Positions 1 to 64,000 of a DNA stretch of 64,000 nucleotides are shown here, in pieces. Below the pieces are notes generated by a model. It did not search any database, was not told the origin of the DNA, and was given only the letters and a program-made list of their open reading frames with translations. The DNA comes from Malacoraja senta. Taxonomy: Eukaryota. The stretch spans positions 1,984,001 to 2,048,000 of the forward strand of contig CM075989.1 of the NCBI GenBank assembly GCA_038087875.1, in the 5' to 3' direction. How positions within the stretch are numbered: position 1 is the first letter of the stretch; each line of letters begins with the position of its first letter. The position numbers and the translations under genes are program-made.

Positions 1-45
1 AATCACCTGCAGTTGCCTTAAAATCGCCTAAGTGGGACAAGGGCA
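1..45. mobile_element. Right end of a PIF/Harbinger MITE inserted into an HE1 SINE
   Basis: TIR taagtgggacaagggca followed by TTA (46-48). Confidence 0.7.
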
Positions 46-89
46 TTACACTATCCTACACACACGAGGGACAATTTAAAATGTTACCA

Positions 90-730
90 GGCCAGTTAGG
101 ATTCATCAGGATCTCTCCAGTTTCAGGAAAATACCAACATCATCCCCCCTTTACCCCCCTCTCTTCCCTGTGCCCCACCTGCATGTGCACCCATTCTTCC
201 ACTATCCCACTCCACTTTCATCTTCCCCTTTCCCCTTCGACCTACATCCCTTCCTCCTGCTTCACAATTCTCACTTCTTCTTTCTTTATCAACCTTTTGT
301 CTTTTTCCCTTCTCTGGTTTTACTCCACCCATCTGGCAATCAAACCCTGCTCTCCTGCATCCACTGTCGTCATTCATGTATCCCATCTTCCCCAGCCAAC
401 AATGGGCCAATATAGACTCCATCCTTCCTGAGGTCACCTGCTGCCGGCCCTATGTTGTTCTGGCCTTCTCCATCAGTCTGACAAAGGGTTCTGACCCGAA
501 AGGTCACCTCCAGGGATGCTGCCTGACTCACTGAGTTACTCCATCAGTCTGTGTCTATCCGCCTATTACTTGCCAGGGTTTGTTCTGCCCCCATCTATTT
601 TCCAGCTATCATTCCCTCTCACTGGTATCAGTCCGAAGAAGAGTCTCCACCAAGAATGTCACCTGCCCATGTTCTCCAGAGATGCTGCCTGACCTTCTGA
701 GCTACTCCAGCATTTTGTGTGTGTTTTTGT
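90..730 (+). mobile_element. Old PLE 3' end plus a second terminal unit
   Basis: Pyrimidine tract followed by degenerate ctga..gggttctgacccgaaa and gatgctgcctgac..ctgagttactcc. Confidence 0.65.
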
Positions 731-904
731 GGATCAGGCCCTTGGGATTGAATGAAGACTCCTTCATAGGTTGTATAGTGACATAGGCTTGCTGATGAGG
801 AGTAAACCTTCCCCACTATATTAGTGTGCCACGATGCGATCACCAGTATCTGACACTTCCAGAGCCATGCCAGATATCATGTTCCATACAGAACGACAGC
901 TCCC

Positions 905-1145
905 TCAGGTCAGAGGGTGGTGAATCTGTGGAATTCTTTGCCACAGAAGGCTGTGGAGGCCAGGTCCGTGGATAGATTTAAGGCAGACATAGATAGATTC
1001 TTGATTAGTATGGGTCAGAGGTTATGTGGAGAAGGCAGGAGAGTGGGGTTAGGAGGGAAAGATAGATCAGTCATGATTGAATGGCGCAGTAGACTTGATG
1101 GGCCCAATGGCCTGATTCTACTCCTATTCTTAGGACCTTATGACC
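905..1145 (+). mobile_element. CR1/HER1 3' end
   Basis: VNLWNSLPQKAVEA plus 3'UTR gatcag..atgattgaatggcg. Confidence 0.85.
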
Positions 1146-1249
1146 TCAGCACGAGGCTTCTAACAGCCACTAATCTCTGACATGGAGTGCTTGCATTAGC
1201 ACCAACTGGTTCAGTTTCCTGGGGTGACTGCACGAAACCACCCAAGGAA

Positions 1250-1535
1250 TGGTGGTGCAACGGTGGAGCTGCTGCCTTACAGTGCCAGAGACCCGGGTTC
1301 AATACTGACTACGGGTGCTGTCCATACGGCGTTTGTACATGTAACCGTGAGGGTTTTCTCCGGGTGCTCCGGTTTCCTCACACACTCCGAAGACGTGCAG
1401 GTTTGTAGGTTAATTGATTTTGCTAAAAACTTGTAAATTGTCGCTAGTGTGTGTGGATAGTGGCGGTGGATGGGGTGATCGCTGGTCAACATGGGCTCGT
1501 TGGGCTGAAGGGTCAGTTACTCTGCTGTATCTCTC
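1250..1535 (+). mobile_element. HE1-type V-SINE
   Basis: tRNA-like A/B boxes, central ccggtttcctc..cactcc domain, HER1-derived tail. Confidence 0.85.
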
Positions 1536-1554
1536 AGGTCAAAAGTCTAAATTG

Positions 1555-2324
1555 AACAAAATCTATCCAAATATCTCTCCCATCTGTGATAAATGCTTAT
1601 CTGAGAATACCACTATAACACAATCTTGTCTCCTGTATAAAACTTCATCAATTCTGGAATTACATTTTTGACATTTTTACAAAACTATTTAAGAGAAGAA
1701 TTGAACCTAATACAGAAAGGATTATCTTTGGATCAATGGAAGATGGGAATAAGCTAAATCCGTTTCAAAAATCTCTACTTAATTACGGTTTAAATACGGC
1801 AAAAAAACTCATACTTAAATTTTGGAAAAATGCGCCAACTCCAACGTTCAAAATGTGGATTTCAAATATGTCGGAAATGGCATATCTTGAAGAAATGCGA
1901 CTCCTTCTAGCAGGTAAAGTAGACAAATTCTTATTGATTTGGTCTCCTTTTATTGACTTCTTACAAGCATATGGTGCAACACAACCATAGAAATAAAATG
2001 GTTCAGAATCAGGTGACGGGTGGCCTGGAACATTAAATACATATATCGCTTTCATTCTCCTTTTCCCCTTTTTTTTTCTCTTCTTCTCTATTTCGTCTCT
2101 TTTACTTTCTCTTTCTACTTCTTCTTTCTACTTTCGGGCTATCTTTCTATTTCACGCAACACTCTATGTCAATCTCATATTGTCTCCCTTTCTCCCTTAC
2201 CCTTGCTTTATTATTAAATTAAAAATAAGAAGTTGTATATGAAATGTAATATGTCAACAAGTATTAGGTACTGTGGCACCACATTATTGTACTTAACTCT
2301 AACAAAAATAAATAAAAAATAAAT
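1555..2324 (+). mobile_element. L1-clade LINE 3' fragment inserted at the end of an HE1 SINE
   Basis: Zinc-knuckle remnant SPICDKC..C..FW, AKKLILKFWK..PT..W..WSPFIDFL; A-rich tail; direct repeat aagtctaaattg at 1543-1554 and 2325-2336. Confidence 0.8.
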
Positions 2325-2669
2325 AAGTCTAAATTGGAAAAGTTCATTTTTCGACTTAGAATTGGAATGATGTGGCTGCGGGAAGGGTGGCTCGAGATTA
2401 TCTGACGCTTTCAAACGGTAATTGCGCTTGTGCTTGCGAATAATAAAATATGCAGGACTCTGAAAGAAGAAAATTAGAAGACTTGGTCAAAAGGTCAACC
2501 TGTGAACAAGGCGTCAGTGGCCACCAGCTCAGTGAAGCTCTACAAGAGCTTCCATCATTCAGGACAACCGCTGGAGATGTCTCGGCCCGAAACATCACCT
2601 CTTCATTTTCTCCAGAGATGCTGCCTGACCTGCTGAGTTACTCCAGCTTCTTGTGGCTACCTGCATTTA

Positions 2670-2955
2670 GTTATAGCTTTAGTTGTAGTTTTAGAGATAC
2701 AGCACGGAAACAGGCCCTTCGGCCCACCAGCAATCCCCATACATTAACACTATCCTACACACACTTATACTAAGCCAATTAACCTACAAACCTGTACATC
2801 TTTTGAGTGTGGGAGGAAACAGGAGACCCTGGAGAAAGGCCACGCAGTCACGGGGAGAACGTACAAGCTCCGTACAGACAGCACCCGTAGTCAGGATCGA
2901 ACCCGGGTCTCTGGCGCTGTGAGGCAGCAACTCTACCGCTGCGCCACCGTGCCGT
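2670..2955 (-). mobile_element. HE1-type V-SINE
   Basis: Full-length reverse copy, A box tggcgcagcgg, B box ggttcgatcc. Confidence 0.9.
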
Positions 2956-3640
2956 CTTAAAAAAAAATTCTAATCTGACTCCAGCTTCCATTCCGCCAAA
3001 CATCAAGCAATTCAAAAGACTTAGGAAATGTTGAGAGTGCCGTAGGTTCCACAGTTGTAGCCTGCCTTGCTTGTACTCTTCAGCATGTCAGTAGTAACAG
3101 CACTGAACACTCACTGAGGTGTGGGCCCTGTAAACACCATTTAAACCCCATCAACATCGCCAAAGGCCCGTCAACCATTTCAAATCAACTTGATGTCTTC
3201 ACTGATAAACATGAAACCAGAAACAGCAAATGTTTCAACAAAGAAAGGACAATATCTCTCTGTCAGTCATTTTAATGCTCACATCAATTTTGCAATAATA
3301 ACATCCTAAATTGAGCTTGAACAAATAACTACTATCTTGTTACGTGGGTGATGGAGAGTTACAGAGTAATGTTAGTAATTAACACAACCTCATTTGAAGA
3401 GAAGCTTCTATTTCATTGTCAGACTCGAGATTTAAGCAGGAACAAAAAGCTCTTGATTTTTTTTTAGTTTTAAGCTGCTGTGATCTTCACGTATTTGTGA
3501 AGGAGAGATGTGAGCATGAATCACAGATGACACCACATGCCAGACACCACTCACCGCTGGGCAGTTCAGAGACTGAGCGACCTCACGCTGGCCATAGATA
3601 GGAAGGTGCTCGCTCTTTAACTGTGGTCAATGGTATCGTA

Positions 3641-3964
3641 GACAGACACAAGAAGCTGGAGTAACTCAGCGGGACAGGCAGCATCTCTGGAGAAAAGGAA
3701 TAGGTGTCGTTTCGGGTCGAGACCCTTCTTCAGACTTAGGGGAAAGGGAAACAAGAGATGTAGACGATGATTGTAGAGAGATATGGAACTAATGAATGAA
3801 AGATATGCAAAGAGTAATGATGATCAAGGAAAGATGGAGCCCACAATGGTCCATTGTTGGGTGTGTGGTGGGTGATAACGAGTTATACAGACAGGGAAAC
3901 TAGTACGATGACTAGGATGGGGGAGGGACGGAGAGAGAGGGGATGCAAGGGTTACTAGAAGTTA
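3641..3964 (-). mobile_element. PLE 3' terminus
   Basis: Homologous to the 35600-36752 copy. Confidence 0.8.
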
Positions 3965-4365
3965 AGGGGCTGTCCCACTGCGGCAACCTAATTGGTGAGT
4001 TTAGAAGAGTTTAGGAGAGTTTGAAAAAATGTCTTGTTGAAGACCTCCTTCAACTATGTTGAAGACTATCTACGACTCCCTTCGACTACCCTCGATTATC
4101 TACGATTACCTACGAATAACATGCCAACCTACTACAACCTACTACGACTAAACCTACGACCTTTTTTTAACTCGCGTGCATTTTTCAACATGTTGGAAAA
4201 TACGCCACGACCTAGCTGAGGCCTCGAGTACGCGAGGACTACTCTCGAGCATGAAGGAGAGTTACAAAGACCTCCTAGGACCTCGTGTCGACCATGCTGC
4301 GTGTATGAGTCGAGGGCAAACTCGTCTGAACTCGCGGATTAGGTCACCGCAGTGGGACAGACCCT
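3965..4365. mobile_element. PIF/Harbinger MITE
   Basis: 28-bp TIR agg(g/g)(g/t)ctgtcccactgcgg..acctaat with 3 mismatches; TTA TSD at 3962-3964 and 4366-4368; interrupts a PLE end. Confidence 0.88.
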
Positions 4366-4547
4366 TTAGAGATATTGAACTGTGCTCTCACTGCTCACGT
4401 GTCACACTTGGTTTTCCACTTTAAAATAAGGAAAATATGAATCAAAGCGTGAATGTTTTTGCATCCACAAATATAGTTGCTCCGTTACTGCCATTTAGCT
4501 GCTGGGACCAAAGCTGTGGATTCTCCCCGTACAACTCTCTGCCTTTC

Positions 4548-4845
4548 TGTGTTGGATGGAACTGCAGATGCTGGTTTACACCAGTGAAAGACACAAAATG
4601 CTGGAGTAACTCAGTGGGACAGGCAGCATATCTGCATAGAAGGAATGGGTGACATTTCGGGTCGAGACCCTTTTTCAGACTGCCTTCGTCTCGACCCGAA
4701 ACGTCACCCATTCATTCTCTCAAGAAATGCCGCCTGTCCCGCTGAGTTAAGAAGAAGGGTCTTGACCTGAAGCGTCACCTATACCTTTTCTCCAGAGATG
4801 ATGTCTGACCCGCTGAGTTACTCCTGCTTTTTATGTCTATATGTA
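4548..4845. mobile_element. PLE terminal unit, inverted plus tandem
   Basis: One reverse copy followed by two forward copies. Confidence 0.8.
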
Positions 4846-5102
4846 GTAAAGCTTGTTGTTTAGGAATTTCTCCCGATTCTGACAAGGCACGGGGAGATCC
4901 CAAATATCCCACACACACTTCCACAGCGAATTCCACGAGACCTAATCACACACGTTGACTGTATCTGTCTACATTGTCCTCTTCCTTCACTCTGTATCTA
5001 TGCAGCATTGTACGATCCACTTTTACAGCAAAGCTTCCTAAACCTCCAGAGCACCGTTTACAGAAATGATCTGAACCAAGCATATGTATGTACAGTATAC
5101 AT

Positions 5103-5306
5103 TTAAGAAGGAACTGCAGATGCTGGAAAATCAAAGGTAGACAAAAATGCTGGAGAAACTCAGCGGGTGAGGCAGCATCTATGGAGCGAAGGAATAGGTG
5201 ACGTTTCAGTCTGAAGAAGTGTTTCGGCCCGAAATGTTGCCTATTTCCTTTGCTCCATAGATGCTGCCTCACCCGCTGAGTTTCTCCAGCATTTTTGTCT
5301 ACCTTC
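5103..5306. mobile_element. PLE inverted terminal unit, subfamily B
   Basis: Arms aggtagacaaaaatgctggagaaactcagcgggtgaggcagcatctatggagc and its reverse complement. Confidence 0.82.
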
Positions 5307-6753
5307 TATGTATATATTGTTTGTAGAGTCTACCTGTAACTCCTTATCCTGTACCTATGACGTCTGGACATCTGACTAAATAATCAATCAACCACATTTA
5401 TATAGTAAATTGTAAAACTTTAATTACATTGATAAATCTTCTGAAACCAATACAATTTAACTGACGATTGTGAGTGCATTAAAAATTAAACAGAGCATCC
5501 TGAAATAAAACAGCAGATTAAAGTCTGATTGCAGAGTTTCCTGTGGTCCCTGTGACGTGCATGAACTAAAGATCTGTCGGCTCTTTAGAACAGGGGGTCC
5601 CATGGGAGAGGAGACCAGCATCTGTGTTGAAAGTGTCACAGATCAGATTGCTGTCATGAAGTCCCCTCGCACTGTTCCAAACCCCACGGTAATATTTCAG
5701 CTACTTAACGGCAAGCAGAATTTCACACTCAGGAGCTTCATGGAGGAGCAGAGAGGCAGCGGGGAAGGGGGCTGGGCAAGCAAGACACATCCTTCAATAA
5801 TCCCAATAAATGTTCAACATCCTTACATTTCCCTTTCGCTTCAGGTTTGATGATATCATACCCACCCTGACAATAAAGTGCTAGAGTCAGTCCCACCCTG
5901 GTGCTTGGATTCAAAGCCCAGAGGTTTTCCTCACTGCAGAGGAACAAATCCTTCTGCCCTTGGAAAAAATGTGTCCAATCCTGTTGTATTTAACAAGACA
6001 GAATCGTGAAAGATTCCACAGGCCACACAACCCATCACATTACACATTCTCTCTGTGGTAATCCCAGCATTCCTCTGCTCCCTCTTTTCCAGCAGTCCTC
6101 TCATTGTTTTCGACCTTCAATTTGTGTCACCGATTCTAAATTCTAAATACTCCGAGTGTAAAAGATTCTCCTGTTAACTTGCCTCTCAATTCTCTTCACA
6201 CATCCTGGAGCCTCTCTCTTTTACGCTGCTGTCGGAGTAAACCTTCACTCTCTCCCCACGACAACCCCAATCTGTTTGCCCGTTGGACACTTGGCTCTGT
6301 ACACATGGTCTGCAACAGAGCCTGCTATTGTACACCTGGGACAAAGGGTTCTGTCGGTAAAGCAATGCACACCACACAATAGTCCACCAGCGAACATGCC
6401 GTGTAGCACAGAGGAGAGTAACGAGAAGATGGTGATAGTACCAAAGATGCCGTCTATGGGAGAACCGAGTCTGATGGAACCTCAACACCTCATAAGGTCA
6501 TAAGGAATAGGAGTAGAATTAGGCCATTCGGCCCATCAAGTCTACTCCGCCATTCAATCATGGCTGATCTATCTCTCCCTCCTAACCCCATTCTCCTGCC
6601 TTCTCCCCAGAATTAATACTTGACCCTGCGGGACATGCAGCCAGGAATACTGCGATACACAGAAGCAAAAACAATGCTCAGTCAGAATCACCCTCAAGAA
6701 ATGGCCCAGATAAAAGCAATGGTTCTGTGTGCTTGATGTAAACTGACACACCG

Positions 6754-7003
6754 CTGTAAGAAGGAACCGCAAGTGCTGGTTTAAACCGAAGATAGACACA
6801 AAAAGCTGGCGTAACTCAGCGGGGCAGGCAGCATCTCTGGAGAGAAGGAATGGGTGACGTTTTGGATCGAGACCCTTCTACAGACTGGGTTCTTCAGACT
6901 TCAGACCCAGACTGAAGTAGGTTCTCGACCCAAAACGTCACCCAACCCTTCTCTCCAGAGATGGTGCCTGACCCGCTGAGTTACGCCAGCTTTTTGTGTC
7001 TTT
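6754..7003. mobile_element. PLE inverted terminal unit
   Basis: ~100-bp inverted arms. Confidence 0.82.
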
Positions 7004-7377
7004 CTCACTGCTATCACACTGCTCTTTGCAGAGATGTTGCAAGTCATCCAAGGATTGGACTTTGCCATTGAATGCTGCATGAGTTGCTCCACAGTTGGGA
7101 GCAACAATAGATTTTGATGCTGCCCCCTTGTGGGGAGAGAGGTGACTCCTGTTACACTGAGGGGCCAGGGTCAGGGCAGCATTGACATGGGGCGGTTGCA
7201 GTGGGGTAGTTCCCACCCAGTGTCAGTAGACCTCCACACAGCGGAGAGTCTGAGGCCAAGGTGCTCTCTGCTCCCACTATCACAGCTTCTGTGCCGTACT
7301 ACACCTCCCCCCACTGGCCAATGACTGTGGGCTATTGGCACCTAATTCAGCTGGGATCGATCACATCCCAGGCAGAA

Positions 7378-7670
7378 TTTAGTTTAGTTTAGCTTCCAGA
7401 TACAGCGCGGAAACCGGCCCTTCGGCCCATTGAGTCCGCGCCGACCAGTGATCCCGGCACACTAACACTATCCTACACACATTCGGGACAATTTACATAT
7501 TCATACCAAGCCAATTAACCTACAAGCCTGTACGTCTTTGGAGTGTGGGATGAAATTGAAGATCTCGGAGAAAACCCACGCAGGTCCCGGGGAGAACGTA
7601 CAAACTCCATACAGACAGCACCCGTAGTCAGGATCGAACCTGGGTCTCTGGCGCTGTAAGGCAGCAACTT
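7378..7670 (-). mobile_element. HE1-type V-SINE
   Basis: Matches family consensus; (TAAAC)n tail. Confidence 0.9.
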
Positions 7671-7710
7671 GCACCCACTCAGGGCAAGAACTGGCAATGG
7701 TATTGCTCCT

Positions 7711-8030
7711 ATCCCCAACCGGAAGGTAGCCGGTTCGAATCCCGCTTGGAGTGCATACTGTCGTTGTGTCCTTGGGCAAGACACTTCACCCACCTTTGCC
7801 TGCGTGTGAATGTGTGTGAATGCGTGTGACTGATTGGTGGTGGTCGGAGGGGCCGTAGGCGCAGATTAGCAGCCACGCTTCCGTCAGTCTGCCCCAGGGC
7901 AGCTGTGGCTACAGAAGTAGCTCACCATCACCGAGTGTGACTGAGGAGTGAATGAATAATGCGATGTAAAGCGCCTTGGGTATTAGAAAGGCGCTATATA
8001 AATCCCATCCATTATTATTATTATTATTAT
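7711..8030 (+). mobile_element. tRNA-derived CORE-type SINE with L2-type tail, resembling teleost AFC-type SINEs
   Basis: B box ggttcgaatccc, gtcgttgtgtccttgggcaagacactt, gccccagggcagctgtggctac, tail tgtaaagcgccttg..aaaggcgctatataaat and (ATT)n. Confidence 0.8.
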
Positions 8031-8668
8031 CCCACCCTGCCCCAGTCCCAGATCACGTGTCAACCTTTGCCCTTGGCTGAAGGTGGGGTCCATCTACTCT
8101 GATACATCCACCCTGGGGGTGGGGCTGCTTACAGAGAAAGTAAATCACCCAGGGCACAAGGACGGACACACACAGAGACAAAGGTTTGCATGTGAAACAC
8201 ACTCAAATCTTTGGCATCTTGAGTCTAACTGTCCTGCGTCAGTAGCACAGGCCCCAGTGACCACCGCCTCCTTAAAACCTATAAAACAAAACAAGAACAC
8301 AAGACAAAAAAAACCACAGAAAACATCAAATTAAAACTATGTAAATGAAAAGGGAAATGAAATGAAGCAAGATGGAACCGAACTGAAACATTAAAATGCA
8401 CAAGAACGCGCTCTGAGTCTGGAGGCTGATGAATTGGGATTATGTAGTTCCCCACATCTCGCACAGATAACTCACACTTCATCAACTAGCTCGCAGTGTC
8501 TACTAGCAGATGGATAGATTTGTTGAAATTTACATCTGGAAAGGCCTTGTAACTGTCAATGAACTTGTGCAGGGAGGATCTGCAGATGCCGGTTTAAACC
8601 CACAATAGACACAACATGCTGGAGTGACTCAGCGGGTCAGGCAGCATCTCTGGAGAGAAGGAGTAGGT

Positions 8669-8696
8669 GACGTTTCGGGTCGAGACCCTTCTTCAG
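8669..8696 (-). ncRNA. Minimal type-I hammerhead ribozyme core
   Basis: CUGAAGA A GGGU-CUCG-ACCC GAAACGUC. Confidence 0.7.
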
Positions 8697-8902
8697 ACTG
8701 AGAGTCAGGCAAACGTTGGTTGATGTTGTTTTGGGCAGTAGGTACAGAAGCCTGAAGCCCCTCATCACAAGGTTCAGCAACAGATACTTTCCTACACAAT
8801 GTGTAAGAAGGAACTACAGATGCTGGCTTACACCGAAGATAGACATAAAACGTTGGAGTAACTCAACGGGTCAGACAGCATCTCTGGAGAAAAGGAATAG
8901 AT

Positions 8903-8930
8903 GACGTTTCGGGTCGAGACCCTTCTTCAG
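8903..8930 (-). ncRNA. Minimal type-I hammerhead ribozyme core
   Basis: Identical core to 8669-8696. Confidence 0.7.
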
Positions 8931-9489
8931 GCTGTCAAAGATCTGTGAACAGTCTGATGAAGCGTCTTGATCCAAAATGTCACCTATCCCTTTTCTCCGG
9001 TGATGTATCTATACACTGTAAATGGATCGATTGTAATCATGTATTGTCATTCTGCTGACTGGTTAGCACGCAACAAAAGCTTCTCACTGTATCTCGGTAC
9101 ACGTGACAATAAACTAAACTGAAACGGAAACTGAGCCGCTGAGTTATTCGGGCATGTTGTGCCTACTTTCCTACAAATATTGGGATCTTGACCCAACCTG
9201 CACAACCCTAACCCTACCTCAGCCACGGAACACACCTTGTCGCATGGCCTTACCTCATGCACCTGGTTTGGTTCTAATTGTATTTTGCATTAATGCTTTA
9301 TGTTTCTGCACTGTTTTATTTTCCTGCAGTCTTGCAGAATTTATGTGTAACTTCTGCATCATTTATGTATAATTTCAGTTTTATATTTTCTCAGAGCTAA
9401 ATGTGCCTGTGTTGCTGTTGCAAGTAAGATTTATATGGTGGCTGTACCTCACTGTATGACACTAGACTTGATTAGTCTTGACATGTGTG

Positions 9490-9660
9490 GTGCTCAGGGA
9501 GGAATATTGGCCGGGTAATCAGAAGTGTCCCCTGTTTTTAAGTGGTTCCATGGAAACTTTAATGGCCAGGAGGGAGAGGTGCAGTTACATGCTCATATGT
9601 TCTGAAGGGCAGCAACTTCTGCAAGGCAACAAGACTGGAGTGTCAGTCTTGTGTAAAAAT
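9490..9660 (-). mobile_element. Ancient DeuSINE (SacSINE/AmnSINE-like) relic
   Basis: Colinear degenerate blocks ggaggaatattggcc..cccctg..ccatgg..ctggagtgtcag recalled from the reverse complement of the Deu domain. Confidence 0.45.
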
Positions 9661-10280
9661 AAATGACCCAGTTGAGAATTTCTGACAAACTTATTCAGGT
9701 ATATGGATATTTTTAAGGCATAGATAGATAGATTCTTGATTAGTACAGGGGTCAGGGGTTACTGGGACAAGGCAGGAGAATGGGATTGAGAGGGAGAGAT
9801 ACAGTAGATCAGCCATGATTGAATGGCGGAGGAAACTTGATGGGCCGAATGGCCTAATTCTTCACCTATCACTAAAAATGAATGAGTTTGAAAGAGGAAT
9901 GGCCAAGGAGGGCAGGGTATTATCATCATCAGGTTTAGACAGAGTAAAGAGTAAACTCTGGCAACATTTCACAAAGTCTTTCAACGTAAATAACAAACCA
10001 CTGCAATGTCAGCTATGGCAGTACAGTAAACAGGAGGGGAATCTGATAGGTGTAGGAAGGAACAGCAGATGCTGGTTTAAACCAAAAATAGACACAACAT
10101 ACTGGAGTAACTCAACGGGACAGACAGCATCTCTGGGGAGAAGGGATGGGGGATGTTTTGGGTAACTTAACCCATGTCTACCATGAAGAAGTTACCTGAA
10201 ACATCACCCATTCCTTCTCTCCAGAGATGGGGTTGAGGGTGGGGATGGGGATAGGAGGGTGCCAGCACCTACAGATTCGA

Positions 10281-10935
10281 GGTGAGGGTGGGGATCGGGG
10301 TGGGGGTGGGGGTGAGGGGTGGGTGTGGGTGAGTGTGGGTGTGGGGGTGGGGGTGTGGGTGGGAGTGTGGGTGGGTGTGGGTGTGGGGGTGGGGGTGTGG
10401 GTGGGTGAGTGTGGGTGTGGGTGTGGGTGTGGGTGTGGGTGTGGGGGTGGGTGTGGGGGTGTGGGTGTGGGTGGGGGTGGGTGTGGGTGAGTGTGGGTGT
10501 GGGGGTGGGGGTGGGGGTGTGGGTGGGGGTGTGGGGGTGTGGGTGTGGGGGTGGGGGTGTGGGGGTGGGGGTGTGGGTGTGGGTGGGGGTGGGGGTGGGG
10601 GTGGGGGTGGGTGTGGGGGTGTGGGTGTGGGTGGGGGTGGGTGTGGGTGAGTGTGCGTGTGGGGGTGGGGGTGTGGGTGTGGGTGGGGGTGGGGGTGGGT
10701 GTGGGGGTGTGGGTGTGTGGGGGTGGGTGTGGGTGTGGGGGTGGGGGTGTGTGGGGGTGGGTGTGGGGGTGTGGGTGTGTGGGGGTGGGGGTGGGTGTGG
10801 GGGTGTGGGTGTGGGGGTGGGTGTGGGGGTGGGGGTGTGTGGGGGTGGGTGTGGGTGTGGGGGTGGGGGTGTGTGGGGGTGGGTGTGGGTGTGGGGGTGG
10901 GGGGTGGGTGTGGGTGAGTGTGGGTGTGGGGGTGA
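10281..10935. repeat. Degenerate (GGGTGT/GGGGGT)n tract
   Basis: ~650 bp made almost entirely of G and T. Confidence 0.97.
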
Positions 10936-11049
10936 GGTCGAGGGTCCCAGCAGGGTTAAACCAGGAGCGGGGTCTCCTAGCGAGTGATGTACTAACCTCC
11001 TCCACTCACACATCTGAAGCTTTATGTTAAATGATTCTTGTCCAATGTT

Positions 11050-12203
11050 TTTGTCCAGCATTTGATAAGGTCCCACATGAGATTAGTGGGCAAAATTAGA
11101 GCACATTGGGGGTAGAGTGCTGACATGGATAGAGAAGTGGTTGGCAGACAGGAAGCAAAGAGTAGGGATTAACGGGTCCCTTTCAGAATGGCAGGCAGTG
11201 ACTAGTGGGGTACCGCAAGGCTCGGTGCTGGGACCGCAGCTATCTACAATATACATCAATGATGTGGATGAAGGGATTCAAAGTAACATTAGCAAATTTG
11301 CAGATGACACAAAACTGGGTGGCAGTGTGAACTGTGAGGAGGATACTATGAGAATGCAGGGTGACTTGGACAGGTTGGGTGAGTGGGCAGATGCATGGCA
11401 GATGCAGTTTAATGTGAATAAATGTGAGGTTATCCACTTTGGTGGCAAAAACAGGAAGTCAGATTATTATCTGAATGGTGTCAAGTTGAGAAAGGGGAAA
11501 TACAACGGGATCTGGGGGGTCCCTGTTTATCAGTCAATGAAAGTAAGCATGTAGGTAGAGCAGGCTGTGAAGAAAGATAATGGCATGTTGGCCTTTATAA
11601 CAAGAGGAGTTGAGTATAGGAGCAAAGAGGTCCTTCTGCAATTGTACAGGGCCCTAGTGAGACCACACATGGTGTATTGTGTGCAGTTTTGGTCTCCAAA
11701 TTTGAGGAAGGACATTCTTGCTACTGAGGGAGTGCAGCGTAGGTTCACAAGGTTAATTCCCGGGATGGCGGGACTGTCATATGCTGAAAGAATGGAACGG
11801 CTGGGCTGGAATTTAGAAGGATGAGGGGATCTTATTGAAACATATAAGATTATTAAGGGTTTGGACACGCTAGAGGCAGGAAACATTTTCCCGATGTTGG
11901 GGGAGTCCCGAACCAGGGGCCACAGTTTAAGAATAAGGGGTAAGCCATTTAGAACGAAGATGAGGAAACACTTTTTCACACAGAGAGTTGTGAGTCTGGA
12001 ATTCTCTGCCTCAGAGGGCGGTGGAGGCTGGTTCTCTGGATACTTTTAATAGAGAGCTAGATAGGGCTCTTAAAGATAGCAGAGTCAGGGGATATGGGGA
12101 GAAGGCAGGAACTGATTGTGGATGATCAGCAATGATCTCATTGAATGGCGGTGCTGGTTCGAAGGGCCGAATGGTCTACTCCTGCATCTATTGTCTATTG
12201 TTT
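11050..12203 (+). mobile_element. CR1/HER1 LINE 3' fragment
   Basis: Frameshifted RT (GVPQGSVLGP, FADDTK, LVRPH) plus 3'UTR; colinear with the 49-52 kb copy. Confidence 0.92.
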
Positions 12204-12869
12204 CACCTCAAGAACCTGGTAATGTTTCCCTCCTCTCTGGAATTAGCTTCACTCCAAATGAACGGCGGACCAGATGGTGGTGATGTTACTGAACGTGCTA
12301 CTGAAGCCCACAGCGACAGTTGGAGAATTTCAATTCAGCGTGGGTATTTAAAAATCCCTCTGCTTCACTAATGTTCCCCAGGAAAGTCAATCTGCCATCC
12401 TTCCCCAGTGCAATGGTATATGTGGTGAACATCAACACTGGCCCTGACACTGACATTCACATCTCATCATTGAGTCATTTTGCCCCTGATCCATAATCTG
12501 CATTCCGTGAGATTGGAGAGTAACGGCATTCCCTCTCACGCACACAAATCCAAATACTGTCATAAAATCATAAATGATAGGAGCATCAAGTCTACTCCGC
12601 CATTCAACCATGGCTGATCTATCTCTCCCTCCTAACCCCATTCTCCTGCCTTTTCCCCATAAACCCAGACACCAGAACTAATCAAGAATCTATCTTAACA
12701 ATATCCATTGGCTTGGCCTCCACAGCCTCCTGTCAGTCCCCACTGTCAGAGACCACATAACGTTCATCGCTTACTGGATCTGACCCTGGCCACGGCCAGA
12801 TTGTAAGTGGCATCTTTATGCAGAGCTGCAGTAAGTGCACACTGCGGTCAATATTTTCACTGCTGGTTA

Positions 12870-13208
12870 TGGGCCTGTCCCACTTACGCGACCTTTTCGG
12901 CGACTGCCGGCACCCATCATAAGTCGTTGCAAGTCGGCGAAAATTTTCAACATGTTGAAAATCCAGCAGCGACCAGAACAAGGCACGACTCTTTGGGCGA
13001 CTACTCGCGACCATACAGGCTTCACCCCGCGACATGTCGCCAGGGTGTCTCCTGTATGGTCGTGAGTCATCTCCTCAGTCGGCTAAAGTGTCGTAGTGTC
13101 TTGCTGGTCACCACTGGATTCAACATGTTGAAAACTTTCGGCAACCTGCAAAGACCTATGACGGGTACCGACAGTCGCCGAAGAAGTCGGGTAAGTGGGA
13201 CAGGCCCA
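12870..13208. mobile_element. PIF/Harbinger MITE
   Basis: TIR tgggcctgtcccacttac; TTA TSD at 12867-12869 and 13209-13211. Confidence 0.9.
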
Positions 13209-13384
13209 TTATGAGTGGTTTAATGTGGTGTTGGCCAGGGTGTATTCTAGGGGAGGTGGACATGCAGCAGCCTCATGGATCTGGTGCCAAGTAATTCACA
13301 CGGCTGCTCCAAAATGCAGAGTGCTTCTTCCCCACAGCACCTCACGCCAATGACACCCCGACACTGACCCTCCACAGCAGACAA

Positions 13385-13527
13385 GACCTTCTGAAGAAGA
13401 AGGGTCTCGAAGAAGAGTCTCAACTCGGAACGTCACCTATTCCTTTTCTCCAGAGACCCGCTGAGTTACTCCACCTTTTTGTATCTATCTTGGGTTTAAA
13501 CCAGCATCTGCTGTTCCTTCCTACACA
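13385..13527 (+). mobile_element. PLE terminal unit with 13-bp TSD
   Basis: ccacagcagacaa at 13372-13384 and 13528-13540. Confidence 0.82.
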
Positions 13528-13629
13528 CCACAGCAGACAATTAGAAGCATGTGATGATGTGAATGAGTGAATGAAAGATACTTTATGATACTTTACCAAT
13601 ACACAACATGCATTGTGCTCCATTTTGTA

Positions 13630-13942
13630 TGGTACGGTGGCGCAGCGGTAGAGTTGCTGCCTTACAGCTTCAGAGACCCGGGTTCGATCCAAACTAAGGT
13701 GGCTGTCTGTATGGCGTTTGTACGTTCTTCCCGTGACCTGCGTGGGTTTTCTCCGGAATCTCCAGTTTCCTCCCACTCTCCAAAGACGTACAGGTTTGTA
13801 GGTTAATTGGCTTGGTATAAGTGTAAATGGTCCCTAGTGTGTGTAGGGTAGTGTTAGTGTGAAGAGAACACTGGCTGGCATGGATTCGGTGGGCCGAAGG
13901 GCCTGTTTCCACGGTGTATCTCTAAACTAAACTAAACTAAAC
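13630..13942 (+). mobile_element. HE1-type V-SINE
   Basis: Full length with (TAAAC)n tail. Confidence 0.92.
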
Positions 13943-14009
13943 AGAGATGTGAGTGACGGACTTGGAACAAGCATATCCATTAAATATCTGAAATATAATC
14001 AGAGATATA

Positions 14010-14415
14010 TGCGTGCAGAGAAGATTTACAAGGATGTTGCCGGGACTTGAGAGTCTGACCTATGGGGGGAGGTCGGACAGGCTAGGATTTTATTCCTTGG
14101 AATATCGGAGGACGAGGGGTGATCTAAAAGAGATGTATAAGATCATAGGGGGATAGAAAGGGTAGATGCACAGCAAGTTTTACCCAGTGTTAAAGGAGTA
14201 AAAATTTAAGGTGAGAGGGGAAAGGTTTAATAGGAAACTGAGGGGCAACTTCATTGGGTATAAAGGAATGAGCTGCCGGAAGAGGTAGTTGAGGCAGGGA
14301 CTTTAACAACATTTAAAAGACATTTGGACAGGTAGATGAATAGGAAAGGTTTAAAGGGATATGGGCAAAACATGGCCTGTTTCCGTGCGGTATGATTCCA
14401 TGAGTATGACTCTAT
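14010..14415 (+). mobile_element. Older CR1 3' fragment
   Basis: Degraded QRRFTRMLPG..RGDL..WNELP coding sequence and tail. Confidence 0.75.
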
Positions 14416-14469
14416 AACACTACTTCCCTTATAATCCCTTAATGCAAACAGGGAGGATGGACAAGGCTA

Positions 14470-14750
14470 GAATGCACTGCACCAGAGACTCAGCTTTGAT
14501 CCTGACCCGATCCTCTGTGTGGAGTTTGCACATTCTCCCCGTGACTGCGAAGATTTCCTCCGGGGCTCCAGTTTCCTCCCGCATCCCACTGATGTGAGGG
14601 TCTGTAGATTAACTGGTCTCAGTAACATTGCTCCTAGTGTGGAGGGAGTGGATATTAACGTGGGATAACATAAACTGGTGCGAACGGGTGAATAATGCTC
14701 GGTGTTGCCCTAGGGCCTGTTTCAATGCAGCACCTCTCAATTAAAATCAA
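14470..14750 (+). mobile_element. Diverged HE1-type SINE
   Basis: Degenerate match to the family. Confidence 0.7.
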
Positions 14751-14874
14751 CTCATCTAAGTCTGACTGTGTCAACTACAGTTTTCTCGCCACTTCCAGGA
14801 TTCCTCAGCCACCCTCTGCCCATGCTAAAGTGCTGCTCCCTCAATCACAGTGTGGTCACAGTTATGATCCACAG

Positions 14875-15420
14875 GGTGGCGCCAGCAATGGCTGCCTCGC
14901 CAACAGTCTGTCTGCCCCCTCCTTCTTTGTTGTTTTTTAGTATGTGTTAAATGTATGTTTTTAGTGTTTTTTAGCTTGTTTTATGTGGGGGGGGGGGGGG
15001 AGGAGGGGGGAACTTTTTTCTAATCTCTAACCTCGACGGAGATGCAATTTTTTTCCGTATCATATCTCGTGGAGCTGTCGGCCTTTGCTGGAGACCGACT
15101 TTGGGAACTCCAACCACGGGAGCCTGCAGGACCTAACATCGTGGAGCTCGCGGTCCCTGGTTAGGGACCGACTTTGATAGCCCCAAGCTACAAGAGCTTC
15201 GATCGCCCCGACTACGGGATGGTTCAACTGCCCTGACCGCCGGAGAATAAAGAGGATGAAGTGTGGACTTTATAACCTTCCATCACAGTGAGGAATGTGG
15301 GGAATCCCCTGTGGTGGATGTTTATGTTAACATTTATGTAGTTGTGTGCCTTGTTGCATTTTGTTAGTATGACTGTATGGTAATTCGAGTTTCACTGTAG
15401 ATTAATTGGTACACGTGACC
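14875..15420 (+). mobile_element. GC-rich non-autonomous retroelement with Rex/Babar-type tail
   Basis: Shares its 5' part and the tccatcacagtga..ctgtggtggatgtt block with 35732-36490. Confidence 0.6.
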
Positions 15421-15424
15421 ACTA

Positions 15425-16908
15425 CATAGAAACATAGAAAATAGGTGCAGGAGGAGGCCATTCGGCCCTTCGAGCCAGCACCGCCATTCATTGTGATCAT
15501 GGCTGATCGTCCCCTATCAATAACCCGTGCCTGCCTTTTCCCCATATCCCTTGACTTCACTAGCCCCAAGAGCTCTATCTAACTCTCTCTTAAATCCATC
15601 CAGTGATTTGGCCTCCACTGCCCTCTGTGGCAGGGAATTCCATAAATTCACAATTATCTGGGTGAAAAAGTTTTTTCTCACATCAGTCTTAAATGACTTC
15701 CCTTTTATTCTAAGACTGTGCCCCTGGTTCTGGACGCGCCCAACATTGGGAACATTTTTCCTGCATCTAGCTTGTCCAGTCCTTTTATAATATTATATGT
15801 TTCTATAAGATATCCCCTCATCCTTCTAAACTCCAGTGAATACAAGCCTAGTCTTTTCAATCTTTCCTCATATAACAGTCCCGCCATCCCAGGGATCAAT
15901 CTCGTGAACCTACGCTGCACTGCCTCAATCACAAGGATGTCCTTCCTCAAATTAGGAGACCAAAACTGTACACAATACTCCAGATGTGGTCTCACCAGAG
16001 TCCTATACAACTGCAGAAGAACCTCTTTAGTCCTATACTGAAATCCTCTTGTTATGAAGGCCAACATTCCATTAGCTTTCTTCACTGCCTGCTGTACCTG
16101 CACGCCAACTTTCAGTGACTGGTGTACAAGGACACCCAGGTCTTGCTGCACCTCCCCCTTACCCCATTGAGATAATAATCTGCCCCCTTGTTTTTGCCGC
16201 CAAAGTGGATAACCTCACATTTATCTATATTATACTGCATCTGCCACGCATCTGCCCACTCACTCAACCTGTCCAGGTCACCCTGGAACCTCCTAACATC
16301 CTCTTCACAGTTCAAACTGCCACCCAGCTTTGTGTCATCCGCAAACTTGCTAGTGTTGCTCCTAATTCCCTCTTCCAAATCATTAATATATATGGTAAAC
16401 AGTTGCGGCCCCAACATCGAGCCTTGCGGCACTCCACTCGCCATTGCCTACCATCCTGAAAAGGACCCGTTCACTCCTACTCTTTGCTCCGGTCTGCCAA
16501 CCAATTTTCTATCCATGTCAACACCCTACCCCCAATACCATGTGCTCTAATTTTAGTCACCAGTCTCCCGTGTGGGACCTTATCAAAGGCTTTCTGAAAG
16601 TCTAGATACACTACATCCACTGGCACCCCTTCATCCATTTTACTTGTCACATCCTCAAAAAATTCCAGAAGATCAGTCAAGCATGATTTCCCTTTCATAA
16701 ATCCATGTTGACTTGGACTAATCCTTTTACTGCTAGCCAAATGCCCCATTATTACCTCTTTAATAATTGACTCCAGCATCTTTCCCACCACCGGTCAGGC
16801 TAACTGGTCTGTAATTCCCCGTTTTCTCTCTCGCTCCTTTCTTGAAAAGTGGGATAACATTAGCTATCCTCCAATCCACAGGAACTGATCCTGAATCTAT
16901 TGAACATT
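15425..16908 (-). mobile_element. CR1/HER1 LINE 3' fragment
   Basis: Minus-strand ORF pieces YLDFQKAFDKV, GVPQGS, FADDTK, LVRPHLEYC; tail at 15425. Confidence 0.92.
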
Positions 16909-16998
16909 GGAACTATTGGACATCTATTGAACTCGTCGCGGCCTCATTAAAGACCTTTGGACCTTTGAATCCACGCATCTGCAAAACGGTGATCCTCA

Positions 16999-17597
16999 TG
17001 GGCCTGTCCCACTTAGGCGATTGATCAGGCGACTGTCAAGTTGCCGGCAGTCGCCTGAAAAAACGGCAACTGGAACGGCGGTTGTCAGAGTGGAACACAC
17101 ACACACACACATCACTTCCTTCACTAGCCCGTTATGCAGGCGGGGGACAGGGCAAGCGGGGGAGCAGTGTCTGAGTGAAATTCACACGTTGCAAAGCCAA
17201 GGTGATACAGACACACACCACGATGAACGGTTATCCTTGGTTCTGAAAAACTACTGCTTACGGGTTTTTTTCCCAATGAGCCAATTAAATTCACTGGTCA
17301 GCACCGGCGACAGACTACGTGAACCTTCGACCTCCTGGCAACCCACTAGGACCTCCTGGCGACCCACCTACGGCACGAGAATTCCCGTTACTCTCCATGG
17401 CGGCTTCATTCTAGTCGCCGCTAATATTTCAACATGTGAAAAATTTGCGGTGACCATAATGAGGCCGCGACCAGTTCCCAGAATGCGGGAATTCCTGATG
17501 ACCATGAAGTTGACTCCCCGGCAACCACCCGCGAACATGTGACGACTGCATAGTCTCCTGCAGTCGCCTAAAAAGTCGCCCAAGTGGGACAGGCCCA
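16999..17597. mobile_element. PIF/Harbinger MITE
   Basis: TIR tgggcctgtcccactt.ggcga; TCA/TTA TSD. Confidence 0.87.
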
Positions 17598-17599
17598 TT

Positions 17600-18125
17600 A
17601 CAACTCCGAAAGAAATGCGCGGAGCAGAATCAACTACACGTGGCTCCCTCTATCCTTGCCAAAGCCTTTGACTTCATCCACTGAGAGAGATTGCGGAACA
17701 CTCCTTCAATTCTGCCGCCCACAGATATTCTCCATCTCCATCATACAGCTGCATTGAGGTAGCATGCAAGTCATGGACATAACCAGTGAATCTACACAAA
17801 ATCAAGCTCAGTAAAGATGTACATCAAACAAGACTGCAGCAATTGCTCGAGACAGTTTGCATTCCTCCTCACCGCGGCATTGCATCACACCTGCGACAAG
17901 CCTTCTGCAGGTTAAACAGTTTCTTATTAATCTTCAAACTAGCAGGAAACTGTTTAACCTCTGGTGATGAAATTCCAGACCCAAGGTCGTCATCACCACA
18001 CTAACCGAGATGCAGTAGAGACATGCTGAATGCATTCGCACATTGAGACCTGGCACCAAGTCATGGTCAGCTCACCCGCTCAAGCATCGGCGAGGATGAG
18101 CCTTACACTTAACATCTGCGGAAAG
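17600..18125 (+). mobile_element. Very old RTE-like RT relic, possibly continuing at ~19330-19935
   Basis: Degraded LAKAFD..; the second part has PYLRSH..I.EEI..K.FD. Confidence 0.4.
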
Positions 18126-18129
18126 GGCT

Positions 18130-18425
18130 GAGTTCAGTTTAGTTTAGAGATACAGTGCGGAAACAGGCCCTTCGACCCACCTAGTCCACACCGGCCAGCG
18201 GTCCCCGCCCATTAACATATACAAATATACAATTATACCAGGCTAATTAACTTACAAACCTATACGTCTTTGGAGTGTGGGAGGAAACCGAAGATCTTGG
18301 AGAAAATCCATGCAGATCACGGGGAAAATGTACAAACTCCGTACAGACGGCACCCGTAGTCAGGATCGAACCTGGGTCTCTGGCGCTGTAAGTCAGTAGC
18401 TCTACCGCTGTGCCACCGTGCCACC
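18130..18425 (-). mobile_element. HE1-type V-SINE
   Basis: Full-length reverse copy. Confidence 0.9.
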
Positions 18426-18444
18426 CGTAAATCAGTTCTGCTAC

Positions 18445-18860
18445 TAGGTTTAGGTCTATTATTGTCACGTGAACCGTGGTGCCGTGAAACGCTTTGTCAC
18501 GCGGTCCAATGAAATCTGATAATACTGTACATGAATACAATAAAACCAAACTCAACCACAACAGGTAGTGAAGAGAAAGACACCGAGTGCAGAGTACAGG
18601 TCTCAGCATTGCAGTGCAACAGTTCCAGAGATAAAGTCCAACGTCCACAATGAGGAATTTGGAAAGTCGAGACTGTACCCCAGATCCTGGAAGGACTGTT
18701 TGAACCCCGATAACAGAAGGGAAAAAGCAGTTCCAGAGTCTTGCTCTTTCCAGCTTCTATATCTTCTGCTCATGGGAGTGGGGAGAAAAAATAATGTTTT
18801 CCCAAGACAGCACGTAATGTAGATAGAGTTAATGGTGGGGAGTTAGGTCTGTGTGATGGA
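18445..18860 (-). mobile_element. Rex1/Babar 3' end
   Basis: Reverse complement ends cacgtgacaataatagacctaaacct; degraded ORF end. Confidence 0.6.
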
Positions 18861-18869
18861 CTATACGAC

Positions 18870-19330
18870 CATAGGATGAAGGAACAGAATTAGGCCATTC
18901 AACTCATCAAGTCTGTTCCACCATTCAATCATGGCTGATCTATTTTTCCCTCTGAACCCCATTCTCCTCCCTTCTCCTTGTAACCTTTGATGCCCTTACT
19001 AGTCAAACACTTTACAAGTACCCAATGACTTGGTCTCCACCGCCATCTATGGCAATGAATTCCACAGATTCACCCCCCTCTTGCTAAAGAAATTCCTCCT
19101 CATCTCCATTCTAGAGGTACGATCATTTATTCTGAAACTGTGCCCTCTAGTCCCAGACTCTCCCACCACTGGAAACATCATCTCCACATCCACTCTACTG
19201 GCCTACATCTAAATGTACAGCTCTCTGCAATTTCTTGCGGTCTTGGGCAGAGCTGCTCCCAAACCAAGCTGTGATGTACCCAGCCAGTATGCAATCTATG
19301 GTGCATGGATCTGTAGATGTTTGTAAGAGT
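18870..19330 (-). mobile_element. CR1 3' fragment(s)
   Basis: Reverse complement of CR1 3'UTR and ORF2 end. Confidence 0.75.
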
Positions 19331-20214
19331 CTTTGGATACATGGTGAATTTGCTCAACCTTGCCTCCGCTGCATGGCATTGATCACCAACAATGCATGCT
19401 CATGGGGAAACCATGGACAACATGGACCTCTCCCATATCTCAGGAGCCACTCCTCAATGAAGGCAGGCATCAATGAAGAGATTGGCCGTCACTTTCAATA
19501 TCACAGGACAACAGTTGGTTGATTGAGAAAAAAGATGTTTGATTAACAGGAGTTCCTACCTTTGGCAAGCTCTGTCCACCTGGCAGCAGTCTACACTGGT
19601 CTGTTCCTGAGACTGGACTAACTAGAATAGGCAGATCAAAGCATGCAACACAACCATGCATAGCATAAAGCCATGCGATCTCTGCAACATCACGCATACA
19701 CACTGGAAGGATAAGCCAGCCAACGCCAGTGACTCAACACCCCCACTACTGTCTGTTGGTTCCACTGAGCAGGCCTTCTTATCTCCACACACTCATGAAT
19801 CCCTCATCTGGGAAGGAACTACTCACAGGTAGCAAAGAAGATACAAGAATATTCTTAAAGCCTCTTTGAAAAAAACACATCCTCACTGACCTGAGATTCT
19901 CTGCATCCTTGGCTCATACCATCCATCGTGGGGAAGGAATATGCAACATGGATTGGTTGCACTAAGGACTACATGTTTTTGCACGAGTATAATGATAATT
20001 AATTTACAGATTTTTTTGTTTATTATATGTTCTCTGTGTGTACTAGTACTGTGTTTACAGGCCTGTTATGCTGCTGCAAGTCAGAATTTCATTGATCTGT
20101 TGTCGGTACTTATGACATTTAAGCACTCTTAACTCACTTCAACAACGAGCTCACACAGTGTATCACTATGCCAGGGCCGGGGGGTGGGGGGGGGGGGGGA
20201 GAACACTACCTCAC

Positions 20215-20403
20215 AGCCTGCCTGCCCATTTACCTGTCTGCATATTCTCCTGCCCATTTACCTGTCTGCATATTCTCCTGTCCATTCACCTGCCCAATCA
20301 CCTGCCCATTCACCTGCCCAATCACCTGCCCAATCACCTGCCCATTCACCTGTACATTCACCTGTACATTCACATGCCTATTCACTTACCTGTACACCTG
20401 CCT
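20215..20403. repeat. 12-bp minisatellite (TTCACCTGCCCA)-like
   Basis: ~15 degenerate units. Confidence 0.9.
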
Positions 20404-20829
20404 GGTCAGGAATCTCTGTGCCATCACTGCAAGGATCTGCAGTTCCCTTCGTGGCCTCCTTGACCATGTCAGAATGCACGGAACCAGAGTTTGTTTCTCT
20501 AAGTGCCACGAGTGACAAGCCTAGGCCACCTTCTCCCTTTACTCACCCACATCTATCCCGCAACCTTTATTTCACCAATGCCAACAGGATATTGGCTGCT
20601 GGGTCCAGGGCCACAGTGAGGCAAGACCAAGTGCTGCAGGGGCCCCACCACAAAACCAGGGTGGAGATATGGCATCCTCATTTCCAAGGGCTGTTTGTAA
20701 TAGATACATTGATAAATATGACCCCACCTCCACCCCAGGTAGAAGGTGCCAGACACACACCAACTATGTGTAAAAAACTTGCCCCACCCAATTCCTTTAA
20801 CCTTTACCCCTCTCACCGTAAAGCCATTT

Positions 20830-21490
20830 ATAAGGTCATAAGGTCATAAAAAATATGAGTAAAATTAGGCAATTCAGCCCATCAAGTCTACTCCACCATT
20901 CAATCATGGCTAATCTATCTCTACCACCTAACCCCATTCTCCTGCCTTCTCCACATAACCCCTGATGCCTGTACTAATTCGAATTCCACTGTAACTTAAT
21001 TGGTACATGACAATAAACTGACCTTGAAACCTTAATCAAGAATCTATCCACTGATTGGCCTCCACAGCATTGTGTGGCAAATAATTCCACATTCACCACC
21101 CTCTGACAAAAGAAATTCCACCTCATCTCCTTCCTAAAAAAAATCCTTTAATCCCGAGGCTATGACCTCGCCCACTAGTAGAAACATCCTCTCCACATCC
21201 ACTCTACATTCCCTGTAGTCGGATATTTCCACCTTGGAAAAGGGTTTTGATGTTGATCCTATCTCTGCCTCTCATGATTTTATATACCTATCAGGTCATG
21301 TCTCAAACTGTGCTATTCCAGTCAAAACAATCCAGGTCAGTCCAATCTCTCTGTAACTAATACCATCTAATGCAGGCATCATTCTGGTCAACCTTTCCAG
21401 CAACGGTTCCAATGCCTCCACATCCTTCCTGTAATGTGGTGACCAGAAATGCTGCAATACTCCAAATGCAGCCCTTGGATAATGCAACGA
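20830..21490 (-). mobile_element. Nested CR1 3' fragments
   Basis: Tail at 20830; HFWSPHYRKDVEALE in ORF 21296-21496. Confidence 0.8.
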
Positions 21491-22109
21491 TTCCACACTT
21501 GCACAATCCTACGTCCTCTTTAAACAAAGTATGTCTTGACTTAACTACAGGATATTCAGTTACAAGACACAAAAAAGACTGCATAGATCTGGTACCCATT
21601 GTGACCATAGAACATCCAAAAATGGTTACAGTTCAACATGTTATTAAAGTATGCGTATATTAACAGTCAACCTCTAATACATAAGAGATGATATACAAGG
21701 GATTGCAGATGCTGGAATATTGAGCAAAAAACAAAGTTGCTGGAGGAACTCTGCGGGTCAGGCAGCATCTGTGAGGGGTCTCCGGAGACCGGTAGATAGC
21801 CAGTCAGTACCGAAACTCCAGCTGAGGTTCGAACTGGGAAGTAGGGAACTGGAGCTGGAAGCCATGAGGTATGAGATGGAGGCGCAGGCATGTCCCGTCT
21901 GTGAGGGAATCTGTGAGGGAATGGACAGATGACGTTTTGGGTTGGGACCATTCTTCAAACTAATTCACATAACAGAAGCTTCCACGAATACCAAATAAAC
22001 TATGCAAAAGCTGTAAATAATCCGCAGATTAGCAGGAAAGAGGAATGGAATAAGTGTTTCACAACATAAGAATTTCATTGTTCCATGTGGGTACATATGA
22101 CAATTACAT

Positions 22110-22610
22110 AGATAGATACATAGATACATAGAAAATAGGTGCAGGAGTAGGCCATTCGGCCCTTCGAGCCTGCACCGCCATTCAATATGATCATGGCTGA
22201 TCATCCAACTCAGTATCCCGTACCTGCCTTCTCTTCATACCCCCTGATCCCTTTAGCCACAAGGGCCACATCTAACTCCCTCTTAAATATAGCCAATAAA
22301 CTGGCCTCAACTACCCTCTGTGGCAGAGAGTTCCAGAGATTCACCACTCTCTGTGTGAAAAAGTTTTTCCTCATCTCGGTCTTAAAGGATTTCCCCTTAT
22401 CCTTAAGCTGTGACCCTTGTCCTGGACTTCCCCAACATCGGGAACAATCTTCCTGCATCTAGCCTGTCCAACCATAAGAATTTTGTACGTTCTATAAGAT
22501 CCCCTCTCAATCTCCTAAATTCTAGCGAGTATAAGCCAAGTCTATCCAGTCTTTCTACATATGAAAGTCCTGACATCCAGGAATCAGTCTGGTGAACCTT
22601 CTCTGCACTC
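22110..22610 (-). mobile_element. CR1/HER1 3' fragment
   Basis: Near-identical to the reverse complement of 52050-52546. Confidence 0.9.
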
Positions 22611-22893
22611 TGACAATTAAATACTCTTGTCTTTTGATGAACTTTCATCAGTACACTTATTTAAATTAAATATCAGTTACTTTTATTTCTCAGAGTTGCT
22701 GTCCGACCAGCTGAGTATTTCCATCTTCTGTCATCGTAATTCAGAGTTGCAGCATCCGTAAACCTAGAAGGGTCTCGACCCGACACGTCACCCATTCCTT
22801 CTCTCCAGAGATGCTGCCTGTCCTGCTGAGTTATACTCCAGCTTTTTGTCTCTATCTTCCGTAAACATTATGTTTATTTGCATTGTAGATTTC

Positions 22894-23033
22894 ATGATCT
22901 CAGTCCTTCAAATGACTCAGTAAATAATGCAGGACTTCCAAGTTGCATACACTGTGAAAAGCTATTCACAGTGTATGCAACTTGGAAGTCATGCATCTCA
23001 TTTACCTGAGTCATTGACTAGGACTGAGATCAT
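22894..23033. repeat. 140-bp near-perfect palindrome
   Basis: Centre AGCT at 22960-22963; arms complementary out to atgatctcagtcc / ggactgagatcat. Confidence 0.92.
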
Positions 23034-23153
23034 TGGAATTAAGTGTCAAGAAGGAACTGCAATGCTGGAGAATCGAAGGTAGACAAAAATGCTGGAGAAA
23101 CTCAGCAGGACGGCAGCATCTCTGGAGCGAAGGATATAGGCAACGTTTCGGGC

Positions 23154-23181
23154 CTGAAGAAGGGTTTCGGCCCGAAACGTT
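23154..23181 (+). ncRNA. Minimal hammerhead core, subfamily B (GUU triplet)
   Basis: CUGAAGA A GGGU-UUCG-GCCC GAAACGUU. Confidence 0.6.
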
Positions 23182-23189
23182 GCCTACAG

Positions 23190-23599
23190 GTGTACAGTAT
23201 ATTGACTGGTTGCATCATGGTTCGTCAACTTGAATGCCCAGGAGCGAAGAGGACTTCAATAAGTTGTGAACACTGCCCAGTCCATCTGACCTCCCCACCA
23301 TCAAAGGGATTTACAGGAGTCGTTGCCTCAAAAAGGCAGCAACATCATCAGAGACCCACACCATCCTGGCCACACACTCATTTCACCCCTGACATCGGGA
23401 AGAAGGTACAGGAGCCTGAAAACTGTAATGTCCAGGTTCAGGAACAGCTACTTCCCCACAGCCATTCGGCTATTAAACACTACAAGCTCAAATAATCTCT
23501 GAACTACATAGGCTATTATTATTATTATTGCACTATTATTGTGTTTTTTTGTGTGTACGTATGTGTACATGCATATATATATATATATATATATATATA
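23190..23599 (+). mobile_element. Rex1/Babar LINE 3' fragment
   Basis: Frameshifted SILTGCI..VVNTAQSI..IIRDPHHPGH..SGRRYRSLK..RFRNSYFPTAIRLLN, then 3'UTR ending in (TA)n. Confidence 0.8.
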
Positions 23600-24412
23600 C
23601 TAGACCAAGTGCAGACCCATTGGGTCTGTTCCCGCAACGCGCGGTTGCGAGTGGAGGGGGCGGCATGAGGTGTCACACACACACACACACTAACCAACCT
23701 CTCACACACACACACTAACCACCCCCATTGATATTATATTAAGAAGGGAGGGAGGAGAGGGGTAGGGCCGCCCAACAGCCGTCGGCCTCAGAGTTAGCCT
23801 CAGCTCCATGGCCTCGCATCCTCGGTGCTTCAGACCCCGAGTACGGGGAGGGGGTTGGGGGAGGGTGGAGTGGGCGGGCGGGCGTGATCCCGAGTGAGCC
23901 TGCGGGCCGCCAGCGAGGACGGCAAAAAGCAGCGGGGGGACCAGCCGATCTGTGCCTTCCGCCAGCATGTACGGGGACGGGGGGGGGGTGGAGGGTGGAG
24001 TGGGCGGGCGGGCGTGATGCCGAGTGAGCCTACGGGCTGCCAGCGAGGATGGCGAAAAGCAGCGGGGGGACCAGCCGATCTTTGGCTTCCATCAGCGTGA
24101 CAGAGCTGGGCCGGGGGGGGGGGGGGGTGGGGGAAGTGGAGGAGAGCCGGGCGGCAGCAGCCGTTAAGGTCACGCGGGGCACACGATGAGAAGGTGGCCA
24201 GCGTGAGGCGAAAAAATGAGTGAGTGGGGGGGGGGGAGGATTTTATTAAAAATGTGTACAGAAAAATGACTACATTTAATGAGGAATGGATGAGTGAATG
24301 TAAAAGTAGAATCACTAGCGAAATGGTAAACATCTCGGCGATTTTGTGTCTGGTTTTCGCGGAGTAATGAATCAAAGGCAAAAATAATGACATACACACA
24401 CACACACACACA

Positions 24413-24497
<85 letters not shown>
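23600..24497 (-). mobile_element. Non-autonomous Helitron
   Basis: Minus-strand 3' end: hairpin cagaccc-aat-gggtctg, 8 nt, then CTAG followed by T; internal ~110-bp GC-rich duplication; (CA)n near the other end; 5' TC end not identified. Confidence 0.65.
24392..24497. repeat. (CA)n microsatellite
   Basis: Seen directly. Confidence 0.98.
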
Positions 24498-24914
24498 ATG
24501 TCAAGATGAACTCTCGTCTGCTTGCACATGATCCATATTCCTCCATTTCCATTATTAAACCATTCTCTGAGTTGCTGCAGCATTTTGTGTCTATCATCGA
24601 TGTAAACCTGCATCTAAAGTCCCTTCTACACATTTTGAACAACTTGATCTACTCTCCACTCCTTCGTGACCACACCTATGGCTAGAGAAGATGCAAAGAT
24701 CTTCGTCAAGGCCTCTGCAATCTCCTCTCCTGCTTCTCCCAATAAACTGGGATAGATCCCATCAGGTCCTGGGATTTATCCACCCAATGGTCTGCTTGGT
24801 TAGAATCTGTAATGCCCTGCCTCAGGAGATGTTGGAGTGAGACTTTGTTTACATTTAAGAAATATCTAGATAAGCACTTCTATCTCTAAGATATAGAAGT
24901 GATGAATATCGCTT

Positions 24915-25225
24915 CGGTGGCATGGTGGCGGGTAGAGTTGCTGCCTCACAGCGCTAGATCCTCCGGGTTCGATCCTGACTACAGTTGCTGTCTGAACAGA
25001 GTTTGTACGTTCTCCACGTGACCTGCGTGGTTTTCTCTGAGATCTTCGGTTTCCTCCCACACTCCAAAGACGTCCAGGTCTGTAGGTTGATTGGCTTGGT
25101 ATAAATGTAAATTGTCATTACTGTGTGTAGGATAGTGTTAATGTGCGGGGATCGCTAGTTAGTGTGGACTCAGTGTGTTGAAGGGCCTGTTTCCAAGCTG
25201 CATCTCTAAAACTAAAAAACTAAAG
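24915..25225 (+). mobile_element. HE1-type V-SINE
   Basis: Full length. Confidence 0.9.
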
Positions 25226-25835
25226 TCCACAGTGGAGTGAGAGCAGAGCCAATACCTCACATTGCCAGAGACCTGGGTTCAATAGCGACTTTAGGGTGCT
25301 GTCTGCGAGTTTGTACCCATGGGTCAAATGTCAGCATTGTATTACAGAGAAGAGTTCTGAGATGAATGAGACCGTGCTGAAGGTTCTGTCAATGATATTC
25401 TCAACGTATTAGTCTGTAATCGAAAATTACCTCTAACATTATATGGCATTATAACAGTCCATAATCCTTCAGTGTGTAATATAGTCAATACATTATCTGA
25501 ATGTAATATAATTACATTATGCACTATGCTGCTGTCTAATGTGAACATTTATAATGCATAACCATCTGTACAATGTGCAGGTGCCTATAATATTTTGAAA
25601 AACATCATATAACAATCGGCAAGAAAGCATAGTTCGTAAATTAATCTGATTTAAAATGCAATTTATAATATTATTTAATGAGGGGATTATTCCAGGGCGC
25701 TGCACAAGGGTGACAAGCACAAAATACCAAGCATGGAAAATTCCTTCCATACTGTAAATCAACAGTGGATGTTGGAGGCAGGGTGGAATGCACTGTTGCG
25801 ACAATATACCATGCTTAGAACTATTATATACATAT

Positions 25836-26623
25836 TTCTGAAGAAGGTCTCGATCCAAAATTTCTTCAGTCCATTCCCTCAACAGATGCTGCCTGACCCG
25901 CTGAGTTCCTCTAACAAGTGTACTGCTTGTATGCCTCAATGTCACCTTCCCCTCAGCTAACAATGTATCATTCTACATTTCCTTGATCATCGTTCTCTTT
26001 GATCAGTGTTTTCTCACCTTCCCCTTCCATATCTCTATGTCTCCCTCTCCACTGACTCTCAGTCTGAAGAATGGACTCGACCCGAAACGTCACCCATTCC
26101 TTCTCTCCGGAGATGCAGCCTGAACCGCTGAGTTGCTCCAATGTTTTTTGTGTCTGTCTTTGGGTTTGTCTAGCATGTTGTGTTTTGCTAAGCATTGCAT
26201 ACACTTATTATAGCTTGTATTAGATGGTCATCATTAATGTAACGTATCACCAAGGTGCATGTAATGTGAAGATGGACACAAAATGCTGGAGTAACTCAGC
26301 GGGACAGGCAGATCTCTGGTGAGAAGGAATGGGTGATGTTTCGGGTTGAGAACCTTCTTCAGACTGAGAGTCGGGGGAGCGGGAGAGATATGGATGGGTA
26401 AGATGTGAAAAGGAGAGAGCGAAGGGGATGGAGATCGATGTGATGTAACATAGCATCATTGCTGTCCATTTATTGAGGGAGTTGCATTTATACAAAGAGT
26501 TGTGTGCCATAAATGTTTCCAATTACAGTCTGAAAATGGGTCTCGACCCGAAATGTCACCCATTCCCTCTCTCCAGAGATGCTGCCTGTCCCGCTGAGTT
26601 ACTCCAGCATTTTGTGTCTATCT
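25836..26623. mobile_element. Cluster of PLE terminal units on both strands
   Basis: Motifs at ~25838 (+), 26064 (+), 26335 (-), 26530 (+). Confidence 0.8.
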
Positions 26624-27413
26624 CCAGTTACAATGTTGGGCGTGAAGTAGCAGTTACAACTCGTCCCATTCAAAAAAACCAAGCGTGCTTTGTGGTGGTT
26701 TTGGCTGCTTTTGTTGTGTCGGGGACTGCAAGCACAGCGTTTGGCACATTTTCCGCAGGCATTTCATGTTTATTTCATTTCACAGACAGGAACAAAATGA
26801 ATGTGAATGGAATGTTTTTTTTCTGTGGCCCAGCTGTTAAATAATGCATTGATCGCACAGGTTAAACAAATCCCTCTACTGAATGTCACTTACTGCAGGG
26901 CTGTAAGAGGAAAGGTTCGGTGAATACTTTGCTTGGGAATTATAGGAGAATTGTGCTACAACCAACAGGAGAATTCTCTGCTTTAACAATTGATGATCTT
27001 TACAGCTGATAAAAAACGGTTCGAACCACCAGGGCCAACACCACAACAGCCACTTGCAGAGACTGCTGCCACTGACATGAGTTACTTAATGAATACTGAA
27101 CAAATAAACAACCTCCCGAGAGGGTTGCCGTCTCTGCAGGGTCTTTGGCATGCTGCACACGGCTGCAATATATTCACGCATCCTGGAATGGCAAGGAATG
27201 ACAATACACAACAGGTCCAAGCTCCAACACTGGATAAAGGAATATGCAACCTTGTGCATACAGCATGGAAACGGGCTATTCGGCCCAACTCGACCATGCC
27301 TAAATGGCCCAACCGTGATAGTCCTACTTGTGTACGGGCAGGAGAGTGGGGGAAATGGTTGTGTATCCGGGTTTGGTATAGGGAAGAGAGAGGAGAAGGA
27401 AGGTGAGGCTGGG

Positions 27414-27715
27414 TTTAGTTTAGTTTAGAGATAGAGCGTAGAAACAGGCCCTTCGGCTCACCGAGTCCGCGCTGACCAGCGATCCCAGCATATTAACATT
27501 ATCCTACACATACTAAGGACAATGTTTACATTTACCAAGCCAATTATCCTATAAACCTGAATGTCTTTGGAGCGTGGGAATAAACCGAAGATCTCGGAGA
27601 AAACCCACGCGGTCACGGGGAGAACGTACAAACTCCGTACAGACAGCACCCGTAGTCGGGATTGAAGCCGGGTCGATGGCGCTGTGAGGCAGCAACTCTA
27701 CCATTGCGCCACTGT
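27414..27715 (-). mobile_element. HE1-type V-SINE
   Basis: Full-length reverse copy. Confidence 0.9.
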
Positions 27716-27721
27716 AGGCTG

Positions 27722-27905
27722 TTCACTAAAATTGGAATATTCAACCTTCACACTGGAAGGTTGTAAGCTACTCAAGTGAAATATGAGGTGATGTTCGTCC
27801 TGTTTGCTTGTGGCCTCACTCTGACAATGGAGGAGGCCCAGGACACAAAGGACAGAATGGGAATGGAAAGAGGAATTAAAATGGTGAACAATCAGGAGAT
27901 CCAGC
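27722..27905 (-). pseudogene. Penelope-like element ORF C-terminus (GIY-YIG region)
   Basis: Translates to HHFNSSFHSH..VLGLLHCQSEA..DEHHLIFHLSSLQPSSVKVEYSNF. Confidence 0.75.
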
Positions 27906-28217
27906 GGAACTTCTTGGACGAACCAAACTATTAGTGTGTTTTTTCTAATTTATTATTGGATATTTTCAAAGATCGCAATATTCTGCCTGAATATTTCCCA
28001 CACTTTCATCCCACTTTATTCCTCTGTTATTTGGAGATTGAATGTTGGTGGAGTTCTGTATCACTCGAGCTTGTCTGCACTGCACAGATCTGTAATATGT
28101 CTGTCAACATCACTCACCTTAACTCTCTGTTCAATACACTTGCCTGTTACTATGGCTACAGAGGCCCACTGTAGGTGACTCACACCACACAGGATTGTGG
28201 TCCTGGCTGGAATCTTC

Positions 28218-29005
28218 CATAAGGTCATAAGTGATAGGAGCAGAATTAGGCCATTCGGCCCATCAAGTCTACTCTGCCATTCAATCATGGCTGATCGATC
28301 TCTGCCTCCTCACCCCATTCTCATGCCTTCTCCCCATAACCCCTGACCCCCATACTAATCAAGAATCTGTCTATCTCTGCCTTAAAAATATCCATTGACG
28401 GCCTCCACAGCTTTCAGTAGCAATGAATTCCACAGATTCACTACCCTCTGACCAAAGAAATTCCTCCACATTTCCTCCCTAAAGGAATGTCCTTTAATTC
28501 TGAGGCTATGACCTCTGGTCTTAGACTCTCCCACAAGTGGAAACATCCTCTCCACATCCACGATCCAGGCCTTTCACTATTAGGTAAGTATTTGGGATGA
28601 ATTCTTCAATGGAATACATAGAAACATAGAAACATAGAAAATAGGTGCAGGAGTAGGCCATTCGGCCCTTCGAGCCTGCACCGCCATTCAATATGATCAT
28701 GGCTGATCATCCAACTCAGTATCCTGTACCTGCCTTCTCTCCATACCCTCTGATCCCTTTAGCCACTATGGGCCACATCTAACTCCCTCTTAAATATAGC
28801 CAATGAACTGGCCTCAACTACCTTCTGCGGCAGAGAATTCCACAGATTCACAACTCTCTGTGTGAAATTTTTTTTTCTCATCTCGGTCCTAAAAGACTTC
28901 CCCCTTATCCTTAAACTGTGACCCCTTGCTCTGGACTTTGCCAACATCGGGAACAATCTTCTTGCATCTAGCCTGTCCAACCCCTTAAGAATTTTGTAAG
29001 TTTGT
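28218..29005 (-). mobile_element. Two adjacent CR1/HER1 3' fragments
   Basis: 3'UTR tails at 28218 and 28615; RVVNLWNSLP-encoding sequence. Confidence 0.85.
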
Positions 29006-29109
29006 GAGCCCTACTGCTCCAGTCCTCATTTCCTTTTACTACACAAATTGTATTGCTTCACGATTCACAATGTTACCCAAAGTACTCTCAGAGTACTTAG
29101 TACTCAGAG

Positions 29110-29410
29110 TGCTCTATTGCCCAGAGTAGGGGAATTGAGAACCAGAGGACATAGGTTTAAGGCGAAGAGAGAAAGTTGTAATAGGAATCTGAGGGGTGTA
29201 GGTGGTGGGTGTATGGATCGAGCTGCCAGAGGAGGTAGTTGAGGTAGAGACTATTGCAACGTTTAAGAAACAACTGGATAGGTACATGGATAGGACAGGT
29301 TTGGAGGGATATGGGGCAAATGCAGGCAAGTAGATGAGACATGTTGGTGGGTGTGGGCAAGTTGGGCCGAAGGGCCTGTTTCCACGCTGTATATCTGTAT
29401 GACTCTATGT
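29110..29410 (+). mobile_element. CR1 3' end carrying the tail shared with HE1
   Basis: RTRGHRFK; ends gggccgaagggcctgtttcc, the same tail as the SINE. Confidence 0.8.
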
Positions 29411-30096
29411 TGCACTTAAAATGCACAACTGGCAATTATTGCTAAGCACTTCTTCCTCTTAACATGCTCTCCATCATTCTCCAAAAGAACCACCTCAGCA
29501 CAGGACAAGAACACGTGACCAGAGTGGACACAACACAGAGAAAGCATGGGGTTTCAAAGTGTAGACGAGCAGCATCTGTGGAGTGAGGGGTCTGGTGACA
29601 CTTAGAGTCAGGACACTTTTTCACATCGATCCCAAATGTATGAAGAAGGGTCCTGATCCGAAGCCCGTCCATTTCCCTCCACAGATGCTGCCTGGCCCAC
29701 TGCATTCCTCCAGCACTTTGTGCTTTGTTCAAGATTCCAACATCTGCAGTTCCTTGTGTCTCCAGGCTTGTAAGTATGATTGGACTACTAATGGGGAGGT
29801 CTAACATGGCCGCGGATGTATACTCTTTACGTGGACAGTGCACGGCTCAAGTATATAGACTGCTCTGATCCTACAGAGATTGAATTAGAAGTCAGTGGAA
29901 AGATAGAACTCTTCTAAGATAGTGCTTGTACCCCACAGTGAGATACAATACTTCTAGAGATCTGAACCAGAAGTTACATCCCAGATGCAATGAGTTGAAT
30001 AAAATATCTCCAAAACAGAAGCTATTTTAATAGTTAATGTGATGCACTGTCCACTTGAAAAATTGGGAATTCATTTAGCCTACAGAACACGGGTGA

Positions 30097-30517
30097 TACG
30101 GTGGCACAGCGGTAGAGTTGCTGCCTCACAGCGCCAGAGACCCAGGTTCGAACCTGACTACGGGTGCTGCCTGTGGGTAGTTTGTACATTCTCCCTGTGA
30201 ACCGCGTGAGTTATCTCCGGGTGCTCCGGTTTCCTCCCACATTTCACAGAAGTGCAGGTTTGAAGGTTCAAAGATGTTAAAAAAAAAAACATTGAGAACT
30301 ATATTTATTGTTTTAGATGTGAAAATGTATTAATATATTTTTGTGGATACGATTTCATGATGTTGGTGTTTGTAATTTCATGCTGCGCTTCTACCAAGGT
30401 CTTGATATGGATTGTGTTTTAGTTTAACGTTAATAGGCCTCGGTAATAATTGTAAATTGTCCTTAGAGTGTAGGATAGTGCTAGTGTACGGCTAGCGGTC
30501 GGCACGGATTCGGCAGG
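30097..30517 (+). mobile_element. HE1-type V-SINE interrupted by a 165-bp inverted duplication
   Basis: SINE 30097-30268, resumes 30431-30517; tail missing. Confidence 0.85.
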
Positions 30518-30677
30518 ACGTTAAATTAAACACAATCACATCAAGACCTTGGTAGAAACGCAGCATGAAATTACAAACACCAACATCATGAAATCGTATC
30601 CACAAAAATATATTAATACATTTTCACATCTAAAACAATAATATAGTTCTCAATGTTTTTTTTTAACATCTTTGAAC
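30266..30677. repeat. ~160-bp inverted repeat (30266-30430 and 30518-30677)
   Basis: Arms are near-identical reverse complements. Confidence 0.95.
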
Positions 30678-31439
30678 GATGGAGATATTCCATAAAGTCG
30701 GGTTTACGAAGGCAATTCCTTGAACTTCTCCATGGTGTGACTAAGCTGCATGCTCACGCCCCACGGCACTACTTATGACTGATGAGGCTTCTGGACGGAT
30801 GAAATGAGTGCAGAAGCCACAGCTATTGAAAGTTGTATCCCACACATTCTGATTATTTCAGACATGAGGCAGGAATTTAATGAGAAGCCGAGATGAAGAT
30901 ATTTCGGGGTAATAGCCGCTCACCAATACATTTCATAATATCACGTTGGTGGAGATAATGGGAATTGATGCATGTTTAATATTTATGAAATACAATCTAT
31001 TTCTGAAACAGGCGCGCTGATACTGTTCAGCCTATTATTAAAACACTTCAAATTCAGGACGAAAACTCTGAGCTCTGTAATGTCACCGATGATTGTCTGA
31101 TTTGACTTTTGTTTTGATGTCATCTCTTCCTTTACTCATTGTTCCAACTCAGTCCAGACTGGCACTGGGGTCAATTGTTTTCAGTCCGTTCCAGTTAATT
31201 GTGACAAAACTAACAAAATCATTCTTCCCACTGAGCACAAACAACCTACCCTGTCAAACAAGTGGCCAATTTATTCAATCTTCTGGAGGTAGCTGTCTGC
31301 AGCAGCACATGGAGTTTCTTGTGTGGGGGAGTCACCTAGTATTCATTATTACCAAAAGACCTACGAACATAAGGATTTGAGCGGGAGCAAGCAATCATCT
31401 CCTCGAGGCTGAAACATCTTATAGTAAGATCTTGTCTGA

Positions 31440-31790
31440 TAGAGTCATAGAGTTACACAGTGTGGAAACAGGCCCTTCGGCCCAACTTGCCCACACTGGC
31501 TAACATGTCTCATTTACACTAGTTCCACCTGCCTGCGCTTGCTCAATATCCCTCCAAACTTGTCCTATCCATGTACCTGTCTAACTGTTTCTTAAGCATC
31601 GGGATAGTCCCAGCCTCAACTACCTCCTCTGGCAGCTCGTTCCATACACCCACCACCCTTTGTGTGGAAAAAGTTATCTCTCAAATTCCTATGAAATCTT
31701 TTCCCTTCACCTTAAACCTATGTCCTCTGGTCTTTGATTCACCTACTCTGGGCAAGAGAGACTCTGTGCATCTACCCGATTACTCTGTCT
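31440..31790 (-). mobile_element. CR1 3' end
   Basis: Reverse complement of the same tail and ORF end as 29110-29410. Confidence 0.8.
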
Positions 31791-31921
31791 TACCCGATCT
31801 TGCTCTAACCTCAATTCCCCACCATCCATCTAGCCACAATAACCTTTTATCTATCTATCTATCTGTCTGTCTGTCCGTCCATCCATCCATCCATCCATCC
31901 ATCCATCCATCCATCCATCCT

Positions 31922-32368
31922 TAGACTTAGATTCCTTTATTTGTCATTCAGACCATTCGGTCCTGAACGAAATTTCCTTGCCTGCAGTCATACATATAAT
32001 AAATAACAAACACACAATAAACACAAATTAACATCCACCACAGTGAGTTCACCAGGCACCTCCTCGATGTGATGGAGGCAAACGTCTTAAAGTCTCTGTC
32101 TCTTCCCTCTTTGTTCTCCCTCTGCGCTGAGGCGATCCAGGCTTCTGACACTGTGACCCCGCCGGGTGATGGCAAGTCAGTCCCGCGGCTGAATCCGTGC
32201 TCCGTCCACGACGGGCCGGTTCAAACTCCGCCGGCCCGGGGTGGCCGAAGCTGCCGCCCTCCAGTCCAGCGGACGCAGCTGTAGTTGCGGGAGCCCCAGA
32301 AAAACAGGTCACCCACCTGTGACCTGCGAGCTCCCGACGATGTCGTCCACTGGGCCCGCGGCCGAGCC

Positions 32369-32370
<2 letters not shown>
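31922..32370 (-). mobile_element. Same GC-rich non-autonomous family
   Basis: Shared hairpin block; (TCTAAG) tail. Confidence 0.6.
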
Positions 32371-32481
<111 letters not shown>

Positions 32482-33200
32482 CTGCATTAAAGAACATTTG
32501 AAGACTCGACTTCCAATATCTTTTCAGGAGAGAGTTCCAAAGAACCCATGGGAAACAAAATCTCCTCATCTCTACTTTAAATGCCAACTTTTACATTTAA
32601 ACAGAGAATCCCGCATCTAGATTTCTCCCACAAAGAGAAATATTCTCCACACATCCACTCTTTCAAAACCTGTGACATATGTTCCAGTAATGTGTTGGCT
32701 GTGATGCTTCTGCAAGCAAGATTTCCGTAGTACCTGTACTCCACTGTAGACATGCATAGGACAAGAAATTTAACATGACTTGACCTGACTTTAGTCAAAG
32801 ATAGACATAAAGTGTTGGAGTAACTCAGAGGGTCAGGCAGCTTCTCTGGAGAACAGCAATAGGTAATGCTTCCGAGGGGGAGTCTGAAGGAGGGGTCCCG
32901 ACCCGAAACGGCACCCATCCACATTCTTTGAAAATTGAAAGGTTGGTTTGCGATTTGCAGTAACATTAGATGTACTGCAGAGGTCACAAGTGATTGATTG
33001 ATAGTTTATTATCATATGTGACAAGTTACAGTGACATTATTTGGTTTGCACACCATACACAGGGTATGCAAAGAGTCGCCACATATAGGCCGCCGACACA
33101 GTTACAAGGTATTCAGTGTAGTCCCCAATGGACCCTCTTTGTTCTCAGCGCCCCATCCCACCCCAAGCCGGGTCCCTCTTTGGAGTGGGATGGAGGGAGG

Positions 33201-33236
33201 AATGGGAATGGGAATGGGAATGGGAATGGGAATGGA
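33201..33236. repeat. (AATGGG)n
   Basis: Seen directly. Confidence 0.9.
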
Positions 33237-34137
33237 GTGAGGACTGGTGGGACGACAACAATCCCCCATTTAGATGGGAAAGTCACAGCTGACCGCAAAT
33301 GGAAGTGTACGAGGAAACAGCTGAACTTGCGGACATTCGATGGAAGATATCAACAGAGTCGTGCCTAGACCTTGGCACGAGTTCAGGAGGACTCATCGAA
33401 TTGGGGAGCATCTTTGGAGAGAGAAACATTAACACTGCAAGTTGACGAACCATCTCTTCCTTTCACAGATAAAGCCAGACCTGATGAGCATTTCCAGCAT
33501 TCCTTACAGATGTTCAGCAGTCACAGTTCTTTGTCGGGGGAGAGAACAAGATTTGAGAGCAGAGGTCGGGCACTGTAAATTACAATGCTTCATGTAGTGA
33601 CTGAACAAATCCATTAGAAATGAATTCTTATCAATAGAGTCAATTGAATTACACTGTTTTCAACTGGTAGTTAATGAACCTGCCGGAGATGCTGTATAAG
33701 CCCAACACTTGCCTATAATTGGGACAGATACTATCTGAAGACATTTATCTTCACAGAAAGAGTTAGTAAGTGAATATTTATATATAAAATGACAGGTCAA
33801 GAGGTTTCAATAAGCCTGACTCAAGAAATAGTCAAAATCAAAGTTTAAAATGGGACTAATTTGTCTATTTATGCTTCACCCCATTATTATCGTGAGCTGC
33901 CAAAGCAGATTTAATGAGGGAGGTGCCAGGATACAATTATCTGAACAACACAGAGATGCATGTTGGAACATAATTGAGTGAGCCGCAGGGAAAAGAAATT
34001 ATGATATAATTAACTTAACAGCAGAAACTGATACTGAGAATTACTGCAACTGTTGATCTTTACACTAATTCTCTTCCCTCTTTGCTGTGACGGCAGTGCC
34101 CCACTGTTCTTCATGCTCACGGACAAAGTTAGTGGCA

Positions 34138-34425
34138 TTTAGTTTAGTTTAGAGATACAGCGCAGAAACTGGCCCTTGGCACCACCGAGCCCGCACATTA
34201 GCACGATCCTGCACACATTTACAATTTTCAATTTTATAATTTACAATCTTACCAAAGCCAATTAACCTACAAACCTGTACGTTGTTGGAGTGTTGGGGGG
34301 TTGGGGGGGACCGGAAATCCTGGAGAAAACCCACGCAGGTCACAGGGTGATTGCACAAACTCCCGTACAGACAGCACCTGTAGTCAGGATTGAACCTGGA
34401 TCTCTGCCGCTGTGCCACCGTGCCT
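34138..34425 (-). mobile_element. HE1-type V-SINE
   Basis: Reverse copy with a short internal deletion. Confidence 0.85.
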
Positions 34426-35033
34426 TTGTCTCAGATTTAGGCAGCTGTAAAGGCATTGTCCACAGCATGTTAGCTGAAGGAGGATGTCACTGGAGTTCCC
34501 TGCGCGCCTTCTCTCGTGAGACCACTGGATGGATGCCTGGACACTGAGTCCTAAATCCCTATGCTTTCCTTAGTCCACTCATACTGTCTTTCCACTCACT
34601 GCTTAGCACGCAACAAAAGCTCTCACTGTACCTCGGTACACGTGACAATAAACTAAACAACTCACATTTTTTGCCATAAATGGCTGAGGGGAGTCGTGAC
34701 AGAGTATGTAACATTCTGAGAGGCATAAATAAGGCAGGCAGTCAGACCTTTTTCCTGGGGTGCTAATGTCAAAGACTAAAGGGCATAGTTTAAGGTTTAG
34801 AGGAGTTTAAAGGAGATGTGCAGGGCAAGGATTTTTACACAAAGGGTGGTGGGTGCCTGGAATACTTTGTCTGGTGCAGGCACATACAATAGTGGCGTTT
34901 GAGAGATGTTTGGAGTTGCATGTGGATATGCAGGTAGTGGAGGGATATGGATCACGTGCAAACAGAGGAGATTAGTTAACAGCTTTGCATTCAGCACAGA
35001 CATTGTGGGCCGAAAGGCCTGTTGTTATGCTAA

Positions 35034-35304
35034 AAAAGGAACTGCAGATGCTGGAAAATCAAAGGTACACAAAAATGCTGGAGAAACTCAGCGGGTGCAG
35101 CAGCATCTATGGAGCGAAGGAGATAGGCAACGTTTCGGGCGATTCTGATTCTGATTCTGATTCTGATCACCATCTCTATCTCTCGTTTCCCTTTCCCCTG
35201 AATCTCAGTCTGAAGAAGGGTTTCGGCCCAAAACGTTGCCTATCTCCTTCGCTCCATAGATGTTGCTGGCCCGCTGAGTTTCTCCAGCATTTTTGTGTAC
35301 CTTC
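35034..35304. mobile_element. PLE inverted unit (subfamily B) inserted in a CR1 tail
   Basis: Inverted arms; imperfect TSD ctgttg(t/c)t(a/g)tgcta. Confidence 0.8.
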
Positions 35305-35599
35305 TGTTGCTGTGCTATACTGTTCTATGTTCTAAAATGATGAGGGTGGGATGCAGGAAATGCAGCCCCATAATAAAGGTAAATTAAACATCTGGACACA
35401 CATTTAAGGTAAGAGGGGAGAGATTTAGAGTGATCTGAGGGGAAGCTACTCCACCCGGAGATGGTGGAGGCTGTGTCTCTGACGGCGTTGAAGGCAATGG
35501 ACCAGGGTGCTGGAAGATGGCGTTAATATGTAAGGGCACCATAGACATTAAAAAACATGTGGACAGCTACAGATGCATGGACAGGATAAGTTTAGAAGG

Positions 35600-36752
35600 A
35601 AGGCACAAAATGCTGGAGTAATTCAATAGGTCAGACAGCATCTCTGGAGAAAAGGAATGGGTGACTTTTCAGCTCGAGACCCTTCTTCAGACTGAGATTC
35701 AGAGGAAAGGGAAACGAGAGATATAGATGGTAATCAGAATCAGAATCAGAATCAGAATCAGAATCGCACTTTATTCGCCAAGTATGTTTTGCAACATACG
35801 AGGAATTTCATTGGCCAGGTCAGTCATACAATTTAAAAGTAACAGATCATTCAAAAACACATTTTAACATGAACATCCACCACAGTGACTCCTCCACATT
35901 CCTCACTGTGATAGAAGGCGAAATAAAGTTCAAGTCCTTCCCTTAGTTCTTCCTCGGTTGTGGGCCTCGAGCCCCCATTGACGGGACGATCTTGACTCCC
36001 GTAGCCGGCGGCATTCGGGCTCTCCGCATCGAGGCGATCTGCTCCCGCATCGGGGGGGGGATGTCAGCTCTCCCGCGCCGGGCGATCGAACCCTGCGTCG
36101 GGGCTGGTTGAACCTTCTGCGTCGTTGGAGCTCCCGACTCGGCCTCACCCGAAGACTGCGAGCCCTTGATGTTGGTTCCATGGTGGTCGCGGTGGGAGCG
36201 ATCACAGGCAAGGGATCATCTCCGATGTTAAGTCCGCGCCCCGCGGTGGGGCTCACGACAGTCCGAGAAGGCTTCCAGCTCCAGCGATGGAAGGCCGCAG
36301 AGCACGCCGGAGAATGTGATCCGAAAAATGATCACATCTCCGGCAAGATAGGGACTTGAAAAAAAGTTTCTCCCCTCTTCCCCCTCCCCACATAAAACAA
36401 ACCGAAGAACATTAAAACAAAACTTTTAACAAACTAAAAAATAACAAAAGAGTGAAAAGACAAACAGACTGCCAGCAGGGCTGCCATCTCCCCGGTGATG
36501 TCGAGAGATATAGAACAATTGAATGAAAGAGATGCAAAAAAAGTTACGATGATATAGGAAACAGACCATTGTTAGCTGTTTGTTCGGTGAGAATGTGTAC
36601 AGACAATCAGACTCAACAAGACGACTTGGAAGCTGGTGAGACTTGGGTGGGCGATGAACACAGAGAGAGGGAATGCAGAGGTTACTTGAAGTTAGAGAAA
36701 TTGCTATTCATACCACTGGGTTGTAAGCTGCCCAAGTGAAATATGAGATGTT
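35600..36752 (-). mobile_element. PLE 3' end (ORF end to HHR-bearing terminus), split by an insertion at 35732-36490
   Basis: EHLIFHLGSLQPSGMNSNFSNFK* at ~36682-36753 is linked through a pyrimidine-rich UTR to the cttcttcagact terminal unit. Confidence 0.8.
35732..36490 (-). mobile_element. Same family, apparently full length
   Basis: Starts agatggcagccc; ends aataaagtgcga(ttctga)n; cleanly interrupts a PLE. Confidence 0.7.
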
Positions 36753-38299
36753 CAGAAGGATATGGGCCAAAACAGGCAGGTGGGACTAGTGTAGGTGGGG
36801 CATGTTGGTCGGCGTGGGCAAGTTGGGCCTAAGGGCCTGTTTCCTTGCTGTATGACCCTATGATTCTATAACACAGGTCGAGTTTGGCCGAATGGTTTGC
36901 TTCTCTGTTGCCTTATTCCATGACTGTGACTCATTCTGCCTCTTGTGCCGAGCTTGATGGAGTGAGTCACTGAGCACTGAGCAGGCCTTCGTAGAGTCAC
37001 ACAACATGAATACAGACCCCAAAGCCCCTCATCCATGCTGACCAAAATGTCCCATCTAAGCTCGTCCCATTTGGCCACGTTTGGCCCATATCCCTCTAAA
37101 TCTTTCCTGTCCACTCTACTCTATCTACTTTGGTGTGACCACTTGAATGGGCTCTGCACCTGCAAGACATCCATGGAGAAATGAGAGGCACAAAAAGCTG
37201 GAGTAACTCAGCGGGACAGGCAGCATCTCTGGCGAGGAGGAATGGGTGACGTCTCAGGTCGAGACCCTTGTTCAGACCCAGGCCCCTTTCTCCTTCATCT
37301 TTACTATTACCTTCCTACACAAGACACGGGAGACTGCAGATGCTGGATGGAATCTGGAGCAACGAACAAACCAATGAAGAACTCTGCGGGTCGAGCAGGG
37401 TCTGAGGGGAGGAGGGGAGGAGGGAAGACATTCCGTGACCAAACCCTGTGGCAAGACAGGGCGATGCAGGGTCTCGACACGAATCATCCAGCCTTCCGTT
37501 CCCACACCGCTGGCTTCATCCAGCAGATGGTTTGTTGCTGTTGAAAGTCATGAATGTTGCCTTTCGCATCATGCACTTTAAATAGGATCCTCAAGGACTC
37601 CAGTGATTTAGTACATTCTGCGACTTAGGATCATGGCCAAACATTGACTAAGAGTGCTCAGGGAATAATCACTTAAACTAAGCATGCCCTGGCGATATTC
37701 CTGCTTGTAAAGAGACGGATACTGTAAATGGTGCCCGCGTATACCAATGGCCTGATTTCTCTTGACTGAGCTCTTTTGCCCAAGGATGGTATCATGTTAT
37801 CTCTCGAGGGGACAGGCAACCACACTGCATGTTTTTACATTACTACATTACGCCATTAACTTCACACACACAACAGTTTTACGTCAACAACAAAGCTCCT
37901 TGTGATGTATCATAAATCATTCACGATATAGGTAGACAGACATGAATGATATCTTCAATACAAGGTTCCTGTAACTTATTTATTAATTTGCAAATCTTCG
38001 CTGGGAATTATCTATGATAAATCATCTGCATCTCTCAAGCGTTAAAAAATTCATTTGATTTATAATGCATAAGCTCAGTCATTTATTTATCAACGGTAAA
38101 GGTGAATTTTTACATTCACATTTGTTTCATTCTTCCAGGTCAGGAGAGAAAGGGAAATGAAGAATGAGATCCTTCACCCAGGGGGATTGAAAATTGATCT
38201 TGTCCCACCTGCATCCAAGCTACTTTCCTTGGAATAAGGAGGGCAGGTCTGGCTAACATCTCCCCTTCCTGATCCATGGCACCATGCTATCACTTGCTG

Positions 38300-39020
38300 A
38301 GGGTGGCACAGTGGCACAGCAGTAGAGTTGCTGCCTTACGGCGCCAGAGACCCGGGTTCAGTCCTGATTACAGGTGCGGTCCGTACGGAGTTTGTACGTT
38401 CACCTTGTGACCGCGTGGGTTTTCTCGAGGTGCTCCATCCCCCTAGCACCATTGGAATTGATGTCCACCAACAACCATTAGAGACCGGCACTGTGGCACA
38501 GCGGTAGAGTTGCTGACTTACAGCACTTCCTGCGCCAGAGACCCGGGTTCGATCCCGACAGGGTTTGTACGTTCTCCCTGTGACTGCGTGGGTTTTCTCC
38601 GAGATCTTCGGTTTCCTCCCACACTCCAAAGACGTGCAGGTTACCAGGTTAATTGGCTTGGTATACACGTAAAAAATGTCCCTAGTGTGTGTAGGATAGT
38701 GCAGAGATTGCTGGCCGGATGTGCGGGGATCGCTGGTCAGTGCCGAATCACTGGGCCGAAGGGCTCGTTTCTGCTCTGTATCTATAAAACTGAAACTGAA
38801 AGTAAAGACTGCATGGATTTCCTTTGTGTGTTCTGGTTTCATCCCATGATTTGGGGATTGGAGGTGAATTGCCAACTGTCGGTTGCCTCTGGAGTGTAGA
38901 TGAGTGGTAGAAGTTGAGGGGAATGTGGGGAGAGTAGAAAGGAGTTAGTGTAGGATTAGGATAATGGGTGCTTCATGGTTTGTACGGACACAAAGGGCTG
39001 AAGGGCCTTTGTATCACTGT
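38300..39020 (+). mobile_element. HE1 SINE cluster (5' half 38300-38440; full copy 38486-38800; old 3' half after)
   Basis: Repeated ggcacagcggtagagttgctg heads. Confidence 0.85.
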
Positions 39021-39069
39021 GACTCGAAGAGTAAGTAGGAGTTATTGCACTAACATTGCCCTGTATTTG

Positions 39070-39370
39070 TTCAGTTTTAGTTTAGAGATACAGCGCGGAA
39101 GCAGGCCCTTTGGCCCACTGAGTCCGCACCGACCAGCGATGCCCGCACACAAACACTATCCTACACACACGAGGGAAAATTTACATTTATACCAAGCCCA
39201 TTAATCTGCAAACCTGTGGATGTGTGGGAGAAAACCAAAGATCTCGAAAACCCACGCAGGTCACGGGGAGAAGGTACCATCTCCGTTCAGATAGCGGCCG
39301 TAGTCAGGATCAAACCCGGGTCTCTGGTGCTGTGAGGCAGCAACTCTATCGCTGCACCACCGTGCCGCCC
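39070..39370 (-). mobile_element. HE1-type V-SINE
   Basis: Full-length reverse copy. Confidence 0.88.
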
Positions 39371-40612
39371 TATTAGGCTTTGCGACTGTCAGGCTTTGAC
39401 ATTGATCCCCTGAGTACGTGATGGAATCTGGGGGTTTCTTTTTCATTTAATCATCATTGAAAACATTAGCGACGCAGTGGTGCTGGTTTCTGACGGGAAC
39501 GGTGACGGACGCACCACACACCTCTGTCCTCCAGTTCCTGCGGACTTCCGCCACTGGAAGTATAGGATTTTGGTGTGTGTGTTTTATCATCATTCCTTAC
39601 AATGCCGTGTACGACAGTGATCGCAACTTCTACTGAAGTGTGGATGGCCGTTGGCTCGCTAGGAGCTCATCTGCCCTTTGACAGGTCTTGTTTTTGGTCC
39701 TGCTGGGGGTCCACAGCCCCCTCCTCACCTGGCAAACCATGTGGGGGAGACGGTTTAGTCGCCGACTATCTGACCATGGAGCAGGTAGCACGGGATTACA
39801 TGGTACCCGTGGCGGGGTGAACCCCCCCCCCCCCGACTTGACTTGAACATAAACCGGGAAAAGTTGAACACAACCTACAGCAGGGAATACTTGCCCAGCT
39901 TCTACACCAGGAGGGAAACAGGATTAGGCTTTGAGTGGAGTGGGACAGGTTGGCAGTTTTTCAGTTTTGGTTAATTTCGACATTTTGCAGTGTTTCGGCG
40001 TTTGAGTCATTTACATTGTCAGGCACGGTAAGGGGTGCAATCATGACATGTAGCTGGAGTGTAGACCCAGCATGTGGATAGAACACGGACCCAGGGCACA
40101 GATGGGACACGGATAGATCATGGACCCAGGGGATGGATGCAACACGGACACCGAACACGGATGGAGCACGGACTCAGGGATGTTCTGTTCTGAAAGGTTG
40201 ATTGATTCACAGGGTAAAACCACTTGAGGCATCAGGGACAAGTAAGCACATTGTGAAAGTCACCAATTGTCAAGGGACTCTGTCGCCTGGGGGTTTAGTT
40301 TTGTAACAGGAGCAGCTGTTCACGTGGCCCTGAGACGGTGCACTGACAACACAGAACATGTGCCCACAGCAGGGAATCGCCTGACTGTGCATGGATCATC
40401 CGATCAGTGAGAGACCAAGTCATTTCTATAGTCAGTCTGAAGAAGGGTTCCGACCCAAAATGTCACCTATTCCTTTTCTCCAGAGATGCTGCCTGACCCG
40501 CTGAGTTACTCCAGCATCTTGTGTCATCTTCAGACCAAGTTGTCCTCATCCAAGCTGGTCCCATTTGCCTGCATGTGGTCCATCTCCTAAACATTTTCTA
40601 GTCAGTCTACCC

Positions 40613-40752
40613 CAGGGGTGTCAAACTCATTTCAACTCATTTAAGGCCAAGGGCACAGTGCGACTTCACGTGCGCCAGATCGTGAACGCAGTCCGATCCG
40701 GCACCTGCTCTGGCATTGGGGAAATCATCCCGCATCCTGGATCGGACCCCTG
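40613..40752. mobile_element. hAT (Charlie-like) mini-MITE inside a minus-strand Rex1 3' end (40595-40830)
   Basis: Ends caggggt...acccctg; perfect 8-bp TSD gtctaccc at 40605-40612 and 40753-40760. Confidence 0.8.
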
Positions 40753-40834
40753 GTCTACCCCATGACAAAGGGGGGAGGAGTTGTACAGTTTGATAGCCGC
40801 AGGGAAGAAGGATCTCCTGTGGAGTTCTGCCATT

Positions 40835-41650
40835 GCTGCTCAGGCCACATGTAGAATATTGTGAACAGGTTTGGGCCCCATATCTGAGGAGGTTAGCGAG
40901 AAGGATCCAAGGGATGATTGGGTTAACATATGAGGAGCATTTGATGAGTCTTGGCCTGTACTCACTGGAGTTCAGAAGGATGAGAAGGGGTCTCATTGAA
41001 ACCTACTGTATAATGAAAGATCTAGATAGAGTGGATGTTGAGAGGATGGTTTCACAAGTGGGAGAGTCTAAGACCCAGAGACCACAGCCTCAGAATTAAA
41101 GGACATAGCTTTACAAATGAGATGAGGAGGAATTTCTCAACTTTAGCTTTTAGACTTTAGAGATATAGAGTGGAAACAGCCCCTTCGGCCCATCATGTGC
41201 ATTGACCTGTGATCATCCTGTATACTTGAACAATCCTACACTCTATGGACAATTTACAATTTTAACTAAAGCCAAACATGTACGTATTTGGTGCGGGAGG
41301 AAACCAGAGCAGTCACAGGAAGAATGTACAAACTCCATACAGACAGTACCCGTAGTTAAGATTGAACCTGGGTCTCTGGCGCTGTAAGGCAGCAACTCTA
41401 ACACTGTGCCATAGTGCAGCCCAATGAGTGGTCAGAGGGGGATGAATCTGTGGAATGTATTGTCACAGACAGTGGTGGGGGCCAAGTCATTGGGTATTTT
41501 AAAGCGGAGATTGATAGCTTCTGGATTAGTAGAGGAGTCTAAGGTTACAGGGAGAAGGCAAGAGAATGGGCTTGAGGACAAAAGAGATCAGCCATGATTG
41601 AATGGCGGAGTAGACTTGAACGGCCAAGTGGCCTAATTCTGCTCCTGATG
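40835..41650 (+). mobile_element. CR1 3' fragment interrupted by an HE1 SINE (41140-41423, minus)
   Basis: LLRPHVEYCEQVWAP...YSLEFRRMR; resumes at ~41425 with the 3'UTR. Confidence 0.8.
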
Positions 41651-41724
41651 GTCTTAGTCTTAATAACAGCAGAATGTAAGGTTGGATATCAAGAGATGAC
41701 AGGATCCCATATTCAACAAGGGAT

Positions 41725-41890
41725 CAATTAACCTACAAACCTGTACGTCTTTGGAGTGTGGGAAGAAACCGAAGATCTCGACAAAAACCCATGCAAGTCA
41801 CGGGGAGAAGGTACAAACTCCGTACTGACTAGAACCCGGGTCTCTGGCACTGTAATGCAGCAGCTCTACCACTGCGCCATTGTCCTGCCC
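41725..41890 (-). mobile_element. HE1 SINE 5' half
   Basis: Matches family. Confidence 0.8.
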
Positions 41891-42578
41891 TGTAGAATCT
41901 CATGGGACACATGCTGTATTTTTCAATCAATGAAAAACTCAGTGGGTTCAGCAGCATCAGTGAGGAGAACAGACAGGTGATGTTTCAAATTGGGACCCCT
42001 CTTCAGACCGACAAACTATGTTTCTGAAGAGGTCAAACATCGTCAATGCATTCCCTCCACAGATGCTGCCCGACCTGCTGAGTTCCACTGGGATTTTTAG
42101 TATCTAATGTAGGATCTGATAGAATGTTCCCAGAATTATTTTACCACAAGATGTTCAACAATTGTTCCCCAAAATTTCTAAAACCAAAGAAAACTAATCA
42201 GCATTCACATATGTTCCGACAACCCTGTGAGTCCGTACATAAACACTGACCTTCCTACTTTTATCCATTGTGGTTGCCTTATAATAGTTTAAACTACCGA
42301 TAATATGTGTCTGTATTTCAGGAAATGTTCATATCAGAATTTTCAGGTGTATTATTTGTAGAACTTTTGTGATGCAGATTCCAAAGCGCCCACCAGCACC
42401 TAAACACAGAGGGTAAACATTTTTTGGGGCAGAAGTTCTGATGAATGCATAAAGTTTAAGGTGAAAGTGAAGGAATCAAAAGGAGATTTGAGGGGTAGGA
42501 TTCTCACGCAGAGGGTGTTGGGTAAATGGAACAAGTTGTTTGAGGAGATAGCATGTTCAGTTGCAACATTTCTATTAG

Positions 42579-42892
42579 ACGGCATGGTGGCACAGCGGTA
42601 GAGTTGCTGCCTTACAGCGCTTGCAGCACCAGAGACCCGGGTTCGATCCTGACTGTCTGTACGGAGTTTGTACGTTCTCCCCGTGACCTGTGTGGGTTTT
42701 GTCCGAGACCTTCGGTTTCCTCCCACACTCCAAAGATGTACAGGTTTGTAGGTTAATTGGCTTGGTACAAGTGTAAATTGTCCCTAGTGTGTGTAGGAGA
42801 GTGTTAATATGTGGGGATCACTGGTCGGTGCGGACTTGGTGGGCCGAAGGGCCTGTTTCCATGCTGTATCTCTAAACTAAACTGAACTAAAA
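42579..42892 (+). mobile_element. HE1-type V-SINE inserted in an old CR1 fragment (42400-43035)
   Basis: Full length; CR1 sequence resumes at 42893. Confidence 0.9.
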
Positions 42893-43156
42893 TTTAAAAG
42901 ACATTTAGACAGGAAAGGTTCAGAGAAATACAGGCCTAATGCAGGCAAATAGGATGAGTGTAGACAGGGATCAGTGGTGGCATGGAGATGGTGGGCTGAA
43001 AGGGTCTGTTTCCGTGCTGGACGATTTCATGATTTAGTTATGATCAGCTGCAGTGATAAAGATGTTTAAAATTTGGGTCAGATCAGCAAAGCAGTAGAGT
43101 TAAAGATGCCACGCTGAAGAAAATATGCCATCTTATCTTATCAAAAGATTTCTGAT

Positions 43157-43705
43157 CATAGAAACGTAGAAAATAGGTGCAGGAGGAGGCCATTAGGCCC
43201 TTCGAGCCAGCACCGCTATTCATTGTGATCATGGCTGATCATCCACAATCAGTAACCCGTGCCTGCCTTCTCCCCATATCCATTGATTCCACTAGCCCCT
43301 AGAGCTCTATCTAACTCTCTTTTAAATTCATCCAATGATTTAGCCTCCACTGCCCTCTGTGGCAGAGAATTCCATAAATTCACAACTCTCTGGGTGAAAA
43401 CGTTTTTTCTCATCTCAGTTTTAAATGGCCTCCCTTTTATTCTTGGACTGTGGCCCCTGGTTCTGGACTCCCTCAACATTGGGAACATTTTTCCTGCATC
43501 CAGCTTGTCCAGTCCTTTTATAATTTTATACGTTTCTATAAGATCCCCTCTTATCCTTCTAAACTCCAGTGAATACAAGCCCAGTCTTTCCAATCTTCCC
43601 TCATACGACAGTCCCGCCATCCCGGGGATTAACCTCGTGAACCTACGCTGCACTGCCTCAATAGCAATGATGCCCTACCTCAAATTAGGAGACCAAAACT
43701 GCACC
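43157..43705 (-). mobile_element. CR1/HER1 3' fragment
   Basis: ORF 43249-43653 matches the ORF2 C-terminus (QRRFTRLIPGM...GYGEKAGTGY). Confidence 0.92.
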
Positions 43706-43779
43706 ATTGATAACTTAAGGAGAAGTCTTTGCCCAGAGCGTGGTGAGAATGTGGAACTTGCCATCATGTGGGGTCATTG

Positions 43780-44078
43780 TAGTTTAGTTTTTCTTAGTTT
43801 AGTTTAGTGTAGAGATACAGCGTTGATACAGTGTGGGCGATACGCTGACCCACGATCGCCCACACACTCGTTTTTATCCTACACATGAGGTACAATTTAC
43901 AGAAACCTACAAATTTGCATATCTTTGGCATGTGGGATAAAACTGGAGCACCCAGAGGAAACCCACATGGTCACAGCGAGAACGTGCAAACTCCGCACAG
44001 ACAGCCCCGTTAGTCAGGATTAAACCCGGGCCTCTTGCACTCAGGCAGCAACTCTACTGCTGCGCCATTGTGCTGCCC
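43780..44078 (-). mobile_element. HE1-type V-SINE
   Basis: Reverse copy. Confidence 0.85.
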
Positions 44079-44479
44079 TGTAGTTAGTAGAAATGAATGG
44101 TTAGATGGGAAATGAGAGAGAAAGGAATAGAAGATATTTTAGTAGGGTGAGATGATATGGTGAGAGGAGGTTTATGTGGAGCACTAACACCAGCATGGCC
44201 TTCTGTGTCGTTCCTGTGCCACATGTTCTTCAGATGGAGAAGGTGAACAGATACAGAAGCAGGGAGTGGCCACAATGTGGGAGGAAGCAGGCAGCATGAA
44301 TGGCAAAGGGTACGGGGAGGTAGATCATAAGGAGGAAGGATGGATGCAAGGTGAAGGCTGGATGGACTGAGAAGGTTTATACCATAGAGTTGAGGGGTTG
44401 AGCGATGGGTGGGGAAGGGAGGATAAATATAAGGGCTTTGGCCAGCACAATGGTCATCATGGACCCCGTTCCGAGTCAG

Positions 44480-44768
44480 AGTTCCAACATGCCGGTGAGC
44501 GGGCCTGAGTGGCGGGCTGCCTGTAGCGGTGACTGCGGAGGGATCCGGAGGCCCCGACCACGGGTGAACATCAGAGGAAGATGACTGACTTTGATACCTT
44601 CCCTCACAGTGGGAAACCTTTGATTCTGCTGTGTGGGGATGTTTTATGTTGAACTCTATCGTGTGTTGTATTCTTTATTTGATTGTATGGCTGTATGGTG
44701 ATCACACATTTCACTGTGCCAACTGGCACATGTGACAACTAAATGTATCTTGTATCTTGGATCTTGTA
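44480..44768 (+). mobile_element. Same family, 3' part
   Basis: Shared block; (TATCTTG) tail. Confidence 0.55.
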
Positions 44769-44929
44769 CGTACCAGTGGACCAGGGCAATGGAGAGAGGA
44801 GAGAATATCAGCAGCTTTGTATGAAGCAATGACAGTGGCCAAACTCAGTGGGAAATAGTGATGAGATTCAAGGCAATAGGGTTCGGTGATTGAGGCTCGG
44901 CCTGAGAGGGGTCAAGTGGCAGCTAGCCT

Positions 44930-45690
44930 TTTCCCAGAGGAGGGCAATCAAGAACTCGAGGAGACAGGTTTAAGGTGAGAGGGAGAAGGTTTAAACATTG
45001 TGGAGGCCAAGTCGATGGATATTTTACTGGTGGAGATTGATAGATTCTTGATTAGTACGGGTGTCAGGGGTTATGGGGAGAAGGCAGCAGAATGGGGTTA
45101 GGAGGGAGAGACAGATCAGCCATGATTGAATGGCAGAATAGTTTTTCCAAATGGCCTAATTCTGCTCCAATAACTTATGAACTCATGAAGATTTAGTAAA
45201 TAGTTATTTTAGAGACAGTTTGGTGGACATGTACAATCTGCAGCCCAGGGAGTTGGAGGAAGCAAATATGACAATCATGTTTCAGAGTCATTTAGACAGG
45301 CACATGAACAGGCAAGGAATGAAGGGATACAGATATAGATCATGTGCAGGCAGATGTGTAATTGTATTTGATATTATGGTTGGCACAAAGATCGTGGGCT
45401 GAATGGTCTGTTGCAGTGCTGTAACCTCATAGTCATTGAATCATACAGTCATACAGCGTGGAAACCGGCTCTTCGGCCCGACTTGCCCACATCGACTGAC
45501 ATGCCCCATCCACAATAGTCCCACCTTCTTGCATTTGGCCCATATCCCTCTAAACCTGTCCTTTCAATGTACCTGTCCAAATGTTTCCTAAATGTTGTGG
45601 ATAGTACCTGCCTCAACTACCTCCTCCGGCAGCGCATTCCATACACCCACCACCCTTTGCATACAAAGGTTGCCTCTGAGGTTCCTATTT
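44930..45690. mobile_element. Cluster of CR1 3' ends on both strands
   Basis: Three CR1 tail/ORF-end segments. Confidence 0.7.
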
Positions 45691-46664
45691 CTTTGTTCTA
45701 TTTATAAATCATTCCAATAAAGGCCAGAACATGACCACACACAGCAAATAAACAGACATGTGGTCTGTTGAGAATGGACGTGGAAGGTAACAATCCTCCC
45801 CTACATTGATGGTGTTACTTTATGGGATGAAGTGGAACCTCCAGCAACCCTGGCAACGTGTTGTTGATGGAGTTAGGGGCTGGGAATCACCAGTTTCCAA
45901 TTGATTACAATACATCGGCTCTGAATTCCTCATGGTTTAATACACTTTCAATAACGTTGACATCTGTGCCTAAGGGGCATTACTTGGATCGTGCACCTCC
46001 ACTCTACCATATGTCGTCTTGGTTTAAAAAGGTGCAATTCTTAATCCCATCAATAATCTTTATGGCTTTTATGTACAGCTGCGATGTTCAAATGTAAATA
46101 AATGTTCTAGTGAATATGACTCTTGCAATTAGTCATACTTCACACCCAAAATAAACATGATTCCATTACACTTGAGCATTTCAAAGCGGTGGGGACAAAG
46201 GGCTTTCTGTTCTCCATCTCAAAAGACATGTCATACTTACGTGGGTATTTCCTGGGTTTGAATGCACCCAGAAACAGGTTGTCTATTCTAATCCTGCAGC
46301 AAACATACAGAAAAACATCTACCATCTGACCACGTAGCATTCTGAAGAAGGGTCCCGCCCAAAACGTCACCTATCCATGTTCTCCGGAGATGTTGGCTGA
46401 TCGATGAGATACTGCAGCACTTTGTGTCTTATTTTATGTGGAAGTCGTGATGGTTTGATATCGGGCTCAGGAGGTGTTGTGTGCAACCAGTGAAGAGTCC
46501 CATGTTTCCATACCACTCACGCAGACCACTGTACCTACACTCGCTTTAAACTCATGGCCCCATTATACTTGCTGCTAGCTTGCCTCCCATGCTCCCATTA
46601 AACGGCCCGTCCATGTTTAGAGGTTATTCTACTGTGTAAGATTTAAAGAAAAAAGTACATTAAA

Positions 46665-46845
46665 TGTGAGCGTGAGATTTCTCCGGGTGCTCCGGTTTCC
46701 TCCCACACTCCAAAGACATGCATGTTTGTAGGTTAATTGACTTCTGTAAATTGTAAATTGTCCCTAGTGTGTGATCATTAGTTGGTGCGGACTTGATGGG
46801 CTGATGGGCCTGTTTCTGCGCTGTATCTCGGAAGTCTAAAGTCTA
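46665..46845 (+). mobile_element. HE1 SINE 3' half
   Basis: Central domain plus tail. Confidence 0.8.
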
Positions 46846-47001
46846 ATGTGTGTTGGAGCATTAATAGAATAACATCCAAGACTGCAGAATATATGCTAGT
46901 CTGACAATCGAATGCTTGCCGAATGGACAGAGTTTTAGTACCTGTTAATGAACACGGCATGAAATTGGTGCAGTTTGAACATCTACCAAATGGGTTAATG
47001 G

Positions 47002-47249
47002 AGATAGACACAAAATGCTGGAGTAACTCAGCGGATCAGGCAGCATCTTTGGAGAGAAGGAATAGGTGACGTTTCGGGTCGTGGTCCTTCTTCAGACTGA
47101 GAGTCTCTCTGGGTATGACTGCTCTTTGCTTCTGAAGAAGTTGTCTCGACCTATTCCTTCTCTCCAGAGATGCTGCCTGTCCCGCTGAGTTACTCCAGTA
47201 TTTTGTGTCTATCTTCGGTGTAAACCAGCATCTGCAGTTCCTTCCTACA
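47002..47249. mobile_element. PLE inverted unit with 15-bp TSD
   Basis: caaatgggtt(a/c)atgg at 46987-47001 and 47250-47264. Confidence 0.85.
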
Positions 47250-47559
47250 CAAATGGGTTCATGGCATTTAATTAATTTTATTCTATCTTGATAAAGAAGT
47301 CCATTCACCAAATTAACATGGTTGACATGTAGAGGAGACAAAAAGCTGACATATTGGTGCAGTTATTTTCTCAAGGTCACAGACATTGCAGACAGACAGA
47401 AGATCTCTGGCAATGCTCGGAGCCAAGCAGCCAACTTGTAGTCTAGTTGGACAAGCACACAGCGATAGGTATAAACCCAAGGGATGCTTTCTATCTATGC
47501 AATGAGTCATATCCACAATGTGAAAGATGCACCACAACATAGAACATAAAATAGTACAA

Positions 47560-47774
47560 TAGATAGACACAAAAAGCTGGAGTAACTCAGTGGGACAGGC
47601 AGCATCTCTGGGAGAGAAGGAATGGGTGACGTTTTGGGTTTCAGTCTGAAGAAGGGTCTCAACCCGAAACGTCACCCATTCCTTCACTCCAGAGATGCTG
47701 CCTGTCCCGCTGAGTTACTTCAGCCTTTTATGTCTATCTTCGGTTTAAACCAGCATCTGCAGTTCCTTCCTACA
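47560..47774. mobile_element. PLE inverted unit with 15-bp TSD
   Basis: cata(a/g)aatagtacaa at 47545-47559 and 47775-47789. Confidence 0.85.
47646..47673 (+). ncRNA. Minimal type-I hammerhead ribozyme core
   Basis: CUGAAGA A GGGU-CUCA-ACCC GAAACGUC. Confidence 0.68.
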
Positions 47775-47789
47775 CATAGAATAGTACAA

Positions 47790-48260
47790 CACAGGAGCAG
47801 TCCCTATGGCCCACAATGTCCGTACCAAATATGAAGCCAGGTTAAACTATTATCCTCTACATGCATGTGATCCATATCCTTCCATTCCTTACATATCCTT
47901 GTGCCTATCTCTGTATCTGCCTCCACCATCACCTCTGCTAGTATGTTCCAGGCGATTTCTGTAAAAAGCTTGCCCTTTTTAAACTTTGTCCCTCTCATCG
48001 CATATCTATCCCCTCGAGTCTTTAACAATTCTACACTGGGAAAAAGGTTCTGACTGTCTCCCCTATCTGTCCCTCTCATATACTTCTCTCAGGTGTCCCC
48101 TCCGCCACCGACATTCCTGAGAAAACTGTCCAAGTTTATTCGACCTTTCATTACAGCTAATACCTTCCAATCCCGGCAACATTCTGGTAAACCTCTTCTG
48201 CAGCATCTCCAAAGCCGCCACATATTTCTTGTGTTCGAGTCACCAGAACATATTCAGTAT
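47790..48260 (-). mobile_element. Old CR1 3' fragment
   Basis: ORF 47804-48079 resembles a degraded ORF2 end (MRGTDR..LFP..KTRG). Confidence 0.7.
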
Positions 48261-48264
48261 TTTG

Positions 48265-48997
48265 GATATAAGGAACTGCAGATGTGATTTACAGCAATAT
48301 AAAAAGACACATAGTGCTGGAGTAACTCAGCCAGTCAGACAACATCTCTGGAGAACATGGACAGTGATGTTTTTGGTCGGGGCCCTTCTTCAGACTGACC
48401 GTTCTGCATCAGAAAGAGGCTCCTTCAAGTCTCTGCTTATCCAATTCTCACCGAGCCCACAGCTAATGATGGCCTGTTTCTGCGTTTATCATCGTTACTT
48501 TTATGCATAGATTTCATTCATTTGTTCTCTTTCTCTCTATATCACCGTCTATATCTCTCGTTTCCCTTCCCTCTAACTCTCAGTCTGAAGAAAGGTCTTG
48601 ACCCGAAATGACACGTATTCATTTTCCCCAGAGATGCTGTGTGACCCGCTGAGTTACTCCAGCATTTTGTGTCTGTCTCTAATTTTCTACTCACTGCAGC
48701 ATTGGTACATTTCAGTCTGAAGGAGGGTCCGGACCCGAAACATCACCTGTCCATGTCTGACAGGGATACTGCCTGACTCGCTGAATTACTCCAGCAATTT
48801 GTGTCTGGTTTTTAATTCAGTGCTTTGTTGTAATTTTTGTAAAACATGAATGGAAAAACAAAACCCGGAGTGACCTGGGGAGACCCAAAACGTCACCCAT
48901 TCCTTCACTCCAGAGATGCTGCCTGTCCCGCTGGGTTACTCCAACAATTTGTATCTATCTTCAGTGTAAACCAGCATCTGCAGTTCATCCCTACACA
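48265..48997. mobile_element. PLE terminal array (one reverse, three forward units)
   Basis: Motifs at ~48370 (-), 48585, 48717, 48880 (+). Confidence 0.78.
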
Positions 48998-49177
48998 TTG
49001 TGACTGCTTTGAGGACAGGTTTTAGATCTGAATGCAGATTATTGTTTGTTGTTTGTGTGTATGTATGTGTGCGTGTATGTATATAAAAATACACGTGTAT
49101 ATATATATATATATATATGATCTATATATATATATATGATCTGTCATATATATATATATATGATCTGTCATATATAT

Positions 49178-49336
49178 GACTGGTGCAGAGGGCAGGGATT
49201 CAAATTTCTGGATCATTGGGACCTCTTTTGTGGAAGGTGCGACCTGTACAAAAAGGATGGGTTGCACTTGAAACTGAGGGGGACCAATATCCTGGCGGGG
49301 AGATCTGCAAAGGCTACTGGGGAGACTTTAAACTAG
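49178..49336 (+). pseudogene. C-terminal remnant of CR1 ORF1 (SGNH esterase-like)
   Basis: DWCRGQGFKFLDHWDLF...YKKDGLHL..RGTNILAG..* contains the DxxH block of CR1 ORF1 esterases, directly upstream of ORF2. Confidence 0.8.
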
Positions 49337-49652
49337 AACGGTTGGGGGGAGGGACTCAAATAGAGAACGCTATTAGACAGTGTGTGAGGCAGGAGGCAGA
49401 GAAGGAAAGCACTCAGACCCAACATGTAGGGGAGAAAGAAGAAAACAATAATAAACAGAGAATAAGAGGTGGTGGGGTTCTTAAATGGGTGAGCAGAGAA
49501 ACAGAGGGGTGTAAAATGCAGGCGGAAGCAATAGGTAGCAAGGTGAAAAGTAAAAGTGGCAGGCAGACAAATCCAGGGCAAAAACAAAAAGGGCCACTTT
49601 TCAACATAATTGTATAAGGGGTAAGAGCGTTGTAAAAACAAGCCTGAAGGCT

Positions 49653-52451
49653 TTGTGTCTCAATGCAAGGAGCATTCGTAATAAGGTGGATGAGTTGAAC
49701 TTGCAGATAGCTATTAATGATTATGATATAGTTAGGATCACGGAGACATGGCTCCAGGGTGACCAAGGCTGGGAGCTGAACATCCAGGGATTTTCAATAT
49801 TCAGGAGGGATAGAGAGAAAGGAAAAGGAGGTGGGGTAGCATTGCTGGTTAGAGAGGAGATTAACGCAGTGGAAAGGAAGGACATTAGCTTGGAGGATGT
49901 GGAATCGGTATGGGTAGAGCTGCGAAACACTAAGGGGCAGAAAACGCTGGTGGGTGTTGTGTACAGGCCACCTAGCAGTAGTAGTGAAGTTGGGGATGGC
50001 ATCAAACAGGAAATTAGAAATGCGTGCAACAAAGGCAAAACAGTTATAATGGGTGACTTCAATCTACATATAGATTGGGTGAATCAAATTGGCAGGGGTG
50101 CTGAGGAAGAGGATTTCTTCGAATGTATGCAGGATAGTTATCTAAACCAACATGTAGAGGAACCAACGAGAGAGCAGGCTATTCTAGACTGGGTAATGAG
50201 TAATGAGGAAGGGTTAGTTAGCAGTCTTGTTGTACGTGCCCCCTTGGGCAAGAGTGACCATAATATGGTTGAGTTCTTCATTAGGATGGAGAGTGACATT
50301 GTTAATTCAGAAACAATGGTTCTGAACTTAAAGAAAGGTAACTTTGAGGGTATGAGACGTGAATTGGCCAAGATTGACTGGCAATTAGTTCTAAAAGGGT
50401 TGACGGTGGATATGCAATGGAAGGCATTTAAAGACTACATGGATGAACTACAAAAATTGTTCATCCCAGTTTGGCAAAAGAATAAATCAGGGAAGGTAGT
50501 GCATCCGTGGATAACAAGGGAAATCAGGGATAGTATCAAAGCAAAAGATGATGCGTACAAATTAGCCAGAAAAAGCAGCATACCAGAGGACTGGGAGAAA
50601 TTCAGAGACCAGCAGAGGAGGACAAAGGGCTTAATTAGGAACGGGAAAATAGATTATGAAAGAAAACTGGCAGGGAACATAAAAACTGACTGCAAAAGTT
50701 TTTATAGATTTGTGAAGAGAAAGAGATTAGTTAAAACAAATGTAGGTCCCTTGCAGTCAGAAACAGGTGAATTGATCATGGGGATCAAGGATATGGCGGA
50801 CCAATTGAATAACTACTTTGGTTCCATCTTCACTAAGGAAGACATAAATAATCTGCCGGAAATAGCAGGGGACCGCGGGTCAAAGGAGATGGAGGAACTG
50901 AGTGAAATCCAGGTTAGTCGGGAAGTGGTGTTGGGTAAATTGAATGGATTAAAGGCCGATAAATCACCAGGGCCAGATAGGCTGCATCCCAGAGTACTTA
51001 GGGAAGCAGCTCCAGAAATAGTGGATGCATTAGTGATAATTTTTCAAAACTCTTTAGATTCTGGAGTAGTTCCTGAGGATTGGAGGGTAGCAAATGTAAC
51101 CCCACTTTTCAAGAAGGGAGGGAGAGAGAAAACGGGGAATTACAGACCAGTTAGTCTAACATCGGTAGTGGGGAAACTGCTAGAGTCAGTTATTAAAGAT
51201 GGGATAGCAGCACATTTGGAAAGTGGTGAAATCATTGGACAAAGTCAGCATGGATTTACGAAAGGTAAATCATGTCTGACGAATCTTATAGAATTTTTCG
51301 AGGATGTAACTAGTAGAGTGGATAGGGGAGAACCAGTGGATGTGTTGTATCTGGACTTTCAGAAGGCTTTCGACAAGGTCCCACATAAGAGATTAGTATA
51401 CAAAATTAAAGCACATGGTATTGGGGGTTCAGTATTGATGTGGATAGAGAACTGGCTGGCAAACAGGAAGCAAAGAGTAGGAGTAAACGGGTCCTTTTCA
51501 CAATGGCAGGCAGTGACTAGTGGGGTACCGCAAGGCTCAGTGCTGGGACCCCAGCTATTTACAATTTATATTAAAGATCTGGACGAGGGAATTGAAGGCA
51601 ACATCTCCAAGTTTGCGGATGACACTAAGCTGGGGGGCAGTGTTAGCTGTGAGGAGGATGCTAGGAGACTGCAAGGTGACTTGGATAGGCTGGGTGAGTG
51701 GGCAAATGTTTGGCAGATGCAGTATAATGTGGATAAATGTGAGGTTATCCACTTTGGTGGCAAAAACAGGAAAGCAGACTATTATCTAATTGGTGGCCGA
51801 TTAGGAAAAGGGGAGATGCAGCGAGACCTGGGTGTCATGGTACACCAGTCATTAAAAGTAGGCATGCAGGTGCAGCAGGCAGTGAAGAAAGCGAATGGTA
51901 TGTTAGCTTTCATAGCAAAAGGATTTGAGTATAGGAGCAGGGAGGTTCTACTGCAGTTGTACAGGGTCTTGGTGAGACCACACCTGGAGTATTGCGTACA
52001 GTTTTGGTCTCCAAATCTGAGGAAGGACATTGTAGCCATAGAGGGAGTGCAGAGAAGGTTCACCAGACTGATTCCTGGGATGTCAGGACTTTCATATGAA
52101 GAAAGACTGGATAGACTCGGCTTATACTCGCTAGAATTTAGGAGATTGAGAGGGGATCTTATAGAAACTTACAAAATTCTTATGGGGTTGGACAGGCTAG
52201 ATGCAGGAAGATTGTTCCCGATGTTGGGGAAGTCCAGGACAAGGAGTCACAGCTTAAGGATAAGGGGGAAATCCTTTAAGACCGAGATGAGAAAAAACTT
52301 TTTCACACAGAGAGTGGTGAATCTCTGGAACTCTCTGCCACAGAGGGTAGTTGAGGCCAGTTCATTGGCTATATTTAAGAGGGAGTTAGATGTGGCCCTT
52401 GTGGCTAAAGGGATCAGGGGATATGGAGAGAAGGCAGGTACGGGATACTGA
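49653..52451 (+). CDS. CR1/HER1-clade LINE ORF2 (APE endonuclease + reverse transcriptase), uninterrupted 932 codons
   Basis: EN motifs CLNARS, ITETW, VYRPP, MGDFN, SDH; RT motifs NYRPVSLTS, YLDFQKAFDKV, GVPQGSVLGP, FADDTK; CR1 C-terminus LVRPHLEYC..WSP. The ORF opens on TTG; the likely ATG (49516) is one nt out of frame. Confidence 0.95.
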   Translation: MCLNARSIRNKVDELNLQIAINDYDIVRITETWLQGDQGWELNIQGFSIFRRDREKGKGGGVALLVREEINAVERKDISLEDVESVWVELRNTKGQKTLVGVVYRPPSSSSEVGDGIKQEIRNACNKGKTVIMGDFNLHIDWVNQIGRGAEEEDFFECMQDSYLNQHVEEPTREQAILDWVMSNEEGLVSSLVVRAPLGKSDHNMVEFFIRMESDIVNSETMVLNLKKGNFEGMRRELAKIDWQLVLKGLTVDMQWKAFKDYMDELQKLFIPVWQKNKSGKVVHPWITREIRDSIKAKDDAYKLARKSSIPEDWEKFRDQQRRTKGLIRNGKIDYERKLAGNIKTDCKSFYRFVKRKRLVKTNVGPLQSETGELIMGIKDMADQLNNYFGSIFTKEDINNLPEIAGDRGSKEMEELSEIQVSREVVLGKLNGLKADKSPGPDRLHPRVLREAAPEIVDALVIIFQNSLDSGVVPEDWRVANVTPLFKKGGREKTGNYRPVSLTSVVGKLLESVIKDGIAAHLESGEIIGQSQHGFTKGKSCLTNLIEFFEDVTSRVDRGEPVDVLYLDFQKAFDKVPHKRLVYKIKAHGIGGSVLMWIENWLANRKQRVGVNGSFSQWQAVTSGVPQGSVLGPQLFTIYIKDLDEGIEGNISKFADDTKLGGSVSCEEDARRLQGDLDRLGEWANVWQMQYNVDKCEVIHFGGKNRKADYYLIGGRLGKGEMQRDLGVMVHQSLKVGMQVQQAVKKANGMLAFIAKGFEYRSREVLLQLYRVLVRPHLEYCVQFWSPNLRKDIVAIEGVQRRFTRLIPGMSGLSYEERLDRLGLYSLEFRRLRGDLIETYKILMGLDRLDAGRLFPMLGKSRTRSHSLRIRGKSFKTEMRKNFFTQRVVNLWNSLPQRVVEASSLAIFKRELDVALVAKGIRGYGEKAGTGY

Positions 52452-52544
52452 GTTGGATGATCAGCCATGATCATATTGAATGGCGGTGCAGGCTCGAAAG
52501 GCCGAATGGCCTACTCCTGCACCTATTTTCTATGTATCTATGTA

Positions 52545-52550
<6 letters not shown>

Positions 52551-52637
<87 letters not shown>
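52551..52637. repeat. (TA)n microsatellite
   Basis: Seen directly. Confidence 0.98.
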
Positions 52638-52641
<4 letters not shown>

Positions 52642-53189
52642 TTGTGAATTTTCACACACAGAACTTTATTTTTCTGAACTTTTCTGAATGTTTTTTCCAG
52701 TCTGACGGAGGATCTCGACCTGAAACGTCACCCATTCCTTCTCTCCAGAGATGCTGCCTGTCCCGCTGAGTTACTCCAGCATTTTGTGCCTATCTTCCTT
52801 GTTTTTCCCCTTCTCATTTAGTATATTGTTTCCAGAGTACTATGTTTACATATTCTGTTGTGTTGCTGCAAGTACGAATGTCATTGTTCTGCCTGGGACA
52901 CATGACAATAAAACACTCTTGACTCTGGACTCTCGAGAGTTGCAACAAGCTCTGGGCTGTGACAGAGTGCTCACAGCACTGAGCTTCCCACTGCAGGTTG
53001 AGGGATGGGGAGCTGATATCATTGCTGTCCATCTATATCGGAGATAGACAGCGTAAGGTCAGAGACCAGAGCCAGCACTTCATCAATCTCCCTGTTTGTC
53101 AGTGTGAAGTTCATAACTATTCAATCACACCCATAATACACACCAAACTCTCCACATTCCCAGCAGCTGATGCCACAGAATGTTGTAAA

Positions 53190-53606
53190 AGAGGGCACAA
53201 AGTGCTGGAGTAAATCTATGGGTCAGACAGATAGGTGACGTTTCGGGTCAGGACCCTTCTTCAAAAATCTGATATGTCAGCTGTCCATGTTCTCCAGAGA
53301 AGCTGCCTGACTTGCTGAGTTACTCCACCACTTTCAGCCCTTTCGTGTAAACTATCTTCTGCACTTCCTCGTTTCTACCAGATTAGTGTGGTCTTCTGAC
53401 CCAACATGGCAACCTTGGGTCGCTCAAATCTCCGCTTGACCTGTCCCCACAGCCCCGTTTCAGTGCTTCCTGACCCAATGGTGCTGTGGTCGTAGACTGG
53501 AAACCAGCGCACTAACTGAATATTTAAGAAGGAGCTGCAGATGCTGGAAAATTGAAGGTAGACAAGAAATATTGCCTATTTCCTTCGCTTCATAGATGCT
53601 GCCTCA
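53190..53606. mobile_element. Two PLE units; 53523-53606 has a perfect 15-bp TSD
   Basis: cgcactaactgaata at 53508-53522 and 53607-53621. Confidence 0.8.
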
Positions 53607-53667
53607 CGCACTAACTGAATAGTTTATAGTGGACCTCGATGGATCGTTTGACCTGCTCCTTCATCTC

Positions 53668-54970
53668 ATAGTCACAGTCATACAGCGTGCAAGCTGGCCC
53701 TTTGGCCCAACTTGCCCACATAATAGTGAAAGGCTTGGATAGAGTGGATGTGGAGAGGATGTTTCCACCAGTGGGAGAGTCTAGGACCAGAGGTCATAGT
53801 CTCAGAATTAAAGGGCGTTCCTTTAGGAAGGAGATGAGGAGGAATTTCTTTAGTCAGGGGGTGGTGAATCTGTGGAGGCCAAGTCAATAGATATTTTTAA
53901 GGCAGAGATGGAGAGATTCTTGATTAGTACAGGTGTCAGAGGTTATGGGGTGAAAGCAGGAGAATGGGTTTCAGAGAGAGAGATAGATCAGCCATGATTG
54001 AATGGCGGAATAGATTTGATGGGCCAAATGGCCTAATTCTGCTCCCTTCACTTATGACTTTATGACCTTATGGCCATCAGCCAACGTGCCCCATCTACAC
54101 TGGTCCAACCTGCCCACATTTGGCCTATATCCCTCTAAACCTCTCCTATCCACGTACCTGTCTAAATGTCTCTTAAACGGTATGATAATGCATGCCTCAA
54201 CTACCTCCTCCAGCAGCTCATTCCAGATATCCACCACCCTTTGTGTAAAAACATTATCACTCAGGTTCCTTTTAAATCATTCCCCCCTCATCTTAAAGAT
54301 ATGTCCTCTGGTTATCAATTGCCTTATTCTAGGCAAAAGAATAAGGCAAAAAACCTGATCTATTCCTCGTGAGTTTGTACACTTCTATAAGATCACCCCT
54401 CAATATCTGTTGCGCTCCAAGAAATAGAGTCCCGGCCTGCTCACCTCTCCCTATAGCTCAGGTCCTGAATTCCTGGCAACATCCTCGTAAATCTTCCCTT
54501 CACCATTTCCACCTTGGCAACATCTTTCTTGTAATTCGGTGACTAAAACTGAACACAATACTCTATAGGTGGCCTCAGTAATGTCTAACACAAATGTAAG
54601 ATGACCTCCCAACTTCTATATTCAATACTCTGACTGATGCAGGGTCAATGTGTGGAAACCCTTTTTGACCATCCTGTTTACCTGTGATGCCATCAAGGAA
54701 CTACATATGTGTACACCAAGATCCTGCTGTAACTTTGACAACCATCTTCACTATCTACAACACCACGCACTTTAGTGTCATCTGAAAACTTGCGAATCAT
54801 GCCTTGTACGTTCTCATCTGAATCATTGATATAGATGACAAACATTAATGAGCCCAGCGCCAAACCCTGAGGCACACCACAAGTCACAGTCCTCCAATCC
54901 ATAAAAGAACCTTCCGCCATCTCCCATGAAGCCATTTTTCGATCCAGTCAGCTATCTCTCGTTGGATCCT
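53668..54970 (-). mobile_element. CR1 fragment with a younger plus-strand CR1 3' end (53720-54065) inserted
   Basis: GVPQGLALG..FSDDTK in ORF 54693-54935; IVKGLDRVDVERMFP on the plus strand. Confidence 0.8.
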
Positions 54971-54994
54971 GTTTGTCTTGTTCTTACTTCTTTT

Positions 54995-55283
54995 ACTTTA
55001 GACTATAGACTTTAGATACTTTACGGAAACAGGCCCTTCACCCACTGAGTCCATGCCGACCTACACATTAGGGACAATTTACAATTTTTTTACTGCAGCC
55101 AATTAGCCGACAAACCTGTACATCTTTGGAATGTGGGAGGAAAGCGAAGCACTTGGGAGAAAATCCACGGGGTCACAGGGAGAACGTGCAAACTTCATAC
55201 AGACAGCAACCTTAGTCAGTATCGAACCCGGGTCTCTGGCCCTGCAAGGTTGCCACTCTACCTCTGCAGCAGTATGCTGCCCT
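54995..55283 (-). mobile_element. HE1-type V-SINE
   Basis: Reverse copy. Confidence 0.85.
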
Positions 55284-57139
55284 GCTAATGGACCATTGTA
55301 AGTTCAGGATACAAGTTCTGTGTGCTTGCTGTTGTATTCCCCACTCACAGAATTCATTCTATTTATTTGTGTACCAATTTGGTTAACGTGCGACCCTTTC
55401 CATGAGAGCAGCGCTGTATAGTTCACAAGTTATAGGAGTAGAATTAGGCCATTCAGCCCATCCAGTCTACTCCGCCATTCACTCGTGGCTGATCTCTTCC
55501 TCCTAATCCCATTTCCCTGCCTTCTCCCCATAACCCTTGTCACCCATTCTAATCAAAAAAATGTCTATCTCTGCTTTAACATACTTGGCCTCCACAGCGC
55601 TCAATGAGTTCCACAGATTAACTACCCTCCGACTAAAGAAGTTGCTCCTCACCGCCTTTCGAAACTACCGTGCTTATCCCAGTGCCTGTGCTCTATGTTC
55701 TGCCTGCTGGGGTGCTCGGAATAAGCCTGTGCCCTGCAGCAGTTGCAGTGTTCCTTAGCAGAGGAGCAGTTGCCAGACACTTCTGCTGACTGCGCTGTCC
55801 CAAACTACAATCTCAGCTTAGATATTAAGGAGGGCTCTGGGGCGAAGGCAGGGTTTACAGTGGCTCCAAGCCAAACACAACACTTTAATAAATTGACCGA
55901 TAGTAATGCAATAACATTTTTTCGCTGAGTGACCAGTACTCACAACTTAAGATCAGCACCTACAAAATTAAAGTTCACTTCAGTATATATTTCTCCTGAT
56001 ACAAAAGTACTAACTGCAATTTATAATTTCAAAGTTCAATAAGGGTTTTGCAAACAATTGCTCCAGTCGGGGATTAAATGTCGACGTGCCATTTCAATGT
56101 CAAGTGTAATTATTTTAATACAAAGTCGTCGTATGAAAGCAGGTCTTGGTGATTGGAGATCAGATTGTCAATGTCTCAATTCATCGTCACGCTGAGCCAC
56201 TTCACTCAGTGTTTGACAAGTAAAGACAGTGACACAGCCGCCATCATTCACTGGCGTTGGGCCTGTAAACCCGACACATTAAAGACTAACGGGCCAGGGA
56301 GTGCTTCAAAGTTTCCATAGTTCCCAGCTGTTTAATAAGCACAGCTTGGCATCCTCAGTGTGAATGCTCGGACCCATGACATTCAGACATCACCCTGTCT
56401 GGATTGATTGATCGATTGATACTCTATAGGTCCTGGGTACCTGGTACAGAGAGATTCTTTGTTTCACATACAGTACACAAGTATGCAAACAGTACCCACA
56501 TAAAGAACGCCAACCCAGTTACAAAAGTACTCAATATAGTCCTGATAGTCCCTCTTCCTTCTCTCCTCCCCCCATCTGAGTCCCCCTTTGTTCTTGCCCT
56601 CCCCCCCTGGTGGCACTCTATTCAGAAACAAGACTGCAACTACAGGCACAGGCCACTTAGAGTCATAGAGTCATACACCACGGAACCAGGGCCTTTGGCT
56701 CAACTTGCCCATTCCGACCAAGATGCCCCATCTACATTAGTCCCACCTGCCCAAGTTTGACCCATTCCCACCAAACCTTTCCTATCCTGTGCCTGTCCAA
56801 ATATCTTTGAAATGTTGTTCTAGATTCTGGGTCGTTATAGATACTGCCAGATCTATAACGACCCAGCAACATCTGCCGGGCCTGCAGTGTCAACGTTGAC
56901 TTGCCCGGTAGTGTTGATGGTGGGGACAGACTGTTTGTTCTTCAGTCCAGTTGATCTTAAACCAAAATATTGTAATCGTTGTGTAAAAATGCCTGGCCAT
57001 TTACACTGGGTCTGTGGTGTCGATGTGCTTCTGCAGGGCATCAATGATGTGACAGCATATCACCAGCAGCTGTGTAAGTTTACTGCCAAACCTCTCCACG
57101 TATGTTGGCTCCATGCACTAAATAATGCCAGGTTACACT

Positions 57140-57587
57140 GCAGCACAGTGGTGCAGCTGGTAGAGTTGCTGCCTCACAGCACCGGAGACCTGGGTTCCAT
57201 CCTGACCTCCCTGTATGGGGTTTGCACGATTCCTCCTTAATCACAAAGGCTTGCAGGTTGGTAGGTTAATTGGTTTGATGTGTATCCCAGAATGTTTCAA
57301 TCTTGCTATCACATGTGTTTATGTTAGTTTAGAGATACAGCGCGGAAACAGGCTCTTCAGCCCAACGAGTTTGCATGCTAACACTATCCTACACTAGGGA
57401 CAATTTGCCAATAAACCTAAAACCTGTACATCTTTGGAGTGTGGGAGGAAACCGAAGATCTTGGGGAAAACCAACACCTGCACGGGGAGAGCGTACAAAC
57501 TCCCCGTACAGACAGCTCCTGTAGTCAGGATCGAACCGGGGTCTCGTGCGCTGTGAGGGAGCAGCTCTACCACTGCACCACTGTGCT
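57140..57587. mobile_element. Tail-to-tail HE1 pair (57140-57280 plus, partial; 57325-57587 minus)
   Basis: Matches family. Confidence 0.8.
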
Positions 57588-57709
57588 GTACAAAACAGTG
57601 CAGACCTATTAAATTACTCAAATGTAAACTTTCCAGGCAACCTTGGTTGGAATTGAACATGTGTTTTAATCCAGGACAATAAGCATATGTGAAACGCGGG
57701 CCATAGAGA

Positions 57710-58210
57710 GGCCCAACTTGCCCACACTGACCAACATGTCCCAGCTATACTAGTCCCACCTGCCTGCATTTTGGTCCAGATCCCTTCTAACCTGTCCTAT
57801 CCATGTGCCTGTCCAACTGCTTCTTAACCTTTGGGATAGTCCCAGCCTCAACTACCTCCTCTGGCAGCTTGTTCCATACACCCATCACCTTTGTGTGACA
57901 ACGTTGCCCCTCGGATTCCTATTAAATCTTTTCCCCATCACCTTAAACCTATACCCTCTGGTCCTCGATTCCCCAACTCTGGGCAAGAGACGGTGCATCT
58001 ACCCGATCTATTCCTCTCATGATTTTATACATCTCAACAAGATCACGCCTCATCCTCCTGCGTTCAAGGGAATAGACTCCCCACCTACTCAACCTCTCCC
58101 TATAGTTCAGACCGACCAGTCCTGGCAACATCCTCGTAAATCTTCTCTGTACCCTTTTCAGCTTGACAATATCTTTCCTGTAACATGGTGCCCAGAACTG
58201 AACACAATAT
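57710..58210 (-). mobile_element. CR1 3' fragment
   Basis: MLPGLVGLNYRERL..YSLERRRMRRDL. Confidence 0.85.
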
Positions 58211-58299
58211 GATACAAGGTTGCTTGGTTAATGTTATTGATTGCCTTTGTGTAAAAAAACACCAAGATATTTAGCATTCACGTCAGTGGAAGCAAATAT

Positions 58300-58662
58300 C
58301 ATAGATACATAGATACATAGACAGTAGATGCAGCAGTAGGCCATTCGGCCCTTTAAGCCAGCACCGCCATTCAATGTGATCATGGCTGATCATCCACAAT
58401 CAGTACCCCGTTCCTGCCTTCTCCCCATATCCCTTGATTCCGCTAGCCCTAAGAGCTCTATCGAACTCTCTTTTGAATACATCCAGTGAATCGGCCTCCA
58501 CGGCCTTCTGAGGCAGAGAATTCCACAAATTCACAACTCTCTGGGTGAAAATGTATTTCCTCATCTCAGTTCTAAATGACCTACCCCTTATTCTTAAACT
58601 GTGGCCCCTGGTTCTGGACACCCCCAACATCGGGAACATGCTTCCTGCATCTAGCGTGTCCA
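58300..58662 (-). mobile_element. CR1/HER1 3' fragment
   Basis: FTQRVVNLWNSLPQ...GYGEKAGTGY plus tail. Confidence 0.9.
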
Positions 58663-59684
58663 AAACAGAATTTGATGTGGACTTACAGCACAAACAGAAG
58701 TCAGGTATCCACCTCATTGTACGTATGAATTTTCAGAAGATTTCAAACAATAGACGTGCTCTGGAGCTCGATGTCAAAGGGAAGGCCGGTGCAAATGGGG
58801 GAGTTGTACAGGAGCAGAAAGGAAAGGGTAGGGACCAAGTGGATGTTCTTCAACGTAGCAACTGGTGTTTTACACTGTCACTCACAGCAAGGACCTCTTT
58901 TGTTTACTATTCATGGAGATGCTTTCAATACAGGCATGAAAGGAATAATATGGAAGTTAATTGACATCAAACTGTGGAGAAAGAAAATCGCAAGGGAACG
59001 TGGACAGATGTTCAGCAATGTGAGCTGCTTTGATAAGGCACATCGTGGAAACTCTGCCCGAGCACAATATCTGAGCAGAAAGATGTAATGGAAGCAGAAT
59101 CTATAATGACTGTTTAAAAGGAGCTGAACAGTGCCTGCAGAAACCTTTGGGGAAAGGGGAGGGTTTTTAGATGAGATGTGTATGACATTCAGCAAGAGAC
59201 ACGTCCCCTGGTCTTTGGCCTTGATCTGAACTTCTGTGCTGTAAACATCATTTTTTTCCAGATGAGCAGAGGAAACCGATCATTTCATTGCCTGGTGCGT
59301 TACAATGCAGGGAATCATGAATACAATTTAGAATAAAATAATATACAAGGTGAGACTGTGAAGGGAAGAGATTGTAGAATGACGATACATTGATATATGC
59401 GTTGAGATTGGGATGCAATAGGTGAATTATTTATGGTGCAGAAATGAAGATGATATCAGGCTGAATATATATGTTGCTATTTGCATCACATCTGGCCACT
59501 ACATAATCTGTTGGGGAACAAGGATGTACAAATGCTGGAATCTTTAGCCAAGGCTGGAGGAATTCAGTGGGTCTGAGGAAATGAACAGATGACGTTTCGG
59601 GTCGGGACCTTCTTCAGACTGATTGCAATAAGGGGGGAGAAAGCTGGAAACGAGAGATGGGGCGGGGCAAAGCCCAGCAAGAGA

Positions 59685-59978
59685 TAGTTCAGAGATACAG
59701 GATGGAAACTGGTCCTTCAGCCCACCAAGTCCGTGCCAACTACTACACTAGATCACCTGTACACTCGTTTTATCCTACACACTAGGGATGATTTACAGAA
59801 GCCAATTAACCTACAAATGCCCTTGGAGTGTGGGAAGAAACCGGAGCACCCAAAGAAAACCCATGCAGTCAAAGGGAGAACATGCAAACTCCGTACAGAC
59901 AGCACCCATAGTCAGGATGGAGCCCAGGTCTCTCGCACTGTACGGCAGCAACTTTACCGCTGCACCACTGTGCCGCCC
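59685..59978 (-). mobile_element. HE1-type V-SINE
   Basis: Reverse copy. Confidence 0.87.
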
Positions 59979-60230
59979 TGGTAGGTGAATAGAGGTGAGA
60001 GGGGTTTGATTGGCAGACAGGTGGATTAAGTGACAAAGGTAGAGATGTGGACAAAAGACAATAGACAATAGGTGCAAGAGTAGGCCATTCGGCCCTTCGA
60101 GCCAGCACCGCCATTCAATGTGATCATGGCTGATCATCTCCAATCAGTACCCCATTCCTGCCTTCTCCCCATATCCCCTGACTCCGCTGTTTTTAAGAGA
60201 CCTATCTAGCTCTCGAAAGCATCCAGAGAA

Positions 60231-60478
60231 TTACAGCACTTACAGCGCTAGAGACCCGGGTTCAATCCCGACTAGGGGTGCTGTCTGTACGGAGTTTGTA
60301 CGCTCTCCCCGTGACCTGCGTGGGTTTTCTCCAAGAACTTTGGTTAATTGGCTTGGTATAATGTAAAAATTGTCCCCAGTGTGTGTAGGATTGTGTTAGT
60401 GTGTGGGGATCACTGGTCGGAATGGACTCGGTGGGCCGAAGGGCCTGTTTTTCCACTGTATCTCTAAACTAAACAAAA
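60231..60478 (+). mobile_element. HE1-type V-SINE (5' and internally deleted)
   Basis: B box, body and tail. Confidence 0.85.
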
Positions 60479-61425
60479 CGAAGGTTCTGTGTGAGAATCC
60501 TGAATGTGCCGTGTCGAACAACAACATTTCCCATTAAAGTTCAGCTGAGCATGAACGGCACATCGGGTTGTGGTGAAGACTGTCGAGATTGATGTCAAGA
60601 GTGAGCAATTGTCACGACGAGATTAGATTTTAAACATTGCACCTTCTTACAGTCAAGTAGAAAAGGTGAAGAGGAAAATGGAAAATAAGTTTTCAATAGT
60701 AATGACTAGTTTTCTGTTAACAATTGTTTCCACTGGTTGGTGAATAAATAAGATGGAGACACATGCTGAAGATAATTAATTGGACAATGATCCTGAACAG
60801 CAGGTTCCCAGTTTCAGACAAGGGCTATAATAGTATTTAAGAGTAAATGGGCTATGTATCTGAAAAGAAATAACATGAAATTATGTAAGAAATGTGTAGG
60901 AAAATAGGGTGTAGCTGTCTTCAGTCAGCGCAACAGGCAAAATGCATTCCAGCAGTAATTTCGCCACCGGAGGTTTATGTGTCAACTGTGGCTGGGAGTG
61001 AAGTATTTTGAATTGTCATTAATATCTAATTGCTCACTCGTGTCAGCAGAGTGTTCAATGATCCACACTCGTGTTTACAATCACAATTGGAGACTGTTAT
61101 GTGTATAAATGTCTGCATGTCAATGTGCTCTGTGCAAACTTAGGTTGGGCATCACTCATTGCCGCACCTTTCTTGCATGTTCCAAAGAGCTGAGGATTGA
61201 AAATAATTGATCAATGGTATTAGGCAAGTGTTATGAAGATGCAGATTGTTGGCCAGACTACTGGCAATAAGAGTGAGAGAGTGTCACAGAGACATACAGT
61301 AATGAAGCTGGCCGTTCGCTCCAATTTGTCCATGACGACCAAACAAGTCCCTTGTCCCAGTATTGGCCCATGTCTCTCGAAACCTTTCCCATCCATGTAC
61401 CTGGTCCAGTGTCTTTTACATGCTG

Positions 61426-61955
61426 TTTAGTTTAGTTTAGAGATGGAACGAGGAAACAGGCCCTTCGGTCCTCTGACTCCATGCCGACCAACGATCCCCA
61501 CACACTAACACTATCCTGCACACACAAGGCAGCATTTACAATCTCATCAAGCCCATTAACCTAGTCACCGTGCTGCCCTCGCATGCTCTAAAGGGCTGAG
61601 GATTGAAAATAATGTAGTGAGGGCATTAGGCAAGAGTTATGCAGATGAAGATTGTTGGCCAGGCTACTGGGCAGCACGGTGGGGCAGCGGTAGAGTTGCT
61701 GCCTTACAGCGCCAGAGACTTGGGTTCGATCCTGACTACGGGTGCTGGCTGCATGGGGTTTGCAAGTTCTCCCTGTGACCTGCGTGGGTTTTCTCTGGGT
61801 GCTCCGGTTTCCTCCCACACTACAAAGACCTAAAGGTTTGTAGGCTAATCGGCTTGGTTTAATTGTAAATTGTCCCTCGTGTGTGTAAGATAGTGTTATT
61901 GTGCGGGGATCGCTGGTCGGCGCGGACTCAGAGGGCCGAAGTCCCTGAACTAAAC
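61426..61955. mobile_element. Head-to-head HE1 pair (61426-61578 minus, deleted; 61668-61955 plus)
   Basis: caccgtgctgccc / gggcagcacggtg heads. Confidence 0.85.
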
Positions 61956-61959
61956 CACT

Positions 61960-62680
61960 ACATAGTCACACATTAATGAAGCAGGCTGTTTGGCCCAACT
62001 TGACTATGCTAGCCAAGATGCCTTGCCTAAACTAGTCCCATTTACCCACATTTGACACATATCTCTTTTCTATCCATGTACCTGCCTAAGTGTCTTTTAA
62101 ATCCTGTTATAGTACCTGTCTCAGCTACTTCCTCTGGCAGCTTGTTCCATATACTCACCACCTTCTGAGTAAAAATGTTGCCCCTTAAAGGTTCCTATTA
62201 AATCTTGCCTCTCGCAACTTAAACCCATGTCCTCTGGTTCTTGCCTCTCTGACTCTGGGTAAAAGACTGTGCATTCATCATACTTCTTCCCCTCATCATT
62301 TTATGCACCTTTATAAGTTCACACCTCCGCCTCCTGTGCTCCAAAGAATAAAATCCTAGCCTACCCTACCCCTCCCCAAAGCTCAGGCCCTCAAGTACTG
62401 GAAACATCCTCGTAAATCTTCTCTGCCCACTTTCCAGCTAAATGATATCCTTGCTGTGGAAGAGTGACCAAAACCGAGCACTGTTCTCCAAATGTGGCCT
62501 CATCTGTAACATAATGTTCCAACTTCTGTACAAAATACCTTGTCCGATGGAGGCCAATGTACCAAAAGCTTCCTTCACCACTCTATCGAATGCAGTGACA
62601 CGTTGAGGAAACTGTGTACTTACACCCCTAGATCCCTCTGCTCTACTGGGCCCTGCCATTCACTGTGAGGGTCCTGCTCA
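61960..62680 (-). mobile_element. CR1 3' fragment
   Basis: KEAFGTLASIGQG..RPHLENSARFWS plus tail. Confidence 0.8.
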
Positions 62681-63589
62681 CATTTATTTATTGACTAATA
62701 TTGCATGAGGCAAGTGTCACTGACAGGGAATGCCGGTGAGGGTCGGCCACATATAATCGCCCATCCTAATTACTATTGCACCACAGCACCCGTCTTATGT
62801 TAATGCGGACGGGCTTGCAGCTTCCGGGTGGCCAGGGTTATGGGGAGAAGGCAGGAGAATGGGGTTGAGTCGGAAAGTTAGATCAGCCATGGTTGAATTG
62901 CAGAGTCGACTTGTTGGGCCGAATGGCCTAATTCTGGTCCTATAACTTAATGACCATATGAATTCATGAATGTGGCAGTGATGAAGAAATGGTGATATGT
63001 TTTCAAGTCTGATTGGTTCGCTCGCTGGTGTGTCAGACAACGTTCTTGCATCGCTTTGCCGCAGCCAGTGCCACATCTGTGCCTCTGTGGAGATGGTCCA
63101 CAGTGCCTGCCTCTCTGCCCCAAGTCAGTAGGTGGGCCGTTGTCTGTACCTCTCTGATTGGTATACAAGTGGAGGAAGCGATGGCTGGTGGTGTTCCCAT
63201 GTGCCTGCTGCCCTTGTCCTTGTTGGTAGAGGAGCCGGGTTTTGGGCGATGGGATGGGAGTAGTGTGGGTGAGTAACTGTACATGCTGTGGCCACAGTGT
63301 ATGGTGAAGAGGTTCAGTCGACATTTGCTGCTGACAGTGGCACTTCCTTACTGAGAAAAACCCGAGATGGATGAGTTTGCATCTCCAGTTTGCGGATGTG
63401 ACGGGGTTGTACACACAACATGCACAGGTTCCGGTGAGTGAGCCGTGTGCGGAGAGGGGAATGCCGGTGACGATTGGCCACATCCCCACAGCCGGCCTGG
63501 CTCCTGCACCTCGCAACCCGAGATATGTCACGTAGCGACAGAAAACTCCTGAGATGGAACTTGGTGGAATTATCCAGTGGGCGGGCCGC

Positions 63590-64000
63590 CGAGAGTGGGG
63601 GGGGGGGGGGGAACAGGAGTGAGAGGGGGGGGTCGCCAAGAGTGAGGGGGGGCCATCGAGAGTGAGGGGGGGTGCCGAGAGTAAGTGGGGGAGCACCGGG
63701 AGTGAGGGGGGGGGCACTGAGAGTAAGCGGGGGTGCATTTAGAGTGGGGGGGGCCAAGAGTGATGGGGGGGCACCAATGGTGAAGGGGCCACCGAGAGTG
63801 AGGATGGGGGGTGGCGAGAAGGAGGGGGTGCATTGAGAGGGAGGGGGGGGCACCAATGGTGAAGGGGCCACCGAGAGTGAGGATGGGGGGTGGCGAGAAG
63901 GAGGGGGTGCATTGAGAGGGAGGGGGGGGCGGGGCACCAAGTGTGAGGGGGGGGGCACCGAGAATGAGGAGGAGGTTGCCGTGAGTGAGGGGGGTGGCCG
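63590..64000. repeat. G-rich minisatellite (gagagtgaggggg..cacc), runs off the window
   Basis: ~20-bp units with a larger ~78-bp internal duplication. Confidence 0.88.

Follow-up and report, generated by a model that had tools for sequence, protein, structure and literature searches.

Short repeats carrying a minimal hammerhead ribozyme motif recur throughout the window, by which we mean the whole analysed stretch of 64,000 nucleotides of Malacoraja senta contig CM075989.1. The question raised by this locus is whether such copies litter the genome with latent self-cleaving sites at one per 2 kb, as the original prediction proposed, or whether the ribozyme serves the element from which the copies derive.

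Hammerhead motifs in the window

Searching the window with the CTGAAGA pattern at ≤3 mismatches returned 21 matches (0 in shuffled sequence), and a profile search, which gave 0 in the reversed control, found 56 fragments of a 100-140-nt repeat that together make up 6.9% of the window. By our own count from the profile list, ~38 of the 56 fragments include the motif, and the earlier estimate of about 30 copies was therefore fair. The motif copies present the hammerhead core CUGANGA ... GAAA ... NUH, and their alignment has an unpaired base between positions 9 and 10.1 and a G10.1-C11.1 pair. Stem III is an ACGU palindrome (15.2-16.2) with loop 3 absent or tiny, and stem I has 2 bp followed by an A-C mismatch; the ACGU, the 2-bp stem I (rightly raised as a caveat at the outset) and an A at position 7, which is variable among relatives, are found in all five of the sequence clusters defined below. 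No Rfam hammerhead family matched the motif at E up to 1, in our reading because the models expect longer stems.

A strict test, combining the core, a 4-bp stem II, a palindromic stem III and NUH, was passed by exactly four window copies, 8669(-), 8903(-), 23154(+) and 47646(+), the same four that had been singled out as intact. Two of these descriptions need correction: the cleavage site at 23154 is GUU, not the GUC assigned to it, and 8903 is intact in its core and stem II but lacks its own stem I pair. The features of the window that concern the element are as follows.

8669..8696, minus strand: intact minimal hammerhead motif (CUGAAGA, unpaired A, 4-bp stem II, GAAA, palindromic ACGU, stem I of 2 bp)
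Between 8669 and 8668, minus strand: predicted cut of the 8669 motif (C17 = 8669)
8563..8710, minus strand: solo pLTR copy, truncated on its 5' side and ending in the longer (tail) 3' form, with ~14 nt of element sequence 5' of the core
8903..8930, minus strand: second motif, its core and stem II intact but with 0 bp in its own, broken stem I
8796..8934, minus strand: solo pLTR copy, tail included, sharing 84% identity with the 8563-8710 copy, from which unrelated DNA separates it
8950..9005, plus strand: decayed head-to-head inverted partner of the 8903 copy, from the profile search
23154..23181, plus strand: intact young-subfamily motif (closing pair U-G, loop UUCG, site GUU); the fragment carrying it measures 36 nt and is joined to an inverted copy at 23043-23154
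47646..47673, plus strand: intact motif in the pLTR copy 47642-47777, with an inverted partner at 47561-47640
27728..27901, minus strand: decayed GIY-YIG C-terminus fragment of the element, 53% identical to P0002 residues 1166-1223
21789..21896, minus strand: N-terminus fragment of the element ORF, 83% identical to P0002 residues 63-98

A distance of 234 nt separates the 8903 and 8669 copies, which share a strand and could form half a dimer. Their reading as a tandem unit was rejected on their 84% identity and the unrelated spacer, and they are separate insertions. At 47646, where the motif copy is fused to its inverted partner, folding predicts that the inverted partner buries the core in a long hairpin. 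We found no host genes in the window, where 150 of 159 unmasked ORF pieces had no Pfam family at its cut-off. Three further features were observed: an intact 965-aa ORF with AP endonuclease and RT domains, of a CR1/L2-type LINE (49554-52451, plus strand); a 70-bp near-perfect palindrome at 22927-22996, possibly a small MITE, with a microRNA model match under the cut-off on both strands; and a long G/T-rich simple repeat with strong GC skew at 10230-11000.

The source element and its copies in the genome

Searching for GIY-YIG domains identified an RT-endonuclease fragment with the repeat immediately behind it; with this fragment as query, 103 scored copies were obtained, several of them in ORFs of >1,200 codons. 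The motif-bearing pLTR lies ~110-120 nt 3' of the stop of a 1,224-aa RT + GIY-YIG ORF. Among the listed 10-kb stretches around long ORFs, the repeat follows the ORF end at L059-L067, L069 and L070, with the arrangement ORF-pLTR-ORF-pLTR at L066, and no repeat match was obtained at L068. Read directly, the P0002 ORF contains DKG, YIDD, a CX4CXXC linker and a GIY-YIG-type end; its RVT_1 match (E 6.7e-6) is under the cut-off, and the GIY-YIG cut-off was exceeded by a relative 88% identical to the element family. The genome contains intact 1,224-aa source elements that are nearly identical to one another; the youngest elements carry the UUCG loop and GUU site, and the more abundant CUCG/GUC form (exact CTCG/GTC motif) likewise reaches the ORF end in many copies. 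These sequences point to a young, endonuclease-bearing (EN+) Penelope-like element as the source, and support the proposal of a Penelope-like pLTR with a minimal type I hammerhead and a loopless ACGU stem III.

Most informative long copies (23 of 29, one being the query's own locus) run upstream into a preceding copy. Among 231 fragments, 98 have a head-to-head inverted partner within 150 nt and 53 a same-strand neighbour within 300 nt, and target duplications of 10-15 bp were found in ~10 of 188 copies. Of 275 3' ends, 142 and 86 gather in two groups with ~35 nt between them, at ~65 and ~100 nt past the cleavage site. On the 3' side of the hammerhead, AGAUGCUG pairs with the tail's CAGCAUCU, enclosing a small hairpin by the first 3' end (8563-8645, minus strand; L066:4105-4175), and in this modelled fold the AGAUGCUG/CAGCAUCU stem is a candidate signal for the start of reverse transcription.

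With Neptune-type EN+ elements, as described in PMC8557442, the skate element shares a single ORF with RT and C-terminal GIY-YIG, DKG, a CX2-5CXXC linker, partial tandems, inverted 5'-truncated copies and a tail; the placement with Neptune/Nematis is by motifs, not by a tree. A sharp cluster of 5' ends at the hammerhead edge, considered below, is a difference, not being described in the passages of that source consulted here.

The first GIY-YIG search had returned mainly a second Penelope-like family, telomere-associated, without the window's repeat and 32% identical to the first, with two ORFs (597 and 759 aa, RT + GIY-YIG). Its loci (G000 C14:18.24-18.41 Mb, near the contig end, C17:1-12 kb, C5550 and C1804; L023-L033) include tandem arrays of near-identical units that alternate with (CCCTAA)n at contig ends, where TTAGGG-type repeats are found; the family is endonuclease-bearing yet telomere-associated. 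Its own hammerhead, at L027:6907, was judged by eye to have 8 bp in stem I and 5 bp in stem III, the latter with a loop, a structure that should work as a monomer. We regard this second family as more interesting than the hammerhead finding in the window.

Genome-wide, the exact 28-mer occurs 18,728 times in 1.94 Gb (reversed control 0). In forty 10-kb stretches at preset positions on large contigs (400 kb), 188 fragments made up 3.7% of bases, and 24 motifs were strictly intact, or ~1 per 17 kb. The proposed density of one copy per 2 kb thus holds for fragments and fails for intact motifs, which are ~8 times rarer. Extrapolation gives ~0.9 million repeat fragments and ~120,000 intact motifs (range roughly 75,000-170,000) in the genome. 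Minisatellites of 38-59-nt units from the hammerhead region were also observed (L196, L209; G000 C21:1887086-1887527, C21:4503342-4503734, C5:2.03-2.41 Mb and C6:1.536 Mb), and their 39-nt units keep the whole core in tandem with a stem I of ~1 bp.

Selection in the source lineage and decay of inserted copies

The 132 of 323 fragments that span the core unit were clustered on flank columns only, giving five clusters. When the commonest letters of the clusters were compared, none of the 11 core columns differed, as against 22 of the 63 in the flanks (p 0.027), so that the proposed check of core against flank conservation among subfamilies was passed; stem changes among the clusters keep pairing (U-A to U-G) but are one-sided. 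More distant comparison drew on 80 relative loci, from metagenome contigs only, of which the 36 with a match near the ORF end were examined and 32 had at least 150 nt downstream. The motif was found on the sense strand in 15 of these 32, at 85-318 nt behind the ORF match, and on the antisense strand in 0; in 17 of the 32 no motif was detected under the descriptor used. Relatives at ~35-55% protein identity retain the core with covarying stems, and stem I of most relatives has 3-6 bp. In an alignment of 12 relatives with 3 local copies the core is invariant, the flanks are unrelated, and double changes affect two columns of stem II and every one of the four in stem I. Six of 10 pairs change on both sides, with a covariation of 0.465 against 0.18 shuffled and ≤0.10 slid, values obtained from sequences that are kin and chosen by motif, the shuffle value not being a probability. 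These comparisons indicate that the hammerhead is under selection in the source lineage.

The inserted copies behave differently. Across 90 spanning copies from the window and the preset stretches, G12 had become A in 20 of 83; the stem III CpG was changed in 18 of 88 (C15.2>T) and 15 of 88, and the flank CpG in 9 of 67 and 8 of 67. Stem II had been described as keeping its arms while the loop varies: the named loop variants do exist, part of their variation being CpG decay, but the arms decay too, C11.1 having changed to T in 14 of 83 copies. The intact share runs from the youngest to the oldest cluster as 7/17, 10/32, 5/18, 1/16 and 0/7. Inserted copies decay neutrally, and G12 is lost at the CpG rate. 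Non-CpG core A positions did change less often than flank A (15 of 447 vs 38 of 538, p 0.011), and at C, G and T positions of the same copies no core-versus-flank difference was seen; the slower decay of core A may reflect subfamily structure left in the flanks, or weak selection on copies.

The source ribozyme may itself be degenerate, with its 2-bp stem I and an energetically unfavoured dimer: the modelled active dimer lies 16-22 kcal/mol above the best fold, against gaps of 7-16 in the relatives, in a model that has no tertiary terms and in which the gaps do not cleanly separate the element family from the relatives. Lunse et al. reportedly described in 2016 hammerheads that cleave as dimers.

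Cleavage, insertion and the cluster of 5' ends

The copies continue through the cleavage site without a break. Only 14 of 400 5' ends, with no peak, and 4 of 275 3' ends fall near it, no pile-up of ends was found there among short copies, and of the 29 long copies 2 begin no more than 4 nt away, too few to interpret. The RNA template of the copies was thus likely uncut, with the proviso that religated or circular RNA would give the same genomic trace. A closely similar picture has been reported for the Anolis carolinensis element PAc (Poseidon), in which cleavage is protein-dependent and dispensable for insertion, no read ends map to the site, and reverse transcription begins at either of two internal points, to which a 30-40-bp tail is attributed (Frangieh et al. 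2024, PMC11167929). The skate copies share the two-point 3' ends with an optional 30-40-bp tail, the uncut template and the lack of ends at the cleavage site, here from genomic copies alone; in contrast to PAc, the skate element has a Zn-finger-like linker of Neptune/Nematis type, and its first ATG is well 3' of the hammerhead, that of PAc being inside it.

Minimal hammerheads were described in metazoan Penelope-like pLTRs, thousands of them dispersed in fish, amphibian and reptile genomes, by Cervera and De la Pena in 2014 (PMC4209133). A single minimal hammerhead did not cleave and dimers were weak; helix I has 4-5 bp, and 2 bp in the Drosophila virilis variant. The skate motif has the same CUGANGA/GAAA core, extra base between 9 and 10.1, G10.1-C11.1 pair, loopless palindromic stem III, pLTR position and mostly dispersed single copies. 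It differs in its 2-bp stem I, as against 4-5, and in a copy number ~10 times that of Xenopus (~9,000) and coelacanth (~4,000).

In agreement with the behaviour reported in PMC11167929 and PMC4209133, we consider it very probable that the copies are 5'-truncated end-pieces (pLTRs) of the element, that the hammerhead is conserved in the source elements and likely acts as a slow, protein-assisted dimer on the element's own RNA, and that the scattered copies decay by ordinary mutation and are likely inert. By analogy with Anolis, the element protein would nick target DNA and reverse transcription would start inside the RNA at one of two points, on uncut (or religated) RNA. About half of the events reaching the hammerhead would stop at its 5' edge, leaving a 100- or 135-nt piece, and the ribozyme, slow, dimeric and protein-assisted, would serve the source element by its predicted cleavage.

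How copies come to end at that edge can be read in two ways. Among 104 core-reaching copies, 50 lose likeness within 12 nt upstream and 39 extend at least 30 nt. Nested exact genome counts over the four bases upstream of TCTGAAG fall from 43,217 through 37,493, 29,340 and 22,605 to 17,522, that is by 13%, 22%, 23% and 22% per base against a decay of 3-7% inside; beyond these four bases, 22 of 30 copies run on far (by eye). Just 1 of 24 long elements reaching the hammerhead edge stops there, and the TCAG-N-CTGA palindrome is the midpoint of 8 of 16 two-sided inversions. Two readings are left, an RNA start in solo pLTRs and stalling or fold-back at this palindrome. In the first, solo pLTRs would form a SINE-like unit, transcribed from the hammerhead 5' edge and copied in trans by the element protein, a proposal about where the copies come from, which does not conflict with the view of the ribozyme preferred above. 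The fall in counts with its far-running remainder and the near-absence of long elements stopping at this point argue for it, as does TCAGTCT, which matches the initiator pattern YYANWYY. Penelope moreover has an internal promoter (PMC2377424). Yet no single start base emerges, three copies bounded by target duplications keep a C upstream of the presumed +1, part of the fall in counts is subfamily variation, and the inversions at the palindrome favour fold-back or stalling; we regard the SINE-like origin as doubtful, though worth keeping in mind.

Two related candidates were discarded. A cap-derived G at the 5' junction is unsupported, since the excess of G before AGT (2,673 G, 2,151 A, 1,911 T) lies inside the target duplication, and is thus target-derived, in both resolvable cases. 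A splicing-gated ribozyme, suggested by a pyrimidine tract and CAG before the core and a donor-like CAG/GTAG at the stop codon, was rejected because 1.24 Mb contained no spliced copy, the youngest subfamily lacks the donor and the relatives have no AG. A search of openly available article texts returned no description of such a 5'-end cluster. A broader speculation, to which we give little credence, takes the ~1 million copies as a fossil record in which reverse transcription starts at two fixed points and runs off the RNA 5' end just before the hammerhead, the solo pLTRs being self-propagating units of 100-135 nt and the hammerhead a protein-triggered decapping switch, not a cutter of precursors. 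If true, a hammerhead at the very start of a capped RNA would explain the 2-bp stem I.

The same short stem could mean instead that the hammerhead is vestigial as an enzyme, its stem I eroded and its sequence kept for, e.g., protein binding or as a promoter. All five clusters have the 2-bp stem with its A-C mismatch and an A at the position 7 that varies in relatives, the copied RNA bears no sign of cleavage, and cleavage is dispensable for insertion in vitro (PMC11167929). However, all 11 core columns are unchanged across subfamilies, stem changes keep pairing, and the Drosophila virilis motif likewise has a 2-bp helix I (PMC4209133); loss of enzymatic function is in our judgement unlikely.

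We consider it improbable that intact solo copies cleave host transcripts at ~100,000 latent sites, by pairing in trans or with another copy carried by the same RNA. The 24 intact motifs per 400 kb and the genome-wide range extrapolated from them, the 53 of 231 fragments with a same-strand neighbour, and the 8903 and 8669 pair on one strand would provide the substrates; against this stand the loss of G12 at the CpG rate, a stem I of only 2 bp, the 98 of 231 fragments with an inverted partner and the predicted burial of the 47646 core. Monomers of minimal hammerheads showed no cleavage and dimers little (PMC4209133), and of nine dimers from Xenopus eight failed to cut (bioRxiv 2026.07.22.740005). 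The reading of a littered genome is accordingly unsupported, since intact motifs are rare, decay neutrally, have a 2-bp stem I and usually lack a partner, and since published minimal hammerheads are inactive as monomers and poor as dimers, the Anolis one being protein-dependent.

That the repeats are non-LTR retrozymes, tandem units replicating via small circular RNAs, is scarcely credible: some tandem pairs and 38-59-nt mini-arrays are present and contigs of a related organism show go-back joints of ~165 nt, but the 18,728 exact motifs compare with 163 tandem matches at 148-178-nt spacing, the hammerhead is of the minimal and not the canonical type, and the window copies are solo or inverted, not in tandem arrays. 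Non-LTR retrozymes, as described in PMC7229834 and bioRxiv 10.64898/2026.07.22.740005, are likewise pLTR-derived, non-coding and hammerhead-bearing, and differ in their tandem arrays, classically canonical hammerheads and circular RNAs. At L066:4056-4199, run X1 (related organism, presumed RNA) showed go-back joints with units of ~150-170 nt, from tandem pLTR arrays or circles. None of the records that contain the sequence is catalogued as RNA, and the three presumed-RNA sets and one unlabelled set consulted consist of contigs, in which RNA ends are not visible.

The hammerhead of the source element, probably slow and protein-assisted, with its decaying, likely inert copies belongs to a motif kind known since 2014, of which the one in Malacoraja senta is an unusually abundant further member; on hammerheads in cartilaginous fish, a search of openly available article texts returned nothing relevant. 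It adds a very high-copy vertebrate example, not a new ribozyme. The 5'-end cluster at the ribozyme edge offers a measurable hint of how reverse transcription is completed in these elements, and the intact 1,224-aa sources, together with ~1 million dated relics, make a good system for finding out what Penelope hammerheads do.

What the first reader, a model, noticed from the sequence alone, without database searches (positions are those of the whole stretch)
46987..47789. Hammerhead-bearing units insert as tiny fold-back cassettes with 9-15 bp TSDs (retrozyme/SINE-like system)
Seen: 84-270 bp units flanked by direct repeats at 46987/47250, 47545/47775, 13372/13528 and 53508/53607, plus shorter tccgtaaac (~22755/22858) and agaccaagt (~40412/40532). 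Many consist of an antisense arm plus a sense arm with a different junction each time, and no coding sequence. Inference: each hairpin arose in one insertion event, either by extreme 5' truncation plus inversion of a PLE or by mobilisation of a short ribozyme-processed non-autonomous RNA. The second case would be a retrozyme-like family that I do not know to be characterised in chondrichthyans.
Basis: partly seen in the sequence, partly recalled or inferred. Interest (0 to 1): 0.72.

Follow-up and report, generated by a model that had tools for sequence, protein, structure and literature searches.

The report
Penelope end-stubs, not retrozymes
These short hairpin-shaped and single inserts are real and sit between duplicated target sites, but they have the known end-piece anatomy of a Penelope-like jumping gene and were likely copied from RNA the hammerhead had not cut; the one unusual trait is that about half of them start at one spot just before the ribozyme.

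Summary
All six named direct repeats are there (9-16 bp, 0-1 mismatch), plus a seventh at 8785/9164; strong TSDs occur at 5 of 38 loci tested against 1 of 392 controls. The window holds 52 confident arms of one ~135-nt module; 14 loci are head-to-head fold-backs, each with its own junction. The module shows published EN+ Penelope-like (PLE) hallmarks: a minimal type I hammerhead with an extra base after A9, a ~37-nt tail on only one arm (12 of 14, never both), and an inverted 5'-truncated copy. The retrozyme reading is not supported: 47 of 52 arms run through the predicted cut site from upstream, there are no arrays in the window, and the core decays about as fast as the rest. Truncation is not random either: 24 of 52 arms begin 26-35 nt upstream of the cut site, at TCAGT, and this start is a top hotspot in three relatives' contigs. 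Best model: PLE reverse transcriptase starts at two internal sites, one per nicked strand, and runs off a fixed 5' end. No RT/endonuclease gene and no empty site was found. New member of a known kind.

The parts
46987..47001 (+). Unit A left TSD (15 bp)
47002..47105 (-). Unit A inverted arm: module from -37 to the short 3' end (+66), no tail; core letters present (47068-47095) but helix II 2 of 4 pairs
47106..47130 (.). Unit A junction linker; longest match within 1.5 kb is 8 nt
47131..47251 (+). Unit A sense arm, -28 to tail end; GAAA-CGUC part of the core deleted; tail 47215-47251 (37 nt)
47250..47264 (+). Unit A right TSD; first 2 letters shared with the element end
47544..47559 (+). Unit B left TSD (16 bp)
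47561..47640 (-). Unit B inverted arm, -11 to +66; lacks the CUGA half and the tail
47641..47776 (+). Unit B sense arm: whole module from TCAGT to tail end
47641..47647 (+). TCAGTCT: shared 5' start point; reads as an initiator (recalled consensus) and, in long copies, as pyrimidine tract plus CAG splice acceptor
47646..47673 (+). Predicted minimal type I hammerhead: CUGAAGA, extra A, helix II GGGU/ACCC, GAAA, palindromic CG, UC; predicted cut after 47673; helix I only 2 bp
   Evidence: features as in PMC4209133
47740..47776 (+). 37-nt PLE-type tail, on one arm only
47774..47789 (+). Unit B right TSD; first 3 letters shared with the element end
13372..13540 (+). Solo copy with tail between 13-bp TSDs; core damaged
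53508..53621 (.). Second-subfamily fold-back (84 bp) between 15-bp TSDs; tail on the left arm; no CUGA half
22755..22866 (+). Solo copy without tail between 9-bp TSDs
40412..40540 (+). Solo copy without tail between 9-bp TSDs; starts at TCAGT after 11 other letters
8785..9175 (.). Further fold-back between 12-bp exact TSDs; sense arm split by other sequence at about 9006-9130

Best explanation
These units are TSD-flanked solo and head-to-head copies of one ~135-nt module, likely the pseudo-LTR end of endonuclease-bearing Penelope-like retrotransposons, likely written in by target-primed reverse transcription from RNA the hammerhead had not cut. Steps: (1) inferred: a PLE endonuclease makes staggered nicks 9-16 bp apart, giving the TSD; (2) shown as a pattern: copies have two preferred 3' ends about 37 nt apart (+66 and +103 from the cut site), inferred to be two internal RT start sites; (3) shown as a pattern: fold-backs carry one end of each kind facing outwards, inferred to mean each nicked strand primed its own cDNA; (4) shown as a pattern: copies stop at TCAGT about 31 nt upstream of the cut site, inferred to be run-off at the RNA's 5' end (an initiator-type start in the 5' pseudo-LTR; about 55%) or a fixed stall at a pyrimidine tract/splice acceptor (about 30%); (5) inferred: the two cDNA ends are trimmed and joined by host repair, which gives a different junction each time. 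The copies then decay neutrally.
For: Minimal-hammerhead anatomy matches the PLE consensus (extra base between 9 and 10.1, G10.1-C11.1, palindromic 15.2-16.2). 3' ends bimodal: 19 of 52 at +62..76 and 19 of 52 at >=+94. Tail on exactly one arm in 12 of 14 fold-backs, on both in 0, on neither in 2; all 14 head-to-head. Same layout (inverted pLTR, 31-bp tail, 9-10 bp TSD) published for Adineta Pen2/Pen2a and as the general PLE layout. Purified anole PLE extends both strands, starts RT at two internal sites that bound the tail, and uses uncut RNA. 47 of 52 arms start upstream of the cut site; 24 of 52 within -35..-26; of 27 fold-back arms 15 start in -35..-25 and 1 upstream of -37. In contigs of three coded organisms, tail end (47251, 47776-7) and start at 47643 are among the six top loose-end sites per run, with long, mixed flanks. 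Short copies group loosely with long copies of three upstream types. Non-CpG core changes 23/364 vs non-core 261/3086, p 0.19.
Against: No RT or GIY-YIG remnant links the module to a PLE in this window (motif scan; 0 Pfam hits in 32 frames chosen near long copies), and no genome is held: the link rests on anatomy. No empty site seen; units A and B are occupied in organisms A and C. 30 of 37 loci lack a detectable TSD. 14 of 52 arms have other 3' ends, and the 53508 unit's second end is at +34. Four different upstream sequences join the module at TCAGT, so some solo copies could be long copies of unsampled subfamilies; this does not apply to fold-back arms. My profile was seeded mostly with short copies. 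The tree has low support. In D. virilis the point matching TCAG|T is an intron's 3' end and transcription starts about 120 nt upstream, which counts against the run-off reading of step 4. Head-to-tail joins (+66 to the start point) exist in 19-25 contigs per DNA run.
Confidence: 0.8

Rival explanations
1. Self-propagating SINE-like family: inserted short copies are transcribed from their own TCAGT start, uncut, and are re-mobilised in trans by PLE protein. Same insertion chemistry as the best model, different source RNA; both could operate.
For: Sharp 5' start; very high density (9.3% of the window; over 500,000 contig records laid per DNA run); subfamily F2 (8 arms, 95% support for the 5 in the tree) has no native long copy in the window; pLTRs alone sufficed for mobilisation in trans in Adineta.
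Against: Other short copies intermingle with long copies of three upstream types rather than forming their own clades (low support); no pile-up of RNA read ends and equal strand depth over the tail in one poly(A) run of another organism, 6% read; no tRNA-like head.
Confidence: 0.2
2. Non-LTR retrozyme: tandem units are cut by the hammerhead into monomers or circles that are reverse transcribed and inserted.
For: Hammerhead core present; head-to-tail joins from +66 to the start point in 19, 25 and 23 contigs of the three DNA runs; tandem retrozymes reported in one chondrichthyan genome and derived from pLTRs.
Against: 1 of 52 arms starts and 0 of 52 end at the cut site; no arrays in the window beyond one 1.9-copy partial repeat; minimal core with 2-bp helix I, the type reported as inactive as a monomer, not the canonical type of retrozymes; tail asymmetry and inversion are PLE traits.
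Confidence: 0.07
3. Plain random 5' truncation of long PLE cDNAs with L1-style twin-priming inversion and no special 5' end.
For: PLE copies are commonly 5'-truncated and inverted; at least 8 longer copies exist in the window.
Against: 27 of 43 starts between -45 and +44 fall in one 10-nt bin (p 7e-16; 24 after correcting one arm and removing two long copies); the two arms overlap the same template stretch, whereas L1 twin priming gives non-overlapping arms (recalled).
Confidence: 0.08
4. MITE/fold-back DNA transposon that moves as a hairpin unit.
For: Inverted arms between TSDs.
Against: Ends are asymmetric (tail on one side), all 14 junctions differ, TSD length varies from 9 to 16, and 23 of 37 loci are single arms.
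Confidence: 0.02

Closest known systems
EN+ Penelope-like insertions with inverted pLTR, tail and TSD (Adineta vaga Pen2/Pen2a, PMC3846280; general scheme in PMC8557442)
   Same: Head-to-head inverted 5'-truncated copy, 30-40 bp tail on one end, TSD of about 8-10 bp or more, initiator-like motif in the repeat.
   Different: Here the ORF and second pLTR are absent, units are 84-248 bp, TSDs reach 15-16 bp, and 5' ends cluster at one point.
Poseidon_Ac (PAc) of Anolis carolinensis in vitro (PMC11167929)
   Same: Hammerhead a short way upstream of two 3' ends that bound the tail; AC-rich distal end; template uncut.
   Different: Shown biochemically there, inferred from sequence here; no AUG in this core; clade of the partner unknown.
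Minimal hammerheads of metazoan PLEs (PMC4209133)
   Same: Extra base after A9, G10.1-C11.1, palindromic 15.2-16.2; mostly single motifs; opposite-strand pairs noted in Schistosoma.
   Different: Helix II 4 bp and helix I 2 bp here; no chondrichthyan term found in 2 of 3 supplement files searched.
Metazoan non-LTR retrozymes (PMC7229834; 10.64898/2026.07.22.740005)
   Same: Non-coding, short, type I hammerhead, related to pLTRs.
   Different: Those are head-to-tail arrays with a hammerhead in each unit, expressed as circles; these are solo or inverted, tail-bearing and mostly core-dead.

Membership tests
EN+ Penelope-like element insertion | Minimal type I hammerhead in the terminal repeat | tested here: met
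   against PMC4209133; sequence pattern only, Rfam negative
EN+ Penelope-like element insertion | Inverted 5'-truncated copy joined head-to-head | tested here: met
   14 of 14 fold-backs
EN+ Penelope-like element insertion | 30-40 bp tail at one end only | tested here: met
   37 nt; 12 of 14 one arm, 0 both, 2 neither
EN+ Penelope-like element insertion | Target-site duplication | tested here: met
   7 of 37 loci, above control; empty site not seen
EN+ Penelope-like element insertion | Repeat flanks an ORF with PLE RT and GIY-YIG endonuclease | tested here: inconclusive
   none in the window; no genome held; pattern absent from the prokaryote, viral and metagenome collections
Non-LTR retrozyme | Head-to-tail tandem units, each with a complete hammerhead | tested here: not met
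   a minority of head-to-tail joins exists elsewhere in related genomes
Non-LTR retrozyme | Canonical type I hammerhead (about 6-bp helix I, loop contacts) | tested here: not met
   helix I 2 bp at most; unit B sense arm does not fold as a hammerhead in the minimum-energy structure
Non-LTR retrozyme | Self-cleavage and abundant circular RNA | not testable with these tools
   only a poly(A) run of another organism could be laid
tRNA-derived SINE | tRNA-like Pol III head | tested here: not met
   ARAGORN 0 genes; a weak test for decayed heads
MITE / fold-back DNA transposon | Symmetric terminal inverted repeats, fixed TSD length, copies sharing one internal structure | tested here: not met

The most novel reading that the evidence does not exclude
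In this lineage the Penelope reverse transcriptase mostly primes inside the 5' pseudo-LTR of a capped Pol II RNA that begins at TCAGT, one helix strand before the hammerhead, and runs off after ~100-135 nt, once per nicked strand. The resulting ORF-less stubs, some re-transcribed from their own initiator, would form a Penelope-driven SINE-like class covering several percent of the genome, and a very large natural record of how PLE inverted/tail structures form.
Probability: 0.3. Interest if true: 0.62.

Novelty: new member of a known kind. Interest (0 to 1): 0.33.

Why it matters
How PLEs make their inverted and tailed insertions is still described as undefined (PMC8557442). These ORF-less cassettes isolate just those junctions, and their one-short-end, one-tail-end rule fits the two-start-site, both-strand chemistry shown in vitro (PMC11167929). 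The fixed 5' start is a testable clue to where the template begins. For annotation, about 9% of this window is one PLE-type module that could be mistaken for a SINE, MITE, microRNA hairpin or retrozyme.

Tried and rejected
No whole genome was held. Rfam: 0 at gathering score; only generic hairpin models below threshold. Core patterns: 0 in metagenome, prokaryote and viral contigs. Only one stretch (46700-48820) was laid on reads, so empty sites at other loci were not examined. Arms of one cassette are not clearly more alike than other arms of the subfamily (13 pairs), so hairpin homogenisation is not shown. Cap signature: the letter before the A start (47643) is G in the loose-end majority of 4 of 4 runs, which would fit cap copying (PMC4859970), but inverted arms also end in TG and window copies more often start at C or T (16 arms at -31/-32, 2 at -30), so it is suggestive only. 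Spliced template rejected: no constant exon precedes CAG in short copies. A- and B-box-like words on the antisense strand (recalled consensus) were dropped: no tRNA fold. First TSD scan missed 13372 and 22755 through narrow windows; redone. The end-trimming was off by one column; redone. Literature searches listed no paper on this family in cartilaginous fishes or on a fixed PLE 5' start at the hammerhead edge; Repbase, Dfam, closed-access papers and the 2026 preprint's supplementary tables were not seen and may hold it.

Full report
Numbering: positions are relative to the predicted cut base (47673 in unit B = 0). Profile numbers past +6 are one higher than real ones in the main subfamily (+67/+104 in calls = +66/+103).

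1. Observation. All six direct repeats are present as described, 9-16 bp with 0-1 mismatch, enclosing 84-248 bp, and a seventh lies at 8785/9164. They exceed chance: score >=11 in 5 of 38 rows against 1 of 392 mismatched-boundary controls, >=9 in 7 of 38 against 14 of 392 (one locus was entered twice). Thirty of 37 loci show none, as expected of old copies (about 8% non-CpG and 25% CpG change) but not proven. A profile built from 20 window copies finds 56 arms covering 5962 bp, none in 5 controls; 52 pass E<1e-4 and are used below. Fourteen loci are fold-backs; 3 of the 6 named units are. Unit A folds far better than shuffles.

2. The hammerhead. Rfam does not detect it. By eye and pattern it is CUGAAGA, an extra A, helix II GGGU/ACCC, GAAA, CG, UC (5 exact pattern matches, 0 in 100 shuffles). 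The extra base, G10.1-C11.1 and the palindromic 15.2-16.2 are the published marks of PLE minimal hammerheads, which are predicted to work as dimers and cleave poorly in vitro (PMC4209133, parts 1-2 of 4 read). Only 4 of 52 arms keep core, palindrome and 4-bp helix II. Core positions change about as often as others (23/364 vs 261/3086, p 0.19; all arms p 0.07).

3. 3' ends and polarity. Ends are bimodal: 19 of 52 at +62..76, 19 at >=+94, none at the cut site. In units A and B the difference is a 37-nt tail. All 14 fold-backs are head-to-head; 12 carry the tail on one arm, none on both, 2 on neither. Both arms share a subfamily in 14 of 14 (p 3e-4). Every junction differs. This is the published PLE layout (PMC8557442, passages; PMC3846280, passages). 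Purified anole PLE nicks and extends both strands, starts reverse transcription at two internal sites that bound the tail, and uses uncut RNA (PMC11167929, parts 1-2 of 4). I infer one cDNA per nicked strand, one from each start site, joined at their far ends by repair. One cassette appears to have patched its junction from a neighbour 400 bp away (62/65 identical including a microsatellite, against 34/40 to another copy).

4. 5' ends. 47 of 52 arms begin upstream of the cut site and 1 at it, so the template was likely uncut. Starts are not spread: 24 of 52 lie in -35..-26 after correcting one arm and removing two long copies (uncorrected 27 of 43 in range, p 7e-16). Among 27 fold-back arms, where the 5' end is a real junction, 15 lie in -35..-25 and only the patched one passes -37. 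Laying public contigs on 46700-48820 placed over 500,000 records per DNA run; the tool left some uncounted and its depth is not a copy number. The top loose ends in all three are the tail end and starts at 47641 (continuing into pyrimidine-rich upstream sequence) and 47643 (655-897 records, long mixed flanks). The point is TCAGTCT, which reads as an initiator (recalled consensus; an Inr-like TCACT is noted in Pen2a) and also as a splice acceptor. In D. virilis the matching point is an intron end with transcription starting further up (PMC2377424, passages). Run-off from a start site is my preferred reading, a fixed stall is the alternative, and neither is shown. Four upstream sequences join the module at this point, which could inflate the solo-copy count.

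5. What is missing. No PLE coding remnant in the window (32 frames chosen near long copies, of 192 listed, gave no Pfam hit). No empty site: contigs of organism C (3-9% different) run from unique flanks into both units, and organism A holds them too, so the insertions predate that split. One poly(A) run of another organism (6% read) shows no pile-up of read ends and equal strands over the tail; it cannot test circles or start sites. The host clade was not tested.

6. Retrozyme test. Published non-LTR retrozymes are tandem arrays with canonical type I hammerheads, expressed as circles (PMC7229834, passages; 10.64898/2026.07.22.740005, parts 1-3 of 5, which reports them in one chondrichthyan genome and derives them from pLTRs). 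The window has no array. Against my reading: head-to-tail joins from +66 to the start point occur in 19-25 contigs per DNA run, a small minority that could include retrozyme-type dimers or ordinary PLE partial tandems.

7. Other papers seen: PMC6155905 passages; PMC4859970 passages; 10.1101/2025.06.08.657570 term search, no hits; the rest as search listings only. Earlier AI notes from other genomes reach the same reading; they are leads, not support, and my reading was logged before seeing them.

8. Verdict. Real, and a new member of a known kind: ORF-less PLE-type end stubs (0.8). The fixed 5' start and the one-short-end, one-tail-end rule are worth a specialist's look but were not found to overturn anything. 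Interest 0.33.

Noticed in passing
window 35035-35308 and 35694-35780: The junction of this fold-back (35140-35205) is 62/65 identical to the reverse of the neighbouring locus, including its (GATTCT)n tract, though the two module bodies are of different subfamilies: likely a repair patch copied from nearby DNA.
   Followed up: partly
   Followed up: yes
window 49554-52451 (+): Uninterrupted 965-aa frame with AP endonuclease and RT domains: a LINE second ORF (CR1-like by recall), apparently young; not a PLE.
   Followed up: partly
window 85-729: Two modules in partial tandem with different upstream sequences; the first has the longest pyrimidine-rich upstream stretch in the window, possibly a PLE 3' UTR; no Pfam hit.
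   Followed up: partly
window 470, 604, 3867, 25931, 26462, 35750, 48448, 59691: At least four different upstream sequences join the same module exactly at TCAGT, each as a pyrimidine tract plus CAG.
   Followed up: partly
joint 47074 to 47643: One fold-back junction recurs in 8 contigs of organism C and 2 of organism B but not in A; it may be a cassette carried inside a larger repeat.
   Followed up: no
window 30305-30641: 105-nt inverted repeat, 98% complementary, 127 nt apart; not part of this family.
   Followed up: no
window 10281-10934, 23841-24131, 63579-63994: G-rich low-complexity tract, a 130-bp GC-rich duplication and a 19-23 bp minisatellite.
   Followed up: no
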